This document shows positions 1 through 64,000 of a stretch of 64,000 nucleotides of DNA, piece after piece. The position numbers and the translations under genes were made by a program. The stretch comes from Alphaproteobacteria bacterium. Its GTDB lineage: Bacteria > Pseudomonadota > Alphaproteobacteria > RF32 > CAG-239. The notes below the pieces were generated by a model. That model was not told the origin of the DNA and ran no database searches. It saw only the letters and a program-made list of their open reading frames with translations. The first letter of the stretch is position 1, and the number at the start of each line of letters is the position of its first letter. The DNA is taken from positions 4,900-68,899 of the forward strand of contig JAGAJR010000017.1 in assembly GCA_017626035.1 (NCBI GenBank). The letters are read 5' to 3'.

Positions 1-2
1 AA

Positions 3-356
3 CAAAATTCTTTTGAATATGTTTTTCTTGACAAACAAACCGGAAAAATGGTCGGAGCAGGGGGAATTCATACGATTTCGTATATGAACAGAATGGCGGA
101 ATATGGCTATTATCTTGACCAAAAAGCAGTTGGTAACGGTTATGCAAGTGAATTTGTGCGTTTGATGGAGAAAGAGCTTTTTTCAAGAAAGATACACCGT
201 TTGGTTATTGAATGTGATGAAGACAACAAAGCTTCTGCAAGAGTGGCTGAACGAAACGGCTTTGTTTATGAAGGACGCTTGCGAGATGCCAAGTTTGCAT
301 ATGGCGGTTTTCGTAATGAACTTGTGTATGCAAAAATTAATTCATATTTATTTTGA
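3..356 (+). CDS. GNAT family N-acetyltransferase, 5'-truncated by window edge
   Basis: Reading frame is open to position 3 with no upstream stop; C-terminal region (RLVIECDEDNKASARVAERNGF...) resembles RimJ/RimL-type GNAT acetyltransferases. Confidence 0.6.
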   Translation, partial: QNSFEYVFLDKQTGKMVGAGGIHTISYMNRMAEYGYYLDQKAVGNGYASEFVRLMEKELFSRKIHRLVIECDEDNKASARVAERNGFVYEGRLRDAKFAYGGFRNELVYAKINSYLF

Positions 357-387
357 GTGTTGAATGTAGATTTTTTGAAAAAATATG

Positions 388-415
388 TTGACAGTTTTGA
401 TTTATTTTATATTTT
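388..415 (+). promoter_or_regulatory. putative sigma-70-like promoter (TTGACA-16-TATTTT) upstream of the truncated tRNA-Ala copy
   Basis: TTGACA at 388-393 and TATTTT at 410-415, about 35 nt before the tRNA-like sequence at 451. Confidence 0.35.
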
Positions 416-450
416 AGGTTCAAACAAAAGTTTGTTGATATATTTATTAT

Positions 451-472
451 GGGGGTATAGCTCAGTTGGGAT
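451..472 (+). pseudogene. truncated 5' fragment of tRNA-Ala (acceptor stem plus D-arm only)
   Basis: 28-nt identity (ttattatGGGGGTATAGCTCAGTTGGGA) between 444-472 and 607-635; upstream copy diverges inside the D-loop. Confidence 0.6.
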
Positions 473-480
473 GGCTAAGT

Positions 481-505
481 AAAAACAACACTTGTGTTGT
501 TTTTG
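481..505 (+). terminator. hairpin plus T-run immediately after the truncated tRNA fragment
   Basis: AACAACA-cttg-TGTTGTT stem followed by TTTTT. Confidence 0.45.
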
Positions 506-613
506 TCTGTAACATCTTGACTACCTTGATTGAACAAGGGAGCGGTAGCGACTGCAGAGCAATTTAGGTACTCAAGGCGTTTGAACAAACGCTCGTTTTT
601 AATAAGTTATTAT

Positions 614-689
<76 letters not shown>

Positions 690-692
690 AAA

Positions 693-722
693 AAACACCG
701 CAATAGGCGGTGTTTTTTTTGT
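693..722 (+). terminator. rho-independent terminator after tRNA-Ala
   Basis: ACACCGC-aatag-GCGGTGT hairpin followed by T9. Confidence 0.85.
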
Positions 723-991
723 TTCGGTAGCCAATCAAACATCGCAAGGCTCGTTTTCTTGGAAGCGGGTCCCCTTAGAAACATAGGTTCACTTCGTTTG
801 CTGTCGCTTCACTTGTTTACCAATGTTGTCTAAGATTTTGCAGACAAAAAAGTAAAGCATTTTGCTTTTTTGCTTAGCAATTACCTCCACCCGGGTCAAG
901 ATCAGCAGAAACATGAAAGTTAAGGGGCTATCTTGCATTTGATAAAGTTTTTTGTTATGTTTAGCTCCGTTAATTCAAAATAGGTTGAAAA

Positions 992-1537
992 ATGTCCGGA
1001 GAGAAAATTTTACTTTTATCCTGTTGTGCTCCTTGTTCTTGTGCCGTTATTGAAAAAATGGCGGAAGCTAAGGAAAATTTTTCCGTTGTTTTTTATAATC
1101 CGAATATTCGTCCAGAAGCTGAATATCGTAAGCGTTGTGATGAAAACAAAAAAGTTTGTGATTTATATCATGTCCCGTTTATTGAACTGGAATATGACAA
1201 TCCGCGTTGGTGCCGTTTGACGGAAGGTTTGGAAGAGGAGCCGGAGAGGGGACGTCGGTGCAGTATTTGTTTTTATATGCGATTGAAAAGAGTTATGGAA
1301 TATGCTCGGGAAAACGGTTTTGATGCCGTGGCTTCCGTTTTGGGTGTTTCCCGTTACAAGAATCTGACTCAGGTAAATGAAGCCGCTTATAAGGCTTCGG
1401 TGGAAACCGGTGTGCCTTATGTTGAAATAGAGGGACGGAAAAACGGAATGCAGGAATTGCGTAACCGTTTGATAAAAGAGTTAAATTTATATAATCAGGA
1501 TTATTGCGGCTGTAAACCCCGTAAAAATAGTTTATAA
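992..1537 (+). CDS. queH: epoxyqueuosine reductase QueH (DUF208)
   Basis: N-terminal LLLSCCAPCS motif and overall length typical of QueH. Confidence 0.8.
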   Translation: MSGEKILLLSCCAPCSCAVIEKMAEAKENFSVVFYNPNIRPEAEYRKRCDENKKVCDLYHVPFIELEYDNPRWCRLTEGLEEEPERGRRCSICFYMRLKRVMEYARENGFDAVASVLGVSRYKNLTQVNEAAYKASVETGVPYVEIEGRKNGMQELRNRLIKELNLYNQDYCGCKPRKNSL

Positions 1538-1634
1538 AATAGACAAAAAACACTTGCATTCTTATAAATTATTGTCTAAGCTTTCTATCAAGTGATAAGT
1601 AAAGCTATGTTAAATTTTTTAATTTCTAAGAATT

Positions 1635-2240
1635 ATGTTTGAAAAGATTATCATTGCCTGCAGCAATGAGGAAAAAGTCAGCGAGCTCAAGGAGCTTCTC
1701 AAAGGTCTCGGAATCGAAGCTGTTTCAGCTAAAAGTATGAAGATTCCCGGTGTTGAACGTCTTGGCAAGAACCTGCACGAATGCGGTGCCCTGTTTGCCC
1801 AGCAAATTGCCGATGAAACAGGATTCCCCTGCATTACGGAGGATTCGGGCATCAGCGTTTCGGCTCTCGGCGGTAAACCCGGTCTTTATGCTCAGGGATA
1901 TCTCAAAAACGGTAACTATTCTCTGGCAATGAAGATGGTTCTTGCGGAGCTTGAAGGAATCCAGAGAATTTCGGAACGGAACGCGGTATTTACCTGTGTT
2001 CTTACCCTGGCAACACCTTGTCAGGACGGACGTCAGACCATAGAATTCTTTCAGAGCAGTATTTCGGGATGCGTTCCTTTCGAAATCAGCGGAACGGGTA
2101 TCGGTTTTGAGCCCATTTTCATTCCTGACGGTGCCTACAAGGTTTTGGCCCGTATGGATGCGGAAGAACGTCAACGTTACTGCCACCGCTGTAAGGCATT
2201 GAACAAGCTGATTGATTACCTCAAACAGCAACAGTCCTAA
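1635..2240 (+). CDS. rdgB: non-canonical purine NTP pyrophosphatase (RdgB/HAM1 family)
   Basis: ITEDSGISVSALGGKPGLYA and GFGYDPIFIP-like motifs of dITP/XTP pyrophosphatase. Confidence 0.85.
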   Translation: MFEKIIIACSNEEKVSELKELLKGLGIEAVSAKSMKIPGVERLGKNLHECGALFAQQIADETGFPCITEDSGISVSALGGKPGLYAQGYLKNGNYSLAMKMVLAELEGIQRISERNAVFTCVLTLATPCQDGRQTIEFFQSSISGCVPFEISGTGIGFEPIFIPDGAYKVLARMDAEERQRYCHRCKALNKLIDYLKQQQS

Positions 2241-2265
2241 TCTAAACACAAAAAAATTATTTTTT

Positions 2266-2290
2266 GGGGAGCTTCGGCTCCTTTTTTTTA
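2266..2290 (+). terminator. rho-independent terminator after rdgB
   Basis: GGAGC-ttcg-GCTCC hairpin followed by T8. Confidence 0.8.
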
Positions 2291-2332
2291 TTTAAAAAAT
2301 TTACAAAAAATGACAAAACCTCTTAATCAATG

Positions 2333-2359
2333 TTGACAAACGGGTAGTTTTTTTATAAG
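2333..2359 (+). promoter_or_regulatory. putative sigma-70-like promoter (TTGACA, 15-nt spacer, TATAAG)
   Basis: Exact TTGACA at 2333-2338 and TATAAG at 2354-2359; spacer is short, so this is weak. Confidence 0.3.
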
Positions 2360-2410
2360 ACACAGATCAGAGATCGTTAACACTATGTTTTATAATTAAA
2401 CTAAATTACT

Positions 2411-3583
2411 ATGAAGCAATTCAAGTTGGAAAATGGATTGACTCTGGTTGTCGTGCCGAAAAACAACCAAGGGAATGTGACGGTTTCCGTTTCCGTCGGG
2501 GTGGGACACAATAATGAGACTGTGGAAACACTCGGTCTTTGTGCCCTCTATGAAAGTGTTCTTCTGAAACAGGCTTTCGGAATACAGGCAATGTACGGAG
2601 GAACAATTACTACGTTCATTACCGATACCGAAGTCGGTATGCTGGAACAAGTGTTCGATGAGATGGCGAAACTTATCGTTTGTCCCAATCTGGATCAGGA
2701 ACTGGTAGATGTCGCTGCGGCAGATATTGTCCGCCACACGAAAGACATGGCTCCGCTGGTTCGCCGCCAGTTGAAACTCTTGTATAAGCATACTGCCTAT
2801 GCCAACGACAAAATCGTATGGGATACGCGGTCGTACATCAACAGCGTGCAAGGGTTCAAAACGAAGAATCTGCAAAAGCATCATGACCGCTACTATGTCG
2901 GAAAGAATCTCGTTCTGGAGGTTTCCGGCGGAGGAATTGACTGTGAAGAAGTTCTGGAGCTGGCGGATTTGTACTTCGGGAGTATTCCCGCAGGCAAAAA
3001 GAATCCTGCTCCCAAGCATTTCTACACTGGCGGTTTCGCCCAAATTCCGGCAGAGCAGATGCAAATGCTTCTGTTCGGATGGGATGTTTCCGATCTTTCC
3101 AATGTCAGTGAGGCCAATGTGATGATGCATATGCTTCGCGGCCGTCTGGAGAGAAGTTTTTCGGGAACAGATGTTGCTTTCGGGGTTAAAATCGCCGGCT
3201 ACTATGGCCGCCGTTCCCTGCAGATTTCCGTTCAGACACAGAACACCCCGTTGAATCAGTGTATCGACGTGGTGACTGAGAACGTAAAACGTCTGAAAGG
3301 AACTCTGGCGAGCGACCGTCGTCTTGAGTCATCCCGCAATCTGGCCATGGCTGAGAAATTGTTCCTTTTCGAACGTCCGATTGAAGGGGCGTATGAAATC
3401 GGCTGGCAAATTCTTGGCCGCGGGGATATGTACAGTGTTCAGGAACGTATTTCCTCAACCTGGAAGGTAACCGCCCGCGATGTTCAGGAAATTGCACAGC
3501 ATATTTTTGCTCGAAAACTGACTCTGGTCGCGGCGGCAAATGAGCCTCTGTATGATTATGAGGATGTGTGCAACAAGATGTGA
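2411..3583 (+). CDS. M16 (pitrilysin) family peptidase-like protein lacking the HxxEH zinc motif, probably non-catalytic
   Basis: N-terminal GLTLVVVP... then GLCALYESVLL where HxxEH is expected; M16-like fold signature around YYVGKNLVLEVSGG. Confidence 0.6.
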   Translation: MKQFKLENGLTLVVVPKNNQGNVTVSVSVGVGHNNETVETLGLCALYESVLLKQAFGIQAMYGGTITTFITDTEVGMLEQVFDEMAKLIVCPNLDQELVDVAAADIVRHTKDMAPLVRRQLKLLYKHTAYANDKIVWDTRSYINSVQGFKTKNLQKHHDRYYVGKNLVLEVSGGGIDCEEVLELADLYFGSIPAGKKNPAPKHFYTGGFAQIPAEQMQMLLFGWDVSDLSNVSEANVMMHMLRGRLERSFSGTDVAFGVKIAGYYGRRSLQISVQTQNTPLNQCIDVVTENVKRLKGTLASDRRLESSRNLAMAEKLFLFERPIEGAYEIGWQILGRGDMYSVQERISSTWKVTARDVQEIAQHIFARKLTLVAAANEPLYDYEDVCNKM

Positions 3584-3614
3584 TTTTCGGCTAAAGAGAA
3601 AAATTGAAGAACTA

Positions 3615-3648
3615 AGGGGTGTTCCGTTTACGGACACCTCTTTTTTTG
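3615..3648 (+). terminator. rho-independent terminator
   Basis: GGTGTTCCG-ttta-CGGACACC hairpin followed by T7. Confidence 0.7.
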
Positions 3649-3718
3649 TGTAAAAACGTTAGGATTGTTGACCAATACGCCCTTTAGAATTTATAAAGAT
3701 GCAGAGAAGGAGAAAAAT

Positions 3719-4339
3719 ATGCCTGATTTTAAAATTGAAGACAGTTTGGGCGGCATTGTCGCCGGGGTTGACGAAGCAGGGAGAGGCCCCTGGGCCGGAC
3801 CGGTCGTGGCCGGAGCGGTTGTTATTCTGGACAGGAATCTGGATGCCGAACTTTTGAATGGTTTGGATGACTCGAAAAAACTTTCAGCCAAAAAAAGAGA
3901 AAAACTTTATAATCTCTTGTTTGAAGAAGAAAAAAACGGCAAGGTGGCTATCGGTATCGGAGAGGCGTCCGCGGAAGAAATTGACGCGTTGAATATTTTA
4001 CAGGCAACATTTTTAGCAATGACCCGGGCGGTCGAAAAACTTAAAGCAATACCTGAAATTGCGATTATAGACGGTAATCAAAATCCTAAAAAATTTCCAT
4101 GCCCGTCTAAAACAGTTGTGAAAGGCGATGCCAAATCAATGTCTATTTCCGCGGCCTCAATTGCAGCAAAGGTTTACAGAGACCGCTTGATGTCTGAATT
4201 GGCTGAGAAATATCCTTATTATGGTTTTGAAAAGAATGCCGGTTACGGAACCAAAGCTCATATAGAAGGATTGAAAAGTTACGGAATTATTCCTGAACAT
4301 CGAAAATCTTACAAGCCGATACAAGCTTTTTTGAAATAA
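3719..4339 (+). CDS. rnhB: ribonuclease HII
   Basis: GIVAGVDEAGRGPWAGPVVAGAVVI signature; AAGGAG RBS precedes the ATG at 3719. Confidence 0.9.
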   Translation: MPDFKIEDSLGGIVAGVDEAGRGPWAGPVVAGAVVILDRNLDAELLNGLDDSKKLSAKKREKLYNLLFEEEKNGKVAIGIGEASAEEIDALNILQATFLAMTRAVEKLKAIPEIAIIDGNQNPKKFPCPSKTVVKGDAKSMSISAASIAAKVYRDRLMSELAEKYPYYGFEKNAGYGTKAHIEGLKSYGIIPEHRKSYKPIQAFLK

Positions 4340-4462
4340 CAAATTTAATGCCTTGGATTTCAAGCAGTTGTTTCTTTAATTGCGGAGACCGGAACTTTTT
4401 TTGTTTGTTGTTAATAAATTTATAACTATCTTTCCACCATACTGAGTTCATCAGAAAAATAA

Positions 4463-5581
<1,119 letters not shown>

Positions 5582-5597
5582 ATTTGATAAACAAAAA

Positions 5598-5630
5598 AGC
5601 GGCCTGGTTGAAAAATCAGGCTTCTTTTTT
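5598..5630 (+). terminator. rho-independent terminator after ccrM
   Basis: GCCTG-gttgaaaaat-CAGGC hairpin followed by TTCTTTTTT. Confidence 0.65.
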
Positions 5631-5730
5631 GCCTAACCAGGACATAAACACAAAAAATGTGTTGTAAAAGAACGGAAAAATCAGTATAAAAAGATAATTT
5701 AAAAAATATGCTTGGATTTTAAATAATTAA

Positions 5731-6864
5731 ATGCAGAAATGGGTAAAGAAAAATAATAAATCGGCTAAGCCGGCAGTGCTGAAAAACGAAGATAAAATTC
5801 AGCGTAACTATGCCGCCATTGATTTAGGGACGAACTCCTGCCGTCTGGTTATCGCATCGCCGACACCGGCCTCGTTTCGCATTGTTGAAACCTTTTCCCG
5901 TATTACCAGACTGGGAGAGGGGATTATTCAGGATAACGAACTTTCGCGTCCGGCCATTAAGAGAACCGTTGCGGCTTTAAAAGTTTGTGCCGGGGTGTTG
6001 GATGAATATGCCCCGATTTACCGTTCCCGTTTTGTGGCAACGGCCGCTTGCCGCAGAGCCAAAAACAGTGCGGAATTTTTTGAGGTGGTAAAGCGGGAGA
6101 CCGGATTAAATTTGGAAGTTATTTCTTCGAAGGAAGAATCACGTTTGGCTGTGGTCGGCTGTGTTCCTTTGCTGAACAGAAACATTAAACGGACACTGGT
6201 GTTTGATATCGGCGGCGGTTCTACGGAAATTTCTCTGGCCAGAATTACCAACAGCGGAAAAACTTTTATTGAAGGTTTTGTATCATTGCCTTATGGGGTG
6301 GTTACGATTTCGGAAGCGTTTCCGGCCAAAGATATGACCACTTTGGCGTATAACACGATTATTGAACGGACGCATAAGCTTCTGAAAGATTTTGATGAGA
6401 AATACGGCATTTATGAGGCAATAAAAAATCAGGAAATTCAGATTATCGGAACTTCGGGAACGGTTACCGTTTTGGGGGCGGTGCATTTGAATTTGCCGCG
6501 TTATAACCGTTCGGCGGTTGACGGTATCGCCATTACCAAGCAGGATATTGACCGGGCAATTGCCAAAATCAAACGGTTGGGCGACGAAGGACGCAAGAAA
6601 CATCCGTGTATCGGAGCTCAGAAAGCCGATTTGACCATGGCGGGATGTGCCATTATTGAGGCTCTGTGTTCTTTTTGGCCGATTGCCGAAATTACGGTTG
6701 CCGACCGGGGCATTCGCGAGGGAATTTTACTGGATATGATGCATAGCAAGCCAAACCAACCGTATTCTCCGCATAAAAAGAAAAAATTTCATCATCCGTA
6801 TCATCGTGATAACCGTTTTAAACCTGCGGATAAAAACAGGAGCAAGAATAATAATGACAAATGA
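5731..6864 (+). CDS. Ppx/GppA family phosphatase (short form, with basic C-terminal tail)
   Basis: AAIDLGTNSCRLVIA and DIGGGSTE motifs of Ppx/GppA. Confidence 0.8.
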   Translation: MQKWVKKNNKSAKPAVLKNEDKIQRNYAAIDLGTNSCRLVIASPTPASFRIVETFSRITRLGEGIIQDNELSRPAIKRTVAALKVCAGVLDEYAPIYRSRFVATAACRRAKNSAEFFEVVKRETGLNLEVISSKEESRLAVVGCVPLLNRNIKRTLVFDIGGGSTEISLARITNSGKTFIEGFVSLPYGVVTISEAFPAKDMTTLAYNTIIERTHKLLKDFDEKYGIYEAIKNQEIQIIGTSGTVTVLGAVHLNLPRYNRSAVDGIAITKQDIDRAIAKIKRLGDEGRKKHPCIGAQKADLTMAGCAIIEALCSFWPIAEITVADRGIREGILLDMMHSKPNQPYSPHKKKKFHHPYHRDNRFKPADKNRSKNNNDK

Positions 6865-7801
6865 ATGTTATGCCGCTATTGATTTGGGAACGAATTCCTG
6901 CCGTCTGGTTATTGCCGACAATAAAGGAAATTATCTTTATAAAGATACCGTGGCAACCCGGTTAGGCGAGGGAATGTATGCTCAAATGAAGTTTACGGAC
7001 GAGGCTGTTGACAGGGGCATAAAGTGCTTTTGTGATTATAAGCGGGAAATGGACAAGTATGGGGTTTCCAAATATCGGGCAATTGCCACGGCTTCCTGCC
7101 GGATGGCGTCCAATGGTTTGGATTTTGTTCGTCAGGTTAAGGAAAAGACAGGAATTGAGATTGAGGTTATTGACGGTTTGGAAGAAGCTCGGCTGAATCT
7201 CAAGGGAGCTTTGCAGAATGTGAAAGGAAAATCCGAGTATGTCGTTGTTTATGATTTGGGCGGCGGTTCTACGGAAATTACGTTGGCAACCAATGAATCC
7301 GACCCAAAAATCATTTACAGTGTTTCTATTCCCTGGGGAGCAAGAAATTCCAGTGAAGCTTTTGACTTGGTGGAATATTCCGATGAACGGGCTGAAAAAT
7401 TGAGGAATGAAATTGCCGGATATGTTCGGGAGTTTGTTGAGAAATCACATCTGAAGGATTATGAAGGCAAGGTGTGTTTTGTGGCAACGTCCAGCACTCC
7501 GTTGCGTTTGATAAGCAAAATATATGCTTTCGGGGAGTTTGACCGGGAAAAGGCCGATGGATGCAAAGCTTCCCGCAAGCAGTTTGACGAAACAATTGCG
7601 TCCATATACAAAATGAGCCGTGTTCAAATGGCCGAAGATGTTTATATCGGCGAAAAAAGGTCGTTTATTTTTGTTCCGGCCTGTGTCATTTTTAAGACAA
7701 TTTATGACGGATTAGGCGTGGAGGAGTTAACCGCCTCGTTAAAGAGTGCCAAAGACGGAATTATTGAAGAATTGGTGGAGAAATATGGCAAAACTGACTA
7801 A
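6854..7801 (+). CDS. Ppx/GppA family phosphatase, tandem paralog
   Basis: YAAIDLGTNSCRLVIAD and DLGGGSTEI; AGGAG RBS before the ATG at 6854; 11-nt overlap with the upstream paralog. Confidence 0.8.
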   Translation: MTNECYAAIDLGTNSCRLVIADNKGNYLYKDTVATRLGEGMYAQMKFTDEAVDRGIKCFCDYKREMDKYGVSKYRAIATASCRMASNGLDFVRQVKEKTGIEIEVIDGLEEARLNLKGALQNVKGKSEYVVVYDLGGGSTEITLATNESDPKIIYSVSIPWGARNSSEAFDLVEYSDERAEKLRNEIAGYVREFVEKSHLKDYEGKVCFVATSSTPLRLISKIYAFGEFDREKADGCKASRKQFDETIASIYKMSRVQMAEDVYIGEKRSFIFVPACVIFKTIYDGLGVEELTASLKSAKDGIIEELVEKYGKTD

Positions 7802-8495
7802 ATCGGCAAAAGAGGTTCGCGGCCGCCATATGTTGACGGTGCGGGTCAAAACTTCCAAATATCGGGACAAGTCTTCCAATCGTTGGCTGGAAAGACAATT
7901 GAATGATCCGTATGTAGCGGAATCCAAACGTTTGGGGTATCGTTCCCGGGCGGCATTCAAACTGATTCAGCTGGATGAAAAATATAAGTTTTTGGGCAAA
8001 GGAAAGACTATTGTCGATTTGGGATGTGCTCCGGGAGGCTGGACACAGGTTGCCGTCCAACGAAACAAAGGAACCGGACAGGTAGTGGGAATTGATATTT
8101 TGGAAACGCAGCCGGTGTCCGGGGCGACAATGATTTGTCAGGATTTTACGGAAGCGGATGCGGCGGATAAATTGAAGGCATTGCTTGACGGAAAAGCGGA
8201 TATTGTGATGAGCGATATGGCTGCCAATACGACGGGACATCAGCAGACGGATCATTTGCGGACTATCGGTTTGGTAGAGTTGGCATACGAATTTGCAAAG
8301 GAAGTTTTGGCTGACGGCGGAATTTTTATTGCCAAAGTTTTTCAGGGCGGAGCGGAAGGTTCGCTTCTTGCCGATGTGAAGAAAAATTTTAAGAAAGTAT
8401 CGCATTGCAAGCCGGACGCAAGCCGTCAGGGATCGCCGGAAACTTATTTGGTGGCAATGGGGTATAAAGGTTCTGACGGAAAAGAACAGGGATAA
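7785..8495 (+). CDS. rlmE: 23S rRNA (uridine-2'-O)-methyltransferase RlmE/FtsJ
   Basis: RSRAAFKLIQLDEKY, VVDLGCAPGGWTQV SAM-binding motif. Confidence 0.85.
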   Translation: MAKLTKSAKEVRGRHMLTVRVKTSKYRDKSSNRWLERQLNDPYVAESKRLGYRSRAAFKLIQLDEKYKFLGKGKTIVDLGCAPGGWTQVAVQRNKGTGQVVGIDILETQPVSGATMICQDFTEADAADKLKALLDGKADIVMSDMAANTTGHQQTDHLRTIGLVELAYEFAKEVLADGGIFIAKVFQGGAEGSLLADVKKNFKKVSHCKPDASRQGSPETYLVAMGYKGSDGKEQG

Positions 8496-8498
8496 TTT

Positions 8499-9884
8499 AT
8501 GCTTAACAAACATCTTGCTGAGAGAGTTTTATTAAAAGCCTTGTCAACCGGTGGGGATTTTGCCGAACTTTATGCCGAAAATTCCCGGATGACATACTTG
8601 TCCATGGGCGACAATAAAATTGACGGAGCGTCCTCCAATCTGCGTTGCGGAGTAGGTATCCGGGTTTTCAAAGATGTGTTTTACAGTTATGCGTATACCA
8701 ATGATCTTAGCGAGGCAGGCTTATTGAAAACAGCGGAAAAAGCGGCTGCCGCAGTTTCTGGGAACGAATTAATCAAAAACATTAACTTGACTGGTTATCC
8801 TTTTGAAAATAATCACAAAACATTAATAAATCCAGAAAGCGTAAAAGCCGGAGAAAAGGTGGAAATTTTACGTCGGGCTTCTGCGGCGGCTTATCGGGAA
8901 AGTTCAAAAATCCGCCGAGTGGATGCCGGGTTAAGTGATAAAATTCAGAATGTGTTAATTGCCAATTCGGACGGATTGTGGGTTGAAGACACAAGAATCC
9001 GCACGCATTTTAATGTATCTGCCATGGCTGAAGACGGAGAAGAAAAATTTTCTTTGGGAAAAGGTTTGGGTGGTTTGCAAGGGTTTGAATTTTTTCAGAC
9101 CGTTAATGCGGAAGAAACAGCCCGTTTTTGTGCCAAAAGTGCCGTGGAAATGCTTACTGCGGAAAATTGTCCGGCCGGAAGAATGCCGGTGGTGGTAGCT
9201 CGTGAAATCGGCGGAATTTTGTTTCATGAAGCTTGCGGACATTCTTTGGAAGCAACATTGCTGGCAAAAAATGCTTCCGTTTTTAACGGCAAACTCGGAC
9301 AGCAGATTGCCAGTCCGTTGGTAACGCTGGTGGATGACGGGACACTGCCGAACTTGTGGGGTTCTTCCAATGTGGATGATGAAGGAAATAAGACCCGGCG
9401 GAATGTTTTGATAGAAAAAGGCGTTTTGAAGGGATATCTGATTGATCGGTTTAACGCTCGGAAAATGGGAATGGATGCAACCGGCAGTTCGCGGCGTGAA
9501 TCTTATAAAATCGCTCCGACTTCCCGAATGAATAATACTTATCTTCTGGCCGGAAACAGCAAACCGGAAGAGATTATCGCCAATACGGAAAGAGGCGTTT
9601 ATGTAACGATGTTCGGCAACGGTTCGGTTAATCCGACATCGGATGATTTCAATTTTCAGGTGAAACAGGCTTATTTGATTGAAGACGGGAAACTTACCAA
9701 ACCGGTCAAAGGGGCAAAACTTATCGGAAAAGGGGCGGATATTCTGCCAAAAATTGATATGGTCGGGGATGATTTGGGCATCCATGGCGGAGGGCATTGT
9801 GGTTCGGTTTCCGGTTATGTTCCGGTTTGCCACGGGCAGCCGACGCTCAGAGTGGCCGAAATGATTGTCGGAGGGCAAAAATAA
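8499..9884 (+). CDS. tldD: metalloprotease TldD
   Basis: HEACGHSLE zinc-binding motif; TldD/PmbA family length and composition. Confidence 0.9.
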   Translation: MLNKHLAERVLLKALSTGGDFAELYAENSRMTYLSMGDNKIDGASSNLRCGVGIRVFKDVFYSYAYTNDLSEAGLLKTAEKAAAAVSGNELIKNINLTGYPFENNHKTLINPESVKAGEKVEILRRASAAAYRESSKIRRVDAGLSDKIQNVLIANSDGLWVEDTRIRTHFNVSAMAEDGEEKFSLGKGLGGLQGFEFFQTVNAEETARFCAKSAVEMLTAENCPAGRMPVVVAREIGGILFHEACGHSLEATLLAKNASVFNGKLGQQIASPLVTLVDDGTLPNLWGSSNVDDEGNKTRRNVLIEKGVLKGYLIDRFNARKMGMDATGSSRRESYKIAPTSRMNNTYLLAGNSKPEEIIANTERGVYVTMFGNGSVNPTSDDFNFQVKQAYLIEDGKLTKPVKGAKLIGKGADILPKIDMVGDDLGIHGGGHCGSVSGYVPVCHGQPTLRVAEMIVGGQK

Positions 9885-11212
9885 TGAACATTGAAGCTTT
9901 CATCGACAGATTGTTTGAATATGCCGAAGCCAGAGGGCTGAAAGAGTATCAGGTTTCTTATGCAAAAAATGAAAACAGTGATATTCAGGTTTTTAATCAG
10001 GAAATTTTCAAACAGAGCGACAATACGCTGATGGTCTTGAGTTTTGCCGTTCGGGTCAATGGTAAAATAGGACGTTTTACGACAGAGAGATTTGACATTG
10101 AAGATGTTAAAAGGGTTGTTGACGAAGCGGTTGCCAACGCTGAGATTATGGAATGTGATGAAGAGTTTTTCTTTTATGACGGAGCAGGAAACTATCCGAT
10201 GGTGGTTAAACATCGGCCGCAAGTTGAACGATTGGAAAAGTTTGATAAAATTGCTTTTCTCAAACGGTTGGAAAAAGAGACTTATGTTGCGGACAAAAGG
10301 GTTAACAAAGTAATTTCCACTCAGTATTACAGTTCTTTAAGCCAAGCGATTATGAGAAACTCACTAGGTTTAAATCTGAAAGACGAAACTATCAGGGCGG
10401 GAGCTTATGTTTACGCTTCGGCTCAAAACGGTTCGGAAGTGAAAACATACGGCGACGGCGTTTGCTTTGACAAGGAAGAAGATTTTAATTCCAAACGGTT
10501 GGCCGAAAAGGTGGTAAAAAAGCTGGTGTCCCGTTTGGGTGCGGAAAACACGTTTTCCCGCAAAGCTCCGGTTGTTTTTGAAAATAAAGTTTTTGCCTCG
10601 ATTTTGGGGAGTATATACGGTATGTTTTCAAGTTATGCCGTGGATACGGGAAAATCAAAGCTGGCCGGAAAAATCGGCGAATTAATCGCTTCCCCGAAAG
10701 TGTCGATTATTGACAATCCATGGCTTGAAAACGGCTTTGCAACTTCGGCGTTTGACAGTGAGGGTGTGCCGACACGGTATAAAGAATTGGTTAAAGACGG
10801 TGTGCTGCAAGGGTTCTTATATGGTTTGAGCATGGCACACAAGCATCATACGCAATCTACCGGAAACGGTACCGGAGGGTTAGGCAGCCGTGTGTTTAAT
10901 TTTTATTTGAAAAACGGGACTTGTCCGCGTGAGGAATTGCTGCGTAAGCTCGGCGACGGTGTTTATATTGACAAGTTGAACGGGTTGAGCGGCAGTATCA
11001 GTCTGGTTTCCGGAAATTTTTCAATGGGTGCGGAAGGTTATCGGGTGACAGACGGAAAATTAGGGGCGTACTTGAATCAGTTTACCATTTCAGGAAATAT
11101 TTATGATGTGCTTAAAGATATTGAAGAAATCGGGGATGATTTGGATTTTGACTGTTCGCCTTTGGGTTCTCCCTCTGTTTTGGTAAAAAATATAACTGTC
11201 GCCAATAATTAG
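9884..11212 (+). CDS. pmbA: metalloprotease PmbA/TldE
   Basis: TldE-like sequence; TAATG start/stop overlap with tldD. Confidence 0.85.
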   Translation: MNIEAFIDRLFEYAEARGLKEYQVSYAKNENSDIQVFNQEIFKQSDNTLMVLSFAVRVNGKIGRFTTERFDIEDVKRVVDEAVANAEIMECDEEFFFYDGAGNYPMVVKHRPQVERLEKFDKIAFLKRLEKETYVADKRVNKVISTQYYSSLSQAIMRNSLGLNLKDETIRAGAYVYASAQNGSEVKTYGDGVCFDKEEDFNSKRLAEKVVKKLVSRLGAENTFSRKAPVVFENKVFASILGSIYGMFSSYAVDTGKSKLAGKIGELIASPKVSIIDNPWLENGFATSAFDSEGVPTRYKELVKDGVLQGFLYGLSMAHKHHTQSTGNGTGGLGSRVFNFYLKNGTCPREELLRKLGDGVYIDKLNGLSGSISLVSGNFSMGAEGYRVTDGKLGAYLNQFTISGNIYDVLKDIEEIGDDLDFDCSPLGSPSVLVKNITVANN

Positions 11213-11896
11213 TTGACAAATTTGTCTAAAAAAGATATTTTAGTTGTAATTCTATTAAGCATTATCACTAAATTTATCTATAAGCCTATGTTTAAAACAG
11301 CCACTGAGATTCAGGTGAATGACAGTATCCTGGCTCAAAAGAAAAAGATTTGTTACAAAGATGTTCTTGCCGTGGTAACGGAAACCTTAAGGGAGCGAAA
11401 ATTTTACATTCAAAACGTTTCGTTGGTTTGGTTAAGGTTTTCGCAAGAGGTTGAGCCGTTTGTCCATTGCAGAAGTCCGCGAACAGACGGGTTCCATGCC
11501 GGTTATTTTCTGGATTTGCGTCCTTATGAAGGGAACGTGATATTCGGATTTTATCAGCCGTTTTCCGGAAAAGTTTATATCATAGAGAGCAAGTGTCTCT
11601 GCGATGCGGAAGCGGTTGTCGGCAATTTGCAGTTTCCGCTGGCTTTTCGAAAAACGCAGACAAGACGGACGTCGAACGAGTATTTTGACGTTAAACGGTT
11701 GTCCCGGTGCTTCAAAGTTGGTCGGAAATGTTTCTCCTTCAATTATGTGCTGACGGCATGTGAAGACAGGGAAGTTGTGAAAACCGTGGTTTCCACGCCT
11801 TCGTCTTTGGCGGAAGACGCCTTTTATGAAGAAGAGATTCTTACGGACATACAGCGTAACAGCCCGATGTTTTTTAATAAATTTTATCAAATTTGA
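11213..11896 (+). CDS. hypothetical protein with N-terminal membrane anchor, Cys-rich
   Basis: ORF begins (TTG) directly after the pmbA stop; hydrophobic N-terminus ILVVILLSIITKFIY; no recognizable family. Confidence 0.45.
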   Translation: MTNLSKKDILVVILLSIITKFIYKPMFKTATEIQVNDSILAQKKKICYKDVLAVVTETLRERKFYIQNVSLVWLRFSQEVEPFVHCRSPRTDGFHAGYFLDLRPYEGNVIFGFYQPFSGKVYIIESKCLCDAEAVVGNLQFPLAFRKTQTRRTSNEYFDVKRLSRCFKVGRKCFSFNYVLTACEDREVVKTVVSTPSSLAEDAFYEEEILTDIQRNSPMFFNKFYQI

Positions 11897-11899
11897 GTT

Positions 11900-12301
11900 A
11901 TGTTTCTAGAAATTTTCCGTGACAGCATCGCTGTCAATTGGAAGTCTCTCAAGGGAAAGACTTTCATTACCGAGGATGATTTGGCCGAGGCCATTGCTTC
12001 TTGGTTGCTAATCGAGAAAAAGTATGTCTTCGTTCAGTTCGAAGGCTTGTATGAAACGAAAGCAAACCATGATGAAATCAACCTGTTGGTTGACAAGGTT
12101 TATCATACTTTGTGGCAGATTTCCGGAGAGTATTATCTGCTGTGCGTTTCAGAGAAAGGACCTTCTCTGGTGCACGCGGATATTTACCAAGGGGCGGTCG
12201 ACAGGGACAAGATGTGTTTGCAGCCCGGTATCTATAATTTGGTTGAAATGGACAAGCTCCCTTATAAGGGACGTCTCTATCTGAAAAATGAGATAATCTG
12301 A
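11900..12301 (+). CDS. hypothetical protein (133 aa)
   Basis: Begins 4 nt after the preceding ORF on the same strand; no recognizable family. Confidence 0.45.
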   Translation: MFLEIFRDSIAVNWKSLKGKTFITEDDLAEAIASWLLIEKKYVFVQFEGLYETKANHDEINLLVDKVYHTLWQISGEYYLLCVSEKGPSLVHADIYQGAVDRDKMCLQPGIYNLVEMDKLPYKGRLYLKNEII

Positions 12302-12409
12302 TTTTTCCAAATTGGGATAAAGAGACAAAAAACCTTGAAAGCGTTGTTGCTTTTGAGGTTTTTTGTTTATATAGTAAATGAAAATTATGACAACAAGGGA
12401 TTTTTCATT

Positions 12410-13621
12410 ATGCAGAAAGCCGCTCAATATCAGGCTGTGTTGGAACTTCTGGCGGAGATTTTCAAAGACAAGTTTCCGGCGGACAATATTATTAACGCTT
12501 ATATGCGTGAGAGGAAATACATCGGCTCGAAAGACCGGCGTTTTGTGACGGAAACCGTGTGGAAAATTATTCGCAACCGCAGAAAACTGACATTTGACGC
12601 GGGAAGCGACGATGTCCGCAAGATATTGATGACATATTTGCAGGATGAAGATTTGGATTTGATTTTCGGCAACGGGGAGTATGCTCCGGCAGCGTTAAGC
12701 AAAGAAGAAAAAAACTGGCTGAAGCATAAAAACGAAGAGGTTTATCCGGCGGATGTGGAAGCTGAATGTCCGAAGTGGCTGTTTGAAAAAATTAAGGATA
12801 TGGCTTTGCTTAAGTCTTTGAATGAGCCGGCGACTGCGGATTTGCGGATTAATGCCGGGTGCCGGGGCGATGTGATAGACAAGCTTAGAGGAGAGGGATT
12901 ATTTTTTGCTCCGACGGTTTATTCTCCAATCGGCATCCGTTCTACGGAGAGGGTAAACCTTAACAACTGCATTGCATATAAAGAGGGATTGATTGAGGTT
13001 CAGGACGAAGCTTCCCAGCTGGCGGCTGTTCTGAGTGATGTGAAACCTGAGCATAAAGTTATTGATTATTGCTGCGGGGCCGGCGGTAAAACGCTGACGA
13101 TTTCTTTTTTGATGCAAGGGAAAGGTAAAATCTATATTCACGATATCAACAAAAATCGTTTGGAAGCAATTAAAGAACGGGCGGAACGGCTGAATGTCAA
13201 AAATATAGAAACGGTTTCCGGAGTGAGAGATGATGATTATTATGACCGTTTTATTGTCGATGCTCCCTGTTCGGGAACGGGAACCTGGCGGAGAAGTCCG
13301 GATGCAAAGTTTCGGTTGACTCCGGAAAAACTGCGGGAATTAAATCAGGCTCAGGCGGAAATCCTTGAAACAGCTTATGCCCATACGAAATCCGGGGGTA
13401 GAATCGTTTATATCACCTGTTCAATTCTCCGAGAAGAAAATGAAGAAATTATTGAAGCTTTTAAGTCGCGTCATCGGGATATGAAACATTTTAATTTGAA
13501 AAATTTATGGCAGTCTAAGCTGGATGCCCCTTATCCGTGCGTGAATGAAAATTATCTGCGTTTTTCTCCTTTAACAACGGGGACGGACGGCTTTTTCTTT
13601 ACGGTTTTGGTTAAGGAATAA
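12410..13621 (+). CDS. rsmB: 16S rRNA m5C methyltransferase, RsmB/Sun (NOL1/NOP2) family
   Basis: IDYCCGAGGKT SAM motif, DAPCSGTGTWRR and ITCS catalytic motifs; start chosen at MQKAAQYQ. Confidence 0.8.
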   Translation: MQKAAQYQAVLELLAEIFKDKFPADNIINAYMRERKYIGSKDRRFVTETVWKIIRNRRKLTFDAGSDDVRKILMTYLQDEDLDLIFGNGEYAPAALSKEEKNWLKHKNEEVYPADVEAECPKWLFEKIKDMALLKSLNEPATADLRINAGCRGDVIDKLRGEGLFFAPTVYSPIGIRSTERVNLNNCIAYKEGLIEVQDEASQLAAVLSDVKPEHKVIDYCCGAGGKTLTISFLMQGKGKIYIHDINKNRLEAIKERAERLNVKNIETVSGVRDDDYYDRFIVDAPCSGTGTWRRSPDAKFRLTPEKLRELNQAQAEILETAYAHTKSGGRIVYITCSILREENEEIIEAFKSRHRDMKHFNLKNLWQSKLDAPYPCVNENYLRFSPLTTGTDGFFFTVLVKE

Positions 13622-13627
13622 TTTTGC

Positions 13628-13954
13628 TTACGGCTTGGGTGGAAGCTGTTTGTTGTTTATCTGGTAAATGTAAGAGATGATTTCGGCAACGGCGGAAAAG
13701 GCTTCAACCGGAATTTCGCTGTCAATGTCAACAGCTTTTAATATTTGCACCAAGTCGGCGTCCTGATGAATTTCTATTCCTTCATCCAAGGCTATTTGGA
13801 TGATTTTTTCGGCAATCTGCCCTTGTCCTTTGGCTAACACTTTCGGGGCGTTGTTTTTGAGCGGGTCGTAGCCCAGAGCAACGGCATAATCTGGGGACAA
13901 ACTGCTATCTTGATTGTTTTTATCGTGTTTTCTGTTATTATCCTGTTCAGACAT
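13628..13954 (-). CDS. FlhB C-terminal domain-like protein (EscU/YscU/FlhB export-switch domain only)
   Basis: AVALGYDP...APKVLAKGQGQIAEKIIQIALDEGIEIHQDADLVQIL matches the cytoplasmic FlhB C-domain; no TM region; start chosen at the internal ATG with GGAG RBS. Confidence 0.7.
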   Translation of the reverse strand: MSEQDNNRKHDKNNQDSSLSPDYAVALGYDPLKNNAPKVLAKGQGQIAEKIIQIALDEGIEIHQDADLVQILKAVDIDSEIPVEAFSAVAEIISYIYQINNKQLPPKP

Positions 13955-14027
13955 TATGGAGTTGCTCCTGTGTTTAAAACCTAAAATATTGTAATGTTTG
14001 ATTAATTTAATTGCAACAGGTTTTATT

Positions 14028-14043
14028 TGGCACAGGTTTTGCA
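14028..14043 (+). promoter_or_regulatory. sigma-54 (RpoN) -24/-12 promoter TGGCAC-N5-TTGCA upstream of flgB
   Basis: Exact TGGCACaggttTTGCA with the GG and GC elements 12 nt apart, about 50 nt upstream of the flgB ATG and its AGGGGAGG RBS. Confidence 0.7.
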
Positions 14044-14094
14044 TAATGTTTGTTATGTTGGGGAACATAACTGAACAGGGGAGGTTTTACAACG

Positions 14095-14508
14095 ATGGAT
14101 TTAAATAATCTTTCGGTTTTTAATATGGCAAATGTCAATATGAAGTATCTGACCGAGCGTCAGAAGGTTTTGGCGTCTAATGTTGCCAATGCAAATACTC
14201 CTGGATATTTGGCCAAAGATATTGAAAAACCTTCATTTTCTCAGTTTATGGAAAAAATCCCGCTCCGTCTTAACGTTACCAATGAAAAACATTTTGCTTT
14301 GCTTCCGTCTCAGATGGCGGCAGAAAAGAGCAACGGGGTTTATACGCCGAAGCCGACGGCGGCTTTGACGATTGACGGTAACGGCGTGATACTTGAAGAT
14401 CAGTTGAACGAAGTCAGCAAAACCAAAAGCGAATATAACCGTATGCTTACCATTTACGGAAAATATAAAGATTTGCTTTCGGTTGCCAACACAAAGATTA
14501 ATGCTTAG
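14095..14508 (+). CDS. flgB: flagellar basal-body rod protein FlgB
   Basis: LASNVANANTPGY rod-protein N-terminal motif. Confidence 0.9.
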   Translation: MDLNNLSVFNMANVNMKYLTERQKVLASNVANANTPGYLAKDIEKPSFSQFMEKIPLRLNVTNEKHFALLPSQMAAEKSNGVYTPKPTAALTIDGNGVILEDQLNEVSKTKSEYNRMLTIYGKYKDLLSVANTKINA

Positions 14509-14513
14509 GGAGA

Positions 14514-14933
14514 ATGAGAATGTCGGGTAATTTGTCAATCAGTGCGGATATTGCCGTTTCGGGAATGAAAGCACAGGCCGAACGTCTCAGAATTATTTCC
14601 GAGAATATGGCTAATGCCGATTCAATCGGAATTCGTCCCGGAGAAGATCCTTACCGCCGTCAGGTCGTTATGTTTAAGGATTATGTGGATCAGGAGACCG
14701 GGGCCAAAATGGTTAAGGTTTCCAGAGTGGCAAAAGACGAATCTCCGTTTGAGAAAAAATATGAACCGAATCATCCGGCGGCGGATGCTCAGGGGTATGT
14801 CTCTTTGCCGAATGTTAATCCGCTGATTGAAATGATGGATATGAAAGAAGCTCAGCGGACTTATGATGCCAATTTGGCGGTAATGCAGACGGCAAGGGAA
14901 ATGAATTCCAGTATTTTGGATGTTTTGAAATAA
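14514..14933 (+). CDS. flgC: flagellar basal-body rod protein FlgC
   Basis: ISADIAVSGMKAQAERLRIISENMANADS; C-terminal ...RTYDANLAVMQTAREM. Confidence 0.9.
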   Translation: MRMSGNLSISADIAVSGMKAQAERLRIISENMANADSIGIRPGEDPYRRQVVMFKDYVDQETGAKMVKVSRVAKDESPFEKKYEPNHPAADAQGYVSLPNVNPLIEMMDMKEAQRTYDANLAVMQTAREMNSSILDVLK

Positions 14934-14955
14934 TTAGACTATAAGGGGAAAAACA

Positions 14956-15273
14956 GTGAGTAACAATATATCCAGTGCTTTGGGAGCTTATCAGCAGGCA
15001 TTAAGCCGTATCGGAGCCAAAAATCCGGTTGCTGCGGAAGAAGTAAAAGCTCAGGAAGCGTCTTTTAAAGATGTGGTTAAAGAAGTTGTTACCAATACCG
15101 TGGATTTGTCGAAAAAAGGCGAACAACTCTCTATGCAGGGAATTGCCGGTAAGGCGGATATTCAGGATGTGGTTTTAGCGGTATCCAATGCCGAAACGGC
15201 TTTGGAGACGGTTGTTGCCGTTCGTGATACGGCAATCAAGGCTTATAAAGAAATTATGCAAATGGCAATGTAA
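14956..15273 (+). CDS. fliE: flagellar hook-basal body complex protein FliE
   Basis: C-terminal ...DVVLAVSNAETALETVVAVRDTAIKAYKEIMQM typical of FliE; GTG start. Confidence 0.8.
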   Translation: MSNNISSALGAYQQALSRIGAKNPVAAEEVKAQEASFKDVVKEVVTNTVDLSKKGEQLSMQGIAGKADIQDVVLAVSNAETALETVVAVRDTAIKAYKEIMQMAM

Positions 15274-15350
15274 AAGTTTTTTGCGGAATTTCGTAAAAAA
15301 GGCTTGATTTATTTTGGGAAGTGCTATAAACATTTTTCAGATTTGTTGAT

Positions 15351-15436
15351 GCGGCCGTGGCGAAATTGGTAGACGCGTAACGTTGAGGTCGTTATGAGCT
15401 AAGCTCATGGAAGTTCGAGTCTTCTCGGCCGCACCA
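15351..15436 (+). tRNA. tRNA-Leu (anticodon GAG)
   Basis: Type II tRNA with long variable arm, anticodon loop TTGAGGT, encoded CCA. Confidence 0.9.
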
Positions 15437-15507
15437 AAAAAGCCCCTCTGAATGAGGGGCTTTTTTGGTGCGGAGAAGACTATGACGTCAAAGATGTAAC
15501 ATTCGCC
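15436..15507 (+). repeat. 72-bp direct repeat copy 1 (terminator hairpin plus inverted tRNA-Leu 3'-end fragment)
   Basis: Repeated at 15657-15727 with 2 compensatory mismatches in the hairpin; contains ggtgcggagaagac, a near-reverse-complement of the tRNA 3' end. Confidence 0.8.
15437..15467 (+). terminator. rho-independent terminator after tRNA-Leu
   Basis: GCCCCTC-tgaat-GAGGGGC hairpin followed by T6. Confidence 0.8.
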
Positions 15508-15656
15508 AGAATAACTGTCGTTTATTTCGGCTCATTAACATCTCAACGATTGGTTCGCAAAAAATCCAAATCGTTGGATTTTTTTCTCCCAATTCTCGGC
15601 CGCATTGAGATGAATTGTTGAATCTTGCAAAAAGTGAAATTTATACAACCAGATTC

Positions 15657-15727
15657 AAAAAGCTCCTCTGAGTGAGGGGCTTTTTTGGTGCGGAGAAGAC
15701 TATGACGTCAAAGATGTAACATTCGCC
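15657..15727 (+). repeat. 72-bp direct repeat copy 2
   Basis: See copy 1; GCTCCTC-tgagt-GAGGGGC hairpin followed by T6. Confidence 0.8.
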
Positions 15728-15780
15728 GTGACAATAATAAAAAATCCTTCTTTTGAAGGATTTTTATTATTGGAAATGAA

Positions 15781-16377
15781 TTATTCAGAGGAAGTTGTAA
15801 TATTGGTTAGGACATGTGCAAGATTGACGGCTCCGGTTGTTTTGTTGATTGTTTGTGTTAATTTTTCTTCAGACAATCCGCTCAGTTCGGATAAAGAAGA
15901 AATATATTCTTTGTTTTTTTGTTGTGTAGCCGCTTCAATTTTCAGTTCACTGTAATTGAACAAGGCAAAACGTCTGACGGCGACATCTTTTTTTATTTGT
16001 TTTAATTCAGCACTTTTTAAATTTGATTTTTCCATATCAATATAAACGCCGTCTTTATTATATTGCCACATTCCGCCGGTTGCAACATCCGTCAGCCAAC
16101 TTGGCCAAAAAGTCAGATTTAATATAGCTATTTTACTGAAATTGGAACGTATCACGATTTGTTTATCGTCATATCCTGTTTTTTTAGCTGTAACGATTGC
16201 AGTTCCTGATTTTCTTTCCATAGGATATACGCATGGTGTTTTGCAAATTTCTAAACCATCAACGTAAACTTTGACTCCTTTGATATTAGAATCAAAACTT
16301 ACATCTTGATTGGAACTATTGAATAATGTTCCGCAAGCCCCTAAAATTAATGTAAACAATAAAATTATTTTTTTCAT
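15781..16377 (-). CDS. putative lipoprotein
   Basis: MKKIILLFTLILGAC lipobox signal peptide; no recognizable family; low GC. Confidence 0.6.
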   Translation of the reverse strand: MKKIILLFTLILGACGTLFNSSNQDVSFDSNIKGVKVYVDGLEICKTPCVYPMERKSGTAIVTAKKTGYDDKQIVIRSNFSKIAILNLTFWPSWLTDVATGGMWQYNKDGVYIDMEKSNLKSAELKQIKKDVAVRRFALFNYSELKIEAATQQKNKEYISSLSELSGLSEEKLTQTINKTTGAVNLAHVLTNITTSSE

Positions 16378-16718
16378 AAATTCAAACATCCTTTAACAAG
16401 TTAAACAAAACCCGCCGAAAAGGGCGGGCGGATGTTCGAAAACCATTGAATGTTATGGCTCGGCTTATTTAGCACATAGCCTTATTTAGCCGACATCCAC
16501 CCTCAGGTAGAAATCGACATAAATATTTTAAGTCGTTATGTAACGACTACATTCACAAGGGTTTTCGACGCCCTGAGCGGAATATTGGAGTGTTCCGCTT
16601 GTTTGAAAGAGTAGAAGAGATTTTGATAGAAATCAAGTTAAAATATTTGAATAAATCTTTTATTGAAAATTAGGAGATTTTCTGTCATTTATAATATATT
16701 ATTTTATGGGAGGCGGGT

Positions 16719-17585
16719 ATGAGCAGAGCAAAATTTTCAATTGTGTTTGCGGTAATGGTGTTTTTTATTCCTAAAGTTTGTGATGCCGGATTAAATGAAT
16801 TGATTGTTGACAAGACGCAAGAAATTACCAAAGAGATGGGATTTTCCGACCAGTTCCTTGAAAATTTGAAGGATTGCAAACCTTTTCAGGAAAGCCGCAG
16901 TTATAACGGAATAGAGGCCGTTTATGAGATAAAGGGCAGGGATGAAGACGGAAACTGCATTATTGTTTCCAACGGCAACCATGAAAAGATTCAAGTTGTT
17001 TCGACCTGTAAATTTGACAAAGATATTCTGGATTTGTTTTACCACTCTCAAGTTGAAGTCAGAAAGTTGATTGCCAATGCAAGTTCTGTCGAAGAAATTA
17101 TCGGAAATGAGAATTATTTGTTGGCCGGAGGTTTAATGATGAATGATGAACTTTGCCGCAATGAACGTTCTGAATATGATCCGACCAAAGAGTTGCGGGA
17201 AAAATTGGCTAAATGTGAACCGTATCAAGATGTGGAGCGGACGGACCGTTATGAAATTATTCGGGATATAGACGGCAGGATTGGAAATGTCTGCCGTTAT
17301 ACGATGCAAACGATAACCAAAGCCCCAAAAGAGGAAGAGTTACGGAAACTGCTCGGAGACGAAACTTTTGAAAGTATGAAAGATACTCTGCTTAAAGATA
17401 TAAGTATGACAACTAAATGTGCCTTTACGCCTGAGGGGCTGCAGAAATATATTTCTCTTTTGGAGAAGACGGCAATTCCGTCAGGAGATGCTTATGATTT
17501 GTCGTATATGGATAATTTGCGGGAGTCGAATAAGGAAGCGGCTGATTTTTTGCTTGAGACGGAAGAGTGTAAAACTTACCAGTAA
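16719..17585 (+). CDS. secreted protein with internal Cys-containing repeats (C-K/E-P-F/Y-Q)
   Basis: Signal peptide MSRAKFSIVFAVMVFFIPKVCDAG; repeated LKDCKPFQE / LAKCEPYQD / ETEECKTYQ modules; low GC. Confidence 0.6.
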   Translation: MSRAKFSIVFAVMVFFIPKVCDAGLNELIVDKTQEITKEMGFSDQFLENLKDCKPFQESRSYNGIEAVYEIKGRDEDGNCIIVSNGNHEKIQVVSTCKFDKDILDLFYHSQVEVRKLIANASSVEEIIGNENYLLAGGLMMNDELCRNERSEYDPTKELREKLAKCEPYQDVERTDRYEIIRDIDGRIGNVCRYTMQTITKAPKEEELRKLLGDETFESMKDTLLKDISMTTKCAFTPEGLQKYISLLEKTAIPSGDAYDLSYMDNLRESNKEAADFLLETEECKTYQ

Positions 17586-17702
17586 ATTGTCAGATTGCAA
17601 AAGCGGAAATTGTGCATATTTTAATTTTTGTCTTTCAGAAAAAGCGATAACAGATTAAAAAGACGTTAGTTTAGTTGAGGTTTTTTATTTTAGGGAGGTT
17701 GT

Positions 17703-19133
17703 ATGAAAAAAACAAACAAAAAGCATATTCCTGTCCTGAAATCGAAAACAATTAAAAATAACAAATCCAAAAAACAGTCCAAGCAGCTCATTTTAGGTTT
17801 AGGGCCTAAGATGATTAACTCCATTATCATTGCCTTAAATGAAGATGATAAAATCCATGTTCGAAAAATTGTTGAGGGGTTGGATGAATATGACTTGGCG
17901 AAGTTGTTGGAAACCTTGGATTTTCATCAGCGGCAACAATTGGTGGAAATTCTCGGAGACCATATTAATCCGGATGTCTTTCCCGAATTAAACGAGATTG
18001 TTCAAGAGCAGATTATTGACAGTTTGGATGAAAACCAAATCGTTGATATTGTTAATGAATTGGATTCAGACGATGCGGTTGAAATTTTGGAACATATGGA
18101 TGATGATGAGCAAAAAAGCATTATCAGCCGTTTGGATCCGGAGTTAAAATATCAGGTTCAATCCTCTTTGAATTATCCGGAAGATTCCGCCGGACGTATT
18201 ATGTCCCGTGAATTTGTCAGCATGCCGGATGATTGGACGGTTAAAGAAGCCAAACAGTTTTTGTTGACGGATGAGAATCTTCCTGACGAATTTTATACGA
18301 TTTTTCTGACGGATGAGAAATATCGTCCGACCGGAGAGATTGCTTTGGACAAGCTTTTGCGAGCCAAGGCTTCGGAAAAGCTTAGCGGTATTATGGACGG
18401 CGAGATTGTTCCGATTGACGTATATACCGATCAGGAAGAAGTTGCCCATATGTTCCGCGAATACGGCTGGATGTCGGCGGAGGTGGTTGATAATCGCGGA
18501 CGGTTGGTCGGTGTGATTAATATTGACGATGTGGTTGATATTATTCATGAAGAAGCTTCGGAAGACATTATGCACTTGTCCGGTGCGGAAGAGGGCGATG
18601 TTTATAAGTCGGTTTTTGATATTTTCAAATCAAGAGCGATATGGCTGGTTACGAATTTGTGTGCGACGATTATGGCGGCATCCGTGGTCGGCGGTTTTCA
18701 GGACATTATCGCTCAGATTTCCATTTTAGCGGTATTAATGCCGATTGTCGCATCCATGGGAGGAACAACCGGAAACCAAACTTTGGCGGTGGTTGTGCGG
18801 GCTTTGGCGACTAAAGAGCTTACTTCTCGAAACACGTTGAGGATGATTGGCAAGGAGTTTATGGTCGGGCTGGTAAACGGTTTGTTGTTTGCGGTTCTTA
18901 TCGGGACGGTGGCATGGTTCTTATTCCCTGATAACCACAAAATAAGCTATATTATTGCGATTGCGATGCTGACAAACCTCACCTTGGCAAGCTTGGCGGG
19001 AATTCTCATTCCGCTGACGCTCAACAAGTTTAAGGTTGATCCGGCGATTTCTTCCGGCGTATTCCTCATTGCCATAACGGATTCCGGCGGTTTCTTTGTC
19101 TTTTTGGGTTTGGCAAAGCTGCTGCTGTTCTAA
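17703..19133 (+). CDS. mgtE: magnesium transporter MgtE
   Basis: MgtE N-domain acidic repeats, CBS pair, C-terminal 5-TM domain with GGTTGNQ-like motif. Confidence 0.9.
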   Translation: MKKTNKKHIPVLKSKTIKNNKSKKQSKQLILGLGPKMINSIIIALNEDDKIHVRKIVEGLDEYDLAKLLETLDFHQRQQLVEILGDHINPDVFPELNEIVQEQIIDSLDENQIVDIVNELDSDDAVEILEHMDDDEQKSIISRLDPELKYQVQSSLNYPEDSAGRIMSREFVSMPDDWTVKEAKQFLLTDENLPDEFYTIFLTDEKYRPTGEIALDKLLRAKASEKLSGIMDGEIVPIDVYTDQEEVAHMFREYGWMSAEVVDNRGRLVGVINIDDVVDIIHEEASEDIMHLSGAEEGDVYKSVFDIFKSRAIWLVTNLCATIMAASVVGGFQDIIAQISILAVLMPIVASMGGTTGNQTLAVVVRALATKELTSRNTLRMIGKEFMVGLVNGLLFAVLIGTVAWFLFPDNHKISYIIAIAMLTNLTLASLAGILIPLTLNKFKVDPAISSGVFLIAITDSGGFFVFLGLAKLLLF

Positions 19134-19229
19134 ATAAAATATCTGTATATATTTCATTTGTTGCTTTTTATATTTTAAAATCCGCCTATAATGCAAGGTG
19201 GTTAATTTTGTTATTTTAGGAGACAGGCG

Positions 19230-19700
19230 TTGCTGTTGGGCATTTATACGGCGTTAGCGGTGTTAATTGTGGATCAGGTTACCAAGTATTGGGTTCTTAA
19301 CGATGTTTTGGCTGAACGCGGTGTTGTGGTTTATTCGTCTTTTTTCAGTTTGGTTCGGGCGTGGAACACCGGAGTCAGTTTCTCAATGTTCAATAACTGG
19401 GGAACAGCCGGGGTAATTGCTTTATCTTTGGTTTCTTTGACAATTGTCGTTTTTTTGCTTTTGTGGCTTAAATCGGAAAAAGAACGGATTATTCAGGTTG
19501 CGTTAGGGTTTATCATCGGCGGAGCCTGCGGCAATGTTATTGACCGTGTCCGTCTGGGGGCGGTATTTGATTTTCTGGATTTCAGTGTCGGCGATTATCA
19601 TTGGCCGGCGTTTAATGCGGCCGACAGCTTTATATGTATCGGTGCCGGGCTTATCATTTTTCACAGTTTGTTCATCAGGCAGGCTGAAGTTAAACAGTAA
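19230..19700 (+). CDS. lspA: lipoprotein signal peptidase II
   Basis: NTGVSFSMF and FNAADSFICIGAGLIIF motifs; AGGAG RBS before the TTG start. Confidence 0.85.
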   Translation: MLLGIYTALAVLIVDQVTKYWVLNDVLAERGVVVYSSFFSLVRAWNTGVSFSMFNNWGTAGVIALSLVSLTIVVFLLLWLKSEKERIIQVALGFIIGGACGNVIDRVRLGAVFDFLDFSVGDYHWPAFNAADSFICIGAGLIIFHSLFIRQAEVKQ

Positions 19701-19713
19701 AAAGGAAAAGAAA

Positions 19714-20043
19714 ATGAAGAAATTTTGGTTTTTGACTTTTTGTGCGGTATGCGTTTTAAGTGCCTGCACCCAGTCTACTAAACAGAAACTCGGTTTGGCC
19801 AAACAGGCTCCCAATGAATTTATGGTAGTTTCCAAACCGCCGTTGTCTTTGCCTCCGGAGTATGATTTGCGGCCGGTTGAAGAAATGAAGAATACTCCTG
19901 TTGACATGAGTGTCAGAACCGACGGTATGAGTGCGGGAGAGAAAGAATTGATGGCCAATATTCAGGCTGAAAACAGCGAAGAAGACATTAAGAGCAAAAT
20001 AGATGCGGAGCTTAAGGAATTAAAGCAAGCTCATGAAGATTAG
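19714..20043 (+). CDS. putative lipoprotein (109 aa)
   Basis: MKKFWFLTFCAVCVLSAC lipobox; ATG at 19714 after AAAGGAAAAG; the ORF-track N-terminal extension overlaps lspA and was rejected. Confidence 0.6.
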   Translation: MKKFWFLTFCAVCVLSACTQSTKQKLGLAKQAPNEFMVVSKPPLSLPPEYDLRPVEEMKNTPVDMSVRTDGMSAGEKELMANIQAENSEEDIKSKIDAELKELKQAHED

Positions 20044-21367
20044 GTTTTGGGCATATTTCTTAGGGCTGGTGTTTTGTGTCGGTTCTGCCGAGGCAAAACT
20101 TTTTGGTGCCGAAGATTTTTATCTTGATAACGGAATGCAGGTTATTGTCGTTTCCAACCATAAAGCTCCGATTATCCGGCAGATGGTTTGGTATAAGGCA
20201 GGGAGCACTGATGAGCCTTTGGGCAAAGGCGGGGTGGCTCACTTGTTGGAACATTTAATGTTCAGGGGAACAAAAAAGGTTAAAGATTCCGAGTTTAACC
20301 GGATTGTTACGGAAAACGGTGCAGAAAGCAACGCTTTTACTTCTTTGGATTATACCGCTTATTATGAAGTTATGGATATCAGCAAGCTGGAACTGGCTAT
20401 GCTGTTGGAAGCCGACAGAATGCGGAATTTGGACATTAGCCGGGAAAGTTTTGAAAAAGAACGGGATATTGTTTTTCAGGAAAGAAAACAGGTTGTGGAA
20501 AATAATCCGGCATCTTATTTTTCAGAGACTTTTCGCCGTTATTTGTGGCAGGAACATCCTTATTCCCGTCCGGTTACCGGAATGCCTGAGGAAATTCAGA
20601 ATCTGACTTTGGACGATGTTTATGATTTTTATCGTCGTTATTATGCTCCGAACAATGCCATTTTGGTTTTGTCGGGAGATATTGACGTTGAGACGGCCAA
20701 AGAGTTGTCCGTTAAATATTTCGGAGGTTTGAAGCCGACAAAAAATATTACAAAAACTTCTTTTCCGGTTTTGGATAAATTTTCTAAAACATATTTTGAA
20801 ATGAAACTACCCCGGATTAACGCGGTGCGGATGACTCAGAGTTGTTTGGCTCCGTCGTATAATACCGATAAGAGCCGTATTTATGCTCTGGCGGTTTTTT
20901 CCAGATATTTGGGAGAAGGCGAAACATCGAAACTGTATAAGAAACTGGTCGTGGAGCGGAAATCGGCGTTGAGCGTGTCGGCGTCTTATGATTTTGCATC
21001 TCGGAGTTATGGCAGTTTTACCGTTTCGGCACTTCCGAAAGAAAATATTGATGCCGATGAATTTCAGAAAGAGTTGAAACAGGCAATTGCCGAAGCCGTT
21101 GCTGAAATTACGTTGGATGAGATTGAAAATACCAAACAAAAAATGTTGGCCGGACAAGTTTATTTGTTAGACAATCCTAATGATGCGGCTTATATTGCCG
21201 GTTCGCTGGCCGGTATCGGAATGAGTTTGGAGGATATTGAAAATCAGGCGGACTATATTCGCAGCGTGAATTATAAAGATGTGATTGCGGCGGCAAAGGA
21301 TTTGTTTGAAAATTCATCTTGTGTTTTGGGTGTGTTAAAGCCTGCCGAAGGAGGTGAAAATGTCTAG
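20033..21367 (+). CDS. M16 family zinc peptidase, active subunit (HxxEH present), secreted
   Basis: GVAHLLEHLMFRGT inverted zinc-binding motif; N-terminal signal peptide. Confidence 0.85.
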   Translation: MKIRFWAYFLGLVFCVGSAEAKLFGAEDFYLDNGMQVIVVSNHKAPIIRQMVWYKAGSTDEPLGKGGVAHLLEHLMFRGTKKVKDSEFNRIVTENGAESNAFTSLDYTAYYEVMDISKLELAMLLEADRMRNLDISRESFEKERDIVFQERKQVVENNPASYFSETFRRYLWQEHPYSRPVTGMPEEIQNLTLDDVYDFYRRYYAPNNAILVLSGDIDVETAKELSVKYFGGLKPTKNITKTSFPVLDKFSKTYFEMKLPRINAVRMTQSCLAPSYNTDKSRIYALAVFSRYLGEGETSKLYKKLVVERKSALSVSASYDFASRSYGSFTVSALPKENIDADEFQKELKQAIAEAVAEITLDEIENTKQKMLAGQVYLLDNPNDAAYIAGSLAGIGMSLEDIENQADYIRSVNYKDVIAAAKDLFENSSCVLGVLKPAEGGENV

Positions 21368-22772
21368 AAGAGGTTATCGCCGTTCATCTTCGGGAATATT
21401 CGGCAAAATATTTTGGGTCGTTGTTTTGTTAAGTTTGGGCCTGTATTGGGGATATACGAGGTATTTTGTTTTTGATCCGCAGCGGATTTTAGATGAATCG
21501 GTTTTGAAAGAAAAAAGCTTCGAAACAAATGTTGTGGAGATTGTTTCTCCTAAAAAAGGCATTAAAGCTTATTTGTTTGAAGACAATACCAATCCGATTG
21601 TCAGTATCAGTTTTATGTTTAAGGATGCCGGTTTGGCTTCGGATCCGGACGGAGAGGTCGGTATTGCAAATATGGCGGCGGCTTTGCTTTCTGACGGAGC
21701 CGGGGATTTGAATGCCCAGCAGTTTAAAGAAGAGTTGGAAAAACGGGCTGTCGGATTGAGTTTCAGTGCCGGAATGGATGATTTCGGCGGCAGCCTTTTA
21801 ACAACATCGGATAATCAAAAAGAGGCTTATGCCCTGTTAAAGTCGGCTTTGACGGCTCCTCGTTTTGATGCAGAAGATGTTGCCAGAGTGAAAAAACAAT
21901 TGTTGATTGCTCTGAAACAACAGAAAGAACACCCTGCCGGCGTTTTGGCTTTGGATTTTGCTAAAGAGATTTATGCGGGGCATCCGTATTCAAGAAATCC
22001 GGTCGGCATTCGCAATGATATTGTGAATATTACACCGGAAAAATTAAAAACTTTTGTAAAAAATCATCTGACCAGAAATAATTTGATTGTCGGAATTGCG
22101 GGAGCTGTTTCCGAAGAACGGGCAGGAGTTATTGTTGACGAGATTTTCGGGGAGTTGCCGGCAAACGGACGGATAACTTTTGTTCGAGAGGCCAAAATCG
22201 ATTTTGACGGCAGAGAAAAAAACATACCGGGAAAATTTCCGCAGGCGGTTTCAAGCTTTGTTAATCCGGGATTGCCGAGAAATGACAAGGATTTTTATCC
22301 GCTGTATATTGCCAATCATATTTTTGGCGGTTCGGGGCTTAGTTCAAGACTGTCTTTGTCGGCCAGAGAAGACGAGGGGCTGACTTATAACATTTATACC
22401 TATTTAAGCCTGATGACCAGGGCTTCGCTGCTTAAAGGCGGTTTTTCTTCAACGCCGGAAAATTTTGCCCGCGTGCAGGAAATTATCCGTTCGGAATGGA
22501 ATAAAATGGGGCAAAACGGGGTAACCCGGAAAGAATTGGATGAGGCTAAAAATTATTTGATTTCTTCTTATAATCTGCGTTTTGCTTCTATTGCGGATAT
22601 TGCGGATATATTGGTTTATATGCAAAAAGATAATTTGGGGTTGGATTTTCTGAAAAAGAGAAACGAATATGTCAAAGCTGTTCGTCTTGAGGATGTCAAC
22701 CGCGTGTCGAAAAAGTTTTTTAATGAAAAAAATCTGATTTTTGTAAATATTGGAAATTTAGGTGAAAACTAA
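21360..22772 (+). CDS. M16 family peptidase, probable non-catalytic partner subunit
   Basis: M16 fold without HxxEH; GGAGGTG RBS; overlaps the upstream M16 gene. Confidence 0.8.
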   Translation: MSRRGYRRSSSGIFGKIFWVVVLLSLGLYWGYTRYFVFDPQRILDESVLKEKSFETNVVEIVSPKKGIKAYLFEDNTNPIVSISFMFKDAGLASDPDGEVGIANMAAALLSDGAGDLNAQQFKEELEKRAVGLSFSAGMDDFGGSLLTTSDNQKEAYALLKSALTAPRFDAEDVARVKKQLLIALKQQKEHPAGVLALDFAKEIYAGHPYSRNPVGIRNDIVNITPEKLKTFVKNHLTRNNLIVGIAGAVSEERAGVIVDEIFGELPANGRITFVREAKIDFDGREKNIPGKFPQAVSSFVNPGLPRNDKDFYPLYIANHIFGGSGLSSRLSLSAREDEGLTYNIYTYLSLMTRASLLKGGFSSTPENFARVQEIIRSEWNKMGQNGVTRKELDEAKNYLISSYNLRFASIADIADILVYMQKDNLGLDFLKKRNEYVKAVRLEDVNRVSKKFFNEKNLIFVNIGNLGEN

Positions 22773-22787
22773 GGAGTTGGTGTATAG

Positions 22788-24431
22788 ATGACAAAGATGG
22801 TTAATAAAACAAAAGCATGGAAAAAGCTGGAAGGGCATTATAAACACGTTAAAGATGTCGAAATGAAGGATTTGTTCGCCGCAGACAAGGAGCGTGCCGA
22901 TAAGTTCAGTATTAATCTGGAGCATATGTTGTTAGATTATTCTAAAAACAGGGTAACCGAAAGAACAATGAAGTTTTTGTTCAATTTGGCTCGCGAATGT
23001 CAGGTCGAAGAAAAAATTAAAGCGATGTTTCGGGGCGACAGGATTAATTTTACGGAAAAACGTCCGGTTTTACATATTGCTTTGCGTAATAGAGACAACA
23101 CGCCGATTTATGTGGACGGCAAAGATGTTATGCCGAAGATTAATGAAGTTTTGGCCAAAATGCGTAAATTCTCCGATGCTGTTCGTTTTGGCGAGTTTAA
23201 AGGGCATACCGGCAAAAAACTGACAAATATCGTTAATATCGGTATCGGCGGGTCTGATTTGGGGCCGGTTATGGCTTGTGAGGCTTTGCGTAAGTATTGG
23301 GCCAAGGACATTAATTGTTATTTTATTTCCAATATTGACGGAACGGCTTGTGCCGAAGTGTTGAACAAAATTGATCCGGAGACGACGTTATTTATTGTTG
23401 CTTCCAAGACTTTCACAACGATTGAAACGTTAACCAATGCCAAAACCTGCCGTAAGTGGCTGGTGGATGCTTTGGGCGAGCATGCGGTGGCAAAGCATTT
23501 TGTTGCCTTGTCTACCAATCAAAAGGAAGTTGAGAAGTTCGGCATTAATCCTGAAAATATGTTTGAGTTTTGGGATTTTGTCGGCGGGCGTTATTCCATG
23601 TGGTCAGCAATCGGCCTTATTATCGCCATTGCCGCCGGTATGGATAATTTTGAAAAAATGTTGGATGGTGCTTTTGCCATGGACAGGCATTTTGCCGAAG
23701 CCGATTTGGAACACAATATTCCGGTTATTTTGGCTTTGTTGGGAATTTGGTATAACAATTTCTTTAATGCAAAACGTTACGCCGTTGTTCCTTATGACCA
23801 ATATCTTCAGTATCTTCCGGCTTATTTGCAGCAGTTGGATATGGAAAGCAACGGTAAATTTGTGAATACAAACGGAGAAGTTGTTACTTATTCAACCGGG
23901 CCGGTTTTGTTCGGAGGAGCGGGAACCAATGTTCAACATTCTTTCTTCCAGTTGATTCACCAAGGGACGGATATGGTGCCGATAGATTTTATTATTCCGG
24001 CCATTTCGCATAATGAAATCGGGGAACATCATGAGATTTTGGTGGCAAATGTTTTGGCTCAAAGCGAAGCCCTGATGAAGGGAAAAACAGTGGCAGAAGC
24101 TGCGGAAGAATTAGCTGAAGCCGGTAAGAGCAAGGATGAAATCAAAGCGTTGAAACTTTATAAGAGTTTTTCGGGAAACCGCCCGTCCAATACTATGGTT
24201 TTCAAGAAAATCGACCCGTATACACTGGGTATGCTGGTAGCAATGTATGAGCATAAAGTTTATGTTCAGGGCGTTATCTGGAATATTAATTCTTTTGACC
24301 AAATGGGTGTGGAACTCGGTAAACAAATGGCCAAGAGCATTCTTCCGGAACTTCAGGGAAATGCCGGCGGTGTTCATCATGATGCGTCTACCAGTCAGTT
24401 GATTGCAACTATTAAGCGTTTGAGAAAATAA
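22788..24431 (+). CDS. pgi: glucose-6-phosphate isomerase
   Basis: NIGIGGSDLGPVMA and GGRYSMWSAIG signatures. Confidence 0.9.
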   Translation: MTKMVNKTKAWKKLEGHYKHVKDVEMKDLFAADKERADKFSINLEHMLLDYSKNRVTERTMKFLFNLARECQVEEKIKAMFRGDRINFTEKRPVLHIALRNRDNTPIYVDGKDVMPKINEVLAKMRKFSDAVRFGEFKGHTGKKLTNIVNIGIGGSDLGPVMACEALRKYWAKDINCYFISNIDGTACAEVLNKIDPETTLFIVASKTFTTIETLTNAKTCRKWLVDALGEHAVAKHFVALSTNQKEVEKFGINPENMFEFWDFVGGRYSMWSAIGLIIAIAAGMDNFEKMLDGAFAMDRHFAEADLEHNIPVILALLGIWYNNFFNAKRYAVVPYDQYLQYLPAYLQQLDMESNGKFVNTNGEVVTYSTGPVLFGGAGTNVQHSFFQLIHQGTDMVPIDFIIPAISHNEIGEHHEILVANVLAQSEALMKGKTVAEAAEELAEAGKSKDEIKALKLYKSFSGNRPSNTMVFKKIDPYTLGMLVAMYEHKVYVQGVIWNINSFDQMGVELGKQMAKSILPELQGNAGGVHHDASTSQLIATIKRLRK

Positions 24432-26278
24432 TGACCATCAGAATTTTGCCTTCCAATTTAGTCAATCAGATTGCCGCGGGAGAAGTCGTGGAACGTCCGG
24501 CTTCGGTTATCAAGGAATTGGTGGAAAACTCCATTGATGCCGGTGCGACTTGTATCGAGGTTACTCTGATTGACGGAGGCAAGAGTTTGATACTTATTTC
24601 CGATAACGGCAAAGGCATGAGCAAAGAGGAGCTTAATCTGGCGGTGGAACGCCATGCAACCTCAAAGCTCCCCGATGATAATTTATTTAATATCAACTTC
24701 TTAGGCTTTAGAGGTGAAGCTTTACCTTCAATTTCTTCCGTCGCCAGAATGACAATTACCACTCGGCGGGAAGGAGACGAAAACGGCTGGAAAATAGAGG
24801 TTAACGGCGGAGTTAAATCCGATGTCGTTCCGGCAGCTCAGACTAAGGGAACACGGATTGAAGTCCGAGATTTGTTTTATGCCACGCCGGCACGATTAAA
24901 GTTTTTGAAAACAACAGCTTCTGAAACCGGGCAGTGTGTGGATATTATTAACCGAATTGCATTGGCAAATCCGACGATTTCATTTTATCTGACGGAAGAC
25001 GGAAAGAAAAAAGTTTCTTTGAATGCGTGTCAGGGAGAATTGTTTGATGCCCGGTTGAAACGTTTGGCCGATGTGATGGGGCGGGAATTTGGCGAGAATT
25101 CCCTGTTGATTGATGCGGCGAGAGAAAATGTGCATATCAGCGGTTTTGTCAGCCTGCCGACTTTGAATAAGGCAAATTCTCTTTCTCAATATTTGTTTGT
25201 TAACAATCGTCCGGTTCGGGACAAGCTTTTGTTGGGAGCAATAAAAGGGGCTTATCAGGATGTTTTGGCTCATAACCGTTATCCGATGTGTGCCTTGTTT
25301 TTTGATGTGGATCCGGCTTATGTGGATGTTAATGTTCATCCGGCAAAGGCCGAAGTCCGTTTTTATGACAATGCTTTGGTACGGGGATTATTAGTCGGTT
25401 CCATTCGTCAGGCGTTAAGTATGGGAGACCGGCAGACAGCCAATAATCTTGATTTGGCAGAGTTTGTGCATGACAATATTCCGGCTTTTGATTCTCCTAA
25501 GGCTTGGGAACAATTGCCTGAAACCGCCGTGCTTAGCGAACACGGGCAAACCGAGCCGTTTCGACATTCTTTTCAGTCTTTTGCTCCGCGGCCGGTTGTG
25601 CGTCCTCAGGCAGATTTTCCGGAACTGGAACGGAAGATTTTTTCGGTTAAGGTGGATGAGCCGGCGGCTGGAACTGTTTCTGATGTTTCGGACATAGGCC
25701 CGTTAGGAATGCCGAAAGCCCAGTTTCACAATACTTATATTATTTCTCAGACGGAAGACAGTATTGTCATTATTGACCAACATGCCGCCCATGAGCGGAT
25801 TGTGATGGAAAAACTGAAAAATAATCTGGCCGGAGAGGCAAAAGTTGCAACACAAATTTTGTTAATTCCGGAGATTGTGGATTTGAGTATCAGCGATAAA
25901 ACCAGAATTTTGGAAAATGCCGAAGAACTGCAAAAACTGGGATTGTTTGTGGAAGAATTCGGGGCAACGGCAGTTATTGTCAGGGAAGTTCCGGCTTTAA
26001 TCGCAGATTGTAATGTGAAAGCCCTGATTCAGGATATTGCCGATGAAATGGCAGAGTGGGGCAAAGGTTTTACTTTGACGGACAAACTTCATTCGGTTTG
26101 TGCAACAATTGCCTGTCATGGTTCAGTCCGGGCGGGAAGAAAACTCAATATTGAGGAAATGAACCGTCTGCTTCGGGATATGGAACATACCGAACATTCC
26201 GGACAATGCAACCATGGGCGTCCGACTTATGTGGAATTGAAGCTGAAAGATATTGAAAAGCTGTTTGAACGCCGATAA
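24431..26278 (+). CDS. mutL: DNA mismatch repair protein MutL
   Basis: NQIAAGEVVERPASVIKELVENSIDAGAT GHKL ATPase motif; C-terminal dimerization domain; TAATG overlap with pgi. Confidence 0.9.
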   Translation: MTIRILPSNLVNQIAAGEVVERPASVIKELVENSIDAGATCIEVTLIDGGKSLILISDNGKGMSKEELNLAVERHATSKLPDDNLFNINFLGFRGEALPSISSVARMTITTRREGDENGWKIEVNGGVKSDVVPAAQTKGTRIEVRDLFYATPARLKFLKTTASETGQCVDIINRIALANPTISFYLTEDGKKKVSLNACQGELFDARLKRLADVMGREFGENSLLIDAARENVHISGFVSLPTLNKANSLSQYLFVNNRPVRDKLLLGAIKGAYQDVLAHNRYPMCALFFDVDPAYVDVNVHPAKAEVRFYDNALVRGLLVGSIRQALSMGDRQTANNLDLAEFVHDNIPAFDSPKAWEQLPETAVLSEHGQTEPFRHSFQSFAPRPVVRPQADFPELERKIFSVKVDEPAAGTVSDVSDIGPLGMPKAQFHNTYIISQTEDSIVIIDQHAAHERIVMEKLKNNLAGEAKVATQILLIPEIVDLSISDKTRILENAEELQKLGLFVEEFGATAVIVREVPALIADCNVKALIQDIADEMAEWGKGFTLTDKLHSVCATIACHGSVRAGRKLNIEEMNRLLRDMEHTEHSGQCNHGRPTYVELKLKDIEKLFERR

Positions 26279-26291
26279 AGGTTTGTTTTTG

Positions 26292-26885
26292 ATGTTTGAA
26301 AACCGCTTAAAAAAAGAAGAATATTTGAGAGATCCTTTTGATATTGCCCGGGAGGTTTTGCTGGGGGCTTATTTGTGCAGCAATATCGGAGGCAGGTTTA
26401 CGGCGGGAAAAATAACCGAACTTGAGGTATATATCGGAGCGGAAGACAAGGCTTGTCATGCGTATCTTAATAAGCAAACGCCGAGAAATGCAGTTATGTT
26501 TGAACAAGGCGGTGTGGCTTATGTGTTTTTTGTGTATGGAATGTATAACCAGTTTAATGTTGTTACCAATGAGAAGGGAACGGCCAATGCTTTGTTGATA
26601 AGGTCGTTGGAACCGGTTGACGGAATAGAGGTTATGCAGGAACGGCGGAAATGTGCAAAGTTGGAAAATCTGACGACCGGACCGGGAAAACTTTGTCAGG
26701 CTTTAGGAATAACCAGAGAACAAAACGGAATTGATTTGAACGGGGATGTTTTATGGATTTCTCCTAAAACAGAAATTTGTGAAGTTGTGGCAGCTCCCCG
26801 GGTAGGAATTGATTATGCCGAGGAATATAAAGATAAACCGTGGCGTTTTTATGCTAAAGACAGCCGTTTCATCAGTAAAAAATGA
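26292..26885 (+). CDS. mpg: DNA-3-methylpurine glycosylase (Mpg/AAG family)
   Basis: ITELEVYIGAEDKACHAY...TPRNAVMFEQGGVAYVFFVYGMYNQFNVV characteristic of the AAG family. Confidence 0.8.
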   Translation: MFENRLKKEEYLRDPFDIAREVLLGAYLCSNIGGRFTAGKITELEVYIGAEDKACHAYLNKQTPRNAVMFEQGGVAYVFFVYGMYNQFNVVTNEKGTANALLIRSLEPVDGIEVMQERRKCAKLENLTTGPGKLCQALGITREQNGIDLNGDVLWISPKTEICEVVAAPRVGIDYAEEYKDKPWRFYAKDSRFISKK

Positions 26886-26968
26886 AGAAGTGATGATTTT
26901 TTGAAAAAAAGTTCTTGACCTTTTGCGGGGTTTTGAGTAAAAGCTTTTTGTAACCATAATGAACATAT

Positions 26969-27067
26969 GGAGAGGTGGCAGAGTGGTTTAATGCAGCGGT
27001 CTTGGAATCGCAGATGGCTGAAAGCCCAAACCGTCGAGTATAAACGAAGTTTATGACGGTTTTCTCC
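26969..27067 (+). pseudogene. degenerate tRNA-Ser-like sequence (5' 36 nt identical to tRNA-Ser-TGA, rest divergent, no T-arm)
   Basis: tatGGAGAGGTGGCAGAGTGGTTTAATGCAGCGGTCTTG shared with 27090-27128; downstream part lacks the GTTCGAATC T-loop. Confidence 0.5.
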
Positions 27068-27092
27068 AAAATTATTGTTCATAGCACCTTAT

Positions 27093-27182
27093 GGAGAGGT
27101 GGCAGAGTGGTTTAATGCAGCGGTCTTGAAAACCGTCGAGGGTGCGAGCCCTCCCAGAGTTCGAATCTCTGCCTCTCCGCCA
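27093..27182 (+). tRNA. tRNA-Ser (anticodon TGA)
   Basis: Type II tRNA, anticodon loop CTTGAAA, long variable arm, encoded CCA. Confidence 0.9.
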
Positions 27183-27362
27183 TTAAAAGCCGTTTCAATT
27201 TGAAACGGCTTTTTTGTATTTAAGGGAATGTTTATGGCGGAGCGACTTACACGTCGCAAGGCTTGTGTTCGTCGGGCAGAGCTCGTCCTCTTGGGTATCT
27301 AGCTTCGTTGCGAAACAATAAGTTTCTAACTCAGCAAGATATTCCAAGAACTTGCAGATAAA
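27172..27362 (+). repeat. tandem repeat unit 1 (tRNA-Ser 3' 11 nt + terminator + 150-nt segment with 22-codon mini-ORF)
   Basis: 191 nt repeated at 27396-27586 with a single mismatch; period 224 bp. Confidence 0.85.
27185..27216 (+). terminator. rho-independent terminator after tRNA-Ser
   Basis: AGCCGTTTCAA-t-TTGAAACGGCT hairpin followed by T6. Confidence 0.85.
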
Positions 27363-27386
27363 AAACTAACGTAGGTTAGTTTTTTA
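27361..27386 (+). terminator. hairpin plus T-run between the tandem units
   Basis: AACTAAC-gtag-GTTAGTT hairpin followed by T5. Confidence 0.55.
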
Positions 27387-27395
27387 CTTAGCGTT

Positions 27396-27586
27396 CCTCT
27401 CCGCCATTAAAAGCCGTTTCAATTTGAAACGGCTTTTTTGTATTTAAGGGAATGTTTATGGCGGAGCGACTTACACGTCGCAGGGCTTGTGTTCGTCGGG
27501 CAGAGCTCGTCCTCTTGGGTATCTAGCTTCGTTGCGAAACAATAAGTTTCTAACTCAGCAAGATATTCCAAGAACTTGCAGATAAA
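27396..27586 (+). repeat. tandem repeat unit 2
   Basis: See unit 1; begins with CCTCTCCGCCA, a copy of the tRNA-Ser 3' end. Confidence 0.85.
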
Positions 27587-27735
27587 TAGGGTGGCTATCT
27601 CGGTAAGTTTGTATTTTCATATTGATACTACAATGTTTTTATATGTGAATGACAAAGAGGTATGAGGGGATATTCTTTTTGCTTGAATTCTCTCTCGGCT
27701 GTTATATTCTTGTTTGCGGACGGAAGGAGCGGAAT

Positions 27736-28194
27736 ATGAAAGCTTATTTTTACGATACAAAAATCGGTATTATCACAATTAGGGAAGATGACGGCAAGAT
27801 TACTGGCGTTCATTTCGGAGAAAACGGGCAGGGGTGTGAGATGGAAGAAACACCTGTGATTTGTGATGCAATAAGGCAGTTGGAGGAATATTTTTCGGGA
27901 AAGAGAAAAACATTTGATTTGCCTTTATCTCCGCAAGGAACGGATTTTCAACAAAAAGTTTGGAAGGCTTTGCAAGAGGTTCCTTATGGGAAAACGGCCT
28001 CATACAAAGATATTGCCGTCCGGGTAGGCAATGCCAAAGCTTGTCGTGCGGCCGGCATGGCCAATAATCGAAATCCGATAGCTATCATTATTCCGTGCCA
28101 CAGAATTGTCGGTTCAAGCGGAAAGTTGGTCGGATATGCCGGCGGTTTGAATATTAAAGAAGAGCTTTTAAAATTGGAACGGCTGCATTCGTAA
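27736..28194 (+). CDS. ogt: methylated-DNA--protein-cysteine methyltransferase (Ogt/MGMT)
   Basis: IIPCHRIVGSSG active-site motif; AAGGAG RBS before the ATG at 27736. Confidence 0.85.
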   Translation: MKAYFYDTKIGIITIREDDGKITGVHFGENGQGCEMEETPVICDAIRQLEEYFSGKRKTFDLPLSPQGTDFQQKVWKALQEVPYGKTASYKDIAVRVGNAKACRAAGMANNRNPIAIIIPCHRIVGSSGKLVGYAGGLNIKEELLKLERLHS

Positions 28195-28210
28195 AAAGCT
28201 CTTCCTTATT

Positions 28211-29602
28211 TTAAAATTTGCGGGCGGGAATTCTTTCTGCCCAATTTTTTTCAATCTTTTCAAGCGATTTTCCTTTGGTTTCCGGCAGAAAATAATAAGT
28301 AAATATCAAGCTGAGAATGCCGATAACGCCATAAATCCAGAAAGTAAAGGCTTCGCCGATAGAGTTTAGCAATGGTAAGAAAGTCAAAACGACAATGAAG
28401 TTGAATCCCATATTGGCAACCGTGCATAAACTCATGGCAAAACCGCGGATTTTTAATGGCAAAATTTCAGAAACGACAATCCAGCCGATCGGACCGAGGG
28501 AAAAGGCGAAAGAAGCAATGTAGACAATGACGCTGCCGACGGCCAGCCATTTCAGATTATCGTCCAGTTCGTCAGCAAAGAAGAAAGCCGCTCCAAGAGT
28601 AAACAGGCTTATTGTTACGCCTGTTAATCCGGCATAAAGCAGTGGTTTGCGTCCCCAGCGGTCGGCAAAAACAATAGCGACAATCGTCATTCCGAAATTG
28701 ACAAAGCCAACGCCGATGGTGGCATAGATGGCACTGAGTTGGGAACCAAATCCGGCGGTTTTGAAAATGGTTGTGGTGTAGTAAATAATGGTATTGATGC
28801 CGGTGCATATTTGCATAAACATCATACCGATACCGACAAGAACCGGCATAAGCATCCATGATTGCCAAGCGGATTTTTTCTGATTTTTGTTTTGAGTTCC
28901 GGATAAGGTGGATTTGATTTCCTGAATTTTTTGCTCAATATCTCCTTCAGGATCCATATCCTGAAAGACTTTTCTGGCTTCGTGCTCTCTTTGTTTGCTG
29001 AGAAGCCAGCGGGGTGTGTCGCCTAAAAAGCTGATGCCGATTAATAGGACAAGGGCAGGGAAAAGTCCGGAAAGCAGCATCCATCTCCAGTTATATTCGG
29101 ACAAGGCGAATATCCGGTTAATCAGATAAGAAAACAATATTCCGGCGGTAATGGCCAATTGGAACAGAGACACCAACATTCCTCTTATTTTCTGCGGAGA
29201 GATTTCAGACAAATACAAAGGAACGACAAAATTTACCATTCCGACAGCTAATCCGATGATTATTCTGCCGAAAATTAACCAGTGGATGCTTGTTGCTACA
29301 GCACAGATTACCGAGCCGATTGCAAAAATTAAAGCGGTGGAGATGATGATTTTTTTACGGCCGTAAATGTCGGCGAGAATACCGTTTGAAGCGGCTCCGA
29401 AGACGGCTCCGACAATGGCGGAACTGACGAGCCAGCCTTTGGTCAGGTCATTCATTGCCCAAGTGTCATTGATGAAAAGAAGGGCTCCCGAAATGACGCC
29501 CATGTCAAATCCGGCAAGTAATCCCCCCAAAGAGGCAACAGCGGCAACCATATATAAACCAAGGTGTCTTTTTTTTATCGGAATAATAAAAGGTTTGTTC
29601 AT
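28211..29602 (-). CDS. MFS transporter, sugar porter family
   Basis: 12-TM profile, GRKKIII, GDTPRWLL (PESPRxL-like) and PETKGKSLE motifs. Confidence 0.85.
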   Translation of the reverse strand: MNKPFIIPIKKRHLGLYMVAAVASLGGLLAGFDMGVISGALLFINDTWAMNDLTKGWLVSSAIVGAVFGAASNGILADIYGRKKIIISTALIFAIGSVICAVATSIHWLIFGRIIIGLAVGMVNFVVPLYLSEISPQKIRGMLVSLFQLAITAGILFSYLINRIFALSEYNWRWMLLSGLFPALVLLIGISFLGDTPRWLLSKQREHEARKVFQDMDPEGDIEQKIQEIKSTLSGTQNKNQKKSAWQSWMLMPVLVGIGMMFMQICTGINTIIYYTTTIFKTAGFGSQLSAIYATIGVGFVNFGMTIVAIVFADRWGRKPLLYAGLTGVTISLFTLGAAFFFADELDDNLKWLAVGSVIVYIASFAFSLGPIGWIVVSEILPLKIRGFAMSLCTVANMGFNFIVVLTFLPLLNSIGEAFTFWIYGVIGILSLIFTYYFLPETKGKSLEKIEKNWAERIPARKF

Positions 29603-29735
29603 TGTGTTACTCCCGTTTATAGTATTTTTATTATAAATAATAGCAAAAATATTTATATAAAGGGGCTGAGAAAATTAACGTTTTTTAAAAGTCCGGCAGA
29701 GTATATAATAAAATTAAGTTTTATGTTGTAATTGT

Positions 29736-31022
29736 ATGGATAAAAGAATGAAATTCAATCGAAATCTGCTTTTTTGCATTGCGACGTCCTGTTTTGCGTC
29801 AACGGTTTTTGCCGCAGATAAAAAAGTTAACGCTCCGGCGGAATATCTTCAATGGCTGGATAATTTGAAGCAGGAAATGATTGAGAGAGGAATTTCCAAA
29901 AAAACAATCAAAAAGGTTTATAAACATAATGATTACTATCATCCTGATCCGGAAGTCGTTAAAATAGACCGCAAGCAGATAGAGTTTGTTTTGACGGCAA
30001 CGGAATATCTGAATCGGGTTGTTAATGAGAACAGAGTTAAAGCGGCTCGGCAGAAATATCGGGAACTTTATCCGCAGTTTCGGGAGTTGGAAGAAAAATA
30101 CGGCGTCCCGTTTAATTATTTGGCGGCGTTTTGGGGCGTGGAAACCAATTTCGGGCAGAATTTCGGAAAACACCAACTGATGGATGTTTTAACCACTTTA
30201 AGTTATGACACCAGACGGCCAAAGTTTTTCAAAGAAGAATTGTATCAGGCTCTTAAAATTGTCGATGAACAGGGAATAGCCCCTGAAGAAATGGAAAGTT
30301 CCTGGGCCGGAGCCATGGGACATTTTCAATTTATGCCTTCGACATTCAATGCTTATGCCGTGGATTATAATCAAGACGGGCAAGTTAATATCTGGTCTTC
30401 TTTTGAAGATGCGGCGGCATCGGCGGCAAATTATCTTTCGTCCGCCGGTTGGACGAGAAATCAGCCGTGGGGAGCAGAAGTTTCTCTGCCGTGGAATTTT
30501 GATTATGCGGCTACGGGAAGGGATATTCAAAAAAGTATCCGGGATTGGAAACAAATCGGGATTAAGACGGCAGAAGGATTAGACCTTCCGTTTGATGAGA
30601 CAATGAAGGCTTCAATTATTGTTCCCGAAGGGAGAAAAGGTTCGGCTTTTTTGATGTTTGATAATTTCAGGGTCATAATGAAGTGGAATCGTTCGGAAAA
30701 TTATGCTTTGGCGGTCGGAATGTTGGCGGATTATATTATTTCCGATAAGAAATATCAAAAGAGAGAACTTAATCCCGCCGTGGTTTTAAAAACAGATGAT
30801 GTGTTGAAAGTTCAGTCTTTTATCAATAAGCAGGGATGGGCAAAATTGGATGAAGACGGACAACTCGGGCAAAGGACAAGAGCCGCGGTCAAGCAGCTGC
30901 AAAAAAAAGCCCGGCTTCCTCAGGACGGGTATCCGGATTATCGTCTGCTTTTGAAAATCAGCCGTTATCATCCGTCGGAAGGGTTTAGCGTTCCCGTTCC
31001 GCCAAGAAAATTACACAAGTAA
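29736..31022 (+). CDS. lytic murein transglycosylase (MltB-like) with C-terminal peptidoglycan-binding domain
   Basis: Signal peptide; MltB-type catalytic region (FWGVETNFGQ); C-terminal LGQRTRAAVKQLQKKARLPQDG PG_binding_1-like. Confidence 0.8.
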   Translation: MDKRMKFNRNLLFCIATSCFASTVFAADKKVNAPAEYLQWLDNLKQEMIERGISKKTIKKVYKHNDYYHPDPEVVKIDRKQIEFVLTATEYLNRVVNENRVKAARQKYRELYPQFRELEEKYGVPFNYLAAFWGVETNFGQNFGKHQLMDVLTTLSYDTRRPKFFKEELYQALKIVDEQGIAPEEMESSWAGAMGHFQFMPSTFNAYAVDYNQDGQVNIWSSFEDAAASAANYLSSAGWTRNQPWGAEVSLPWNFDYAATGRDIQKSIRDWKQIGIKTAEGLDLPFDETMKASIIVPEGRKGSAFLMFDNFRVIMKWNRSENYALAVGMLADYIISDKKYQKRELNPAVVLKTDDVLKVQSFINKQGWAKLDEDGQLGQRTRAAVKQLQKKARLPQDGYPDYRLLLKISRYHPSEGFSVPVPPRKLHK

Positions 31023-31088
31023 TTTTATGATACTTTACGAAACTTAAAAAACAGTCTAAATTAACGTGAAATAGAAATAGTAGGGACT

Positions 31089-31940
31089 TTGATGAACGTT
31101 AAACGATTAAACATACTGTTGTTTTTGATTATGCCAATTTTGGCCGGATGTGCCTCAAAAACCGTGGAAGTGGGAGCTTCTCCGTATTCTCAAGCGTCGG
31201 CGATTAAAAGCCAGGGCGGAGTGTATAAGGTTGGCAATCCTTATAAAATTTTCGGGACGTGGTATTATCCGAAAGAAGATTATTCATATTCGGAGGTTGG
31301 CACGGCTTCCTGGTACGGGAAAGATTTTCATGCAAGGAAAACGGCAAACGGCGAGAATTATGATATGAATACGTTAACCGCGGCTCACCGGACGTTACCG
31401 TTGCCTTCAATTGTAAAAGTAACCAATCTGGAAAACGGACGTTCGTTGATTTTGCGGGTTAATGACCGCGGTCCGTATGCCAAAAACCGTATTATTGACA
31501 TTTCCAAGCGTGGGGCTCAGTTATTGGGATTCCAAGTTCAGGGAACAGCCAAAGTCCGTGTGGAGGTTATGGAGAAAGAAAGTAAAGCTTTGAAAGCCGC
31601 TTTAACCGGACAGCCTTGCGATACAACCGTTGCAACGGTTATTCCGCAAAAACCGGTTACCTATACGCCGGCGGCGACTACTTATGTTAAGCAAAATTAT
31701 TCCGAAGCGGAAAAAATGTATTATGTTCAGGCCGGAGCGTTCAGCAATAAGGCTTCCGCCAATAATTTGAGTGCGAAACTTTCCAAATACGGAAAATCAA
31801 GAGTTGCCCATGCTTTGGTGGACGGAAAAAATTTTTACAGGGTCAGATTGGGACCTTTCCCGTATAAGGAAGAGGCCGAAGTTTCTTTGGCCAGAGTAAA
31901 GAGTTATGGCGTTTATAACGCTAAAATTGTCAGGGATTAA
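31089..31940 (+). CDS. rlpA: septal ring lytic transglycosylase RlpA (DPBB domain) with C-terminal SPOR domain
   Basis: Lipoprotein signal (LAGCAS), GTASWYGKDFHARKTANGENYD DPBB motif, C-terminal SPOR (YYVQAGAFSNKASANNL...YRVRLGPF). Confidence 0.85.
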   Translation: MMNVKRLNILLFLIMPILAGCASKTVEVGASPYSQASAIKSQGGVYKVGNPYKIFGTWYYPKEDYSYSEVGTASWYGKDFHARKTANGENYDMNTLTAAHRTLPLPSIVKVTNLENGRSLILRVNDRGPYAKNRIIDISKRGAQLLGFQVQGTAKVRVEVMEKESKALKAALTGQPCDTTVATVIPQKPVTYTPAATTYVKQNYSEAEKMYYVQAGAFSNKASANNLSAKLSKYGKSRVAHALVDGKNFYRVRLGPFPYKEEAEVSLARVKSYGVYNAKIVRD

Positions 31941-31959
31941 TTTTTTTAGAGGGTTAAAG

Positions 31960-33114
31960 ATGTCGTTGAAAAATAAATTGTGTGTTTATACATTGCTTTC
32001 TTCCTGCCTGTGGGCCGGAGTTGCCGGGGCAAGTGCTTTGGAAACCAAAGCCAGAAACGTGGTTCTGATGGATTATGATACGGGGCGGTATCTTTATACC
32101 AAAGATTCCGAAAAAATGGTTCCGCCGGCATCCATGAGCAAGTTAATGACCGTATATATGATTTTCAGCAAATTAAAAGACGGTTCGCTTTCTTTAGACG
32201 ATACGTTTACTGTCAGTGAAAATGCTTGGCGAAAAGGCGGAGCTGCCAGCGGCGGTTCGACAATGTTTTTGCCTATCGGGGAAAAAGTTCGTGTGGAAGA
32301 TATTTTGAAAGGCATTATTATTCAGTCCGGTAATGACGCCTGCATTACGGCAGCGGAAAATTTAGCCGGAAGTGAGGAAAACTTTGCTTCCGAGATGCAG
32401 GAAACCGCAAAAAGAATAGGTTTGAATAACAGTTCCTTTGTTAATGCAACGGGGCTTCCTCATCCTGATCATCGGATGTCGGCAGAAGATTTGGCTAAGT
32501 TAGCCCGCCATATTATTTCAGAATTTCCGGAATATTATTATCTGTTTTCGGAAAAGACATTTAAATACCACAACATTATTCAGGGAAACAGAAATCCTCT
32601 TCTATACAGTATGCCTGATGCAGACGGTTTGAAAACCGGACATACGGATGAGGCCGGCTTCTGCCTGACTGCCTCCGCCAAGAGAGGAGACCGGCGGTTA
32701 ATCAGCGTTATGACGGGAATGAAGTCAAACAAAGAACGCAGTGAGGAAGCCGAAAAAGTCATGAGTTGGGGTTTCCGTGAATTTGACAATTATCAGGTGT
32801 TGAACAAAGGACAGAAAATCGCGGAAATTCCGGTTTGGTTCGGCACGGAAAAAACAACGGATTTGATTGTTGCGGATAACGTTTTGGAAACCATTCAGAA
32901 GAGCAAGGCTTCCAAAGTCAAGATGACGGCTGTTTATGATAAGCCGGTGAAGGCTCCGATTGCACAAGGACAAAAGCTTGGCGTTGTTAAAATTGAAATT
33001 CAGGGAGAAGAAACGCAAGAAGTTGATTTGGTTGCCGGAACATCCGTTAATAAATTGAACTTTTTCGGGAAAATTATGGCTAATTTGAAATATTTGCTTT
33101 TGGGAGAGCAATAA
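31960..33114 (+). CDS. D-alanyl-D-alanine carboxypeptidase (PBP5/6 family)
   Basis: SMSKLMT (SxxK), SGN and KTGHT motifs; signal peptide; C-terminal PBP5 domain. Confidence 0.85.
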   Translation: MSLKNKLCVYTLLSSCLWAGVAGASALETKARNVVLMDYDTGRYLYTKDSEKMVPPASMSKLMTVYMIFSKLKDGSLSLDDTFTVSENAWRKGGAASGGSTMFLPIGEKVRVEDILKGIIIQSGNDACITAAENLAGSEENFASEMQETAKRIGLNNSSFVNATGLPHPDHRMSAEDLAKLARHIISEFPEYYYLFSEKTFKYHNIIQGNRNPLLYSMPDADGLKTGHTDEAGFCLTASAKRGDRRLISVMTGMKSNKERSEEAEKVMSWGFREFDNYQVLNKGQKIAEIPVWFGTEKTTDLIVADNVLETIQKSKASKVKMTAVYDKPVKAPIAQGQKLGVVKIEIQGEETQEVDLVAGTSVNKLNFFGKIMANLKYLLLGEQ

Positions 33115-33116
33115 TT

Positions 33117-33773
33117 ATGAGAGGTAAGTTTATTACCTTTGAAGGCGGGGAAGGAACCGGCAAGTCTACGCAGCTTAAGCTGCTGAGCGATTATTTGTCG
33201 GCAAAATCCATCCGCAATATTGCCACAAAAGAACCCGGGGGAACGGATATCGGTCTCGATTTGAGGAGAATTCTGGTTACCGGCGACAAAGACAAGCTTG
33301 ATCCGGTGGCAGAAGCTTTGTTGTATTTTGCCGACAGGAGAGTCCATTTGACAGGTAAAGTCTGGCCGGCAATGGAGACCGGAGAGTGGGTATTGTCCGA
33401 CCGGTTTGCGGACTCGACGACGGCATATCAGTATTTTGGTTATGATAAAAGAGTTTCCCGTAAGGTTTTAGATGATTTGTATGCGTTGGCTGTCGGTGAT
33501 TTTGTTCCTGATTTGACGATTATTTTTGATTTGGATCCGGAAATAGGTTTGAAACGTTCTTTTGCCAAAGCGGATAATATGAGCGTTAAGGAAACCCGTT
33601 TTGAAAGCCGTGGTTTGGAATTTCATCAAAGAATGAGACACGGTTTTCTGGAAATAGCCAAAGAAAATCCGGAGCGGTGCGTGGTGTTGGATGCAAATAA
33701 AACGATTGAAGATTTGCATCATGATGTTGTCAGTGTAATAGAAGAAAGGTTTAATCTGCAGAATGCCGGATGA
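33117..33773 (+). CDS. tmk: thymidylate kinase
   Basis: ITFEGGEGTGKST P-loop; DRF motif. Confidence 0.9.
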   Translation: MRGKFITFEGGEGTGKSTQLKLLSDYLSAKSIRNIATKEPGGTDIGLDLRRILVTGDKDKLDPVAEALLYFADRRVHLTGKVWPAMETGEWVLSDRFADSTTAYQYFGYDKRVSRKVLDDLYALAVGDFVPDLTIIFDLDPEIGLKRSFAKADNMSVKETRFESRGLEFHQRMRHGFLEIAKENPERCVVLDANKTIEDLHHDVVSVIEERFNLQNAG

Positions 33774-34824
33774 TGTTTCCACTACCGTATTTACGCCGAA
33801 AACCAATAATTTTCTTCTCGGCCATGAGAAAGAAGAGAAAATGCTTTTGGATGCCTGGAAGAATAATTCTTTGCATAATTCGTGGCTGTTTTGCGGAATT
33901 GAGGGAATAGGCAAAGCTACTCTGGCGTATCGGTTTGCCCGTTTTCTTTTATCGGCAGATGACAAGGACAAATCCCGTTATAATAGTTTGGATGTGAGCG
34001 AGAACAGCCAGATTTTTAAATTGGTTGCCAATAATTCGCATCCTGATTTGAAAATTATTGAACGAGATTATACGGACACGGACCGCAAAAAAATCCTTAA
34101 GGCGATTAAGGACGGAGAGCAGCTTTCCGACGAGGAACTGAAAGGCTTGAAACGTTCGGCGTTTATTCGTGTTGATGATGTGAGAACGATTAATGAATTT
34201 CTTTCCAAAAAGTCGTCAAATGACAGTTGGCGGGTCGTGATTATTGACAGTATTGACGATATGAATCCGGCGAGTGCTAATGCGGTCTTGAAAATTTTGG
34301 AAGAACCGCCGGCAAAAACGGTTATGCTTTTAATCAGCCATAATCCCAATCGTTTGCTTCCGACAATTAAATCAAGATGTGCCAAGCTTAATCTGCATCC
34401 GTTGGAAGAAAACACGGTTGCCAGTCTGTTAAGACGGTATCGGTCGCAACTGAGTGAGAAAGACGTTAAAGGATTGGCAAAAATTTGCTCGGGAAGTATC
34501 GGAAAAGCCATTAATTATGCGGATAATTCGGCATTGAATTGTTATGATGATTTGTGTAAAATTATTTATGCAAAATCAAAATTCAGTATTGCCGGTTTGT
34601 TGGCTTTTTGTGATGCCGCGGTGCAAAATGAGGAAAGCTATTATTTGACGCAGGAATTGATTTTGAAGTTTTTTTCGGAGAATATTAAGGGCTGCGATAA
34701 TGTGGAAGCTTTGGGAGCGGCCTGGGATAACGCGGTAAAAGCTTTTGATTCGACCGAAAGGTTAAATTTGGATAAAAAACAAACGTTAATTAATGTAATT
34801 ACAAATATCTGTAAAGCGATATAA
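33763..34824 (+). CDS. holB: DNA polymerase III subunit delta'
   Basis: AAA+ clamp-loader fold with degenerate Walker A (CGIEGIGKATLA) and conserved tmk-holB order. Confidence 0.8.
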   Translation: MPDDVSTTVFTPKTNNFLLGHEKEEKMLLDAWKNNSLHNSWLFCGIEGIGKATLAYRFARFLLSADDKDKSRYNSLDVSENSQIFKLVANNSHPDLKIIERDYTDTDRKKILKAIKDGEQLSDEELKGLKRSAFIRVDDVRTINEFLSKKSSNDSWRVVIIDSIDDMNPASANAVLKILEEPPAKTVMLLISHNPNRLLPTIKSRCAKLNLHPLEENTVASLLRRYRSQLSEKDVKGLAKICSGSIGKAINYADNSALNCYDDLCKIIYAKSKFSIAGLLAFCDAAVQNEESYYLTQELILKFFSENIKGCDNVEALGAAWDNAVKAFDSTERLNLDKKQTLINVITNICKAI

Positions 34825-34833
34825 AGGATTGAT

Positions 34834-35628
34834 ATGTTAGTAGACAGCCATTGTCATTTGGATTTTAATGATTTTGAAGAAGATTTTGAAGAAGTGTTAA
34901 ACCGGGCTAAAGAAAACGGGGTTACCACGATTTTGAATGCCGGTAATAATATTAACGAATTGGAACAGCAGCTGGAGTTGTCGGAAAAATATCCGTTTAT
35001 TTATACGGCAGTCGGGGTGCATCCTCATAATGCTTCGGAATATAAGGACATTAAAGCAGAAGATTTTATCGCTCAGACAAAGCATAAAAAAGTCGTCGGA
35101 ATTGGCGAGTGCGGCTTAGATTATTACTACGATTACAGTCCGAAAGAAGAGCAAGTTAAAGTCTTTGTTGAACAAATCAGAGCCGCTCAGCAAACGGGAT
35201 TGCCGCTGATTATTCATACCAGAGATGCTGATGAAGATACAATTGAAATCTTAAAGGAAGAATATGAAAAAGCTCCGTTCAGCGGGGAAATTCATTGTTT
35301 TTCTTCGTCTAAAAAATTGGCTGAATTTGCATTGTCGATAGGTTTTTATTTGTCGGCTTCGGGAATTATTACTTTTAACAAATCAAACGATTTGAGAGAT
35401 ATTTTTGCGGAAGTTCCTCTTGACCGACTGTTAGTGGAAACCGACGCTCCGTTTCTTGCTCCCATTCCGATGCGGGGACGCCGCAACGAACCGTCTTTTG
35501 TGTTGCATACGGCGGAAAAACTGGCTCAGATAAAAGATATTTCTTTGGAAGAATTGGCTCAGATTACTTCCGATAATTTCTTTAAGCTTTTCAGAAAGGC
35601 CAGTGACAAAGGGAGATATGAGTTTTGA
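34834..35628 (+). CDS. tatD: TatD family metal-dependent DNase/hydrolase
   Basis: N-terminal LVDSHCHLDF and HTRDA motifs. Confidence 0.9.
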   Translation: MLVDSHCHLDFNDFEEDFEEVLNRAKENGVTTILNAGNNINELEQQLELSEKYPFIYTAVGVHPHNASEYKDIKAEDFIAQTKHKKVVGIGECGLDYYYDYSPKEEQVKVFVEQIRAAQQTGLPLIIHTRDADEDTIEILKEEYEKAPFSGEIHCFSSSKKLAEFALSIGFYLSASGIITFNKSNDLRDIFAEVPLDRLLVETDAPFLAPIPMRGRRNEPSFVLHTAEKLAQIKDISLEELAQITSDNFFKLFRKASDKGRYEF

Positions 35629-36413
35629 AAAATAAGCTGATTATTTTGGGAAGCGGTGCGGCTCCGGGTGTTCCTTCTTTGGGAACCGGTTTTAATCAGT
35701 GTAATCCCGAGAACCTTAAAAATATCAGAATGAGAACCTCCACTTATCTGGAATTTTCCGGTATTAAGCTGCTTATTGATACCAGTCCTGATTTGAGAAC
35801 GCAGCTGATTAATCAGAATATACGCGATATTGATGGTGTTTTGTATTCTCATTCGCATGCCGACCATTTGAACGGAATTGACGATTTGCGGGAAATTAAC
35901 CGTATTAACCGACAGAGCCTGAATTTTTATGCGGGAAAGCAAACGACTAAAGATATTCAGAAACGTTTCAGTTATCTGATTGCGTCAAAGAAAACGACAA
36001 ATAATGTTATTCTTCGTCCGAGTTTGGTGGCTAATGTGGTCAAAGCCAATCATCCTTTTTATATCAAGGGTGTGAAAATTGTTCCGATTAAAATGGTCGG
36101 GCATTGTCCGGAATGTTTGGGATATGTGTTTAATGACGGGGAATACGTCCATATTGCCGACTTTAAGCTTTTGGCTTCCAGTGCCTATAAAATGATTTTG
36201 AAACGTCCGAAGCTGATGACGCTTCCGCTGACGAATATCCGGGGGGCCGTACAACATGCCGATTTGGGCGAGATTATGGAATGTGTCGAGAAGATTAACC
36301 CTGAAAGTGTCATTATCAACCATATGAGCAATGAATGCGATTATGACGAGGTTAACCGTTTGACTCCGGAGAATGTTCGTCCGGCTTATGACAATTTGAT
36401 TGTGGAATTTTAG
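35625..36413 (+). CDS. MBL-fold metallo-hydrolase
   Basis: HSHADHLNGIDDL metallo-beta-lactamase motif. Confidence 0.8.
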   Translation: MKNKLIILGSGAAPGVPSLGTGFNQCNPENLKNIRMRTSTYLEFSGIKLLIDTSPDLRTQLINQNIRDIDGVLYSHSHADHLNGIDDLREINRINRQSLNFYAGKQTTKDIQKRFSYLIASKKTTNNVILRPSLVANVVKANHPFYIKGVKIVPIKMVGHCPECLGYVFNDGEYVHIADFKLLASSAYKMILKRPKLMTLPLTNIRGAVQHADLGEIMECVEKINPESVIINHMSNECDYDEVNRLTPENVRPAYDNLIVEF

Positions 36414-36425
36414 AAAAGGGAAAAT

Positions 36426-37301
36426 GTGGAGATGTTATGTATTTATCATGTTGCCGATCATGACGGCAAAGGATCAGGGGCTATCGTCAAAAGAGTTTAT
36501 CCGGAAACGGAACTTTTAGGATTAAACCACGATATGGAAATTCCTTATGCCGAAATAGAAAAACATGATAAAATCATTGTATGCGATTATGCCCTGCCGA
36601 TAGATTATATGCTTGAACTCAATAAAACCAAAGATTTGACATGGATTGACCATCATGCTTCGGTTATCAAAGAATATGACGAGAAGATGGCAACCGGAAA
36701 ATATGAGCCGATTAAAGGCAGTCGGATTTCAGGAACGGCGGCAATTGTCTTGACATGGAAATATTTCTTTCCAGACAAACCTGTTCCTGAAGGAGTTGTT
36801 TTACTTGGCTTGAATGACGTATTTGATTTGAGGGACAAGCGGGTTCGTCCGTTTGAATATGCGATTCAGTCGATGGGCGTTAATCGTCCGGAAGATGAGA
36901 TTTGGTCGGAGATTTTTGACGGCAGATTGGATATTGCGTCTGTTGTCGAAAAAGGCGAAGCGATTTTATCTTGGATAAGAGTTCGCAATTACCGTTTGGC
37001 AAGAAGCATTGCTTTCGAAAGCGAGATAAACGGATTGAAATGTATTTGTGCCAATATGCCGCAGGGATATTCCGATTTTTTTGATTCTTTGGAAAATGTC
37101 GATGAGTATGATGTGCGGATTAATTTCTTTATGAACAAAAAGAATTTGTGGAATCTTTCTTTTTATACATACAAAGACAATGTCAATGTTTCCGAATTGG
37201 CGGCAAGTATGGGCGGCGGCGGCCATGTCAAGGCGGCCGGAGCTTCCAATCTTCCCGAACTTCCTGAATTTCTGAGAAAAGGCTTAAGAAAACTTGGTTA
37301 A
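36426..37301 (+). CDS. DHH/DHHA1 family phosphoesterase (NrnA-like)
   Basis: [13 protein letters not shown] motif I, WIDHHAS (DHH motif), C-terminal GGGH of the DHHA1 domain; GTG/ATG start region after AAAAGGG. Confidence 0.6.
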
Positions 37302-37926
37302 GCATTGGTCAAAAGTAGAATATCTGCATCAGAGCGTTAAAAATCCCAATATTATTGTCAAGGGGACGCACAGTTATTACAGCGATGCCTGGACAGGAAG
37401 CTTTGAAGAGTATGTCGTCCGTTATTTGTATGGGGACGCTTACAGTTTGGAGCATTGGCAACCGCAATGGAAATTGGATAAACTTTATATCGGCGATTAT
37501 GTGTGCGTCGGCGGAGAGAGCGTTATTCTGATGGGCGGCAACAACACGCACCGGACGGATTGGTTCAGCGATTATCCTTTTATGGATAAAATTGTCGAAA
37601 GCTATGAGGCTAAAGGCGATACGGTTATCGGCGACGGTGTGTGGATAGGAATGAGAGCGGTTATCCTGCCGGGTGTGAAAATCGGAGAGGGTGCCGTTAT
37701 CGGTACCGGAGCTGTTGTTACAAAAGATGTTGAGCCGTATTCGATTGTGGCCGGAAATCCGGCCAAGGAAATAAAAAAACGATTTGCTTCGGATGTGATT
37801 GAAGAACTTTTATCATTGAAAATTTATGATTTGCCGGAAGAGGTTTTCGACCGATTGAGGAGTGAACTTTGCGGCGGAGATATTGAACGTCTTAAGGCTC
37901 GAATGAAAGAACTCGGCGTTTTGTAA
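37294..37926 (+). CDS. Vat-family xenobiotic/streptogramin A O-acetyltransferase homolog (hexapeptide-repeat acyltransferase)
   Basis: Strong colinearity with Vat/CatB-type acetyltransferases: [80 protein letters not shown]. Confidence 0.7.
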
Positions 37927-38038
37927 AAAGGAGGCTGTTTCGCAGGGGGAAACAGCCTTTTTTTTCTTGTGAAAAAAAATTAAAGTTGTAAAATTGCCCC
38001 GTCTGAATAATTTAATAATAAAAAATGGAGAGAACTTA

Positions 38039-39739
38039 ATGTCAAAAATTCTTATCACTTCCGCATTGCCTTATATCAACGGCGTGCCGCATCTGGGCCA
38101 CATGGTCGGCTGTCTGCTTCCTTCCGATGTTTATGCCAGATATATGCGAATGATGGGAAATGAAGTTCTCTATATTGCCGGAACGGATGAACACGGAACG
38201 ACTTCAGAAGTCGGGGCTTTGAATGAAGGAATGGATGTTCAGGCTTATTGTGATATGTATCATCAGCGTCATGCCCAGACTTATCAGGATTTCAAGCTTT
38301 CGTTTGATTATTTCGGACGGACATCCAGTGAGCAGAACAAAGAAATTACTTATCATATTTTTGAACAATTGGATAAAAACGGGTATATTGAAGAAAAGAC
38401 AATCAAACAGATTTATTCCGTTGACGACAAGATGTTTCTGGCCGATCGCTATATTACCGGAACTTGTCCGCATTGCGGTTATGAAAAAGCCCGCGGCGAC
38501 CAATGTGAAAACTGCACAAAAGTTTTGGAACCGACCGACTTAATAAATGCCCGCAGCACAATTTCGGGAAGCACCAATTTGGAAGTTCGGGAAACAAAGC
38601 ATTTGTTTTTAAACCTTCCGAAAATTCAGGAACGTCTCGGCGATTGGCTGAAGACGAAAGAACCTTTCTGGCCGGATGTGGCTTATACCATTGCCCAGAA
38701 GTGGCTGAAAGAGGGTTTGCAGGAACGCTGCATTACCCGCGATTTGAAATGGGGCTTTCCGGTAAACAAACCGGGATATGAAGATAAGGTCGTCTCTGTG
38801 TGGTTTGACGCACCTATCGGATATATCGGCATTACCAAGCAATGGGCCGATGAAAATCCATCTGAACGCAATTGGAAAGACTGGTGGATGGGAGCCAAAG
38901 ATGTCCGCTATGTGGAATTTATGGGAAAAGACAATGTTCCTTACCATTCCATTACATTTCCGGCCACGCTGCTGGGAACTGGTGAAGACTGGACAATGGT
39001 GGACTATCTTAAGGGAATGAGCTATTTGACTTTTGAAGGTGGAAAGTTTTCAAAATCAGAAAAACGCGGTGTCTTTGCCGAAGACGCAATTAAGGAATTT
39101 CCGGTTGACTATTGGCGTTACTGGCTGATGTCGAATGCTCCGGAGGCTTCGGATTCCTCTTTTACGTTTGATTTGTTTGCTTCGGTTGTCAATAAAGACT
39201 TGAACGGTGTATTGGGCAATTTTGTCTCCCGTGTTCTGAAGATGACTTCTTCCAAAATCGGCAGTGAAGTTCCTGCCGGCGGCAATGATACCGAAACGGA
39301 AGAGGCTTTGGTTAAAGTGCTTCAGGAAAGAGTCAATGATTATTTCAAATATATGGATGAAATGGAGTTTCGCAAAGCCTTGAATGAACTGAGAGCCATT
39401 TGGGTTGAAGGAAACAACTATATTTCGACGACGGAGCCGTGGACGGTTATTAAAACGGAGCCGGAAAGAGCAGCCGCCATTCTCAGAACTTGTATTAATC
39501 TGATTCGGATTTTTGCAATTCTGAGTGCTCCGATTATGCCTGATACGGCAGAGAAAATGTTGGACAAGCTCGGTCTTAAAGCAGATGATATGCCTTCACT
39601 CAAGGGATTTTCCGTTAAAGAAGAAATACAAGCATTGAAACCGGGGCATAAATTTGAAGTCGGAGATATGCTGTTTGAAAGAATTACACCGGAACGGATT
39701 GAAGAATTAAAAGTAAAGTATGGAAGTGATAAAAAATGA
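38039..39739 (+). CDS. metG: methionine--tRNA ligase
   Basis: PYINGVPHLGH (HIGH) and KFSKS (KMSKS) motifs, CPHCGYEKARGDQCENC zinc knuckle; GGAG RBS. Confidence 0.9.
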   Translation: MSKILITSALPYINGVPHLGHMVGCLLPSDVYARYMRMMGNEVLYIAGTDEHGTTSEVGALNEGMDVQAYCDMYHQRHAQTYQDFKLSFDYFGRTSSEQNKEITYHIFEQLDKNGYIEEKTIKQIYSVDDKMFLADRYITGTCPHCGYEKARGDQCENCTKVLEPTDLINARSTISGSTNLEVRETKHLFLNLPKIQERLGDWLKTKEPFWPDVAYTIAQKWLKEGLQERCITRDLKWGFPVNKPGYEDKVVSVWFDAPIGYIGITKQWADENPSERNWKDWWMGAKDVRYVEFMGKDNVPYHSITFPATLLGTGEDWTMVDYLKGMSYLTFEGGKFSKSEKRGVFAEDAIKEFPVDYWRYWLMSNAPEASDSSFTFDLFASVVNKDLNGVLGNFVSRVLKMTSSKIGSEVPAGGNDTETEEALVKVLQERVNDYFKYMDEMEFRKALNELRAIWVEGNNYISTTEPWTVIKTEPERAAAILRTCINLIRIFAILSAPIMPDTAEKMLDKLGLKADDMPSLKGFSVKEEIQALKPGHKFEVGDMLFERITPERIEELKVKYGSDKK

Positions 39740-40575
39740 AATTAAGTAAGAAATCTGATAATTTTGGAAAATTAAGAGGCTGGCCGGCATTTTTGCATAA
39801 AGTGTTTTTGGTTGTTTCTTATCCGTTCAGAAAACCGTTGATTTTTATTCCGGTGGCTGTCTTGTTGTATTTGGCACCGACGTTTCGCGGGGTTAAGCCG
39901 ACGGAAGTTCATTTGTGGTATTGGGGAAAAATCAAGAGCATTTCTTCAACGGTAACGGCTTCCGTTACGGATAAGACAAAGGATATTTTGCCTGAAACGG
40001 CTAAAAATCTTATTCAGCAGGTAACAACGCCGGAACCGGAAAAGGGGATTGACCAATTGGTGGAAATGCCGAGACTGTCTCCGAAGGCTGTCCGCCGCCA
40101 GATGTTTGAAAAGGCAAAATCAGCTCCGGTGGCCGTTGATATTTTGGAAACGGAAGAAGCTTTGTCTGTTCCGGGATTTCAAAATTCGGCAGAGGGCAAA
40201 AATGTTGCCGAGCAGGCTCCGGTTTCTGAAAATGCGGCTCCGAAACCGCAAACGGTTACGGTTCCGAGAAAGCTGCCTTTGGTTTACTTGGATATTCCTA
40301 AAGAAATCAGCGGCGATATAAAAGTAAACAATGCCAATGAAATTGAAGTCGGCGGAACATATCTGTTTTTATACGGCGTTTATATTAATCCGGACAGCAG
40401 TGAAGGGATTAATGCCAAGAATTTCTTGGAAATTATGACTAAAGGCCAAAAAGTAAGATGTACGATTTTGGCTTATACCTATCAGGATATTGCGACGGGT
40501 ATTTGTTATGTCGGTACAAAAAACATCAATCAAACTTTGGTGGATGAAGGATTGTCCAGAAACGTGGCTTTATAG
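39736..40575 (+). CDS. membrane-anchored protein with degenerate SNase/thermonuclease-like C-terminal domain
   Basis: N-terminal TM segment; C-terminal YLFLYGVYINPD...KVRCTILAYTYQDIATGICYVGTKNINQTLVDEGLS loosely resembles the thermonuclease fold. Confidence 0.4.
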   Translation: MKLSKKSDNFGKLRGWPAFLHKVFLVVSYPFRKPLIFIPVAVLLYLAPTFRGVKPTEVHLWYWGKIKSISSTVTASVTDKTKDILPETAKNLIQQVTTPEPEKGIDQLVEMPRLSPKAVRRQMFEKAKSAPVAVDILETEEALSVPGFQNSAEGKNVAEQAPVSENAAPKPQTVTVPRKLPLVYLDIPKEISGDIKVNNANEIEVGGTYLFLYGVYINPDSSEGINAKNFLEIMTKGQKVRCTILAYTYQDIATGICYVGTKNINQTLVDEGLSRNVAL

Positions 40576-40596
40576 CCGTTATTGAAAGGTAGTCGT

Positions 40597-42039
40597 ATGT
40601 GGCAGCCGGTTTTAATGATTAACGGATATCTCATCAGCGTTTTGGGATTGGCTATGCTTATTCCCGCCGCGGTTGATATGTCCGTTAACAAAACCGGCTG
40701 GTCCTTATTTATCAATTCGTCGCTTATTTCCATTTTTATCGGTGTTTCTTTGTTTTTGGCAAATCGGAAAACGATAAAAAAAATTACGTTGCAACAAGGA
40801 TATTTAATTACGGTAGTCAGTTGGGTTTCAATGACTTTGCTGGCAACGATGCCCTTTTTGTTTTACGGGACGGTGTCCGGTTTTACGGATGCGTGGTTTG
40901 AAGCAATGTCCGGTTTTACGACAACCGGGGCGACAATTATGAAAGATGTCGAGATTTTGCCGAAGCCGATTTTGTTATGGCGTTCTATGTTAAGCGGGCT
41001 GGGCGGTATCGGAATTGTAATTTTTGCCGTGGCGTTGCTGCCGTTTCTCGGAATAGGGGGAATGCAAATTTTTCAACGGGAAAATTCGGATATTAATGAC
41101 AAATTTATGCCGAAGTTTAATTATATTGCCAAACGAATTCTTGCCGTTTATTTCTTTTTGGCCATGTTATGTGCTTTTTCATTGCATTTTGCGGGAATGA
41201 ATTGGTTTGATGCGGTCAATCATACTTTGACGACGATTGCTACCGGCGGCTTTTCGACTAAAAATACCTCAATAGGCTATTATCACAGTGTCGGTATTGA
41301 AATGGTTATTGCCTTGTTTATGTTTTTAGGGGCTTTGCCGATGACCTTTTATATTATGGTTATGCAAAACAAGGATTTGAAGTCTTTTCGGACGGAACAG
41401 GTAACTTTCTTTATTAAGGTGTTGTCTGTTTATATTTTGTTTATGACCTGTTGGTTGGCATGGAACGGAAAATATGACTTTTTTGAGGCTCTGCGTTATT
41501 CTGTTTTTAATATTATTTCCGTGGTAACCAGCACAGGGTTTGCCTCAACCGACTATATGAAATGGGGTGTTTGGGCAGGAGCATTTTTTATCATGTTTGC
41601 TTTGACCGGAGGATGTACCGGTTCCACATCTGGTTCGATTAAAATGTTTCGTTGGCAGGTTGTGCTTGCTTATGTGAAAAAAACGCTGATTACGGCAACG
41701 GATCCAAACCGGGTGGTGCCGATTAAAGTGGGTAGTCTGACGACTTCGGAATCTGTGGTTTCGTCAGTTTTGGTGTTTATGACGGCTTATTTTTTCAGTG
41801 TGGTGTTTTTGACTATTTTTGTTTCTATGACGGGATTGGATTTTGAAACCGCTTTTAGTGCCGTGATTGCCTGTATGACTAATTCCGGTCCGGGAATCGG
41901 TCCGATTATCGGGCCTTCGGGGAATTACAGTTCTCTTTCCGATGTGGCAAAATATCTTTTGTCTTTTGCTATGTTGTTGGGACGTTTGGAACTTTTGACC
42001 GTTCTTGTTTTGTTTACCAAAAATTTTTGGCGGAACTAA
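40597..42039 (+). CDS. trkH: Trk system potassium uptake protein TrkH
   Basis: Multi-TM TrkH/KtrB profile with repeated GFxTxG selectivity-like motifs (SGFTTTGAT, GGFST). Confidence 0.85.
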   Translation: MWQPVLMINGYLISVLGLAMLIPAAVDMSVNKTGWSLFINSSLISIFIGVSLFLANRKTIKKITLQQGYLITVVSWVSMTLLATMPFLFYGTVSGFTDAWFEAMSGFTTTGATIMKDVEILPKPILLWRSMLSGLGGIGIVIFAVALLPFLGIGGMQIFQRENSDINDKFMPKFNYIAKRILAVYFFLAMLCAFSLHFAGMNWFDAVNHTLTTIATGGFSTKNTSIGYYHSVGIEMVIALFMFLGALPMTFYIMVMQNKDLKSFRTEQVTFFIKVLSVYILFMTCWLAWNGKYDFFEALRYSVFNIISVVTSTGFASTDYMKWGVWAGAFFIMFALTGGCTGSTSGSIKMFRWQVVLAYVKKTLITATDPNRVVPIKVGSLTTSESVVSSVLVFMTAYFFSVVFLTIFVSMTGLDFETAFSAVIACMTNSGPGIGPIIGPSGNYSSLSDVAKYLLSFAMLLGRLELLTVLVLFTKNFWRN

Positions 42040-42077
42040 TATTTATCGGCGGTTTGTTTAGATTATTTGGATATAAA

Positions 42078-42110
42078 TATAAAGCCCTCTCATTTGAGAG
42101 GGCTTTATTG
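42078..42110. terminator. bidirectional rho-independent terminator between convergent trkH and recA
   Basis: AAAGCCCTCTC-attt-GAGAGGGCTTT perfect hairpin flanked by A- and T-runs. Confidence 0.8.
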
Positions 42111-42128
42111 TCAGTTATGGTGTTTTGT

Positions 42129-43157
42129 TTAATCCTCGTTACCGGCCGGTTCGTCATCCCCGATCATTTCGGTAGTAAGGTGTCCGGCATCGGCACGGAT
42201 TTTATTTTCGATTTCATCGGCCACTTCCGGATGTTCTCTTAAGAATAATTTGGCATTTTCACGGCCTTGTCCGAGTTTTTCTCCTTTATAAGAGAACCAA
42301 GCTCCTGATTTTTCAACAAAGCCGGCTTTGACACCAAGGTCAATCAGTTCTCCTGTTTTGGAAATGCCTTCGCCATACATAATGTCAAAATCAACAACTT
42401 TGAATGGAGGAGCAACTTTGTTTTTGACAATTTTAACTCTGGTCTGACTGCCGATAACGTCTTCTTTGTCTTTAATGGAACCGATACGGCGAATGTCAAT
42501 ACGAACGGAAGCATAGAATTTAAGGGCGTTTCCTCCGGTTGTCGTTTCCGGGTTTCCAAACATAACGCCGATTTTCATACGAATTTGGTTGATAAAGATA
42601 ATCAACGTATTGGAGCGGGAGACGGTGGAGGTCAGTTTTCTTAAGGCCTGACTCATCAAACGGGCTTGCAAACCCATGTGAGAATCGCCCATTTCTCCTT
42701 CCAGTTCGGCCTTCGGAACCAAGGCGGCAACAGAGTCGACGACCAAAACGTCAATCGCTCCGGAGCGGACGAGCGTGTCAGCTATTTCCAGTGCTTGTTC
42801 TCCGGCATCTGGTTGAGAAATCAGCAGGTTTTCGATATCAACGCCGATTTTTTTGGCATAAGACGGGTCAAGGGCGTGTTCGGCATCAATGAAAGCACAA
42901 GTTCCGCCTTTCTTCTGAGCCTGAGCAATAACGCTGAGGGCGAGGGTGGTTTTACCGGAACTTTCCGGCCCGTAAATTTCAATGATACGGCCTTTCGGCA
43001 TTCCTCCGATACCCAAAGCAATGTCTATACCGAGCGAACCGGTAGAAATTGCTTCAATGTCTACATTGGAGCTTTGTCCGAGACGCATGATGGAGCCTTT
43101 ACCGAAGGCTCTTTCAATCTGGCTCAGGGCGGCGTCTAATGCTTTATCTTTTTCCAT
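42129..43157 (-). CDS. recA: recombinase RecA
   Basis: GPESSGKTT Walker A and the fully conserved RecA core. Confidence 0.95.
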
Positions 43158-43310
43158 TATGATTTCTCTCTTTCTAAAGTTTAGTTACACTCTGTTTTCA
43201 ATATTGTACTTATTGCGTAAAAATACAATTTTATGATAACAGTTATCCTATGAAAATAAAATGTACTACTTTTGTTCTTTTTGCAAGAGTTTTTTTGAGA
43301 ATTTGAAAAA

Positions 43311-44228
43311 TTATTTTTCAATCCCTTTTTTCAGGCTTTCCGTTGATGAGGATTTTTTCAGACTGCGTTCGTCAAGTTGTTGAAATTCCTCTAAAGCGGC
43401 CGTAACGACAGCTCCGAAAATGACTACCGCCCAGGCAAGATACATCCAAACCAGAAAGACGGGAAGGGTTGCCAAGGCTCCGTATAAAACTTTGTAAGTG
43501 GCACTCTTTACCATAAAATAACCAAATCCGGTTCTTAAAACCCAGAACAGAATCACGGCCACGGAAGAACCGACCACGGCGTTGTAAATTTTTACTTTTT
43601 TATTGGGAACCAGAACATACACCAAAATCAAAGCGAGCATTGTGATGAAAGACGGAAGCAAATCACTGATGCGGGCTTGGGTTTCAGCCATTTCGGGCAT
43701 GAATTTCTGCAGGGTAAACAAATAGCCCCGTAAAGAAAATGCGGCTCCGAGAAGCAGAGGGCCTAAGGTTATGACAGTCCAATACAAAGTTATTTTAGTG
43801 GTAAAACGGCGGGGCTTATAGACTTTAAAGATAAAGTTTAAGCTGCTTTCAATGGTAGAGAGCATTAAAATCGCGGTGATGGCAATACCGACAACGCCGA
43901 TTGTGGTTAAGCCGGCCGTGGCGTTGATAAATTCGGAAAAATATTGAGAAACTTCCTGTTCAATGGTCGGAACAAAGTTAGCCAGCAGAAATTCTTTAAC
44001 TTGTTCTTTGACACCGTCAAAAACCGGAAAGGCTGAAAAAATTGCCAAGCCGATGGCAAACAGCGGGACAATGGCAATCAGCGACGTATAGCTTAATGAG
44101 GCGGCAACGCGGAAAATCGTGTCGTTTTGGGCACGGCGGGTCAGAAAATAGATAAACTCCCGGGTGCTTTTTATTCCTTTTTTCAAACGGCTGCGAAAAG
44201 AGACGGGAAGTTTAGTTTTGAAATACAT
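43311..44228 (-). CDS. YihY/BrkB family inner membrane protein
   Basis: ASLSYTSLIAIVPLFAIGLAIFSAFP and the multi-TM profile typical of YihY. Confidence 0.8.
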   Translation of the reverse strand: MYFKTKLPVSFRSRLKKGIKSTREFIYFLTRRAQNDTIFRVAASLSYTSLIAIVPLFAIGLAIFSAFPVFDGVKEQVKEFLLANFVPTIEQEVSQYFSEFINATAGLTTIGVVGIAITAILMLSTIESSLNFIFKVYKPRRFTTKITLYWTVITLGPLLLGAAFSLRGYLFTLQKFMPEMAETQARISDLLPSFITMLALILVYVLVPNKKVKIYNAVVGSSVAVILFWVLRTGFGYFMVKSATYKVLYGALATLPVFLVWMYLAWAVVIFGAVVTAALEEFQQLDERSLKKSSSTESLKKGIEK

Positions 44229-44338
44229 ACTCAGCTCTCAAAAAAAATTGTTTACAAAGGTTTTTAAATTTTATAAATAGTCTATAGAAATTTTGATTTA
44301 ATATATTTAATTTTTTTTATAAAGAAAAGGAAAATATT

Positions 44339-45163
44339 ATGACTTCACCTTTAATGGCCGGCAAAAAGGGTCTGATTATGGGCCTGGCTAATGACAAATC
44401 CATCGCATGGGGTATTGCACAGGCTTTGAATTCTCAAGGAGCTCAAATTGCAATCTCTTACCAGAACGAAGCTTTGGAAAAAAGGGTTAAACCGCTTTCC
44501 GAACAGCTCGACAATGAGCCGATGCTGATTAAATGCGATGTTTCCGATTCAGCCAGCGTTGAAGCCTGCTTTAAAGAATTGGGTGAAAAATGGGGAAAAA
44601 TCGATTTTGTTGTTCACGCGATTGCTTTTTCCGACAAAAACGAATTAAAAGGCAGAACCATTGATACGACTTTGCCTAACTTCCTGAATACAATGCACAT
44701 TTCCTGCTATTCTTTCTTGGAAGCCTGCCGTTGTGCCGCTCCTATCATGAACGAAGGCGGTTCAATCGTTACTTTGACGTATCTCGGCGGAGAGAGATGT
44801 CTGCCTAACTATAACATTATGGGTGTTGCCAAAGCCGCTTTGGAAGCATCCGTCCGTTATGCCGCCGTTGATCTTGGTGTTCAGGGCGTGAGAGTTAACG
44901 CTATTTCCGCCGGTCCGATTAAAACTTTGGCTGCTTCCGGTATCGGCGATTTCCGCAAAATTCTGCGTTGGAATGAATTGAACGCTCCGTTAAAACGCAA
45001 TGTTACCCAAGAAGAAGTCGGTATGGCCGCTTTGGGATTGCTTTCTCCTATCGGTACAGGCATTACGGGCGAAGTTTTGCATGTTGACGCAGGTTACCAC
45101 ATTACCGGTATGGTTGCTTTGGACAATGCTCACGAATCCGGAGCCGTTTTATCTGAATTCTAA
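44339..45163 (+). CDS. fabI: enoyl-[acyl-carrier-protein] reductase (NADH) FabI
   Basis: GKKGLIMGLANDKSIAWGIA Rossmann motif, YxxxxxxK catalytic pattern (YLGGERCLPNYNIMGVAKAAL). Confidence 0.9.
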   Translation: MTSPLMAGKKGLIMGLANDKSIAWGIAQALNSQGAQIAISYQNEALEKRVKPLSEQLDNEPMLIKCDVSDSASVEACFKELGEKWGKIDFVVHAIAFSDKNELKGRTIDTTLPNFLNTMHISCYSFLEACRCAAPIMNEGGSIVTLTYLGGERCLPNYNIMGVAKAALEASVRYAAVDLGVQGVRVNAISAGPIKTLAASGIGDFRKILRWNELNAPLKRNVTQEEVGMAALGLLSPIGTGITGEVLHVDAGYHITGMVALDNAHESGAVLSEF

Positions 45164-45201
45164 GATTTGTCTTGAGTTTTCAATAAGTAATCTTTATAAT
45201 C

Positions 45202-45241
45202 AGGCCGTTTACAATTTACCAGTTGTTGCGGCCTTTTTTTG
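45202..45241 (+). terminator. possible terminator after fabI
   Basis: GGCCG...CGGCC stem with long loop followed by T8. Confidence 0.45.
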
Positions 45242-45244
45242 TGA

Positions 45245-47068
45245 GTGATATCTATGGATAATTTTGATAAGCCTTTTCCTGCTCTTGCAATTAGAAAACG
45301 GAAACTTGTTGCCGGAAAAATTCTGTTGAAATCGTTAATTTACGCGTTTGCGATTTTTGGTTTGCTGTTCATTCTGCTGCTGATGATTGTTACGGCACTT
45401 TTGCGGCAAGATGCCGTTCCCGCGGGAGATGTGCCGGGCAAGGGGATTTTGACAATCGATTTTAACAATGATTATCCGGAAGTGAGTGCCGATGATTTGT
45501 TTTCAGAGCTTTCCGAAGTTCCGAGCACTTCTTTTTTTGATTTGATTAAAGCGATTAATGTTGCGGCATTGGATGACAGGATTAAAGCTATTGTTGCAAA
45601 TGTCAATGAATCTTCTCTCGGATTGTCTCAAATACAGGAAGTTCGCCGGGCAATTGAAAATTTCCGCAAAACCGGGAAAAAAGCTTATCTTTATTCTACG
45701 GGGTTCGGCAATTTCGGCGGCGGAACTTCGGAATATTATTTGGCTGCGGCGTTTGATGAAATCTGGATGCAGCCGAATACGGAAGCAGGAATTACCGGAT
45801 TGAACTTTGAAGTGCCGTTTTTTCGGAGCATTTTGAGCAAGGCCGGTGTTCAGGCGGAATTTTATACCCGCTATGAATATAAAAATGCGGCAGCATCTTT
45901 GTTGAATGACAAATTATCTCCCGAATACAGGAAAGAACTCAATAAGTTGGGCGGCAGTATTTATTCGGTTATGAAAGAGGATATTTGCCGGGACAGAAAC
46001 CTAAAAAAAGAGATGTTTGACAAGTTGGTCAATAATGCACCACTTTCCGCTGAAGATGCTTTGGCGGCCGGGTTAATCGATTATATCGGATATAAGCCAG
46101 AGCTGATTGAAAAGGCGATTCAGGAAACGAAAGGCAAAATGGTAAATGTTTTGGATTATGTTTCAAGTTTTTCTTCCGGATATCGCAATCTTCCGACAGT
46201 GGCTTTGGTTGTTATTGAAGGGGTGATTGCTGAAGGGGAAAGTTATGCCAATTCCTTGCGGGATGAAGCCGTTGCCGGAGCGGATACGATTGTGAAACAG
46301 CTTGATGACATTCTCAGAAATGATAACGTTAAAGCTTTGGTTATCAGGGTTAACAGTCCGGGCGGAAGCTACACGGCTTCTAATGAAATTTGGTATGCGA
46401 TCAAACGGATTAAAGAGAAAAAACGAATTCCGGTTGTGGTTACGCAGGGCAATTATGCTGCAAGCGGCGGCTATTTTGTTTCAATTGCCGGGGATTATAT
46501 TTTTTCCGAGCCGTCCAGCATTACCGGTTCTATCGGAGTTTTAGGCGGAAAAATGGTTTTGTCCGGTTTATGGAATAAGCTGGGAATACACTGGGGAGAA
46601 GTAAAATTCGGAGAAAATTCCGGTATCTTAAGCGTTAACCATAAATTCACTCCGAAAGAAAAGGAAATTTTTAACCGTTCATTAGACCGGGTATATAAAG
46701 ATTTTACACTTAAAGTTTCAGAAGCCCGCCATATTGAGATTACCAAAATGGATAAGCTTGCCCGCGGCCGCGTCTGGACGGGAATTGACGCCGCTGACGC
46801 CGGTTTGGTTGATGCTGTCGGCGGAATTGACGAGGCTGTTGCGTGGGCTAAAGCACAAGCCGGTATTAAGCCGAAAGACAAGTTTGAGATTGTTTATTAT
46901 CCGAAAAAGAAAACACTTTCGGAGAAATTGTCGCAGTTGGTTTCGGGAACTCCGAAAATTTCAGTTAATAAAATTATGAATGACTTGGGAATTGAGATGA
47001 ATGATATTAATATGCTTAACCGTATGAAGTATGATTTAATCCTTCCTCCTTTGAAAATATCAATGTAA
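45245..47068 (+). CDS. sppA: signal peptide peptidase SppA (67K type)
   Basis: Two ClpP/crotonase-like domains, N-terminal TM anchor; start could be GTG 45245 or ATG 45254. Confidence 0.85.
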   Translation: MISMDNFDKPFPALAIRKRKLVAGKILLKSLIYAFAIFGLLFILLLMIVTALLRQDAVPAGDVPGKGILTIDFNNDYPEVSADDLFSELSEVPSTSFFDLIKAINVAALDDRIKAIVANVNESSLGLSQIQEVRRAIENFRKTGKKAYLYSTGFGNFGGGTSEYYLAAAFDEIWMQPNTEAGITGLNFEVPFFRSILSKAGVQAEFYTRYEYKNAAASLLNDKLSPEYRKELNKLGGSIYSVMKEDICRDRNLKKEMFDKLVNNAPLSAEDALAAGLIDYIGYKPELIEKAIQETKGKMVNVLDYVSSFSSGYRNLPTVALVVIEGVIAEGESYANSLRDEAVAGADTIVKQLDDILRNDNVKALVIRVNSPGGSYTASNEIWYAIKRIKEKKRIPVVVTQGNYAASGGYFVSIAGDYIFSEPSSITGSIGVLGGKMVLSGLWNKLGIHWGEVKFGENSGILSVNHKFTPKEKEIFNRSLDRVYKDFTLKVSEARHIEITKMDKLARGRVWTGIDAADAGLVDAVGGIDEAVAWAKAQAGIKPKDKFEIVYYPKKKTLSEKLSQLVSGTPKISVNKIMNDLGIEMNDINMLNRMKYDLILPPLKISM

Positions 47069-47084
47069 GCAGTTGGAGATAAAA

Positions 47085-47372
47085 ATGGCTATTGATAAAG
47101 AAACCGTAAGAAGAGTGGCTTTTCTGTCACGCTTAAAGATTGAAGATGATAAAATTGAGGCCGCAGAACAGGAATTTAATAAAATCCTGAATTGGGTTGA
47201 GCAATTAAAAGAAGTTAACACGGATAACGTAGAACCTTTGGTTTCCGTTAACGACAGCAATATTGTCTGCCGTGAAGACAAAGTTACCGAAGGTAATCAA
47301 TCGCAAGCGGTTTTGAAAAATGCCCCGATGCAGGAGTATGGGTATTTTGTTGTTCCAAAGGTTGTAGAATAA
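47085..47372 (+). CDS. gatC: Asp-tRNA(Asn)/Glu-tRNA(Gln) amidotransferase subunit C
   Basis: [22 protein letters not shown]... typical GatC; GGAG RBS. Confidence 0.9.
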
Positions 47373-47386
47373 GGGCAGGGTTGAAG

Positions 47387-48841
47387 ATGAGCGAATTAAA
47401 CAAGTTAACGATTGCCGAGAGTCTGGCAGGGTTGAAGAAAAAAGAATTTTCCGCAACCGAACTGACAAAAGAATATATTAAATCCATGGAAGCAAACAGA
47501 AAGCTTAATGCTTATGTTTTGGAAACGCCTGAAAAAGCATTGGAACAAGCCGCAAAATCCGATGAAAAATATAAAAACGGAACGGCAGGGGCTTTGGAAG
47601 GTATTCCTTTGGGAATTAAAGACCTGTTTTGCACAAAAGACATTCGCACGACGGCTTGTTCTCATATTCTTGACGGTTTTGTCCCTCAATATGAGTCCAC
47701 GGTTACGCAAAAGCTTTTAGATGCGGGGGCTTCTTTCTTGGGTAAGCTGAATATGGATGAGTTTGCCATGGGCGGCAGCAATGAGACCAGTTATTACGGT
47801 CCGGTTGTCAATCCGTGGAGCAAAGATAAAGATTTGGTTGCCGGCGGTTCTTCCGGCGGTTCGGCTGCTGCCGTATGTGCCAATATGTGTGCCGCTGCCA
47901 CGGGAACAGATACCGGCGGATCAATCCGTCAGCCATCCGCTTTCTGCGGTATTACCGGAATTAAGCCGACTTACGGGCGTTGTTCCCGTTACGGTATCAT
48001 GGCTTTTGCCTCTTCTTTGGATCAGGCCGGACCGATTGCAAAAGATGTTCGCGATTGTGCGATTATGCTGAAAGTAATGTCCGGATATGATACGAAAGAT
48101 TCTACGTCCGCCCGGGTTGAAGTTCCTGATTTTGAAAGCTTTTTGAATCAGGATATCCGAGGATTGAAAATCGGCGTTCCGGCGGAATATCGTCCGGAAG
48201 GGTTAAATGAAGAGATTGCCTCTTATTGGGACAAGGGAATTGAGATGCTTAAAGCCAGAGGAGCGGAAATCGTCAACATTTCTTTACCTCATACCAAATA
48301 TGCTTTGGCAACTTACTATATTATCGCTCCTGCGGAAGCTTCCTCCAATCTGGCTCGTTATGACGGTTTGCGTTACGGATTGAGAGTGCCGGGGAAACAT
48401 TTGGATGATATGTATATTAACAGCAGAACCGAAGGTTTCGGCAAGGAAGTCAAACGCCGTATTATGATTGGGACTTATGTTTTGTCTGCCGGATATTATG
48501 ACGCTTATTATCTGAAAGCTCAGAAAGTCCGTCGTCTTATCCGAGAGGATTTCATTAAGGCTTTTGAAAAATGCGATGCCATTTTGACGCCGACAGCTCC
48601 GGTTCCGGCATTTCCTATCGGGGATAAGTCCATGCAGGAAAATCCTATTAATATGTATTTGAACGATGTGTTCACGGTATCGGTCAGTTTGGCCGGATTG
48701 CCGGGAATGAGTCTGCCTATCGGGTTGTCGAAGGAAGGGCTTCCGCTCGGTTTGCAGGTTATCGGCAAAGCTTTTGACGAAGGAACGGTTTTCAAAGTTG
48801 CAAGTGCTTTGGAAACAGACGCTAAATTTGTGAGGAAATAA
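47387..48841 (+). CDS. gatA: Asp-tRNA(Asn)/Glu-tRNA(Gln) amidotransferase subunit A
   Basis: Amidase signature [11 protein letters not shown]; conserved gatCAB order. Confidence 0.9.
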
Positions 48842-48843
48842 AA

Positions 48844-50301
48844 ATGGCAGAATATGTTATAGAAACAGCAAAAGGTAAATGGGAAGTTGTTTGCGGTTTG
48901 GAAATCCATTGTCAGATTATTTCCAAGTCAAAAATGTATAGCGGGGCTTCAACGGAATTCGGTGCCGACGCCAATGAACATGTTTCGTTTGTGGATGCCG
49001 GTATGCCGGGAATGCTGCCGACTTTGAATATGGAATGTGTTCATCAGGCCGTTAAAACCGGTTTGGGTTTGAATGCTAAAATTAACAAATATTCGGAGTT
49101 TGCCCGTAAAAACTATTTTTATGCGGATTTGCCGCAGGGGTATCAGATTACCCAGTTTAAGTTTCCGATTGTGGGAGAGGGTAAAGTCAGTGTGGATTTG
49201 TCGGACGGAACCACTAAGGATATCGGTATTGAAAGAATGCATATTGAGCAGGATGCCGGAAAATCTCTGCACGATATTGCTCCGGACAAAACATTTATTG
49301 ACTTGAACAGAGCCGGTGTCGGTTTGATGGAGATTGTTACCAAGCCTGATTTTCGTTCTCCGGAAGAAGCAGGTGCTTTCTTGAAAAAACTGCGTTCAAT
49401 CCTGCGTTATCTGGGAACCTGCGACGGAAATATGGATGAGGGATCAATGCGTTGCGACGTGAATGTTTCCGTTCGTCCGTATGGTTCCGATGAATTGAGA
49501 ACGCGTTGCGAAATGAAAAACGTCAACAGTATGAAATTTGTGATGCAGGCGATTGAAAATGAAGCCAAACGCCATATTGAAGTTTATGAAAACGGCGGAA
49601 AAATCGAACAGGAAACCAGACAGTTCGATCCTGTCAGCGGGCAGACGAAAGTCATGCGTAAGAAAGAATTTGCTCATGACTATCGTTATTTTCCTGAGCC
49701 TGATTTGCTGCCGTTACAGCTTGATGACGCTTATATTGAAAAAGTCCGCTCCGAAATGGTGGAACTTCCGGATGCCAAAAAGGCCCGCTTTGTCAAAGAG
49801 CTTGGTTTGACGCCTTATGACGCAATGGTTATCTGCGAAAACAAAGAAACGGCAGCTTTCTTTGAAAAAGCCGCAGAAGGAAGAGATGCCAAAAAAGTGG
49901 CCAACTGGCTGATGGGTGATTTCTTTGCCATGCTGAATGAGAAAAAACTGGAATTGAAAGATTCTCCGGTCAGTGCCGAGAATCTCGGAAAACTGGTGGA
50001 TTTAATCAGCAAGGATGTTATTAACGGAAAAACGGCTAAAGACGTGTTTATAATGATGGCCGATACCGGAAAATCTCCGGAAGCGATTGTTGAGGAGAAA
50101 GGTTTGAAACAGGTTACGGATACCGGAGCAATTGAAGCTTTGGTTGACGAGGTTATTGCTTCTTCTCCGGAAAACGTTGCAGCATACCAAGGCGGAAAAG
50201 CTGGTTTGTTTGGCTGGTTCGTGGGACAAGTATTGAAAAAATCCCAGGGAAAAGCCAATCCGGGAATTGTCAACAAGCTTTTGAAAGAAAAATTAGGCTG
50301 A
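48844..50301 (+). CDS. gatB: Asp-tRNA(Asn)/Glu-tRNA(Gln) amidotransferase subunit B
   Basis: [26 protein letters not shown]-terminus and C-terminal GatB/YqeY domain. Confidence 0.9.
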
Positions 50302-50311
50302 ATAAAAGATT

Positions 50312-50342
50312 GCAGCATCCCTTAACGGGATGCTGTCTTTTT
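50312..50342 (+). terminator. rho-independent terminator after gatB
   Basis: CAGCATCCC-ttaac-GGGATGCTG hairpin followed by TCTTTTT. Confidence 0.8.
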
Positions 50343-50355
50343 ATGAGGGATGAAA

Positions 50356-50925
50356 ATGTCTGAATTTGAAGATTTTTTAGAAAATTATAAAGGTTTTGAT
50401 GAGATTGAAGAGGGAGAAAGGCTTTCTTTTTTGCAATTTATGAGAGCTTTTCAAACCGCGGCTTATTCCAGAGAAACGCTTCCGGGGCATCTTAGTTCTT
50501 CGGCATGGATTGTGAATTCGGAACGAACGAAAATTCTGATGATTTATCATAATTTGTTTAAATCGTGGGCTTGGGTCGGAGGCCACGCGGACGGCGATGA
50601 AAATTTAGTTCGGGTCGCAGTAAAAGAAACGGAGGAAGAAACCGGATTGAAGAATATCCGCTTAGTGCAAAAGGAACCGATTGATATTAATGTCTTGTCC
50701 GTTACCAATCATGTCAAACGGGGGAAATTTGTTCCTCGTCATTTGCATTATAATGTGGTTTATTTGTTTGAGGCGGATGAAAAAGAGGAACTCCGAATGA
50801 AACCGGATGAAAACTCCGGTGTGCAATGGATTGAAGCTGATAAAATTTCGGGTATGTGTCTTGAAGATCACGTTGTTCCTTATTATAACAGAATTATGCG
50901 AAAAATAAAGGAAAGGCATTTGTAA
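50356..50925 (+). CDS. NUDIX hydrolase
   Basis: Nudix box GGHADGDENLVRVAVKETEEETGL. Confidence 0.75.
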   Translation: MSEFEDFLENYKGFDEIEEGERLSFLQFMRAFQTAAYSRETLPGHLSSSAWIVNSERTKILMIYHNLFKSWAWVGGHADGDENLVRVAVKETEEETGLKNIRLVQKEPIDINVLSVTNHVKRGKFVPRHLHYNVVYLFEADEKEELRMKPDENSGVQWIEADKISGMCLEDHVVPYYNRIMRKIKERHL

Positions 50926-51021
50926 TGGATAGTGCCGTCATTGGAAATGTTATCGTTTCCGCTTATGAAAGGCAGCAGGACAAGCCAATGCAAATTTGAA
51001 AAACAAAGACAGGAAAAGCAA

Positions 51022-51795
51022 ATGACAACAATGATTATACAAGGAACATTAGCCGCTTTATTTACCAGTCTGTTTGCCGGACTGGGCGGTTTTCTGGTGT
51101 TTTTCAAAAAGAATTACAGCAAGAGCAATATTAATTTTTTGCTGAATGCGGCAGCCGGAATTATGTTGGCGTCATCTTTTTTCACGCTTTTGGTTCCGGC
51201 GGCGGGGACTGTCGTTTCTATGCCGATGGGAAAATATTGGGGAGCGTTGCTGTTGGTTGTTTCTGTTTTGTCCGGTGTGGGAATTGTGTGGATTTTGCAT
51301 GCCGTTTTGCCGCATGAACATGAAATTTCCGGACACCATGGATTGCAAATGGATTTGAGAAGTTCGTGGCTTTTTGTGATTGCCATCGCTATTCATAAAT
51401 TTCCCGAGGGATTGGCTGTCGGGGTGGCTTATGCCGGAGAACGTCTGTATAATCCGGAATCCTTGGCTATTGGTATCGGTTTGCAAAATATTCCGGAGGG
51501 ATTAATGGTGTCCGTAACGTTAATGGCAATCGGTTTCAGCAGATTGAAGGCGGCGTTGTTTGCTGCCGTTACCGGATTGATGCAGCCGTTCGGAGCTTTA
51601 ATCGGGGTTATCGGAACCGGGTGGAGCATGGCTTTTGTTCCGTTTGGAATGGCTATGGCCGGGGGAACCATGCTGTTTGTGATTATTAATGAAATCATTC
51701 CGGAAACATATACCAACAAAGAAAATGAAAAACATACAATGGCAATTATGTTGGGTTTTGTTATGATGATGTTTATGAGTATTGTTTTGGGATAG
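51022..51795 (+). CDS. ZIP family zinc/metal transporter (ZupT-like)
   Basis: 8-TM profile with HKFPEGLAVG and QNIPEGL metal-binding motifs. Confidence 0.8.
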   Translation: MTTMIIQGTLAALFTSLFAGLGGFLVFFKKNYSKSNINFLLNAAAGIMLASSFFTLLVPAAGTVVSMPMGKYWGALLLVVSVLSGVGIVWILHAVLPHEHEISGHHGLQMDLRSSWLFVIAIAIHKFPEGLAVGVAYAGERLYNPESLAIGIGLQNIPEGLMVSVTLMAIGFSRLKAALFAAVTGLMQPFGALIGVIGTGWSMAFVPFGMAMAGGTMLFVIINEIIPETYTNKENEKHTMAIMLGFVMMMFMSIVLG

Positions 51796-51867
51796 ATAAC
51801 TTTTAAAAAATTCAAAAAAGCTATTGACGAGGGGAAAAAGATAATATACATATTACAACCGTACCAC

Positions 51868-51955
51868 GGAGAGTTGGCAGAGTGGTAATGCAGCGGATTG
51901 CTAATCCGTCATCGTGAATAGCGATGCACAGGTTCGAGTCCTGTACTCTCCGCCA
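51868..51955 (+). tRNA. tRNA-Ser (anticodon GCT)
   Basis: Type II tRNA, anticodon loop TTGCTAA, long variable arm, encoded CCA. Confidence 0.9.
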
Positions 51956-51963
51956 TTAAAAAA

Positions 51964-51995
51964 AGCGGTATCCTTAATGGATACTGCTTTTTTTA
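51964..51995 (+). terminator. rho-independent terminator after tRNA-Ser-GCT
   Basis: AGCGGTATCC-ttaat-GGATACTGCT hairpin followed by T7. Confidence 0.8.
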
Positions 51996-52159
51996 TGTTT
52001 GAATGAAGAGACAGGCTCGAACCGAGAGGCTCGCTAAGCAAAAAATACAATGATTTGTATTTTTTGTCTGCAAGAGCATAGATGGTCTTATTGAGCAAAG
52101 GAAGTGTAACGACTGCGGCGAGATTAGAGCTCTATGAGAAAGAGCAGTGAAACTGCGTA

Positions 52160-52210
52160 GTCCTGTACTCTCCGCCATTAAAAGCCGTTCCTTTGGGAGC
52201 GGCTTTTTGT
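52160..52210 (+). repeat. displaced copy of the tRNA-Ser-GCT 3' end (19 nt) followed by terminator hairpin
   Basis: AGTCCTGTACTCTCCGCCATTAAAA identical to 51937-51961; followed by AGCCGTTCC-tttg-GGAGCGGCT plus T-run. Confidence 0.7.
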
Positions 52211-52414
52211 TTTCCCGAATCTTTTATTTTGGACAAAAAATGGTTGTGTTTTAGTTTTTTTATTATACATACCGACTTTTACAGCCATTTTTTATTATGT
52301 TTTTTTATTGAAAATCAATGTAATAATCTGAAATTGAATAAAATGTCAGATTTTTGTATATTTTTAAGTTTTTTTCTGGTATATTACTGCGAGCAAAAAA
52401 TATAAGGGATGTAT

Positions 52415-53056
52415 ATGAAGAAAATAATTTCAGCTATGGAAGCCGGAAAACTTATTTACAATGATGCCTCTGTTATGATCGGAGGTTTCTTGAAATGCGG
52501 CAGTCCGGTTAAAGTTATTGACGAAATTGTTAAAAACAATATTAAAGGTTTGACGCTTATTGCCAATGATACTTGTGTTCCCGATTCAGATCGGGGCAAG
52601 CTGATTGTCAATAAATGTGTTAAAAAAGTTATTGCTGGGCATATCGGGACCAATCCTGAAACCGGACGCCAGATGAATGCCGGGGAATTGGAAGTGGAGC
52701 TTGTTCCTTTGGGAACTCTTGCGGAAAGAGTTCGGGCAGGGGGAGCCGGGTTGGGCGGATTTTTAACGCCGACAGGCGTTGGCACTGTGGTTGAAGAAGG
52801 TAAGCAGACCATGGAAATTGACGGCAGAAAATATATTTTGGAAAAGCCGTTAAAAGCTGATTTTGCTATTATTTATGCCAATAAAGCCGATAAATTCGGC
52901 AATGTGTTTTTACACGGAACAACCAGAAATTTTAATACGGTTATGGCAACCGCGGCCAAAACGGTTATTGTTGAAGCTGACGAATTGGTTGAGGGCTGCC
53001 TGAATCCCGATGATGTTACGATTCCGGGAGTGTTTGTGGATTATATCGTTTTATAA
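52415..53056 (+). CDS. 3-oxoacid CoA-transferase subunit A (AtoD/ScoA family)
   Basis: IGGFLKCGSP and CoA-transferase family I alpha-subunit profile. Confidence 0.85.
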   Translation: MKKIISAMEAGKLIYNDASVMIGGFLKCGSPVKVIDEIVKNNIKGLTLIANDTCVPDSDRGKLIVNKCVKKVIAGHIGTNPETGRQMNAGELEVELVPLGTLAERVRAGGAGLGGFLTPTGVGTVVEEGKQTMEIDGRKYILEKPLKADFAIIYANKADKFGNVFLHGTTRNFNTVMATAAKTVIVEADELVEGCLNPDDVTIPGVFVDYIVL

Positions 53057-53064
53057 GGTGAAAC

Positions 53065-53730
53065 ATGGAATTATCAAAAGAAAAAATCAGAGAAATTATT
53101 GCCAGCAGGGTAGCCAAAGAACTTTCCGAAGGGGATGTGATTACTTTGGGTATCGGATTGCCGACAGAAGTGGCCAATTATGTTCCGAAAGAGATGCATA
53201 TTATGTTTCAATCTGAAAACGGGCTTGTCGGTGTCGGTCCTAAACCGTCTGAGGAAACTTATGATAAAGATATTACCAATGCCGGCGGAACGGTGGTCGA
53301 AGTTAAAGAAGGCGGTGCTTTTTTTGATTCGGTTATGTCTTTTGCAATGATTAGAGGCGGACATGTTGATGCCACCGTTTTGGGGGCTTTGGAAGTCGAT
53401 GAAGAGGGAAATCTTGCCAACTGGATGATACCGGGGGCTTTTGTACCGGGAATGGGCGGTGCCATGGACCTGGTTGTCGGAGCCAAGAAAGTGATTGTGG
53501 CTATGGAACATACCTCCAAAAACGGACCGAAAATCGTTAAGAAATGTTCTCTGCCGCTGACCGCCGCCAAAGAGGTGGATTTAATCATTACCGAACGTTG
53601 TGTTATCAGTGTTGAGCCGGAAGGGTTGGTTTTAAAGGAAATTAATCCGTTGTTTTCTCTTGATGACGTTTTATCCACCATTTCAGCCGATTTAATTGTG
53701 CCGGATGAATTTAATCAAGCAGCTGCTTAA
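53065..53730 (+). CDS. 3-oxoacid CoA-transferase subunit B (AtoA/ScoB family)
   Basis: Beta-subunit profile with conserved glutamate region (SENGL), GGAMDLV. Confidence 0.85.
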   Translation: MELSKEKIREIIASRVAKELSEGDVITLGIGLPTEVANYVPKEMHIMFQSENGLVGVGPKPSEETYDKDITNAGGTVVEVKEGGAFFDSVMSFAMIRGGHVDATVLGALEVDEEGNLANWMIPGAFVPGMGGAMDLVVGAKKVIVAMEHTSKNGPKIVKKCSLPLTAAKEVDLIITERCVISVEPEGLVLKEINPLFSLDDVLSTISADLIVPDEFNQAAA

Positions 53731-53819
53731 CATTTTTGTACAAATAGAGGGTTAACATTAGTTGATTATTTTTGTCAAAAGTGCTATAAATATATTGAGT
53801 TATATTTATAGGACCGGCG

Positions 53820-54968
53820 ATGAAGAAAAAGACTATCAAAAGAGGGCTAAAAACACTTTCGGCAGGATTGTTGCTCGGGGTTTCCTCTTATGCTTTATAT
53901 CAAGCGGATAAGTTTGATGTTAATGATTTTCCTCAAAAAGAAGTTGTCGTTTGCGGAAATAAAGTTTCTATGGAAGATTTTTACAGCCGCTTGTCGTATA
54001 CACGCAACGGCTGGGTTTATAAAACCGAAGACGGAAAGAACCTCAGCGTTGACAGCCTCAGTGATTTTCATCAGAAAGATTCACTGAATCATTTGAATTA
54101 TTTACAAGCTAAGCGAACCCGTAAAGTTGATACTGTCTATGTCAAGTATGTCCAGCAGAAAGACGGAACCAAGGAAATAATTTATCAGTTGGGAAGTTAT
54201 GACAGCGTAAATCGGCCGTCTATGGGAATATGTGAAAAAGGATGTGTTACAGTCAGGGAGTTTGTTGCGGAAGATCCTAAACTCCAAGAAAAGGAGGATG
54301 AATATAACGACGAATATAACCAAACTTATGCTCATGAAGATTGGCATTATATTAATGGCGTCAACGGAATAATGAATGTGGGGCAAAGTTATGAGGTTAA
54401 ATTTGTTGAAGTTTGCATGGATGAAGTTTCCGCTAATCTTCGTCAGTTTTTAAAACAAAGAAAGAAATATTTGGAATCCGGGAAAAATCCTAAATATATT
54501 ACTTCAAGGTTTAGTTTTTATCATGATTTGATTAATGAGGGAAAAGTTGTTCCTACAGACAAAATTTCTACCAAAGAGCAAAAACTTATTGCTGTCGGTG
54601 TTTTTGATGCCTGGATGAAAGACAAGTTCGACCTTTATTCATATAAAAATTATGAACGGACAAAGTTTATTCTGCTTAAAACAAATTATAACGGGATACA
54701 GGAAAATTCCGAACTTCATCAGAAGTTGATGACTAAGTGTTTTACAATTGACGGGATAGATTACTGGAAATACATTTCAGACAAAGAGCAGGAAGTCAAA
54801 GACCGGATACCTGAAAAATATAAGGTGCAATTTAATAAGTGTTTGCCGAAGTGGAAAAAAGGAAAAATGACTTATTTTGACAAGCTGGAAGAAAACAGAA
54901 ATGAAAAAGGGCGGACAGCTTATAATCTCTTTATGTTAAAAAACAAAATTAAAAATATGTTTCGTTAG
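53820..54968 (+). CDS. secreted Lys-rich hypothetical protein with HExxH motif
   Basis: Signal peptide LSAGLLLGVSSYALYQA; AHEDWHY (HExxH) with Glu 16 residues downstream; low GC; no recognizable family. Confidence 0.5.
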   Translation: MKKKTIKRGLKTLSAGLLLGVSSYALYQADKFDVNDFPQKEVVVCGNKVSMEDFYSRLSYTRNGWVYKTEDGKNLSVDSLSDFHQKDSLNHLNYLQAKRTRKVDTVYVKYVQQKDGTKEIIYQLGSYDSVNRPSMGICEKGCVTVREFVAEDPKLQEKEDEYNDEYNQTYAHEDWHYINGVNGIMNVGQSYEVKFVEVCMDEVSANLRQFLKQRKKYLESGKNPKYITSRFSFYHDLINEGKVVPTDKISTKEQKLIAVGVFDAWMKDKFDLYSYKNYERTKFILLKTNYNGIQENSELHQKLMTKCFTIDGIDYWKYISDKEQEVKDRIPEKYKVQFNKCLPKWKKGKMTYFDKLEENRNEKGRTAYNLFMLKNKIKNMFR

Positions 54969-54969
54969 A

Positions 54970-55395
54970 TTATCTGGATAAGTGAAGTATCGGATGCGGT
55001 TTTCCTGAATCGTCGAGTTCGTCCCTGGAAATTACGGTAAATCCCCAATGTCGGTAAACCGCCAAAGCATGCGGATTTTCTTCATTTACGTCAATGAATT
55101 TTATTTTAGGATTTTGCATAGCAAAAGACATTAACTTTTTGCCAATTCCGGTGCCGATATAATCAGGATGAACGAAAAGCATTTCCACTTTAGTTTCCGA
55201 AAGACCGATAAAACCGCTCAGAATAGATTTGTCATATATGCCAAACAGTTTAAGAGGCGGAAGTCCGTATTTGGAAATAGCTGTTTTATAAAATTTAATT
55301 TCTTGCGGTTTTAGAAAGTGATGTGTTGCCGCAACGGATTTTTCCCAAGTGTCAAGAACATCGTCGTAATGGGATTGAGAAAGTTCAAGAATCAT
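54970..55395 (-). CDS. GNAT family N-acetyltransferase
   Basis: Acetyl-CoA binding motif VHPDYIGTGIGKKLM; 141 aa. Confidence 0.8.
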   Translation of the reverse strand: MILELSQSHYDDVLDTWEKSVAATHHFLKPQEIKFYKTAISKYGLPPLKLFGIYDKSILSGFIGLSETKVEMLFVHPDYIGTGIGKKLMSFAMQNPKIKFIDVNEENPHALAVYRHWGFTVISRDELDDSGKPHPILHLSR

Positions 55396-56027
55396 TATTC
55401 GCCGCCGTTGCAGAAACGTTTAATTGTTGTCATGACTTTAAGATAATAGTTATCGCCGTGAGGAACGAAATCGGCCGCTGTTACAAAACCGGTGTGCGGA
55501 AGATATTGATTTTCTTCATTTTTCATTAATCCGGTTACAAAAACTTTTTCTACTTTACGGTTAAACAGATTGATAAGATCGTCGACGGAAGCCTCAACAA
55601 TGCCATCGACTTCTTCAGCCTGAAGCTTTAAGTTCGAAATGTTTTTGTCGGTTTCAAACAGATAAGTGTGGGCGAATTCGCAATTGTTTTCGGGAGCGAT
55701 TTTTTTATCGGTAAAAAGCTTGGTCAGGTTATCGGGGGAGATTTGAAGACCGATTTCTTCTTCCACTTCGCGAATACCGTCTTTAGGTTTTTCTCCGGAG
55801 CGAAGGTGTCCGGCTGCGGATGTGTCCAGAAGGCTCGGATAGCAGTCTTTTTCTTTGCTTCTTAATTGCAGCCAGATACGATGGTGTCCGTCAGAAGCTT
55901 TTTTTACAATCCAGCAATGAAAAGTCATGTGCCAGAGGCCTTCCTTATGGGCTTGTGATTTTGAGGCGGTTCCGAGGAAGTTCATGTTTTCGTCGTAAAT
56001 GTCAATTAATTCGTCAGCCATGTTCAA
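55395..56027 (-). CDS. NUDIX hydrolase (YfcD/IDI-like subfamily, lacks IDI catalytic Cys)
   Basis: Nudix box GHLRSGEKPKDGIREVEEEIGL; N-terminal LIDIYDENMNFLG resembles the YfcD/IPP-isomerase-like arrangement. Confidence 0.75.
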   Translation of the reverse strand: MNMADELIDIYDENMNFLGTASKSQAHKEGLWHMTFHCWIVKKASDGHHRIWLQLRSKEKDCYPSLLDTSAAGHLRSGEKPKDGIREVEEEIGLQISPDNLTKLFTDKKIAPENNCEFAHTYLFETDKNISNLKLQAEEVDGIVEASVDDLINLFNRKVEKVFVTGLMKNEENQYLPHTGFVTAADFVPHGDNYYLKVMTTIKRFCNGGE

Positions 56028-56031
56028 CTCC

Positions 56032-57801
56032 TTATTTTGTTTCCGCGAGGTAAATTCTGCCTTGAACGTCTTTTCCGTTTTCCTGCCGCAGAATTGTTTT
56101 TTTCTCTTGAATATGAGTGTATCCGGTGCTTTTTAACAAATCATTAATGTAAAGGGGATTGTGTTTGTAACGTCCCGAATCTGAAAGGGCGTAATCCGGT
56201 GTTTGTGTGTCTTCTTCTATGGAAAAAGCTAAACGGGCAGGGTAAATCAGTTTGAATATTTCGTTTAAACTGCCGATATATCCGAAGACGTCCGCGGCAA
56301 TGAATAAATCTGCGGAAGGTTTATTTTGTAAAAATTCTTTGATGCCGGAATGAATCAGTTCTTTGTAGAGTTTTTTTCCTCTGGCTTTTTCGAGCATTTT
56401 TTCGGAGATATCCACGCCGATAAGTTCGGTGCCAGCGGCTTTATAAGTTTCGCCAACAAGCCCCGTGCCACATCCAAGATCCACAACGGTACCTTTAACA
56501 TTTCCCGTAAGGTTTCTAAGCTCTCGAACAACGTTGTAACCAATATTTTCGAGAACCAACTCGTAATTATCAGCGAAAGTGTCAAAAAGCTTTTGGCTAT
56601 AAATTTCAGTATTCGCAATTTTTTCTCCTTTGAGCGAGGCGGTTGTGTGGCGGGCAAAAACGTTTTCCGGAGATTGTTTTTGCCAGTTTTCAGCAATTTT
56701 CAAGGCTTTTTCTTTATCATTCCGGCTGAGCAGAATAATGGTCTCGGCAATGTTTACGGAAAATTCTTCCTGTTCCGGCTTTTTTAACAAGGCGTTGAAA
56801 AATAATCCCAATGCTTCTTCATATTCGCCGAAATCTTTGAGGATGATTCCTAAGTTGTTGCTTATTTCCGGGATGTCCGGATTTAAGATAACTGCGTTGC
56901 GGTATTCTTCCAAGGCCTCATGAAGGCGTTTTTCCCGATAAAGCATATCGGCGTAATTCAACCGGGCGTCAATATCGTTTGGCTTGAGGTCTAATGCCCG
57001 TTTATAAAGGGATTCCGCTTTATGATAATCGGCTTCTTCGCTTTCAATATTGGCAAGATTTATCAGAGCAGGGACGCTTTCCTCCAAAGCAAGGGCTTCT
57101 TCAAATTTTTGTTTGGCTGCTGCGGTTTGTTTTTGTGTGAGTAAAGCAGTTCCTATTCTGACCTTGATTTCGGAATTTTTGGGAGCCAATTGTTCCGCCT
57201 GTTTGAAATAATCCAGAGCCTCATCCAATCGTCCGTCGTCAAAGCTTATTTCTCCCAGATAAAAGAACACTAAAGGTTCGTTGCCGAATTTCTGGCTCAA
57301 ATCTTTTAACGCAAGGAAGTCTTTTTTCATCATTGCCAAGTTCAGCTGAGGTTCGGCATAAGCGGAATCTATCTGTATGGCTTGTTTATATGCTTTTTCG
57401 GCATTGTCAGGCTGTTTAAGAGTTTCATAAATGCCGCCGATGTTGTTGCAGGCTTCTTTGAAATCCGGTTTCAGGGACAAAGCCTTATTATAAGCATCCA
57501 GAGCTTCAACCGGTTTGCCCCAAAGATTCAGGGAAACGGCCAGATTAAAATAAAAAGGGGCAAAATCCGGAGATTGTTTAATGGCTTTGGTAAAAAGAGC
57601 GGCGGCTTCTTCGTGAATGCCTTTGGCTTGGGCGACAAGTCCCAGAAGATTTAAGACATCCGGATGTTCCGGTGCGGTTTCCAAAATCTGGCGGTAAATC
57701 TGTTCGGCTTCGTTTAAATATCCTTCCTCGTGGAGGCGGACAGCCCTTTGAAACAATAAATCATAACCCATAAAATTTCTCCTGAGGCATATTGTAAGCA
57801 C
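56032..57801 (-). CDS. TPR-repeat protein fused to class I SAM-dependent methyltransferase
   Basis: About 10 N-terminal TPR units; C-terminal VVDLGCGTGLVGE SAM-binding motif. Confidence 0.75.
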   Translation of the reverse strand: MLTICLRRNFMGYDLLFQRAVRLHEEGYLNEAEQIYRQILETAPEHPDVLNLLGLVAQAKGIHEEAAALFTKAIKQSPDFAPFYFNLAVSLNLWGKPVEALDAYNKALSLKPDFKEACNNIGGIYETLKQPDNAEKAYKQAIQIDSAYAEPQLNLAMMKKDFLALKDLSQKFGNEPLVFFYLGEISFDDGRLDEALDYFKQAEQLAPKNSEIKVRIGTALLTQKQTAAAKQKFEEALALEESVPALINLANIESEEADYHKAESLYKRALDLKPNDIDARLNYADMLYREKRLHEALEEYRNAVILNPDIPEISNNLGIILKDFGEYEEALGLFFNALLKKPEQEEFSVNIAETIILLSRNDKEKALKIAENWQKQSPENVFARHTTASLKGEKIANTEIYSQKLFDTFADNYELVLENIGYNVVRELRNLTGNVKGTVVDLGCGTGLVGETYKAAGTELIGVDISEKMLEKARGKKLYKELIHSGIKEFLQNKPSADLFIAADVFGYIGSLNEIFKLIYPARLAFSIEEDTQTPDYALSDSGRYKHNPLYINDLLKSTGYTHIQEKKTILRQENGKDVQGRIYLAETK

Positions 57802-57972
57802 AAAGAGCCGAAAAATCCAGAGGCCTGTGTAAAATTTTGCTTGAAATTATGGAAAAAATGTAATAAATTGCCGATACTTTCGGGAAAGTGGGCAGAAAAT
57901 GCCCCGTTTGGCGTTTAAGAACCAAAACTACCGGGACAATAATGTTAATAAAAAAATAAAAGGAAAATTTTA

Positions 57973-58587
57973 ATGAAAAGTATTGTTTCTGCAAAGAAAA
58001 AAACAAACCGCCGCTATGGTGCGAATTTGTGGGGTGATCCGAAAAGCCCTTTAAATAAAAGAGAATATGCTCCGGGTCAGCATGGTCAGAGAAGAAAAAA
58101 ACAGACTGACTACGGTGAGCAATTGTATGCAAAACAAAAATTGAAAACATATTATGGTAACATTTCCGAGAAACAGTTCCATAAATATTATGTTGAAGCT
58201 ATCAGAAGAACAGGCGATGCTGCTGAAAACCTTATCGGTTTGTTGGAATCCCGTTTGGACAACCTTGTTTACAAAGCTAAATTTGTTCCGACAGTTTTTG
58301 CTGCCCGTCAGTTTGTAAACCACGGCCACGTTACCGTTAACGGTAAAAAAGTCAACATTCCTTCTTATATGGTTAAAGTTGGCGACGTTATTGAAGTTCG
58401 TGAAAAATCCAAACAGCTTCCTATCGTTATTGCCGCAGTTGAAGCTGCTACCAGAGATGTTCCTGGATATTTGGAAGTAGATAACAAAAAATTGACAGCC
58501 AAATATACTTTCACACCTAAGTTTGACGATGTTCCTTACGGTGCTGTTATGGAACCAAACCTGGTTATCGAATACTACTCAAGATAA
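57973..58587 (+). CDS. rpsD: 30S ribosomal protein S4
   Basis: [49 protein letters not shown] almost invariant S4 core. Confidence 0.9.
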
Positions 58588-58606
58588 GAAGTTTTCTTAT
58601 CGTTTC

Positions 58607-58647
58607 AAATCCCCGGGACTTATGCAAGCCTCGGGGATTTTTGCTTT
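58607..58647 (+). terminator. terminator-like hairpin after rpsD
   Basis: AAATCCCCG...CGGGGATTT 9-bp stem, 16-nt loop, followed by TTGCTTT. Confidence 0.55.
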
Positions 58648-58717
58648 AAATATGTTTTTTTTTATGCTTATATGTGGAAATGATAGGTGTTGTTTTTGTA
58701 ACAAGGATATAAAACAA

Positions 58718-60958
58718 ATGCATGACGTTATTATTGATGCTCCAAATCAAACTATTTCAATAAAGAACAAAAGGCTTGGACGGCCAAGAAAAAAACGCAA
58801 TTGGGGCGTGTATTTGTTTGACTGGCTGGTCAAAGGGCTGATGTTGTCTCTGCTTATCAGCATTAATTTTGTTTTATATTCAACGTCGGGCAATTATAAG
58901 CTTTTTCCTTCCGAATATATGCTTGCTCCGGAAATATTGTATATTTTGGCAGGAATATTCAGTGTCGTTATCGGTGTTTTGTTTCTGGTTTCTTTTTCAT
59001 CCTTTTTTCAAAATTTAATCAGTTCTTTTGTGGTGGCCGGTTTTGTTTTGGCAATGCTGAACCAGTTTGCGTTGTTTGATAAAACATCTATTCTTTCCGT
59101 TTGGGTGGAACAATATTTCGGAGCCGGTCCGGCACAATATTTCGTAGGTATTTCGCATATTGTTTTGGCTGTTGCCGCCGGTGTTTGTTTCTTTATTTTT
59201 CTGGTTATGGCATCCAATCAGAATATTGCGTATTTTACGGGCGTGTTGTTGGTTATCTTTGTCGGAATACTTGCCGATGCGTATTTACTGAGGGACAAGC
59301 AGGGGGCTTATAAGGTCGTTTATGACAATAAGCTTCAGGGAGAGCAGGAAAACGGCAAAAAATTTATTTATATCTTTTTGCCGAATGCTGCCGCTTATAA
59401 TTATCTGGAAGATATGAAAGAGACGAATACCAATTCCGACACTATTCAAAAGACGATGGATATTATGCTGGCTTTTTATGCCAAAAATAATTTTATGTTT
59501 TATCCGAATGCGTATGTGAAAGAGTTAGATCCTTTTATGAATATGGTAAAAAGCTTTAACAACGTGAATAAGCAAGATGCGGAAGCTTTTACTCTTAAAA
59601 ATGTGATAATGGACGGGTATTGGCGTTTTGACAATATCAGTGATGAATATGTTTATTTGAAAGACAATCATTTGTTTGACACTTTTCGCAAGGCTAAGTA
59701 CCGGATTTCCGCATATCAGTCCCGTGGAATCGATATGTGTCGCAAAAACAATGATATAGCTGTGGATAAATGTGTCGAAAAGCTTAATACGCCTATTAAT
59801 TTTGATGTGTTAAATGTTTCGGAAACGGAAAAGATAATTGTTTTGTTTTCTCAATGGATTAACAGTACCGGCCTGTTTCCGAACAAATCAACACTTTATA
59901 CATTGTTAAAAGCGGTTACGAATTCGGATGAACTTCCTTTGGTCGGAATTCCTTATGACGGTTTGTATGTGGTTGATTCCCTCAATTCATTAGATATGGC
60001 CGCAGAAGATATTGCTAAGGACAAGGGAAACCGGGCTTATTTTGTGTTTGTTGATTTGCCTGCGGATATGTTTGTTTATAATGAATTCTGTAAGGTGAAG
60101 AATCCTTCCAAGTGGTTGGCAATGGAGAGTTTGCCGTGGATTGTCAATAAGAATCTTTATAGCAAAAGAAATGCTTATATGGAACAAACGGAATGTTTGT
60201 ATGGCAAACTGGAAGAATTTCTCGGCAAGCTTAATAAAAACGGGCTGCTTGATGATTCCGTTATTGTTATTCAAGGTGTAAGCGGAGCTGATGATTTGCG
60301 TAATGTTCTTGATACCAGAAACTTTATTGCCGATTTTAAAAATAAGCGTTTGGTAACCATGGCTATCCGTGATCCTTTGAAAAAGAAATTTTCTTTGAAT
60401 TATGATGTTTGTTCGGCTCCGGATATTGTTAAGCAATATCTGTATAAGAAAGGAAAATGTCAGGAATTGGCATCTATGGAAATGCATGACGGAGCCAAGG
60501 ACGAAATTAAGGAAACTCTGAAAAAACTGACAATTTCAGAGGAAAATATTCATAAAGCAATGGTTGTGTTTGACAGTTGGTATAAAGATTGGGAAAAAGC
60601 CAGCAAAATTAAAGTCGCTCCGAATTTGCTGAAATCCAGATTAATGCCTCCGGGATTTGTTCCGAAAATGCAGCTCCCTGAAAACGAAGAGGGTGCCGCA
60701 AATGATAATGCTGAACCGGTTTCAGAGGAGAATGCTGTTGAAGGGGAAAATGTATCTGAAAAAGAGCAGGTAACGGATATTGGGGAAGAAGTTAATCTGG
60801 GAAAGGCCAAGGTTTTGGAAAATCCGGTAGAAATTGTTCCGGAAGATGAAGTTCAGGATTTTGGTAGCATGATGGCTAATGAACCGATTGAGGAAGAAAC
60901 TAATCCGGTTCCGGCTAATGATAATTCGGAAAAAACTTCGGCAGCGGCAGAAAAATAG
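58718..60958 (+). CDS. large polytopic membrane protein with divergent sulfatase/phosphoethanolamine-transferase-like periplasmic domain and acidic C-terminal tail
   Basis: About 5 N-terminal TM helices; soluble domain layout resembles the alkaline-phosphatase superfamily (KFIYIFLPNAAAY...; DDSVIVIQGVSGADD in place of an SDHG-type motif); AAGGAT RBS before the ATG at 58718; the upstream in-frame extension overlaps rpsD and its terminator. Confidence 0.45.
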   Translation: MHDVIIDAPNQTISIKNKRLGRPRKKRNWGVYLFDWLVKGLMLSLLISINFVLYSTSGNYKLFPSEYMLAPEILYILAGIFSVVIGVLFLVSFSSFFQNLISSFVVAGFVLAMLNQFALFDKTSILSVWVEQYFGAGPAQYFVGISHIVLAVAAGVCFFIFLVMASNQNIAYFTGVLLVIFVGILADAYLLRDKQGAYKVVYDNKLQGEQENGKKFIYIFLPNAAAYNYLEDMKETNTNSDTIQKTMDIMLAFYAKNNFMFYPNAYVKELDPFMNMVKSFNNVNKQDAEAFTLKNVIMDGYWRFDNISDEYVYLKDNHLFDTFRKAKYRISAYQSRGIDMCRKNNDIAVDKCVEKLNTPINFDVLNVSETEKIIVLFSQWINSTGLFPNKSTLYTLLKAVTNSDELPLVGIPYDGLYVVDSLNSLDMAAEDIAKDKGNRAYFVFVDLPADMFVYNEFCKVKNPSKWLAMESLPWIVNKNLYSKRNAYMEQTECLYGKLEEFLGKLNKNGLLDDSVIVIQGVSGADDLRNVLDTRNFIADFKNKRLVTMAIRDPLKKKFSLNYDVCSAPDIVKQYLYKKGKCQELASMEMHDGAKDEIKETLKKLTISEENIHKAMVVFDSWYKDWEKASKIKVAPNLLKSRLMPPGFVPKMQLPENEEGAANDNAEPVSEENAVEGENVSEKEQVTDIGEEVNLGKAKVLENPVEIVPEDEVQDFGSMMANEPIEEETNPVPANDNSEKTSAAAEK

Positions 60959-60973
60959 TTTTGGAATAGTATT

Positions 60974-62026
60974 TTGTTTGCAAAGCTCAGAGATAAAATA
61001 TTTGGAAATCTTTCTCCTATAACACAACGGAGAATATATGCTTTTAAGAAGAATAAGCGGGCTTTTTGGTCTTTGGTAATTTTTATTGCAGTTTTTTTTC
61101 TGAGTTTATGTTCTGAATTAATATCTAACGATAAGCCTTTGATTCTTAAATATAAAAACTCTTTTTATTTTCCCTCTTTTGTTGAATATTCCGATTTGGA
61201 TTTCGGAGGGGATTTTCCTACGCCGGCAGATTATACGGATCCTTATCTCAGCCGGAATATCAGGGAAAACGGTTGGATGCTGTTCCCGTTGATACCTTTT
61301 TCGTTTAATACGGTGGATTATGAATTGGATGTTCCGGCTCCGGCCGCTCCAAGTAAAAATCATTGGCTGGGAACAGATGAGGAAGGGCGGGATATTGTTG
61401 CCCGTGTATTATACGGTTTGCGGTTATCAATTGTTTTTGCTTTTGTTTTAACAATAGTGTCTTCTCTTATCGGTGTGTTTGTCGGTGCGGTGCAGGGGTA
61501 TTTCGGCGGAAAAATTGATATTGTTTTGCAGCGTTTTTTGGAAATTTGGGAATCTCTTCCGCAGTTGTTTATTTTAATCATTGTTTCCAGCATTTTTGTG
61601 CCGACATTTTGGACGCTTTTAATTATTTTATTGTTCTTTTCCTGGACTAATCTGACCAGTGTGGTTCGGGCAGAGTTTTTGCGAACCCGAAATTTTGAAT
61701 TTGTTCGTGCGGCCAAGGCTTTGGGGGTGAGTAATTTTCGGATTATTTACAGACATATTCTGCCTAATGCCATTATTGCAACAATTACATTTGTGCCGTT
61801 TATTTTGTCTGAAGCGATTGTTTCTTTGACTGCTTTGGACTTTTTGGGCTTAGGGCTTCCTTCCGAATATCCGTCTTTAGGTGATTTGGTGCGTCAGGGA
61901 AAAGATAATCTGCAGGCTCCGTGGATTGGTATAACGATTTTTATTGTTCTGTCTACACTTTTGACTTTGCTGATTTTTATCGGAGAAGGGGTGCGGGATG
62001 CTTATGATGCAAGGAAAAACAGATAA
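60974..62026 (+). CDS. yejE: peptide/microcin C ABC transporter permease YejE
   Basis: Colinear with E. coli YejE (SLCSELISNDKPL, DFGG, NHWLGTD, VVRAEFLRTRNFEFVRAAKALGVS, NLQAPWIGIT); probable TTG start. Confidence 0.85.
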   Translation: MFAKLRDKIFGNLSPITQRRIYAFKKNKRAFWSLVIFIAVFFLSLCSELISNDKPLILKYKNSFYFPSFVEYSDLDFGGDFPTPADYTDPYLSRNIRENGWMLFPLIPFSFNTVDYELDVPAPAAPSKNHWLGTDEEGRDIVARVLYGLRLSIVFAFVLTIVSSLIGVFVGAVQGYFGGKIDIVLQRFLEIWESLPQLFILIIVSSIFVPTFWTLLIILLFFSWTNLTSVVRAEFLRTRNFEFVRAAKALGVSNFRIIYRHILPNAIIATITFVPFILSEAIVSLTALDFLGLGLPSEYPSLGDLVRQGKDNLQAPWIGITIFIVLSTLLTLLIFIGEGVRDAYDARKNR

Positions 62027-63624
62027 TGCCGTTGCTTGATGTGAAAAATTTATCTGTTTTTTTTAAGGCAGATTCAGAAAAAGAAGATTATATTCAAGCT
62101 GTTAAGGGAATTTCTTTTAGTGTGGAAAAGGGAGAAGTTCTGGGAATTGTAGGGGAATCCGGTTCCGGAAAATCAGTCAGTGCCTTGTCCGTTTTAGGAC
62201 TTTTGCCATATCCCAGAGCCAGCCATGATCAGAAGTCATCCGTAAAATTTGAGGGGCGGGAACTGCTTCATGCCGGAGAAGCTTTTTTACAAAAAATCAG
62301 AGGAAATGAAATATCCTTTATTTTTCAAGAACCTATGTCATCTTTAAATCCGTTGCATACGATTGAAAAGCAAATATCCGAAACATTAATGCTTCATCGC
62401 GGAATGAGTGCAAAAGATGCCCGCAAAGAAGCCGTTCGTTTGTTAAAACTGACAGGAATCAAAAATGCCCAACAAAGGTTAAAGTCTTATCCTTTTGAAT
62501 TGTCGGGAGGGCAGCGACAAAGGGTGATGATTGCCATGGCTGTTGCCAATAACCCAAAATTATTGATTGCCGATGAACCGACAACAGCATTGGATGTTAC
62601 AATTCAGGCTCAAATTATTGATTTATTGCTGGATTTAAGAAAAAAACTCGGAATGTCAATTATTTTTATCAGCCATGATTTATCGGTTATTCGTAAAATT
62701 GCGGATAAAGTTTGTGTTATGAAAGACGGTAAAATTGTGGAGCAGGGAAGTATAACCGATGTTTTTGAAAATCCGAAATCAGATTATACTAAAACTTTAA
62801 TAAATTCTCATTTGCTCTTGAAAAATAATGATAAAAAGCACCCGTATTCCATCTTGGATGTTAAGAAAATGTCTGTTGTTTATCCGATAAAAAAGAATTT
62901 TTTGGGAAAAGTTGTTGAAGAGCTCAAAGCTGTGGATGAGGTTTCGTTGTCCTTAATGAAGGGGGAAACGTTAGGAATTGTGGGAGAGTCCGGTTCAGGA
63001 AAGACTACTTTGGGATTGGCTGCAGCCAACCTTATTCGAAGAGATAAAGGCGATGTTTGTTATAATTTTGATGAAAATCAGAGCGTTAGTCGGATAAATG
63101 AGAAATATATCCGCAAAAATATCCAAATTGTTTTTCAAGATCCTTATAACTCATTGAATCCTCGGATGAATATTGAAGAAATTGTTGGAGAGGGCTTGGA
63201 TGTGCATTTTCCGTCCTTATCAGTTAAGGAGAAAAAGTCCAGAATTGTAAAGGTATTGAAAGAAGTCGGATTGAACAGCAGTATCCTTTCAAAATATCCG
63301 CATGAATTTTCAGGAGGACAACGGCAGAGGATAGCTATTGCCAGAGCTTTAGTTTTGGAACCGGAGATTTTAGTTTTGGATGAGCCGACATCGGCATTGG
63401 ATGTTACAATACAAATGCAAATTGTAGAATTGTTGAATAAGATACAGCAAGACCGAAATTTGAGTTATATTTTTATTTCGCATGATATGAATGCAATTAA
63501 AGCTGTTTCGGACAGAGTTGCGGTTATGAAAGACGGAAAGCTGGTGGAGTTGAAAACTGCGACAGAAATTTTTAATTGTCCTGAAAATGATTATACCAAG
63601 AAATTAATTGCCGCAGCTCTGTAA
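62026..63624 (+). CDS. yejF: peptide/microcin C ABC transporter ATP-binding protein YejF (duplicated ATPase)
   Basis: Two Walker A (GESGSGKS) and two LSGGQRQR signature motifs; overlaps the yejE stop. Confidence 0.9.
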
Positions 63625-63949
63625 AAACTGTGAGACGTTGCTGACGATAATTTATATGAATCTTTTTATTCATCTCGTTCTGAGAGTTCATTTGATTTTA
63701 GTTTCTTATTATACATAATATATATTATGCGACAAATACGTGTGAAGCAAAGAGCTCTTCTCTCGTGTAAATTATTTATTTTCAAGGTGTTACTCATTTT
63801 GTCAAAGATTAATATGTTTTTATAAAAAAGTATTTTTGATGTAAAATTAGTCAGTTATTTGAAGTTTGGCCGCTCAGAACGAGCTGAATAAAAATAAATG
63901 TATCGTTGAAGGTTTACGTCTTTTACAGGCTTCCTTTTTCAAGAATATA

Positions 63950-63985
63950 AAAAAGGCTCTGATTAATATCAAAGCCTTTTTCTTT
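63950..63985. terminator. possible bidirectional terminator hairpin in AT-rich region
   Basis: AAAGGCTCTGAT-taat-ATCAAAGCCTTT flanked by A- and T-runs. Confidence 0.4.
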
Positions 63986-64000
63986 TCTTTATTTGTTAAA

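Follow-up and report, generated by a model that had tools for sequence, protein, structure and literature searches.

An orphan two-gene cassette between tldD-pmbA and rsmB in uncultured gut Alphaproteobacteria

The DNA analysed here, a window of 64,000 nucleotides from an alphaproteobacterial contig (GenBank accession number JAGAJR010000017.1), carries two uncharacterised genes, designated ORF3 and ORF4, directly downstream of the TldD/E protease genes tldD and pmbA. We put at about even the chance that the pair is a lineage-specific two-gene transcription unit lying between a ppx-ppx-rlmE-tldD-pmbA operon and rsmB, with an adjacency that was inherited. Its location beside tldD-pmbA is best explained as inherited synteny and not as membership of the protease system. 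Roughly 60% of bacteria possess TldD/E, whose housekeeping or physiological role is still open (PMC5810440); a protein retained specifically at its side would be a valuable lead. The evidence to date does not make this locus such a lead, and the pair has the look of an ordinary orphan cassette peculiar to its lineage. The analysis corrected the start of ORF3, whose product is not a membrane protein, defined two new small protein families in uncultured gut Alphaproteobacteria, and delineated a clean predicted unit of promoter, two genes and terminator that is directly testable.

The tldD-pmbA gene pair

8499..9884, + strand: tldD, 461 aa, catalytic subunit of the M103 TldD/E metalloprotease, HEACGH motif
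9884..11212, + strand: pmbA (tldE), 442 aa, non-catalytic partner, start overlapping the tldD stop (TAATG)

The protease genes are an ordinary pair for TldD/TldE (PmbA) loci of family M103, adjoining and overlapping, with HExxxH in TldD only and three Pfam domains credited to each gene. The junction agrees with the TAATG overlap of the original prediction, the tldD stop TAA (9882-9884) and the pmbA ATG (9884-9886) having one base in common. The tldD product matched Pfam PmbA_TldD_1st, 2nd and 3rd with E-values from 2.9e-15 to 2.2e-69 (56.6, 64.8 and 233.4 bits against gathering cut-offs of about 21-22), and scored 349 bits against NCBIfam TldD, an E. coli-type equivalog model with a cut-off of 513; on these scores the predicted protein is a member of the family and not an equivalog. 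The metal site of TldD consists of HExxxH and a C-terminal Cys ligand, C454 in E. coli (PMC5810440), and the window protein has both HEACGH and, in its C-terminal stretch GHCGSVSGYVPVCHGQPTL, a Cys that is a candidate metal ligand. For PmbA the second and third Pfam domains were above cut-off and the first below it (16.7 vs 20.9), and HExxxH is absent from the translation, as in PmbA/TldE proteins. The window differs from known TldD/TldE loci in the unrelated two-gene cassette, with its own predicted promoter, that follows pmbA, and neither a RiPP precursor nor RiPP modification enzymes are encoded around this cassette. No dedicated TldD/E partner protein is named in PMC5810440 or PMC10885120.

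Start codon and product of ORF3

11213..11287, + strand: non-coding leader between pmbA and ORF3, 75 nt
11288..11896, + strand: ORF3, 202 aa, soluble, orphan family ('b-type'), ATG start set by homologues

This gene had been read as a 227-aa frame starting at a TTG and carrying an N-terminal membrane anchor. The frame from TTG 11213, the base following the pmbA TAG, is indeed open to TGA 11896, but the TTG start did not hold: the homologues start at the residue matching M26, which is ATG 11288, and in three related loci (L001, L003 and L009) a stop after 14 codons closes the TTG frame, which is open in the window because of a 1-nt insertion only. Recorded gene calls for ORF3 are 193 aa (NCBI MBO5442990.1, from a GTG at 11315), 202 aa and 224 aa, and none gives 227 aa. 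At the ribosome binding site, whose inspection had been suggested as a check, a clear Shine-Dalgarno sequence, found at about 56% of window genes, is lacking for both ORF3 and ORF4; it is the relatives that contradict the TTG start.

With the relatives starting at ATG 11288 and their TTG frame closed by a stop, the supposed anchor of 25 residues is the translated leader. Over 19 residues the best Kyte-Doolittle score falls from 1.98 in the 227-aa form to 0.92 in the 202-aa form, the hydrophobic segment of the longer form being confined to its leader part, and the 202-aa protein has no translated hydrophobic segment of transmembrane length. The proposed membrane tether of TldD/E falls with the anchor. 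The count of seven Cys in ORF3 was correct.

The ORF3 family is marked by the motifs VNDSxL, SPRxD..H, YQPFSGK, VQFxL, SRC[FY]K and EDR. Its invariant polar residues, among them D12, H70, Y89, Q90, S93, K95, S139-R140-C141 and E159-D160-R161, suggest that the protein has an active site or binds a ligand or metal. The AF2 model of ORF3 was poor (pLDDT 42) because it predates the deeper alignment of 26 ORF3 sequences, and no catalytic fold was recognised in it.

Predicted promoter, terminator and transcription unit

11213..11241, + strand: predicted sigma-70-type promoter, -35 TTGACA (11213-11218), 17-nt spacer, -10 TATTTT (11236-11241)
11215-11226, + strand: palindrome GACAAATTTGTC, overlapping the -35 box and spacer, candidate operator
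11900..12301, + strand: ORF4, 133 aa, soluble, acidic, second orphan family, 3 nt past the ORF3 stop
12326..12365, + strand: predicted intrinsic terminator of the cassette, 17-bp hairpin with A-tract, stem and U6 tract
12347..12375, + strand: candidate rsmB promoter, TTGCTT, 17 nt, TATAGT, inside the 3' arm of the hairpin
12410..13621, + strand: rsmB, 16S rRNA m5C methyltransferase family (Pfam Methyltr_RsmB-F, 7e-42), next transcription unit

The predicted cassette promoter is the best promoter-like site between 7.5 and 13 kb, with 10 of 12 consensus matches, and both it and the terminator were assigned by consensus and comparison. Each of the ten lineages inspected has TTGACA after the pmbA stop, and nine of them have the complete palindrome; the exact sequence TTGACAAWTTTGTC occurs once per locus, at the same place each time, in 13 loci, and once in the window. 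The leader holds a second inverted repeat, AGTGATnAT..ATTATCACT, which is degenerate in the window and a perfect 9 bp in L008. An Rfam scan of 7000-14500, including leader and hairpin, gave no match, and an RNA element in either was discarded as a candidate, the leader hairpin being weak in the window (only -3.1 kcal/mol).

The hairpin after ORF4 has a minimum free energy of -25.3 kcal/mol (z-score -9) and is unique in the window. Across ten lineages 98% of its cells are paired and five pairs show compensatory changes, the observed score being attained in none of 500 shuffles. TTGCTT (alignment columns 22-27) is invariant in these ten lineages and is followed in most by a TATAGT-like box, the spacing having been read from the sequences of the window and L028; the site is thus a candidate promoter of rsmB. 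The start of rsmB is ATG 12410 and not TTG 12335, the relatives having been called as 402-403 aa from MQKA.

With a predicted promoter upstream, a hairpin after ORF4 and a separate candidate rsmB promoter, ORF3 and ORF4 appear to form their own two-gene unit. From ppx2 through rlmE and tldD to pmbA the genes overlap or leave gaps of 3 nt, and a spacer is found at the pmbA-ORF3 junction only. Translational coupling of pmbA to ORF3, as originally proposed, is contradicted by this conserved 75-nt spacer with a predicted promoter in it, tight coupling being limited to ORF3-ORF4. As for co-transcription of all four genes, the cassette has its own predicted promoter and terminator, yet no terminator was found between pmbA and ORF3, so that read-through from tldD-pmbA into the cassette is possible.

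Database searches and coding evidence

The original description of the second gene, a soluble 133-aa protein closely following ORF3 (11900-12301, three bases past its stop), was borne out, as was the statement that neither protein belongs to a known family: no match was obtained in Pfam, NCBIfam, PADLOC, PHROGs or PDB sequences, no known solved fold was matched, and Foldseek returned nothing. The small alpha+beta adaptor folds of the DUF1795/Eag (SciW, PA0094) and Mog1/PsbP-like types scored near noise; they share no sequence similarity with the cassette proteins, whose locus has no type VI secretion context. The ORF3 family comprised 14 cluster representatives among 1.84 billion and the ORF4 family 12 clusters. 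Two large proteins matched by the ORF3 profile (P0019 and P0023) were repeat proteins of low complexity that lacked a valid domain stretch, and were set aside as noise. A mobile or phage origin was likewise rejected, with no relatives of either ORF found on viral contigs, no PHROGs match and no compositional anomaly.

In the window lineage the ancestral four-Cys motif of ORF4, CWIG..C..C..C, has been cut to C106. Assignment of ORF4 as a PD-(D/E)xK nuclease was dropped, the HincII match being weak (E 0.4) and the candidate D65 and K86 not conserved. Nor did profile comparison uphold ORF4 as a truncated paralogue of the N-terminal domain in ORF3 (hhalign E 0.1-0.27, probability <1%, three runs). 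The two share a similar order of secondary structure, and each hhalign run gave the same collinear N-terminal alignment.

That the two ORFs are chance frames or decaying pseudogenes is highly improbable. Such a view could draw on the lack of a known domain and of a clear Shine-Dalgarno sequence, on the truncated and absent alleles described below, and on the loss of three of the four ancestral ORF4 Cys, but dN/dS was 0.14-0.29 for both ORFs (0.14-0.21 for ORF3) at dS 0.3-1.6 in several independent pairs, against 0.02-0.2 for the flanking genes, and both families keep their full length and invariant motifs at identities as low as 22-30%. By these measures ORF3 and ORF4 are real, uncharacterised protein-coding genes under purifying selection.

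Distribution and turnover of the cassette

The cassette was found in one clade of gut Alphaproteobacteria only, always in the slot between pmbA and rsmB. In every relative with a readable upstream flank ORF3/ORF4 or their paralogues lie directly 3' of tldD-pmbA, so that absence or lack of linkage in all relatives, named beforehand as grounds for abandoning the association, was not observed; a PmbA query of the genome collection returned only three close loci. About 10 kb are syntenic across the clade (ppx-ppx-rlmE-tldD-pmbA-slot-rsmB-flhB'-flgBC-fliE), and because this whole block is shared, adjacency to the protease genes can equally well be put down to descent and is no argument for a link.

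The slot content varies, whereas tldD and pmbA are intact in every locus covering them. ORF3 is absent from L008, which keeps ORF4; it is truncated to 129 aa in L009, L010 and L012, with its C-terminal motif half deleted and ORF4 kept in L009. ORF4 is absent from L016 and L021-L032, where two ORF3 paralogues in tandem occupy the slot. The pairs are closely spaced throughout, as ORF3+ORF4 (gaps of 2-12 nt), 217+215 aa (5-nt gap) or 214+199 aa (ATGA overlap). One paralogue, the 'a-type', lacks YQPFSGK, SRCF, EDR and SPRxD..H, and the b-type keeps all four. In the human-gut lineage the paralogues have N-terminal extensions of about 12-25 residues before the conserved block. As each gene occurs without the other (L008, L016, L028), ORF3 and ORF4 are not obligate partners. 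Comparison of the window with L009 disclosed a 1.45-kb island of divergence (69-89% identity, ORF3 dS 1.1) within flanks 96-100% identical, which implies allele exchange.

Proposed function of the cassette and alternatives

In the inherited two-gene unit that we favour, the predicted promoter, beginning at the base that follows the pmbA stop, would drive ORF3-ORF4, and the hairpin after ORF4 would end the transcript; a repressor on the GACAAATTTGTC palindrome probably controls expression. The products may act together as a cytoplasmic complex, with ORF3 as the conserved motif-bearing component and the second slot occupied by an exchangeable and putatively non-catalytic partner, either ORF4 or, elsewhere, the degenerate a-type paralogue. 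The tandem paralogues of L016 and L021-L032, one motif-bearing and one not, recall active/degenerate pairs such as TldD/TldE, an analogy of organisation only, with no homology to TldD/E.

Dedicated partnership with TldD/E, in which a role of ORF3 and/or ORF4 as substrate, inhibitor or adaptor would be the reason for their adjacency, is rather unlikely. It would account for the position of the family directly after pmbA at every readable locus, down to 52% PmbA identity, and is favoured by the missing terminator ahead of the cassette, by the open role of the protease, and by the extensions of the human-gut paralogues, which could thread into it. However, the synteny takes in the unrelated ppx, rlmE, rsmB and flgBC, so the linkage is not specific; the cassette has its own conserved predicted promoter, loss, truncation or exchange of the slot genes has left tldD and pmbA intact, and the membrane tether is refuted. 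For cleavage, moreover, TldD/E needs an unfolded peptide or an unfolded N-terminal tail 15 or more residues long, and full-length CcdA proved stable with it in vitro (PMC5810440), whereas fewer than 10 residues precede the conserved or structured parts of window ORF3 and ORF4 (about 9 in front of the first conserved block of ORF3), which argues mildly against a substrate role.

A toxin-antitoxin-like or conflict module, with b-type ORF3 as effector, ORF4 or the a-type as neutraliser and autoregulation via the palindrome, is unlikely. Like type II operons such as ccdAB, the cassette is a small, tightly coupled pair (3-nt gap) with a conserved palindrome over the -35 box of its predicted promoter, has a fast-evolving and replaceable partner, and includes inactivated or truncated alleles. 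Such a module would also fit the faster evolution of the pair than of the neighbour genes, the allele exchange implied by the comparison with L009, and the decay pattern (ORF3 halved in L009 or removed in L008, ORF4 kept). Unlike them, it matched no toxin, antitoxin or defence model in Pfam, NCBIfam, PADLOC or PHROGs and no such structure, neither protein has a detectable DNA-binding domain, either gene is found without the other, and the locus is fixed and vertically inherited in the clade, not sporadic or mobile, with none on viral contigs. Charge complementarity of the pair (pI 8.6 and 5.2 in the window) is not conserved in relatives and was rejected as a sign of pairing. The conserved position is equally near rsmB, rlmE and the flagellar genes, and the proteins could as accessory factors serve rRNA methylation (rlmE, rsmB), polyphosphate/(p)ppGpp metabolism (two ppx/gppA genes) or flagellar assembly (flhB-like, flgB, flgC, fliE); this is quite improbable, since the predicted terminator divides the cassette from rsmB, resemblances were under the reliable level with low-confidence models, and nothing specific points to any of these links. 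Finally, a fragment of the CcdA antitoxin is a TldD/E substrate, and the cassette might, as a chromosomal analogue of CcdA/CcdB, pair a b-type ORF3 effector with an exchangeable partner (ORF4 or the a-type) that TldD/E turns over. This combination is very unlikely, but if true the turnover of the partner would be the first dedicated physiological client of TldD/E.

The slot between pmbA and rsmB

Two genes, here designated ORF3 and ORF4 and together termed the cassette, occupy the slot between pmbA and rsmB. The features of this region are listed below.

8499-9884, tldD, PmbA_TldD domains, HExxxH motif as HEACGH
9884-11212, pmbA, PmbA_TldD domains, TAG stop ending at 11212
start of the 75-nt pmbA-ORF3 spacer, predicted sigma-70-like promoter, TTGACA, 17 nt, TATTTT
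pmbA-ORF3 spacer, palindrome TTGACAAATTTGTC, candidate operator overlapping TTGACA
11288-11896, ORF3, 202 aa from ATG
11900-12301, ORF4, 133 aa as first described, frame starting three bases past the ORF3 stop
12326-12365, predicted terminator hairpin, 17 bp, with A-tract, stem and U6
12347-12375, candidate rsmB promoter, TTGCTT in the hairpin 3' arm and TATAGT 17 nt on
12410, ATG start of rsmB

The genes tldD and pmbA share the A of a TAATG overlap, in agreement with the original prediction, and HExxxH is found in TldD only, not in PmbA. The ppx2/rlmE, rlmE/tldD and tldD/pmbA junctions are overlapping or 3 nt apart, whereas pmbA and ORF3, which had been proposed to be translationally coupled, are separated by a 75-nt spacer with a conserved predicted promoter. 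TTGACA-17-TATTTT ranked first among the sigma-70-like sites of the 7.5-13 kb region. All ten lineages inspected have TTGACA past the pmbA stop, at 13-16 nt in those with only 52-68% PmbA identity; it lay within the palindrome GACAA(A/T)TTTGTC in nine, and a TAnnnT-type box was present 17 nt beyond it in about eight. The exact palindrome motif occurred once per locus, always at the spacer, and once in the 64-kb window. Directly past the -10 box lies a second inverted repeat, which matches perfectly over 9 bp in the related locus L008 and is degenerate in the window. Given these conserved signals and the tight upstream junctions, the pmbA-ORF3 junction is predicted to be a promoter and not a translational coupling site. 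No terminator was found ahead of the spacer promoter, so that read-through from pmbA into ORF3 may also occur.

Directly upstream of rlmE are two tandem Ppx/GppA-family paralogues (5731-6864 and 6854-7801, overlapping by ~10 nt), a pair kept in all relatives. RlmE (7746-8495) is unusually strongly conserved relative to its operon neighbours, with 85-99% identity across lineages where TldD has 59-75% and PmbA 52-68%.

The hairpin downstream of ORF4 has a folding energy of -25.3 kcal/mol (z-score -9). In the ten-lineage alignment 98% of cells are paired and five pairs have changed on both sides, a covariation value reached in 0 of 500 shuffles. TTGCTT in its 3' arm is invariant and TATAGT at 17 nt was read in the window and in locus L028, making a plausible rsmB promoter. 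Thus, the cassette is bounded by its own predicted promoter and terminator. In all lineages a single stretch of 50 nt appears to serve both to end transcription of the cassette and to start that of rsmB. In two distant relatives the same hairpin element precedes a DUF1653 gene inserted before rsmB (L013, 4172-4375; L017, 9115-9321).

ORF3 and ORF4 products

The frame from the TTG directly after the pmbA stop is indeed open, from 11213 to 11896, but the 227-aa protein predicted from it was not borne out, since the alignment places the first residue of ORF3 homologues (196-199 aa) at M26, namely ATG 11288. In loci L001 and L003 a 1-nt difference brings the TTG frame to a TAA stop after 14 codons, and the frame is closed at the same point in L009, a locus with flanks 96-100% identical to those of the window. 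Public gene calls for the exact ORF3 sequence give 193 (NCBI MBO5442990.1), 202 and 224 aa, and none gives 227. The hydrophobic stretch ILVVILLSIIT, earlier taken for an N-terminal membrane anchor, is confined to the 25 extra residues and would be a translated AT-rich leader upstream of the ATG; leaving them out lowers the best 19-residue hydropathy score from 1.98 to 0.92. Taken together, these data point to a soluble 202-aa protein.

A profile search found 14 ORF3 relatives among 1.84 billion representatives, ~10 of them full-length (194-211 aa, 22-40% identity), with the common motifs VNDSxL, SPRxD..H, YQPFSGK, VQFxL, SRC[FY]K and EDR. ORF4 gave 12 clusters in 5.8 billion sequences. Values of dN/dS, taken from several pairs with dS 0.3-1.6, were 0.14-0.21 for ORF3 and 0.16-0.29 for ORF4, compared with 0.02-0.2 for flanking genes. 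By these measures both are real genes, but of very narrowly distributed orphan families. As originally stated, neither matched Pfam, NCBIfam, PADLOC, PHROGs or PDB sequences, searched as single sequences and family by family. Homology between ORF3 and ORF4 was considered and is not detectable.

Most ORF4 relatives contain a four-Cys motif, CWIG-x(3-5)-C-x3-C-x6-C (residues 95-113 in the window ORF4), which may bind a metal. Of the four Cys, C106 alone is kept in the window lineage; two of the three replacements are C to Y, at positions where the alignment is clear. The predicted model of ORF4 is of modest quality (pLDDT 65, pTM 0.63) and displays a single helix lying against an antiparallel sheet, while that of ORF3, built from three sequences only, is poor (pLDDT 42). 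Foldseek returned no match. No fold assignment is justified.

Turnover of the slot in relatives

The loci compared belong to Alphaproteobacteria MAGs ('Alphaproteobacteria bacterium', 'uncultured Azospirillum sp.') or metagenome contigs, several of the latter labelled human gut. Every locus with enough flank had the same block: rnhB, DNA methyltransferase, ppx, ppx, rlmE, tldD, pmbA, slot, (DUF1653), rsmB, flhB-like, flgB, flgC, fliE. Members of the ORF3 and ORF4 families adjoin pmbA in every locus with readable flanks, which upholds the linkage first proposed, and tldD and pmbA are intact wherever covered. The slot contents are as follows.

ORF3 and ORF4: window, L001, L003, L013, L017
leader and ORF4, no ORF3: L008
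ORF3 reduced to 129 aa by a ~190-nt deletion, and ORF4: L009, L010, L012
two tandem ORF3 paralogues, no ORF4: L016, L021-L032

The tandem paralogues are 214 and 199 aa with an ATGA overlap, or 217 and 215 aa with a 5-nt gap; the invariant polar motifs are gone from the upstream copy and kept in the downstream one, which is of the window's type.

The flhB-like gene (window 13628-14068, minus strand, opposite to rsmB) lies between rsmB and flgB-flgC-fliE, and its small product resembles the FlhB C-terminal domain; the gene is kept in all relatives, where Bac_export_2 (Pfam) is found. In L017 it is separated from rsmB by a 622-aa flagellin (12078-13946) and three small unknown ORFs.

Comparison of the window with L009 disclosed a 1.45-kb island (~11250-12700; 7540-8800 in L009, including the ~190-nt deletion) of 69-89% identity, flanked by 96-100% on both sides, which takes in both cassette genes and the terminator as well as ~300 nt at the 5' end of rsmB. 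Here dS was 1.1 for ORF3 and 0.30 for ORF4, against 0.04-0.10 in the flanks, a synonymous divergence 3-10 times that of the neighbours. This rise in dS suggests that a diverged ORF3-ORF4-rsmB 5' allele was imported by recombination between close strains, and not relaxed constraint alone.

Significance of the cassette

The original proposal was that ORF3 and ORF4 are candidates for a substrate, inhibitor or membrane tether of the TldD/E (TldD/PmbA) protease. The constant proximity of the family to pmbA speaks for such a partnership, but synteny is clade-wide, the cassette has its own predicted promoter and the slot turns over beside an unchanged protease. Published biochemistry weakens it further: TldD/E acts on unfolded peptides only, at least 15 free N-terminal residues are needed, and full-length CcdA was stable in vitro (PMC5810440; PMC10885120). 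Of that proposal, two real, uncharacterised genes linked to pmbA stand, while coupling to pmbA and membrane binding do not. The promoter palindrome, fast evolution, allele exchange and decay patterns would also fit a toxin-antitoxin-like system, although no homology backs this and a locus fixed in position and inherited vertically is at odds with it. On the best-supported reading, the two genes of the cassette form an independent, lineage-specific unit and both their products are soluble. Within such a unit the ORF3 and ORF4 products probably work together, and the motif-bearing ORF3 type may be the constant member, the second gene being exchangeable.

Last, every 2-kb bin of the window has a positive GC skew (0.02-0.25) and the plus strand carries nearly all long ORFs, which fits a leading-strand segment far from the origin or terminus switch. 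The window has four tRNA genes, at 614, 15351, 27093 and 51868.

Follow-up and report, generated by a model that had tools for sequence, protein, structure and literature searches.

The 380-bp stretch described here is the 3′ flank of a tRNA-Leu(GAG) gene. A unit composed of a terminator-like hairpin (H1) and a non-coding module of about 140 nt occurs in it twice, once complete and once truncated. The element looks like an undescribed functional element and not like the scar of a virus or island insertion, and a literature search found no description of this tRNA-linked arrangement. At a probability that we put at about 0.5, the module is a putative structured RNA carried in the trailer of the tRNA, in arrays resized by recombination between repeats that each consist of the tRNA end and the terminator. 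Partial tRNA copies beside tRNA genes are routinely taken as footprints of mobile elements; here they bracket a small, conserved and structurally constrained element that matches its tRNA. The window referred to below is the whole 64-kb stretch of DNA that was analysed, and the positions of the features in it are collected in Table 1.

Table 1. Features of the tRNA-linked units in the 64-kb window. R1 is the covariance model of the Leu module.
Feature	Position	Strand	Evidence or remark
Module after tRNA-Ala(GGC)	689..891	+	R1 22.6 bits, E = 6e-4; repeats; fold
tRNA-Leu(GAG)	15351..15436	+	ARAGORN; Rfam tRNA 51.6 bits
H1 copy 1: A-run, GCCCCTC/GAGGGGC stem, T-run	15437..15466	+	terminator scan, fold
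X′, GGTGCGGAGAAGAC: inverted tRNA-Leu 3′ end without 3 nt; predicted 5′ strand of closing helix P1	15467..15480	+	
Module 1, complete; predicted three-arm fold (P1, long arm P2, arm P3 topped by P4)	15466..15607	+	R1 154.5 bits
P2, long imperfect hairpin with AGAUGU/ACAUCU core	15486..15548	+	alignment columns 21-84
P3 (AUUGG/CCAAU) enclosing P4	15549..15593	+	
Direct copy of tRNA-Leu 3′ end, TTCTCGGCCGCA	15593..15604	+	
52-nt spacer, window's own lineage only	15605..15656	.	self-matches only in all fetched DNA
Unit 2, truncated: H1 copy 2 (15657-15686), X′ (15687-15700), first 27 nt of module body	15657..15727	+	
Modules after tRNA-Ser(TGA), one complete and one truncated	27183..27586	+	R1 28.7 bits, E = 2e-5; fold z = -6.9
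Module after tRNA-Ser(GCT), core inverted	51956..52183	-	weak R1 match on - strand

Repeats at the tRNA-Leu(GAG) locus

The tRNA-Leu(GAG) gene is called by ARAGORN and is followed directly by H1, as a preliminary description of this DNA had it. The last 15 nt of the gene, TTCTCGGCCGCACCA (X), are the source of the copies found downstream. H1 alone combines a GC-rich stem-loop and a T-run placed directly 3′ of a gene, the pattern of an intrinsic terminator, and both of its copies are called on the + strand by the terminator scan, with hairpin folds of -25.4 and -22.4 kcal/mol. It has the form of a bidirectional intrinsic terminator, which we predict to serve tRNA-Leu. The start of H1 copy 1 is also the start of the direct repeat, which had been described as 72 bp long; the repeat (15437-15507 and 15657-15727) is real but measures 71 nt, 69 of them identical, and its 41-nt core is found two times in the window, where 100 shuffles gave an expectation of 0. 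The two differences between the copies had been read as compensatory changes, which they are not. One is a C-to-T change in the 5′ arm of the hairpin, turning a G-C pair into G.U on the + strand and into an A.C mismatch on the - strand, the other an A-to-G change in the loop (TGAAT versus TGAGT), and neither compensates the other.

As first described, the tRNA 3′ end recurs both inverted and in direct orientation. In both units X′ is the reverse complement of GTCTTCTC[GGC]CGCACC with a 3-nt gap, and an alignment to the reverse complement of the tRNA reaches z = 3.9 at this locus, against z < 0 in the direct orientation. X′ may form P1; alternatively, it could pair back to the tRNA's own end across H1, extending that hairpin (predicted X-H1-X′ fold, -53.3 kcal/mol, z = -8.8). 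The 12-nt direct copy TTCTCGGCCGCA, the sole further copy in 64 kb, is contiguous with the 3′ strand of P3; module 1 ends with it on the 3′ side, and it is the predicted 3′ strand of P1. The CCA of this terminal copy is missing in the window's lineage, while sister lineages retain the full TTCTCGGCCGCACCA followed by H1; the 52-nt spacer occupies the place where the relatives compared (L012 and L013) have CCA and then H1 directly. The second hairpin of the preliminary description, noted there as a hairpin plus T7, is P4, with A6, a stem (15559-15569 and 15574-15584) and T7. Unit 2 stops after ...GATGTAACATTCGCC, from where the DNA is lineage-specific, and with its interior missing it scores 25.4 bits against R1.

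Only the ends of the module are tRNA-derived, and the likeness of its interior to the reverse complement of the tRNA is marginal. An origin of the whole module as an inverted entire tRNA was rejected, as only the 5′ ~30 nt are supported and the anticodon-arm match has z ~2.5 in lineage A and ~0 elsewhere; so was a tRNA pseudogene in direct orientation (z ≤ 0). ARAGORN calls only the four true tRNAs on either strand, with no tRNA-like or tmRNA gene in the module, and in Rfam 15 only the four tRNAs of the window reach the gathering threshold, the sub-threshold matches at the locus (mir-6644, Phe_leader and others) merely reflecting the hairpin. A T-box was likewise rejected: UGGU and a CUC codon are present, but Rfam gives no match and the elements stand in the wrong order.

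Conservation, fold and copy number in related lineages

Orthologous modules lie 3′ of tRNA-Leu in five related lineages of uncultured gut Alphaproteobacteria, namely A (the window, L012 and L013), B (L014-L020 and L026), C (L011 and L016), E (L031 and L032) and F (L033-L035). The Leu modules are 72-94% identical to that of the window, while at four-fold degenerate sites the neighbouring flgC and fliE genes share only 39-46% identity, near saturation. Judged from these alignments, purifying selection is shown to act on the module in five related lineages or more. RNAalifold gives a consensus of 38 pairs, of which 14 carry compensatory double changes (1-4 in slid controls), and 95.7% of cells are paired; the covariation score of 0.331 compares with 0.02-0.08 when the partners are slid and was reached in 0 of 500 shuffles. 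When the tRNA-Ser(TGA) module and L041 are added, in an alignment fitted to the model, double changes are seen in 26 of the 38 pairs. The module thus has what is generally expected of a structured non-coding RNA, a conserved secondary structure with compensatory substitutions beyond controls. The preliminary description had proposed small structured RNAs, and this holds, although its own argument from the two copies in the window is invalid: structural selection is supported because other lineages show compensation, in 14 pairs, and not because of those two copies.

The compensatory pairs of P2 are 22-83, 30-76, 36-71, 37-70, 40-67, 46-62, 47-61, 50-57 and 51-56. In P3, pair 89-125 is G-C, C-G or U-A depending on the lineage, and four pairs of P4 show double changes; in the Leu alignment no compensatory double change falls in P1. 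The unpaired nucleotides are strongly conserved as well, with near-invariant blocks AAGACUAU, UCAAAG and CUGUCG, the last of which stands at the apex of P2 in this alignment, partly in the loop, and varies slightly.

No conserved reading frame was found in the module. A leader peptide was considered for the mini-ORF ATG ACG TCA AAG ATG TAA (MTSKM), which has an SD-like GGAG and is kept in lineages A-C, and was rejected: the mini-ORF is gone in lineages E and F, which have ATTCCCTC/ATCCCCTC and no ATG. A longer reading frame through the module (L013, L003) was also rejected, as a 2-nt indel between L013 and the window breaks the frame in the latter and the substitutions are compensatory within stems.

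Module copy number at tRNA-Leu ranges from 1 to at least 3 and differs between close strains, and there is one empty site, so that the locus is not the identical arrangement in all relatives that would have spoken against the first interpretation. L018 has two identical modules where its sister contigs have one. In L025 the mgtE leader comes directly after tRNA-Leu and the module is absent, the flanks being too diverged to define a precise excision joint. L013 carries a third module fragment beyond a 1.5-kb insert, and unit 1 of L011 has a different, GC-rich insert with the same flanks. Gene content between the array and mgtE differs from strain to strain; truncated modules mark the junctions with strain-specific genes, and their truncation points cluster at alignment columns 33-46. 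H1 stands between the tRNA and the module in lineages A-C, whereas lineages E and F have no hairpin in between.

Related modules at the other tRNAs of the window

R1 was run without filters over the 64-kb window, and its matches are confined to tRNA-adjacent sites, at four of the four tRNAs. The 3′ end of each tRNA recurs exactly once, at a distance of 171-224 nt downstream. All four tRNAs of the window are thus shown to be followed by diverged relatives of the module with the same layout, each bearing the end of its own tRNA. A dispersed repeat family unrelated to tRNAs, the case that the preliminary description had named as fatal to its interpretation, is excluded in the window, where members of the family occur at tRNAs only.

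The tRNA-Ala(GGC) module has its own terminator (689-720), P2 and a P3/P4 arm, UUGCAG...CUUAGCAA, at 838-880, and ends in a direct copy of the tRNA-Ala end, TTACCTCCACC, at 881-891. At tRNA-Ser(TGA) there is a 191-nt direct repeat (27172-27362 and 27396-27586, 99% identical), with X′ as TGGCGGAG at 27235 and X as CCTCTCCGCCA at 27396-27406, and 32 of the 38 model pairs are formed. At tRNA-Ser(GCT), which has the only inverted copy, P3/P4 lies at 52033-52073 on the - strand and P2 is weak and decayed; an inverted T-arm/acceptor copy is found at 52000-52029 (reverse-complement tRNA z = 4.2) and the tRNA end recurs in direct orientation, over 25 nt, at 52159-52183. The direct repeats with the tRNA 3′ end accordingly measure at least 12-15 nt at Leu, 11 nt at Ala, 11 nt extending to 191 nt at Ser-TGA and 25 nt at Ser-GCT, and the CCA of the terminal copy has been lost at two of the four loci. 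Modules at different tRNAs score 15-29 bits with R1, compared with 139-161 bits for orthologous Leu modules. The modules at different tRNAs being very diverged and the orthologues conserved, they are therefore old residents and not recent transpositions.

Possible nature of the element

If the module is a trailer RNA, it would be transcribed on the tRNA strand as part of the 3′ trailer of the tRNA; in lineages A-C co-transcription would require read-through of H1, while in E and F it would be direct. The inverted and direct copies of the tRNA end would pair and close the fold as P1, and the tRNA-like "...CCA + terminator" end may be trimmed by tRNA 3′-end processing enzymes to leave a stable RNA. 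Arrays would expand, contract and become truncated through recombination between the repeated segments of tRNA end and H1. Against this reading, the tRNA of lineages A-C is cut off from the module by a strong terminator-like hairpin, with no room left for a separate promoter, and the promoter scan at the locus found none for the module on either strand. We would like to add that assigning a strand by counting G.U pairs or by folding energy was dropped, as the two give opposite answers: wobbles at variable positions favour the + strand (16 G.U versus 4 A.C), but the Leu modules fold 2-13 kcal/mol better on the - strand because invariant C.A/A.C oppositions become G.U there. A known parallel in position is 3′ETS-leuZ of E. 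coli, an sRNA from the external transcribed spacer 3′ of a tRNA. As in 3′ETS sRNAs, the element lies directly 3′ of a tRNA, here also a tRNA-Leu, in or beside its transcription unit, and release by tRNA processing is proposed; unlike them, it is ~140 nt long, tandem and predicted to be three-armed, carries copies of the tRNA 3′ end and, in some lineages, stands beyond a terminator. As an RNA, it would represent a new family of tRNA-linked non-coding RNAs in abundant uncultured human-gut Alphaproteobacteria, and a new route for an RNA to borrow the end-processing signals of a neighbouring tRNA.

The main alternative, serious though somewhat doubtful, is that each unit is a folded-DNA element or a miniature integrative or mobile element, non-autonomous and directed at the 3′ ends of tRNAs, with its recombinase encoded elsewhere. 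Each unit would then be a tiny att-flanked element, CIME-like or "attP-only", whose fold serves as a single-stranded DNA recombination substrate, and the repeats would also seed the insertion of gene cassettes beside the tRNA. Loss of the CCA at two of the four loci, the unrelated insert with identical flanks in L011 unit 1 and the junctions at truncated modules suggest a DNA-level process, and the clustering of the truncation points, the strain-specific genes directly 3′ of truncated modules, the third fragment past the insert in L013, the empty site in L025 with the variable copy number, the reversed core at tRNA-Ser(GCT), the ambiguous strand thermodynamics and the bracketing of modules by terminators are also consistent with it. 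CIMEs are cis-mobilizable elements, att-flanked remnants without an integrase. Like attL/attR sites and CIMEs, the units have direct repeats running from the T-arm/acceptor through the tRNA 3′ end, tandem arrangement and variable genes distally; unlike these, they are only ~170-225 bp, gene-free and, over a long evolutionary distance, conserved and structured in their interior, and they form one family at four tRNAs, with no integrase nearby and no tie to collections of mobile elements. Recombination sites that act as folded single strands include integron attC sites and the CTX phage attP hairpin. The module resembles them in its conserved secondary structure with bulged bases, its arrays and its adjoining strain-specific gene cassettes; it differs in being tied to tRNA ends and in its strongly conserved sequence, unpaired parts included, which counts against an attC-like element. 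The direct repeats start in the T-stem/acceptor (tRNA positions ~58-66) and run through the tRNA end over 11 to ~190 nt, like att identity blocks (for the logic of which see 10.1101/2020.12.28.424599 and PMC5704250). Nevertheless, no recombinase gene lies near any of the four loci, no copies are found on viral contigs, phages or plasmids, the divergence between loci gives no sign of recent movement, and one family at four different tRNAs would demand several integrase specificities. In size, intergenic position, hairpin folds and occasional tandem arrangement the element is also like ERIC, RIME, Correia and REP/BIME; unlike such MITE-like repeats, its "terminal inverted repeats" are tRNA-derived and match the local tRNA, its duplications span 11-191 nt, its copies in the genome are highly diverged (15-29 bits across loci with the Leu model) and none lies off tRNAs in the 64 kb. 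Were it a site acting at the level of DNA, it would amount to a minimal recombination module targeted to tRNAs and would help to explain how small gene islets grow beside them.

That the array is what local duplication left behind, with no more than a simple terminating role, is improbable. On this account, template switching at the tRNA terminator gave the inverted partial tRNA copy, slippage or unequal crossing-over gave the tandem partial copies, and selection only keeps a battery of bidirectional terminators (H1, P4, H1) that insulates the neighbours from the strong tRNA promoter. H1 and P4 are indeed shaped as bidirectional terminators (A-run, stem, T-run), with both H1 copies called by the scan, at both the Leu and the Ser-GCT locus ~30 nt of the tRNA 3′ end recur, inverted, as the 5′ part of the module, and the change of copy number in L018 fits recombination between repeats. 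Tandem partial tRNA copies beside a functional gene with no recombinase are known from the plastid trnF pseudogene arrays (PMC3786074); these are recognisable tRNA fragments evolving neutrally, unlike the present element, in which only the ends are tRNA-derived and the core fold is shared between tRNAs. Local duplication leaves unexplained the P2 arm, which has no T-run yet most of the compensatory changes, the P3 pair 89-125, whose 3′ strand lies beyond the T-run, the invariant unpaired blocks, and the P2-P3-P4 fold common to modules at different tRNAs.

Passive attL/attR scars of repeated integration and excision at tRNA-Leu, as first proposed, here of larger islands or prophages, are very unlikely and largely refuted: the direct-orientation partial tRNA 3′ ends, the usual mark of integrated elements (PMC9897764; 10.1101/2020.12.28.424599), and the strain-dependent gene content between array and mgtE do fit, but the DNA between the repeats is 72-81% identical between lineages whose silent sites are near-saturated, with compensatory changes maintaining its fold, a small unit with similar spacing (171-224 nt) recurs at four tRNAs among housekeeping genes, and neither integrase remnants nor similarity to phages or plasmids turned up. 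No integrase or transposase was found beside the four tRNA loci, where Pfam searches of 10 flanking proteins gave housekeeping families only, and the viral contigs, phage records and plasmids searched gave no match to the module.

A broader conjecture, which we consider unlikely, is that every tRNA gene in the clade has its own structured trailer presenting a base-paired copy of its acceptor end. Such a genome-wide set of tRNA-specific mimics could work as RNAs, either as decoys or in sensing enzymes or toxins that act on the 3′ ends of tRNAs, or as folded recombination sites at which gene cassettes could gather beside tRNAs with no linked integrase. Whether RNA or DNA-level site, the element advises caution against the default annotation of such repeats as attR, and the covariance model and the defined loci are now at hand for experiments on it.

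Several other candidates were considered at the locus. A dif/XerCD site was rejected: GGTGCGGAGAA resembles a XerC arm by eye, but no XerD arm accompanies it and the tRNA is the source of the motif. For integron attC, no integron integrase is in view, and the nearest attC-like motifs (CGCTAAC, GTTAGCG, GTAAC), judged by eye, miss R″ (RYYYAAC) and R′ (GTTRRRY); both of these comparisons by eye tend to speak against the miniature-element alternative. A motif shared after some arrays, GTTAAGGGGCTAT, is not significant. Contig L003, considered as a strain variant, is a chimeric assembly, of the window's type on the left and of lineage B on the right.

Tandem units following tRNA-Leu(GAG)

The tRNA-Leu(GAG) gene, located by ARAGORN, is followed by a direct repeat as the preliminary description had reported, with a unit length of 71 nt per the repeat finder. 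The 41-nt core of this repeat occurs twice in the window and in none of 100 shuffles. An inverted copy of the tRNA end (X') had been described in each unit and is present in both, and the direct 12-nt copy and the hairpin with T-run said to lie between the units were likewise recovered; elsewhere in the 64 kb, TTCTCGGCCGCA recurs only at that single site. When folded, X' and the terminator can form a longer hairpin of -53.3 kcal/mol (z = -8.8). The preliminary description was wrong to call the two changes between the copies compensatory: the C to T change in the 5' arm gives a G.U pair on the + strand, and the A to G change sits in the loop. The 71-nt repeat is the terminator-like hairpin (H1), X' and the first 27 nt of the body of a longer folded module.

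Positions of the tRNA genes, modules and associated features, in window coordinates unless a relative's contig is named
Feature	Position	Strand	Remarks
tRNA-Leu(GAG)	15351-15436	+	ARAGORN
Other tRNA genes in window	614-689, 27093-27182, 51868-51955	+	
Direct repeat, 71 nt	15437-15507 / 15657-15727		69/71 identical; repeat finder
X' GGTGCGGAGAAGAC	15467-15480 and 15687-15700		reverse complement of tRNA end GTCTTCTC[GGC]CGCACC minus 3 nt
Direct copy of tRNA end TTCTCGGCCGCA	15593-15604		
Second hairpin and T-run	15559-15590		
Complete module	15466-15607		
52-nt spacer	after complete module		only in the window's lineage; occupies place of relatives' CCA + H1
Second unit	ends 15727		truncated
Module after tRNA-Ser(TGA)	27267-27408		R1 28.7 bits, E = 2e-5, full-length
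Module after tRNA-Ala(GGC)	770-881		R1 22.6 bits, full-length
Module after tRNA-Ser(GCT)		-	R1 partial match
Array-mgtE interval, window	15728-17600		PEGA lipoprotein gene and 288-aa ORF
Array-mgtE interval, L013	572-2185		serum-amyloid-A-like gene and two small ORFs
L013 beyond insert	2030-2061		third, diverged module fragment at these positions; also a remnant of the same serum-amyloid-A-like gene
Array-mgtE interval, L012	about 4440-4560	reverse	array fused to middle of serum-amyloid-A-like gene (truncated copy)
Array-mgtE interval, L011	500-1376	reverse	ORF, HIT-like by eye
Second tandem family, L025	2316-3100		
Second tandem family, L031/L032	2322-2900		
Second tandem family, L022 and L045/L046			

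Conservation and fold in relatives

Relatives' loci were found by searching conserved parts of the unit in species-representative genomes and metagenome contigs, and further loci were reached via ten FliE homologues, eight of which came from a homologue search. All are from uncultured Alphaproteobacteria (MAG labels "uncultured Azospirillum sp.", "uncultured Alphaproteobacteria bacterium" and "Alphaproteobacteria bacterium"), with several metagenome contigs labelled human gut. Among contigs with the same FliE, L001 and L002 are identical to the window and the others stop inside the repeats. The element lies after tRNA-Leu(GAG) in five lineages: A (window, L012, L013), B (L014-L020, L026), C (L011, L016), E (L031, L032) and F (L033-L035). 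The contig L003 (ERZ28655052 scaffold_12813) is a chimera joined within tRNA-Leu, its left part identical to the window and its right part from lineage B, the true fliE region of which is visible in L014-L020.

Across lineages, units are ordered as the tRNA 3' end (X, TTCTCGGCCGCACCA), H1, X', a conserved body of ~125 nt and the next X, which the body abuts without a gap. H1 is a lineage-specific hairpin, replaced in lineages E and F by a non-hairpin spacer. The tRNA acceptor variant of lineage C, TTGGCCGC, is matched by an identical change in its downstream copy. Lineage B carries one module plus a 51-nt X-H1-X' repeat; L018, closely related within that lineage, has at least two identical modules, and L012 has two. 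L011 has three or more units, and one of these is a GC-rich insert of unrelated sequence between the same flanks. The L035 module carries an internal deletion, and in L025 (lineage D) the mgtE leader directly follows tRNA-Leu with no module, which we read as an empty site.

The alignment of 13 distinct modules is nearly gap-free, with a mean column identity of 83%. Within lineage A, modules are 84-94% identical to that of the window, and in lineages B, C, E and F 72-81%, while the four-fold degenerate sites of the neighbouring flgC and fliE in lineages B, E and F match the window's at only 39-46%; the module was kept as these sites diverged, and is therefore under purifying selection. The RNAalifold consensus has 38 pairs in a three-way junction, in which P1 joins GAGA at the 5' end of X' to UCUC of the terminal X, P2 is a long arm, P3 (AUUGN/NCAAU) has its 3' strand contiguous with X, and P4, the second hairpin already described, sits atop P3. 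Paired cells make up 95.7% in this fold, and both sides have changed in 14 of the 38 pairs (1-4 in slid controls), such as 89-125 (G-C, C-G and U-A variants), 30-76 (G-C in lineage B, U-A in most others) and 22-83 (C-G in lineages E and F, G-C in most). The covariation score of 0.331 was reached by 0 of 500 shuffles, compared with 0.02-0.08 when partners were slid 1-3 columns. P1 has no double changes in the Leu alignment, and is thus not distinguished from X' folding back over H1 to pair with the tRNA end. Small structured RNAs had been offered as an alternative in the preliminary description, and this is supported, albeit by evidence other than that given there.

Protein coding by the module was rejected, as its reading frame is not conserved. 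We would like to note a mini-ORF, ATG ACG TCA AAG ATG TAA (MTSKM), with a Shine-Dalgarno-like GGAG (15478-15497) and, in the same region, a palindrome, TGACGTCA; neither varies in lineages A-C, neither occurs in E or F, and both are probably incidental to RNA- or DNA-level constraint.

Related modules at other tRNAs

The covariance model R1, built from the aligned Leu modules, scores orthologous Leu modules at 139-161 bits and also matches, more weakly, 3' of the window's other tRNAs; with filters off, no other significant match was found in the 64 kb. The repeat observation as a whole is real and more general than first seen. These other loci have the layout found at Leu, each built on its own tRNA's end, and each module alone folds into P1, a long P2 and P3/P4. 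The tRNA-Ser(TGA) locus reads terminator, TGGCGGAG, body, CCTCTCCGCCA, a layout duplicated in tandem (191 nt, 99% identical) with the second copy truncated, as at Leu, and the tRNA-Ala locus reads terminator, body, TTACCTCCACC. At tRNA-Ser(GCT), 25 nt of the tRNA end recur 222 nt downstream, and the core is inverted with P2 poorly paired; the other three of the four window modules are on the strand of their tRNA. Most long ORFs of the window share the + strand with its four tRNA genes. At two loci, the post-terminator stretch copies ~30 nt of the tRNA 3' end (acceptor and T-arm) in inverted, degenerate form, with reverse-complement local alignments to the tRNA giving z = 3.9 for Leu and z = 4.2 for Ser-GCT, versus z < 0 at all loci in direct orientation.

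By eye, the P2 stems of Ser-TGA and Ala show 4 or 5 compensatory differences flanking a conserved bulge. Of the 38 pairs of the Leu model, 32 are formed by the Ser-TGA module once fitted and 34 by a copy that follows fliE in the relative contig L041; with both added, double changes rise to 26 of 38 pairs, in an alignment that leans towards the model. The L041 member (2164-2320) lacks tRNA-derived ends, a 25-nt stretch of its 5' part is repeated after it, and ARAGORN detects no tRNA in the 3.9 kb retrieved; the P2-P3-P4 core can thus occur without an adjoining tRNA. Several loci have a short motif, GTTAAGGGGCTAT / TAGGGTGGCTAT, after their final tRNA-end copy (window 892-935 and 27587-27600; L031 3280-3292); it showed no significance in a pattern search.

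Candidate trailer RNA and alternative origins

Rfam retrieved the four tRNAs alone at the gathering threshold and nothing meaningful for the module at E <= 0.05, so that a known RNA family was rejected. A sub-threshold match to sRNA-Xcc1 (RF02221; 16418-16502, - strand, 38.5 bits against a gathering threshold of 53, E = 0.0035) falls within the spacer that precedes the PEGA lipoprotein gene, and its GGATGTT...GACATCC stem recalls the P2 core. The sRNA-Xcc1 family is associated with integron cassettes. Nothing similar to the module was found in viral contigs, phage records or plasmids, and no mobility genes lie beside the four tRNA loci, whose neighbours are all housekeeping (flanking genes encode QueH, a PEGA lipoprotein, methylpurine glycosylase, Ogt, MFS and ZIP transporters and CoA transferases). 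The literature searched yielded no description of such a tRNA-linked arrangement, and a conserved fold ending in copies of the adjacent tRNA's 3' end, at four tRNAs, is without known precedent.

We favour the module as a putative structured trailer RNA of the tRNA, in arrays that resize, with a probability of about 0.5. The strongest facts are the purifying selection, the compensatory pairing and, in the window, the exclusive association with tRNAs. No separate promoter between H1 and the module fits on either strand, and in lineages E and F no hairpin separates tRNA from module, so the tRNA promoter is the simplest source of a transcript, and a trailer RNA is favoured accordingly. Its fold would be closed by the inverted copy of the tRNA end pairing with the direct copy, the RNA would be matured by the tRNA 3'-end machinery, and arrays may gain or lose units through recombination between repeated X and H1 segments; resizing itself is seen directly between L018 and both L014 and L019. 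Our confidence is held there because H1 resembles an efficient terminator in lineages A-C, CCA is lost at two of the four window loci, and the strand indicators conflict: variable positions with wobble pairs point to the + strand, but the - strand fold of Leu modules is more stable by 2-13 kcal/mol, since an invariant C.A/A.C opposition in P2 turns into G.U on that strand. A promoter-like CTTGAT-N17-19-TAAAT motif upstream of tRNA-Leu is conserved in all lineages and is not called by the consensus scan.

A tentative second choice, at perhaps half the weight, is that the module is a miniature integrative element or a folded-DNA recombination site. This is favoured by the att-like geometry of the repeats, the empty site, the core inversion at tRNA-Ser(GCT) and the unrelated L011 insert between identical flanks, as well as by truncation points clustered at alignment columns 33-46 and an array-mgtE interval that starts at a truncated module and varies in its genes by strain (lineages B, D, E and F lack this islet and run straight to mgtE). 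Nevertheless, no recombinase is in view, copies at different tRNAs of one genome are strongly diverged, and unpaired nucleotides are conserved. A purely mutational origin with selection for terminators only is unlikely, as it leaves P2 unexplained. Partial tRNA copies are by standard reading attR sites (PMC9897764), with tRNA-proximal accretion (10.1101/2020.12.28.424599) and CIMEs (PMC5704250) as further background; the att remnants preferred in the preliminary description are unsupported here, and passive integration scars, being contradicted by the conservation, are very improbable.

This clade seems rich in structured tandem units between genes. The fliE-tRNA-Leu spacer of several lineages holds a second, unrelated tandem family with a period of 157-190 nt, in ~4 copies in L025 and 3-4 in L031/L032; the L025 array begins with AAACTCGTCT, and every unit ends in AGACGAGTTT.

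Follow-up and report, generated by a model that had tools for sequence, protein, structure and literature searches.

Folded non-coding units at the ends of tRNA genes in gut Alphaproteobacteria

Repeats on both sides of the tRNA-Ser(TGA) gene

The window, a 64-kb stretch of alphaproteobacterial DNA, carries an intact tRNA-Ser(TGA) gene on the + strand (27093-27182), which was detected by ARAGORN and scored 58 bits with the Rfam tRNA model. The repeat search of the window revealed a 191-nt direct repeat downstream of this gene (27172-27362 and 27396-27586) with an identity of 99%, a spacing of 224 and one mismatch. Both the intact tRNA and its near-identical downstream repeat, as described in an earlier sequence-only reading of this DNA, were thereby confirmed. 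The 11-mer CCTCTCCGCCA, hereafter the core, represents the final 11 nt of the tRNA. Its first copy lies at 27172-27182 (+) and the second at 27396-27406 (+), where it closes the first unit and opens the second period. This 11-mer has no other occurrence in the window, the chance expectation being 0.05 matches. The first core is followed by a terminator-type hairpin, T1 (27185-27213, +), consisting of a 13-bp stem and a T-run and repeated as T2 at 27409-27437. All of the species compared have a hairpin at the T1 position, its sequence being different in each.

The second period (27396-27586, +) comprises the core, T2, a sequence that we call the anticore, the hairpins P1 and P2, and the start of the hairpin P3. 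It is cut after GCAGATAAA and lacks the top of P3, the CTTAGC motif and a third core, and covers only positions 1-123 of the unit HMM. The 33 nt between the two copies (27363-27395) were initially taken for an extra hairpin terminator; they are in fact the upper part of P3 together with CTTAGC, which are conserved in all complete units of other species. As this segment belongs to the unit, the array in the window is one complete unit followed by one 3'-truncated unit, or about 1.85 periods. L001 and L002, independent metagenome contigs from the species of the window, have the same layout with two copies that are 100% alike, and two other contigs (L003 and L004) terminate within the repeat. An open reading frame of 24 aa (27228-27302) was rejected as a small protein gene because it begins in a spacer that is found only in the window and absent from the units of other species, and is therefore not conserved.

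The 5' side of the gene is also repetitive. A promoter-like sequence, TTGACC-17 nt-TAAAAG, can be read at 26915-26943 (+), and a consensus scan gave an overlapping alternative promoter at 26933-26960. This promoter-like sequence is conserved in L005, L009, L010, L015 and other relatives, and in the closest of them, L005, it stands directly 5' of the intact tRNA. In the window it precedes a pseudo-copy (26966-27007, +) of the leader bases and the 5' part of tRNA-Ser up to the anticodon loop, recovered by the repeat search as a 42-nt direct repeat (26966-27007 and 27090-27131) with 98% identity. The sequence-only reading had the leader and the first 36 nt in common, followed by divergence. The 5' copy is real, but the shared part consists of three leader bases and 35 tRNA bases before one mismatch, and a further block derived from the tRNA comes later. 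This block, AAACCGTCGAG at 27028-27038, equals tRNA positions 41-51, follows a 20-nt insert in the pseudo-copy and pairs with GACGGT (27056-27061) to form a hairpin, after which a T-run follows. It belongs to an 82-nt insert, X (27008-27089, +), which separates the 5' repeats, begins with the conserved GAATCGC and varies among species in the length of its middle part. L011, L012 and L005 lack exactly this insert. Folded as a single sequence, X is unexceptional (z = -0.99), and the comparison of X with the unit model described below gave no detectable homology.

The pseudo-copy is identical over 43-45 nt in L008, L009, L010 and L017 and has diverged in L015. It recurs in at least six species with exact presence/absence boundaries, and its architecture is that of the 5' pseudo-copy of tRNA-Ala, which encloses a true inverted unit. 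This recurrence and shared layout speak against the original view of a decayed tRNA duplicate. We infer that the upstream pseudo-copy is the 5'-end mirror image of the downstream units.

Structure of the unit and its distribution in relatives

A complete unit is a non-coding segment of approximately 200-215 bp placed just past the tRNA terminator. In the units at tRNA-Ser and tRNA-Leu, the start is the complement of the last 8-18 nt of the tRNA, and a further 7-9 nt are complementary to tRNA bases just upstream of that end; in the Ser unit, P1 stands between these two tRNA-complementary stretches. A complete unit closes with a sense copy of the last 10-12 nt of the tRNA, and over all units the copied terminal stretch of their own tRNA measures 10-25 nt.

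In the window, the anticore TGGCGGAG (27235-27242, +) forms an inverted repeat with the last 8 nt of the tRNA, and in some lineages it is degenerate (GGCGAAG, TGCGGAG or GGGCGGGG). Hairpin P1 (27243-27274, +) is made of 4 bp, a pyrimidine internal loop, another 4 bp and the loop GTCGCAAGGCTT. The internal loop has TT opposite TC in the window copy and TC opposite TC in most other species, and six of the eight pairs show compensatory changes. The following GGGCAGAGC (27274-27282, +) is invariant in eight species, which were reached independently via the neighbouring glycosylase gene, and its GGCAGAG part complements the tRNA sequence CTCTGCC just 5' of the core. In hairpin P2 (27296-27341, +) all seven modelled pairs have compensatory changes. 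Hairpin P3 (27348-27395, +), which includes the supposed extra terminator, has the conserved foot TTGCAGA...CTTAGC, a motif common to the units at tRNA-Ala and tRNA-Ser(GCT). Ten of its 19 pairs show compensatory changes, and three conserved G-U pairs mark the + strand as the folding strand.

The unit model as a whole has compensatory changes in 23 of 40 pairs, compared with 2-6 in slid controls, and 96.9% of its cells are paired, compared with 42-51% in these controls. None of 500 shuffles reached the observed score, and the fold of the window unit has a z of -5.98. Judged by this covariation, the predicted structure of the unit is shown to be under selection. When the window region and four relatives were compared with Rfam 15 at permissive thresholds, only the tRNA passed, and all other families, tmRNA, T-box, 6S and HEARO among them, stayed far below their gathering thresholds. 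A tmRNA, the permuted two-piece form included, was rejected since ARAGORN found none and the 3' strand of the unit has no adjoining T-arm. Nor is the unit an inverted tRNA pseudogene: GGGCAGAGCTTTCAATTC resembles an antisense T-loop and T-stem, but inspection by eye found neither the 5' T-stem strand nor other arms.

Units follow tRNA-Ser(TGA) in about nine related lineages of gut Alphaproteobacteria, in one to at least four tandem copies. Via the neighbouring glycosylase gene they were found directly after this tRNA in L008, L009, L010, L011, L014, L015 and L019, and homologous units occur at about 25 metagenome loci. Applied to 366 kb of the relatives' DNA, the covariance model gave tRNA-adjacent matches and, elsewhere, only two weak partial matches to the P3 hairpin. 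Within the sequence examined, the family is confined to tRNA genes. Extra CTTAGC matches in L124 and L143 were considered as an autonomous version and discarded, as they fall inside a transporter gene; no protein-coding version of the unit was found among the loci examined. A non-exhaustive search of the literature on miniature elements or structured RNAs at tRNA genes and on tRNA-related bridge RNAs gave no description of such units. Within the literature so covered, this family of folded non-coding units of about 200 bp at tRNA gene ends is previously undescribed.

The relatives also provide filled and empty sites. L010 has a single unit bounded by the tRNA end on one side and a second CTCTCCGCCA on the other. 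The terminator beyond this second copy is the one found immediately after the tRNA in L017, which lacks the unit, and the two relatives form an exact filled/empty pair. The corresponding pair for the 5' insert is L009 and L010 versus L011 and L012. Copy number differs between strains with identical flanks: two in L131 versus one in L148, two in L109 and L130 versus one in L019 and L128, and at least four in the contig behind L092 and L142 versus one in L110. The boundaries of presence and absence in relatives are thus exact, and the copy number is strain-variable. A constant copy number and a unit present only here had been named as signs that would speak against an integrated element; neither holds, as strains differ in copy number and the unit occurs in many species. 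Several close relatives have no unit at all (L017, L005, L012, L036 and L020-L049), and truncated copies are common among the loci compared. In L036 and in the distal flank of L131, the anticore lies 3' of the terminator with no unit body, so that a part of the pattern may be independent of the unit.

From these comparisons, the unit is an old, structurally conserved family and not a recent arrival. The near-identity of the two window copies, which had been taken to imply a recent event, does fit a recent duplication or gene conversion of the copies, but the unit itself is old, being present in about nine lineages.

Units at other tRNA genes and their match to the cognate tRNA

With filters off, the covariance model matched the 64-kb window at its four tRNA loci only, with a score of 134.7 bits for the tRNA-Ser(TGA) unit itself. 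Two of these matches flank tRNA-Ala(GGC). At its 5' end (444-634, - strand; 31.9 bits, E 5e-8), a 28-nt direct repeat (444-471 and 607-634) surrounds an inverted unit having P3 and CTTAGC at 516-470. The arrangement is the same at the 5' end of tRNA-Ala(CGC) in L152, and the hairpin of this 5' unit tracks the isoacceptor, being GAGCGTTTG in the window and GAGCGAT in L152. The unit 3' of tRNA-Ala(GGC) (690-891, +; 76.7 bits, E 3e-21) closes with TTACCTCCACC (881-891), which copies bases 678-688 of tRNA-Ala. The trailer of tRNA-Leu(GAG) (15437-15727, +) gave a marginal match (15.6 bits, E 0.004). It contains in order a terminator, TGGTGCGG, AGAAGAC, a divergent unit ending in TTCTCGGCCGCA (15593-15604) and a second partial copy (15657-15727), and both TGGTGCGG and AGAAGAC are complementary to the tRNA 3' end. 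In the trailer of tRNA-Ser(GCT) (51937-52183, -; 49.4 bits, E 3e-13), a 25-nt repeat of the tRNA end (51937-51961 and 52159-52183) encloses the terminator and an inverted unit, and a 22-nt string of core plus terminator is common to the Ser(TGA) and Ser(GCT) loci. Two of the six window units are inverted relative to the tRNA, and so is a unit after tRNA-Lys in L187.

Each of these tRNAs has its terminal 11-28 nt recurring as a direct repeat 124-224 bp away. The repeats that flank the units and inserts are 10-11, 11, 12, 25, 28 and 42 nt long, all derived from the tRNA, and conform to no fixed length of target-site duplication. The inverted termini measure 8 nt (anticore and core) in the Ser(TGA) unit and 18 nt in the inverted units; they are degenerate in several lineages and weak at tRNA-Ala. 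Complementarity to the cognate tRNA amounts to 8+7 nt in the Ser unit and 9+8 nt in the Leu unit, compared with 0-8 nt for non-cognate pairs. The 7-nt complement at tRNA-Ala is within the chance range: 7-mers arose by chance in 3 of 12 non-cognate comparisons, so that this single 7-mer does not count as evidence of guiding. In sequence, the ends of the unit are shown to match the adjacent tRNA.

The units of one genome have diverged strongly from tRNA to tRNA (76.7, 49.4 and 15.6 bits versus 134.7 bits) and therefore give no sign of recent movement between loci. The orthologous tRNA-Ala locus was sought in relatives via homologues of QueH and was not recovered, as the gene order is not conserved. 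By chance, this search led to L187 with its tRNA-Lys unit and to L189, where tRNA-Leu has no unit.

Possible origins of the units

We tentatively favour the explanation that a non-coding structured insertion unit is aimed at tRNA gene ends and that its arrays grow and shrink by recombination between the flanking repeats. The units would have entered the tRNA gene ends by site-specific insertion that uses or copies the terminal sequence of the tRNA, with a candidate partner enzyme supplied from elsewhere in the genome. An inserted unit would bring a replacement tRNA end and terminator, which would leave the tRNA intact, and would recreate its own target, the core and terminator, and hence come to be flanked by direct repeats. 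Such repeats would permit re-insertion, unequal crossing-over, loop-out deletion and gene conversion, and the expected outcome would be n complete copies and a distal partial copy, as in the window. At the tRNA 5' end, the same process may have acted on the antisense strand to produce the upstream pseudo-copy, where the 42-bp tRNA-5' repeat flanks the 82-bp insert with its hairpin presumably made from tRNA positions 40-51.

A small element integrated twice in tandem, or duplicated by unequal recombination, had already been proposed for this locus. Of that proposal, the discrete insert bounded by copies of the tRNA 3' end stands, but the unit has no att similarity and no integrase in or beside it. 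The suggested comparison with phage and ICE att regions gave no blastn match in 50,697 phage or 72,556 plasmid records. Viral contigs were scanned three times for unit motifs, which gave chance matches and two host flanks (L086 and L152), with no unit inside a viral contig. Neither within the units nor next to them did we find a gene for a recombinase, transposase or reverse transcriptase, and ten unclear window proteins compared with Pfam showed no domain of these kinds; the remaining window proteins were assigned housekeeping roles only on the basis of their sequences and of synteny with L189. One IS200-type tnpA fragment adjoins tRNA-Ser(TGA) in L017, with none in the window or at other loci. 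The prophage contig L086 has the displaced 3' half of tRNA-Ser(TGA) at its end, and in L005 and L012 a remnant of a DUF6538-type integrase with GGTGTTACAG repeats directly follows this tRNA; the unit model did not match the L005 remnant. Several observations count against the insertion of units: no partner enzyme gene was found in or beside them or among the ten Pfam-scanned proteins, no locus examined has a protein-coding version, the units of one genome differ strongly between tRNAs, the anticore is degenerate in some lineages and can stand without a unit body, the Ala complement does not exceed chance, and the flanking repeats of 10-42 nt are explained by no fixed staggered cut. The structure has also been kept over the long term at orthologous sites, which a host function would explain just as well.

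The main rival explanation is such a function, carried by a small structured RNA that derives from the tRNA trailer, either by read-through of the first hairpin or from a promoter of its own; we consider it rather unlikely. The pairing partner of its 5' segment would be the 3' end of the tRNA or the core at the RNA's own 3' end, putatively in tRNA maturation, quality control or regulation, and the duplications, truncations and flanking repeats would be by-products of recombination at a repetitive locus. Across about nine lineages, the three hairpins at the orthologous site do evolve by compensation, with G-U pairs pointing to a single folding strand, and the single-stranded motifs GGGCAGAGC and ATCATTGG are conserved, as is the P1 loop TCGCAAGGCT, which is common to the Ser and Ala units; no mobile-element genes lie nearby, and the units at different tRNAs are old and diverged. 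Yet every unit sits 3' of a strong hairpin of the intrinsic-terminator type (13 bp and a T-run), with no promoter evident between this hairpin and the unit. The inversion of two of the six window units and of the tRNA-Lys unit, the complete absence of the unit from the close relatives listed above and the many truncated copies are also difficult to reconcile with such an RNA.

The flanking tRNA-end repeats and exact empty sites may also have been left by conventional integrase elements, as fused attL and attR arms resembling cis-mobilizable elements after deletion of a phage or island at the tRNA 3' end; the 5' pseudo-copy would then be the scar of an element integrating at the anticodon loop. 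The remnant in L005 and L012 and the L086 prophage indicate that tRNA-Ser(TGA) is a real integration hot spot. We regard this explanation as improbable, as a single integrase and att family does not account for one scaffold with matched ends at five different tRNAs, the units resemble neither phage, plasmid or viral-contig DNA nor the L005 element, and neutral remnants would not maintain hairpins by compensatory change. A private local tandem duplication by slippage or unequal crossing-over, involving neither an element nor a function, is highly improbable. The head-to-tail copies are indeed 99-100% identical, and repeat recombination surely contributes to changes in array size, but an A-B-A layout with a conserved 33-nt B does not come from a single simple duplication. 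As a full explanation it is refuted, since the segment belongs to a family that is conserved in many species and also found at other tRNAs.

The preferred reading, that units insert at tRNA gene ends, shares features with several known systems. As in tRNA-integrating islands and phages and in their derivatives that lack an integrase and are bounded by att sites (CIMEs), there are tRNA-terminal direct repeats, a replacement end and terminator, tandem accretion and exact empty sites. Unlike islands and CIMEs, the units are only about 200 bp long, lack an integrase and arm-type repeats, and use one scaffold with covarying hairpins at no fewer than five tRNAs, at both gene ends and in both orientations. 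They resemble MITEs and REPINs in being small, non-coding and hairpin-forming, perhaps with short inverted termini (anticore and core), and are presumably mobilised, as these are, by an enzyme encoded elsewhere; like REPINs, which are REP doublets mobilised by RAYT transposases, they persist vertically. They differ in that their copies lie only at tRNA gene ends, diverged between loci and not dispersed over the 64 kb, and in that they have no target duplication of fixed length and their termini copy the neighbouring tRNA. The single-strand transposons of the IS200/IS605 family and the ORF-less PATEs likewise have strand-specific hairpins near their ends (P1 and P3 covary, and P3 has the G-U pairs). 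Exact excision is also an IS200/IS605 feature, as is insertion beside a given sequence, which an internal segment at a hairpin foot could recognise by base pairing. In the units, however, the terminal stems are not conserved in sequence, the complementarity extends over 8-17 nt instead of about 4 nt, no Y1 transposase is tied to them and the window shows no strand bias.

Another parallel is the bridge RNA of IS110. Like the unit, it is non-coding, structured and 150-250 nt in length, and a hairpin divides its target-complementary segment into two parts. The units differ in having no adjacent DEDD recombinase and in being flanked by repeats of 10-42 nt instead of a 2-nt core. The two sides of a bridge RNA loop address opposite strands, the bottom one being paired by the 5' side and the top one by the 3' side (PMC11208160). 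A bridge-RNA architecture was rejected for the units because both of their segments complement the same strand, against this rule. As a candidate non-coding RNA in a tRNA trailer, the unit also resembles tRNA 3'ETS RNAs. Among these, 3'ETS-leuZ of E. coli is a small RNA from a tRNA 3' external transcribed spacer. The units differ from such RNAs in lying past the terminator hairpin, in forming arrays, in occurring in both orientations and also at 5' ends, and in carrying tRNA-end copies.

A more specific form of the insertion reading, which we consider unlikely, is that the units constitute a new class of mobile elements, non-autonomous and homing to tRNA gene ends by nucleic-acid complementarity. 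The segments flanking P1 would read the terminal sequence of the tRNA in single-stranded DNA or RNA, a task that would fall in the 5'-end units to the hairpin built from tRNA sequence, and a candidate partner enzyme would place the unit just outside the gene. The 3' end of the unit would recreate the target, explaining the arrays, and the target specificity would be programmable, with one scaffold serving many tRNAs.

Whichever reading is correct, these repeats break short-read assemblies at tRNA loci, as in L003 and L004, and the units are strain-level copy-number markers. They may also mislead the calling of tRNA-flanking genomic islands, since a second copy of a tRNA end is usually read as an island boundary. 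If mobile, the units would form a compact system that spans about 200 nt, lacks a protein gene and serves the ends of several different tRNA genes with one scaffold and target-matched sequences. Their mobility would imply that insertion proceeds by a mechanism so far unrecognised, perhaps under the guidance of a nucleic acid, and that there is an enzyme worth looking for. If they are host RNAs, they would constitute a new structured RNA family linked to tRNA genes in abundant, uncultured gut bacteria.

The tRNA-Ser(TGA) locus and its folded unit

The window carries a tRNA-Ser(tga) gene at 27093-27182, which was detected by ARAGORN and scored 58 bits with the Rfam tRNA model. The repeat search revealed a 191-nt direct repeat at 27172-27362 and 27396-27586 (99% identity, spacing 224), as well as a 42-nt repeat shared by an upstream pseudo-copy (26966-27007) and the 5' part of the tRNA (27090-27131; 98% identity). 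The 11-mer CCTCTCCGCCA occurs in the window solely at the starts of the two 191-nt copies. The repeat structure described in the sequence-only reading was thereby confirmed, and ARAGORN, Rfam, the repeat search, and the 11-mer scan agree on its coordinates. The "extra terminator" placed there between the copies proved to be part of the repeated unit, as its 33 nt are the top of hairpin P3 and CTTAGC. The second copy in the window is cut after GCAGATAAA. Two independent metagenome contigs of the window's species (L001 and L002) have an identical layout with two copies 100% alike. Two shorter contigs of this species (L003 and L004) stop within the pseudo-copy/tRNA repeat, at about window 26995-27130, apparently an assembly break within repeated sequence; the locus does break assemblies. 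The surrounding genes are ordinary: MutL and a 3-methyladenine glycosylase (PF02245) precede the tRNA locus, and an Ogt-type methyltransferase and an MFS transporter follow it.

For the collection of relatives, the glycosylase protein was scanned against one genome per species. This yielded 45 loci (L005-L049), all from uncultured gut Alphaproteobacteria and many labelled 'Azospirillum sp.' MAGs, and in about half of them tRNA-Ser(tga) lies less than 4 kb from the glycosylase gene. Units with an identical part order were found downstream of this tRNA in L008, L009, L010, L011, L014, L015, and L019. A metagenome scan with GGGCAGAGCT...CTCTCCGCCA and a subsequent nhmmer search contributed about 25 further loci, giving about nine species-level variants in total. 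First in the order of parts is the tRNA end, or core, CTCTCCGCCA, which is followed by a terminator-type hairpin differing in sequence in each lineage, the anticore (T)GGCGGAG, and hairpin P1. Then come the invariant GGGCAGAGC, hairpin P2, ATCATTGG, and the long hairpin P3 with the foot TTGCAGA...CTTAGC, after which two variable bases lead to the core again.

The structure was examined by a covariation test of 40 proposed pairs in 12 distinct units (alignment A3), with the 3' partners slid by 1-3 columns as controls. Standard pairs were present in 96.9% of the cells vs 42-51% in the slid controls, both-sided changes were seen in 23 of the 40 pairs vs 2-6, and the observed covariation score was attained in 0 of 500 shuffles. 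The structure of the unit is under selection, and P1, P2, and P3 all have support. A further helix, predicted to join GGCAGAG to the 3' core, is invariant among the aligned units and hence gives no covariation signal. Three conserved G-U pairs in the P3 foot identify the unit-sense strand as the folding strand. The fold of the window unit has an energy of -65.5 kcal/mol (z = -5.98), and no Rfam family matched the unit in the window or in four relatives.

The initial 85 nt of the Ser(TGA) unit hold two stretches complementary to the tRNA, TGGCGGAG to its last 8 nt and GGCAGAG to 7 nucleotides ending one base into the core, with P1 lying between these two stretches. The arrangement differs from that of the IS110 bridge RNA, in which the two sides of a loop pair with opposite strands. 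The corresponding stretches are TGGTGCGG and GAGAAGACT in the unit at tRNA-Leu and AAGCGGG only in that at tRNA-Ala. Non-cognate unit/tRNA comparisons yielded 0-8 nt, and 3 of the 12 contained a 7-mer by chance, so that complementarity is a solid signal at Ser and Leu and a weak one at Ala. Some lineages have a degenerate anticore. At three sites that have no unit body (L036 ~5640-5655, the distal flank of L131 ~11565-11580, and L189 ~20416-20421), the terminator T-run is also followed by a short stretch complementary to the tRNA 3' end, a feature that may be general to the tRNA trailers of this clade. Downstream of tRNA-Ser in L015 (4897-5001 and 5168-5343), L016, and L018, pieces of its T-arm such as TTCGAACTCTGGG and GAGAGGCAGA occur scrambled, in antisense and sense; they sit between the terminator and the anticore or, at unit-less loci, past the terminator.

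Units at other tRNA genes and the upstream pseudo-copy

The Ser(TGA) units served to build a covariance model, which was applied unfiltered to the entire 64 kb; its significant matches were confined to the four tRNA loci of the window. The two Ser(TGA) copies scored 134.7 and 73.9 bits. Elsewhere, a unit after tRNA-Ala(GGC) scored 76.7 bits (720-894), an inverted unit after tRNA-Ser(GCT) 49.4 bits (52180-52017), and an inverted P3 upstream of tRNA-Ala 31.9 bits (516-470), and the match after tRNA-Leu(GAG) was marginal at 15.6 bits (E 0.004). These other loci all have direct repeats of the terminal segment of their own tRNA: TTACCTCCACC at 678-688 and 881-891 and a 28-mer of the 5' end at 444-471 and 607-634 for tRNA-Ala, TTCTCGGCCGCA at 15422-15433 and 15593-15604 for tRNA-Leu, and a 25-mer at 51937-51961 and 52159-52183 for tRNA-Ser(GCT). 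The window's three other tRNA genes, Ala-GGC (444-891), Leu-GAG (15437-15727), and Ser-GCT (51937-52183), therefore all have related units, two of them inverted relative to the tRNA. In 366 kb of the relatives' DNA, all model matches adjoined tRNAs except two weak partial ones to the P3 hairpin only. At tRNA-Lys(TTT) of another species (L187), a locus met by chance, a terminator, an antisense T-arm copy, an inverted unit, and a 70-nt repeat are arranged as at tRNA-Ser(GCT), and tRNA-Ala(CGC) in a viral-contig flank (L152) is arranged as the 5' end of the window's tRNA-Ala.

The distal Ser(GCT) repeat (52168-52189) has 22 nt in common with the Ser(TGA) units (27173-27194 and 27397-27418). These comprise the core and the terminator start, CTCTCCGCCATTAAAAGCCGTT, and are absent from the trailer of tRNA-Ser(GCT) itself; the shared sequence suggests an exchange between the two serine tRNA loci, 25 kb apart. 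At tRNA-Leu, 52 nt between the second core and the second terminator copy (15605-15656) are missing from the first period, so that the array, with spacings of 171 and 220, is no clean tandem repeat. In L189 (20386-20420), mgtE directly follows tRNA-Leu(GAG); the window is ~2.2 kb longer here (15437-17700) and contains the units, a minus-strand PEGA-domain lipoprotein, and a 288-aa protein that matched nothing in Pfam.

The 42-nt repeat of the Ser(TGA) pseudo-copy and the insert start GAATCGC also occur in L008, L009, L010, L017, and L124, and in diverged form in L015. Across species the insert differs in the length of its middle part, and it always ends in a hairpin made of a sense copy of tRNA positions ~40-51 and its complement, followed by a T-run. 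The pseudo-copy is exactly absent from the close relatives L011 and L012 and from the nearest species, L005, in which its promoter-like sequence lies directly 5' of the tRNA. The covariance model detected no homology to the unit in the Ser insert, and its fold is unremarkable. The equivalent insert at the tRNA-Ala 5' end includes a true inverted unit and a hairpin from tRNA positions 22-30 that varies with the isoacceptor (GAGCGTTTG in the window, GAGCGAT in L152). We therefore read the Ser(TGA) pseudo-copy as a probable 5'-end counterpart of the downstream units.

Filled and empty sites, copy number, and the search for mobile elements

L010 has a single unit, with the tRNA end on one side and a second core on the other; this second core is followed by ATTCATATTGAGCCCGATGAAAGTCGGGC, the terminator found directly after the tRNA in the unit-less relative L017. 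This filled and empty pair bears out the earlier proposal of a discrete unit bounded by att-like repeats. Copy number also varies between strains, with identical flanks: two units in L131 vs one in L148, two in L109 and L130 vs one in L019 and L128, and at least four in the L092/L142 contig vs one in L110. Every array closes with a partial period of variable length, namely the core alone (L010, L019, L131), the core and terminator (L110), ~25 nt of the unit (L100, L107), 56 nt (L009), 74 nt (L015), 109 nt (L124, L143, L098), or, for the window's array, 191 nt out of a 224-nt period.

The units matched no phage or plasmid records, and none was found inside any viral contig. No integrase, transposase, or reverse transcriptase was found in or beside the units, or among ten unclear window proteins in a Pfam scan. 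The remaining window proteins were judged, from their sequences and synteny with L189, to be probably housekeeping. A 24-aa ORF inside the unit was rejected as a gene, as it is not conserved. The tRNA-Ser(TGA) gene is a classic integration site. In L005 (4773-5343) and L012 (5170-5600), the next features are GGTGTTACAG repeats and a 161-aa ORF whose DUF6538 domain is of a type that occurs at integrase N-termini, and we read this ORF as an integrase remnant; beyond it lie the window's MFS and SLT genes, without the Ogt gene and without the unit. The arrangement resembles the scar left by a conventional integrative element. The 40-kb viral contig L086 ends, at 6680-6842, in only the displaced 3' half of tRNA-Ser(TGA) from the anticodon stem, followed by a unit, which fits a prophage integrated in the anticodon loop. 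The sole transposase seen near any of these loci is an IS200-type tnpA just beyond the tRNA-Ser terminator of L017 (5332-5595), preceded by the perfect palindrome ACTACCGGCTAGGCCGGTAGT; the contig stops inside tnpA.

The nature of the unit

Recombination between the flanking repeats can explain the gain, loss, and homogenisation of copies but not the original arrival of the unit, and a duplication of purely local origin is refuted as the whole explanation. We tentatively favour a non-autonomous insertion unit, since filled and empty sites have exact boundaries, both orientations and both gene ends are occupied, truncated copies are frequent, the units sit behind terminator hairpins, and their ends match the adjoining tRNA. 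The main rival, a host RNA of the tRNA trailer, would account for why the structure has been conserved over the long term and why no enzyme lies nearby; it leaves the inverted copies and the empty sites without explanation, and we hold it to be rather unlikely. Scars of integrase-driven elements are a still more improbable source, as neither the covariation nor the presence of one scaffold at five different tRNAs is accounted for.

Of the small integrated element initially proposed, the discrete unit, the att-like flanks, and the copy-number variation stand, while its recent arrival from a phage or ICE does not. That the insertion unit is a mobile element homing to tRNA gene ends by complementarity, with a putative partner enzyme, seems unlikely to us. 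It is secure that folded non-coding units with tRNA-matched termini and variable array length form a family at the ends of tRNA genes, a finding broader and of more interest than the tandem repeat first described.

Follow-up and report, generated by a model that had tools for sequence, protein, structure and literature searches.

The question raised by this locus is why the 3' end of one serine tRNA gene occurs twice, the second time a short distance past the gene. The window, by which we mean the whole 64-kb stretch of DNA analyzed here, is from an uncultured gut alphaproteobacterium related to metagenome-assembled genomes that bear the labels Alphaproteobacteria, 'Candidatus Scatocola', and 'uncultured Azospirillum'. 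ARAGORN and Rfam find four tRNA genes in it, Ala(GGC), Leu(GAG), Ser(TGA), and Ser(GCT) (Table 1), and a preliminary description made from the letters alone claimed that all four have displaced fragments, which is the case.

Some features of the surroundings can be given at once. GC skew is positive in all 2-kb bins of the window (1-64000) and the long ORFs are nearly all on the plus strand, hence the whole window is on one replichore with its genes co-oriented with replication. The product of 4484-5581 is an N6/N4 DNA methylase that has a RAMA domain; of the ORFs checked, none is an obvious restriction partner for it. A pair of adjacent paralogous genes occupies 5731-7801, having 41-47-nt stretches in common at 83-89% identity, and the second paralogue (6806-7801) matches Pfam Ppx/GppA. 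The ORF that follows a CoA-transferase pair, at 53820-54968, has no Pfam match and is 100, 382, or 413 aa long depending on the strain.

An insertion at the end of tRNA-Ser(GCT)

The 25-nt sequence AGTCCTGTACTCTCCGCCATTAAAA occurs exactly twice in the window, and dinucleotide shuffles predict 0.00 matches by chance, even when up to 3 mismatches are allowed. Its first 19 nt are tRNA-Ser(GCT) positions 70-88, running from the canonical T-loop A58 to the CCA. The preliminary description was right that the second copy is exact; it placed the start one nucleotide too far along, at 52160 instead of 52159, and the distance from the tRNA end to the second copy is 203 nt and not 205. The same layout is found in ten contigs from independent assemblies of the same species at 98.8-100% identity, and because independent assemblies reproduce the structure, it is not an assembly artefact.

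L011, the closest relative recovered, has an upstream ZIP protein 88% identical to that of the window, and both the tRNA-Ser(GCT) gene and the 28 nt before it are identical (the tRNA gene is also 100% identical in relatives L013 and L053). Directly after the L011 tRNA comes CTAAAAACCGTTCCTTAGGGAACGGTTTTG, whose orthologue in the window is the terminator at 52180-52207 and not the hairpin at 51957-51995. With this site empty in L011, the segment between the 25-nt repeats is an insertion, and the suggestion that the repeat marks an insertion at the tRNA 3' end is borne out. Since the distal terminator is orthologous to the one in L011, the distal copy and its terminator are ancestral and the intervening 222 bp came later. 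The two 25-nt repeats bound an insertion of 222 bp in the T-loop/3' end of the tRNA gene, one at its left junction and one at its right.

Table 1. Positions of the features discussed, numbered along the window
Feature	Position	Strand	Evidence or content
tRNA-Ala(GGC) gene	614-689		
tRNA-Ala(GGC) locus	444..892	.	5' fragment 444-471; B reverse 471-602; tRNA 614-689
tRNA-Ala(GGC) locus, downstream part			B forward 759-881; 3' fragment 882-892
tRNA-Leu(GAG) gene	15351-15436		
tRNA-Leu(GAG) locus	15351..15727	+	terminator and inverted 3'-end copy 15437-15481; B 15468-15591
tRNA-Leu(GAG) locus, distal part			3' fragment 15593-15604; second partial unit 15657-15727
tRNA-Ser(TGA) gene	27093-27182		
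tRNA-Ser(TGA) locus	26966..27586	+	B 27272-27395; 3' fragment 27396-27406; truncated second unit to 27586
tRNA-Ser(GCT) gene, intact; 3' end probably the regenerated target	51868-51955	+	ARAGORN; Rfam tRNA 62.4 bits
Proximal direct repeat: tRNA positions 70-88 plus TTAAAA (6 nt beyond CCA)	51937..51961	+	
Terminator hairpin T1*, brought by the insert	51957..51995	.	inverted repeat I2, 17-nt arms, 94% complementary
Inverted degenerate copy of tRNA-Ser 3' region, with linker	52004..52032	-	comparison by eye
Core B, reverse orientation	52030..52152	-	nhmmer E=2.4e-25; cmsearch 107.9 bits
Distal direct repeat, displaced tRNA 3' fragment; tRNA-derived part 52159-52177	52159..52183	+	
Native tRNA-Ser(GCT) terminator, 12-bp stem	52180..52207	+	terminator scan; L011 comparison

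The insert is fully accounted for by three parts, namely a terminator hairpin designated T1*, an inverted copy of the tRNA 3' region, and a core that we call B. T1* lies between an A-run and a T-run and could therefore terminate transcription in both directions. It is unrelated to the native terminator of the empty site in L011 and resembles the distal terminator of L053, another relative. The proximal terminator is not the native one, so that the insert brings with it both a new tRNA end and a new terminator, as genomic islands do. The inverted copy, which reads GGTTCGAGCCTGTCTCTTCA on the minus strand, has deletions in its acceptor part; CTCGAACC is an inverted match to tRNA-Ser(GCT) positions 64-71, and an inverted tRNA-Ser copy is likewise present in L053, L045, and L030. 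The B of this locus folds as hairpin 2 at about 52033-52071, with a terminator-like GCTAAG...TCTGCAA stem, and hairpin 1 at about 52077-52136. No promoter is found in this B copy, and the 197-bp interior of the insert has chance ORFs only, with no integrase gene inside.

The same site is occupied differently in other species, which was a comparison that the preliminary description recommended. Next to the empty L011, relatives L013 and L018 have a B unit in forward orientation, L014, L015, L017, and L020 have partial units, and L016 and L021 have an unrelated 188-nt insert with the same 19-nt boundary. This last insert, B2 (4953-5136 in both L016 and L021), has its own terminator, an inverted T-arm-like segment, hairpins, and the 19-nt displaced fragment. 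As that is the architecture of the B unit, the insertion route seems to take more than one kind of cargo. A nested arrangement is seen downstream of tRNA-Ser(GCT) in L017 (4940-5960), where about 770 bp with a 137-aa ORF of unassigned function lie between a duplicated B left end and a complete B unit.

A structured core at many tRNA genes

By profile HMM and covariance model, B is found in the 64-kb window only at the four tRNA genes, in six full or partial copies. Metagenome contigs scanned for B by exact pattern returned 33 loci. In at least 18 of them a tRNA gene is 250 nt away or less, and in several more the contig ends inside a tRNA. Counting the metagenome loci and the window together, ten tRNA types by anticodon adjoin B: Ser(GCT), Ser(TGA), Ala, Leu(GAG), Leu(CAG), Glu, Met, Gly(CCC), Val(TAC), and Val(GAC). 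B takes three arrangements with respect to the tRNA: downstream in the same or in the opposite orientation, and upstream in the opposite one. There are also arrays, of 1.5-1.8 copies at Leu and Ser(TGA) in the window (about 1.8 at Ser(TGA)), and outside it in L034, L045, and L051. Some copies of B lie away from tRNA genes: at L047 3200-3560, a locus shared by L035, L042, L043, L057, and L061, it is flanked by an imperfect local repeat of about 35 nt, and at L040 480-728 two copies face each other. No tRNA or Rfam RNA was detected alongside the B copies of either of these kinds.

The B fold consists of a hairpin of about 60 nt and a second hairpin flanked by A6 and T6 and closed by GCAG/CTTAGC, the latter resembling an intrinsic terminator with a U-run. 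When 38 copies are aligned by fitting to a covariance model, 93.8% of cells are paired, changes on both sides are seen in 30 of the 36 pairs, and the covariation score is 0.49, versus 0.15 for shuffled alignments and about 0.07 with slid partners. An independent MAFFT/RNAalifold run gives the same helices, with 22 of 36 pairs covarying. The pairs include 71 G-U versus 26 A-C, and 21 versus 22 when two fixed columns are set aside; as the G-U excess is due to those two columns, constraint on RNA, on single-stranded DNA, and on both strands are not told apart. Folding of either strand gives similar z-scores, -3.6 and -3.1.

Known families do not account for B. Rfam 15, in gathering and E-value modes over the window and nine loci, reports tRNAs only and no family for B. 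A tmRNA or permuted tmRNA was considered, and ARAGORN finds none, while B is multi-copy. A decayed tandem tRNA copy is ruled out in that B is homologous across tRNA types and has its own two-hairpin fold. As for an integron attC site, alignments A4 and A5 show no R/L boxes (GTTRRRY core) and no integron integrase is nearby.

With B in hand, the proposal that a single family of element used both serine tRNA genes, and the Ala and Leu genes as well, holds up, and the basis for it changes. The preliminary description joined the two serine loci by the junction motif CTCTCCGCCATTAAAAGCCG, which is indeed at both; its exact matches are at 27173, 27397, and 52168, the one at 27397 having been overlooked. 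The 12-mer TTAAAAGCCGTT is exact only at these same three places, and the 22-nt identity between the serine loci is composed of 10 nt of common acceptor end plus TTAAAAGCCGTT. Terminator starts similar to TTAAAAGCCGTT, with an A-run plus GCCG, follow tRNA-Ser(GCT) in relatives. The motif is thus a common acceptor end joined to the start of a native terminator, and the real link between the loci is the B core of about 125 nt, which the preliminary description does not mention. A swap of the module formed by the tRNA end and terminator between the two serine tRNAs is possible but unproven, and the B cores of Ser(GCT) and Ser(TGA) are at 56% identity, not especially close.

At Ser(TGA) the displaced 3' end is 224 bp downstream, inside a 191-nt tandem repeat (27172-27362 and 27396-27586, 99% identical, 224-bp period) that starts in the last 11 nt of the tRNA. 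Upstream of the real gene at 26966-27092 there is a pseudo 5' half of this tRNA. It is made of tRNA positions 1-36 and 38-48, with 23 nt inserted in its anticodon loop, and two other assemblies have it in identical form. After it comes a terminator-like hairpin that ends in CAGCCAT, similar to B's right end. Of three contigs retrieved for the locus, two stop about 110-250 nt short of the 191-nt repeat, at the pseudo-tRNA fragment or just ahead of it; the array breaks assemblies and gives no strain polymorphism.

The recurrence of the unit bears on what the preliminary description took the roughly 200 bp to be, namely what internal deletion had left of a large island or prophage with an integrase. 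A displaced direct 3' fragment at the T-loop subsite is a classic island signature (PMC4383910), and one B array, in L050, is linked to an integrase. We nevertheless regard such a remnant as very unlikely, in that the terminator, inverted tRNA segment, and full-length B explain the entire insert, and the same complete unit is found at about ten tRNA types in several species, where independent deletions would not leave the same 200 bp. Nor does the insert have any match in phage and plasmid collections, and the B motif has 0 matches in viral contigs. The 19-mer is present in 42 viral contigs, always inside tRNA-Ser gene sequence (3 copies are cut by the contig end) and with no B near.

Boundaries, movement, and the route of insertion

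Direct repeats of the local tRNA-end sequence, 11-115 nt long, flank nearly every B copy. If we write the tRNA end as 'a', the downstream layout in the tRNA direction is 'a', a terminator hairpin, inverted 'a', B in either orientation, a clean 'a', and a terminator. In forward units the inverted 'a' lacks 2-3 nt where the acceptor strand starts, and in reverse units its deletions are bigger. To the left of B, in the B direction, the forward and reverse Ser(GCT) units and the Leu and Gly units all have the reverse complement of the tRNA end as far as A58. The possibility that the reverse unit came from simple inversion of the forward unit was worked by hand, and the junctions it predicts differ from those observed.

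The displaced fragments themselves break at few places in the tRNA. The boundary is at A58 for the reverse type of Ser(GCT) and for Met; at the T/acceptor junction for forward Ser(GCT) (74-88 or 77-88), Ala (65-75), and Ser(TGA) (80-90); at the anticodon loop for the Ser(TGA) 5' fragment (1-36); and at the D loop for the 5' fragments of Ala (1-21) and Glu (1-24). Tyrosine-integrase islands use three subsites in tRNA genes, the T loop, the T/acceptor junction, and the anticodon loop, and islands with 5' tRNA fragments are a minority, 159 of 3919 (PMC4383910). Most displaced-fragment boundaries coincide with these three subsites. Those in the D loop, at the upstream Ala and Glu copies, are non-canonical and count against an integrase.

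A stop at position 58 would also be produced if the tRNA-end copies were made by reverse transcription of mature tRNA or read-through RNA, halting at modified A58, with insertion of the product together with B RNA. Canonical position 58 is indeed where the inverted Ser, Leu, and Gly copies all end. However, the complement of A58 itself is part of the copies, terminators and non-transcribed upstream bases are duplicated too, no reverse transcriptase is seen, and the A58 boundary is already a known integrase subsite (PMC4383910), so that we find this route barely credible.

The reading that we hold with roughly even confidence is that the B unit is a miniature integrative element that has no integrase and is mobilized in trans. 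A complete unit comprises the terminator hairpin, the inverted degenerate tRNA 3' copy, B of about 125 nt, and the direct tRNA 3' copy. It may enter as a small circle or as a folded strand, and its tRNA-end copy would undergo site-specific recombination with the chromosomal tRNA stem-loop, as tyrosine integrases do for islands. The result would be a regenerated tRNA followed by the terminator of the unit, the former tRNA tail having moved downstream. The core sequence is present in the unit in both orientations around a hairpin, so that recombination at either copy should install B either way, and both outcomes are seen; on paper, a circle of 'a', terminator, inverted copy, and B gives both arrangements if either core copy recombines. 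The recombinase, which the unit does not encode, would have to act in trans. Among the points against an integrative element directed at tRNA genes are the B copies of L040 and the L047 type away from tRNAs, the small size of a circle of about 200 bp for double-stranded recombination, the mutual divergence of the copies in this genome and their fixation in the strain contigs seen, and the absence of an integrase near the units examined.

On this last point the search was as follows. No integrase is found in the window, nor around any unit examined to a distance of about 5 kb, there is no PF00589 in the annotated neighborhood, and Pfam scans of the unit neighbors and window ORFs give RecA as the sole recombinase. 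Transposase, Cas1, and reverse transcriptase are likewise not found near the units, which lie among housekeeping genes (gatCAB, ZIP, CoA-transferase, mutL, lpxD/fabZ, and others). The integrase or full-length parent element that the preliminary description expected is not found near any unit examined. The one suggestive case is the L050 contig, which starts inside the C-terminus of a tyrosine integrase cut by the contig end; about 115 nt after it there is a 17-nt tRNA-Ser(GCT) fragment and then a B array. A large protein search finds homologs of this integrase with PF00589, but only as 58-90-aa fragments in unrelated AT-rich contexts, and tblastn of the fragment against all loci gives nothing further. 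An integrase end beside a tRNA-Ser fragment means that the clade has or had integrases using tRNA-Ser(GCT); the helper is not identified by it.

A more specific version of the above, tentative and on the whole doubtful, is that each unit of about 200 bp is an attachment-site element complete in itself, which a recombinase encoded elsewhere would insert, as a folded single strand, into the loops of tRNA genes. By analogy, a structured B with two inverted tRNA stem-loop cores around a hairpin may act like integron attC or CTX attP. If true, this would account for insertion in either orientation and for the 2-3-nt bulge that the inverted copy consistently has at its T/acceptor junction, and it would be a new class of minimal integrative element.

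The main rival to an integrative element is a transposon-like one. B itself would be a miniature element, with an enzyme cutting on both sides of a hairpin target and repair duplicating that hairpin, in the manner of a Cas1-type enzyme at a CRISPR repeat. In L018, L032, L045, L046, and L052 the flanking repeats span the whole local terminator palindrome with 0-4 mismatches, for which target duplication is the simpler explanation. The repeat flanking L030/L045, L046, and L050/L052 is a 64-68-nt palindrome of tRNA end, terminator, and inverted copy, near identical on both sides; the upstream repeat at tRNA-Glu is itself a hairpin; the non-tRNA B copies also have local flanking repeats; and B is found in both orientations. 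Set against this, the flanking terminators of the window and L053 units are unrelated, with the proximal one foreign to the site, the repeat lengths vary over the whole range given above, the inverted repeats around B match the local tRNA and hence are not fixed element ends, and no transposase or Cas1-like gene is near any copy. We judge it quite unlikely.

Whatever the enzyme, comparison of the window unit with that of L053 gives evidence of movement. The two units are about 97-98% identical over about 170-185 nt, whereas the upstream intergenic sequences are about 75% identical, the adjacent ZIP genes 66% at the nucleotide level, and the two loci have entirely different terminators, proximal and distal alike. 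A near-identical unit beside a ZIP gene so diverged argues for horizontal movement between lineages, on sequence grounds. Within the window, the B copies are 38-62% identical to one another, and all same-species contigs seen carry the Ser(GCT) insert with no strain polymorphism; this divergence and fixation mean that most copies are old residents, with no current activity seen. The 'unusually active' tRNA-targeted recombination of the preliminary description is therefore fitting for one unit with recent horizontal transfer and not for the copies within the genome, which are old and fixed. Between the strain lineages L001/L004 and the window, the unit (51996-52183) has 0 substitutions and the 600 nt of intergenic sequence around it, within the 800 nt compared, have 8, small counts that may hint at constraint on the unit.

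Constraint of this kind might be expected if B never had a mobility system of its own, being a conserved structured RNA gene or a bidirectional terminator module of tRNA loci, with the repeats arising by local tandem duplication, fold-back synthesis at the terminator hairpin, and template switching. The strong base-pair covariation and terminator-like hairpin 2 are in keeping with such a module, as are the tandem arrays (Leu, Ser(TGA), L034, L045, L051), the contrast in strain differences just given, and the age of the within-genome copies. The orthologous L011 site is empty, however, and in other species it has different inserts or orientations; B is both upstream and downstream of tRNAs on either strand; a 98% identical unit is present in a species 34% diverged at the neighboring gene; no Rfam family matches it; and outside the two fixed columns the excess of G-U over A-C that a purely RNA-level constraint would produce is lacking. 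These considerations leave a resident module unlikely.

Comparison with known systems

If the miniature integrative element is the correct reading, non-coding elements of about 200 bp with their own terminator parasitize tRNA-gene integration, regenerating the tRNA as they do so. That would account for tRNA-fragment 'scars' with no island behind them, which island finders discard because they are without an integrase and too short. It would also mean that a poorly known group of uncultured gut Alphaproteobacteria has a structured repeat family of its own, and point to a very compact natural integration cassette with a recombinase worth finding. The units may serve as fine-scale markers of strain and lineage history at tRNA loci. 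A full-text literature search, though not an exhaustive one, found no description of such an element.

Islands and prophages in tRNA genes (Islander, PMC4383910) are alike in that the tRNA is regenerated, there is a direct displaced fragment, most boundaries are at the canonical subsites, and a relative has the empty site, with occasional 5' fragments and tandem arrays. Of what defines an island in Islander, the Ser(GCT) unit has the direct displaced fragment, the T-loop boundary, and the empty site, and it has no integrase gene. The unit differs from such islands in being only about 125-225 bp, with no integrase and no gene at all, and in what it has besides, a conserved core of two hairpins and an inverted second copy of the target.

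CIMEs, described in streptococci, are cis-mobilizable elements derived from ICEs that have lost the integrase; they have attachment-site flanks, no recombinase, and lengths in kilobases, and they are presumed to be mobilized in trans. The unit is like them in its putative attachment-site flanks, its want of a recombinase, and its presumed mobilization in trans, while it is ten to a hundred times smaller and has no known parent, where CIMEs come from a known ICE.

MITEs and REPINs share with the unit a small, non-coding, hairpin-rich, multi-copy nature and inverted-repeat flanks. Here, however, the inverted repeats are the local tRNA end, differing between Ser, Leu, and Gly loci, and the targets are tRNA ends. 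There are no fixed terminal repeats as in a MITE, the duplications are 11-115 nt, and the copies in 64 kb of genome are only 38-62% identical. Palindromes derived from IS200/IS605, which have subterminal hairpins and insert beside a fixed target of 4-5 nt without duplicating it, make a similar comparison, since B has hairpins near both ends, yet long flanking repeats are the rule for it.

The attC sites of integrons and the folded single-stranded attP of CTX phage are conserved in structure over sequence, with two inverted core copies around a spacer and a small bulge, and their folding could mimic a duplex target. The unit has this conservation of structure, the inverted core copies around a spacer, and the small bulge; it differs in having no R/L boxes, no IntI or attI, and no dif site, and single-strand recombination is for this unit pure conjecture.

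The pdif modules of Acinetobacter plasmids are short, have inverted recombination sites at their ends, are found in either orientation, and have no recombinase of their own; they carry genes and use XerC/XerD sites on plasmids. The unit is similarly short, bounded by inverted sites, in either orientation, and without a recombinase, whereas its sites are segments of chromosomal tRNA genes and it has no genes. On the favored reading, what is new here would be that integration into tRNA genes, itself well known, is reduced to a non-coding, structured unit of about 200 bp.
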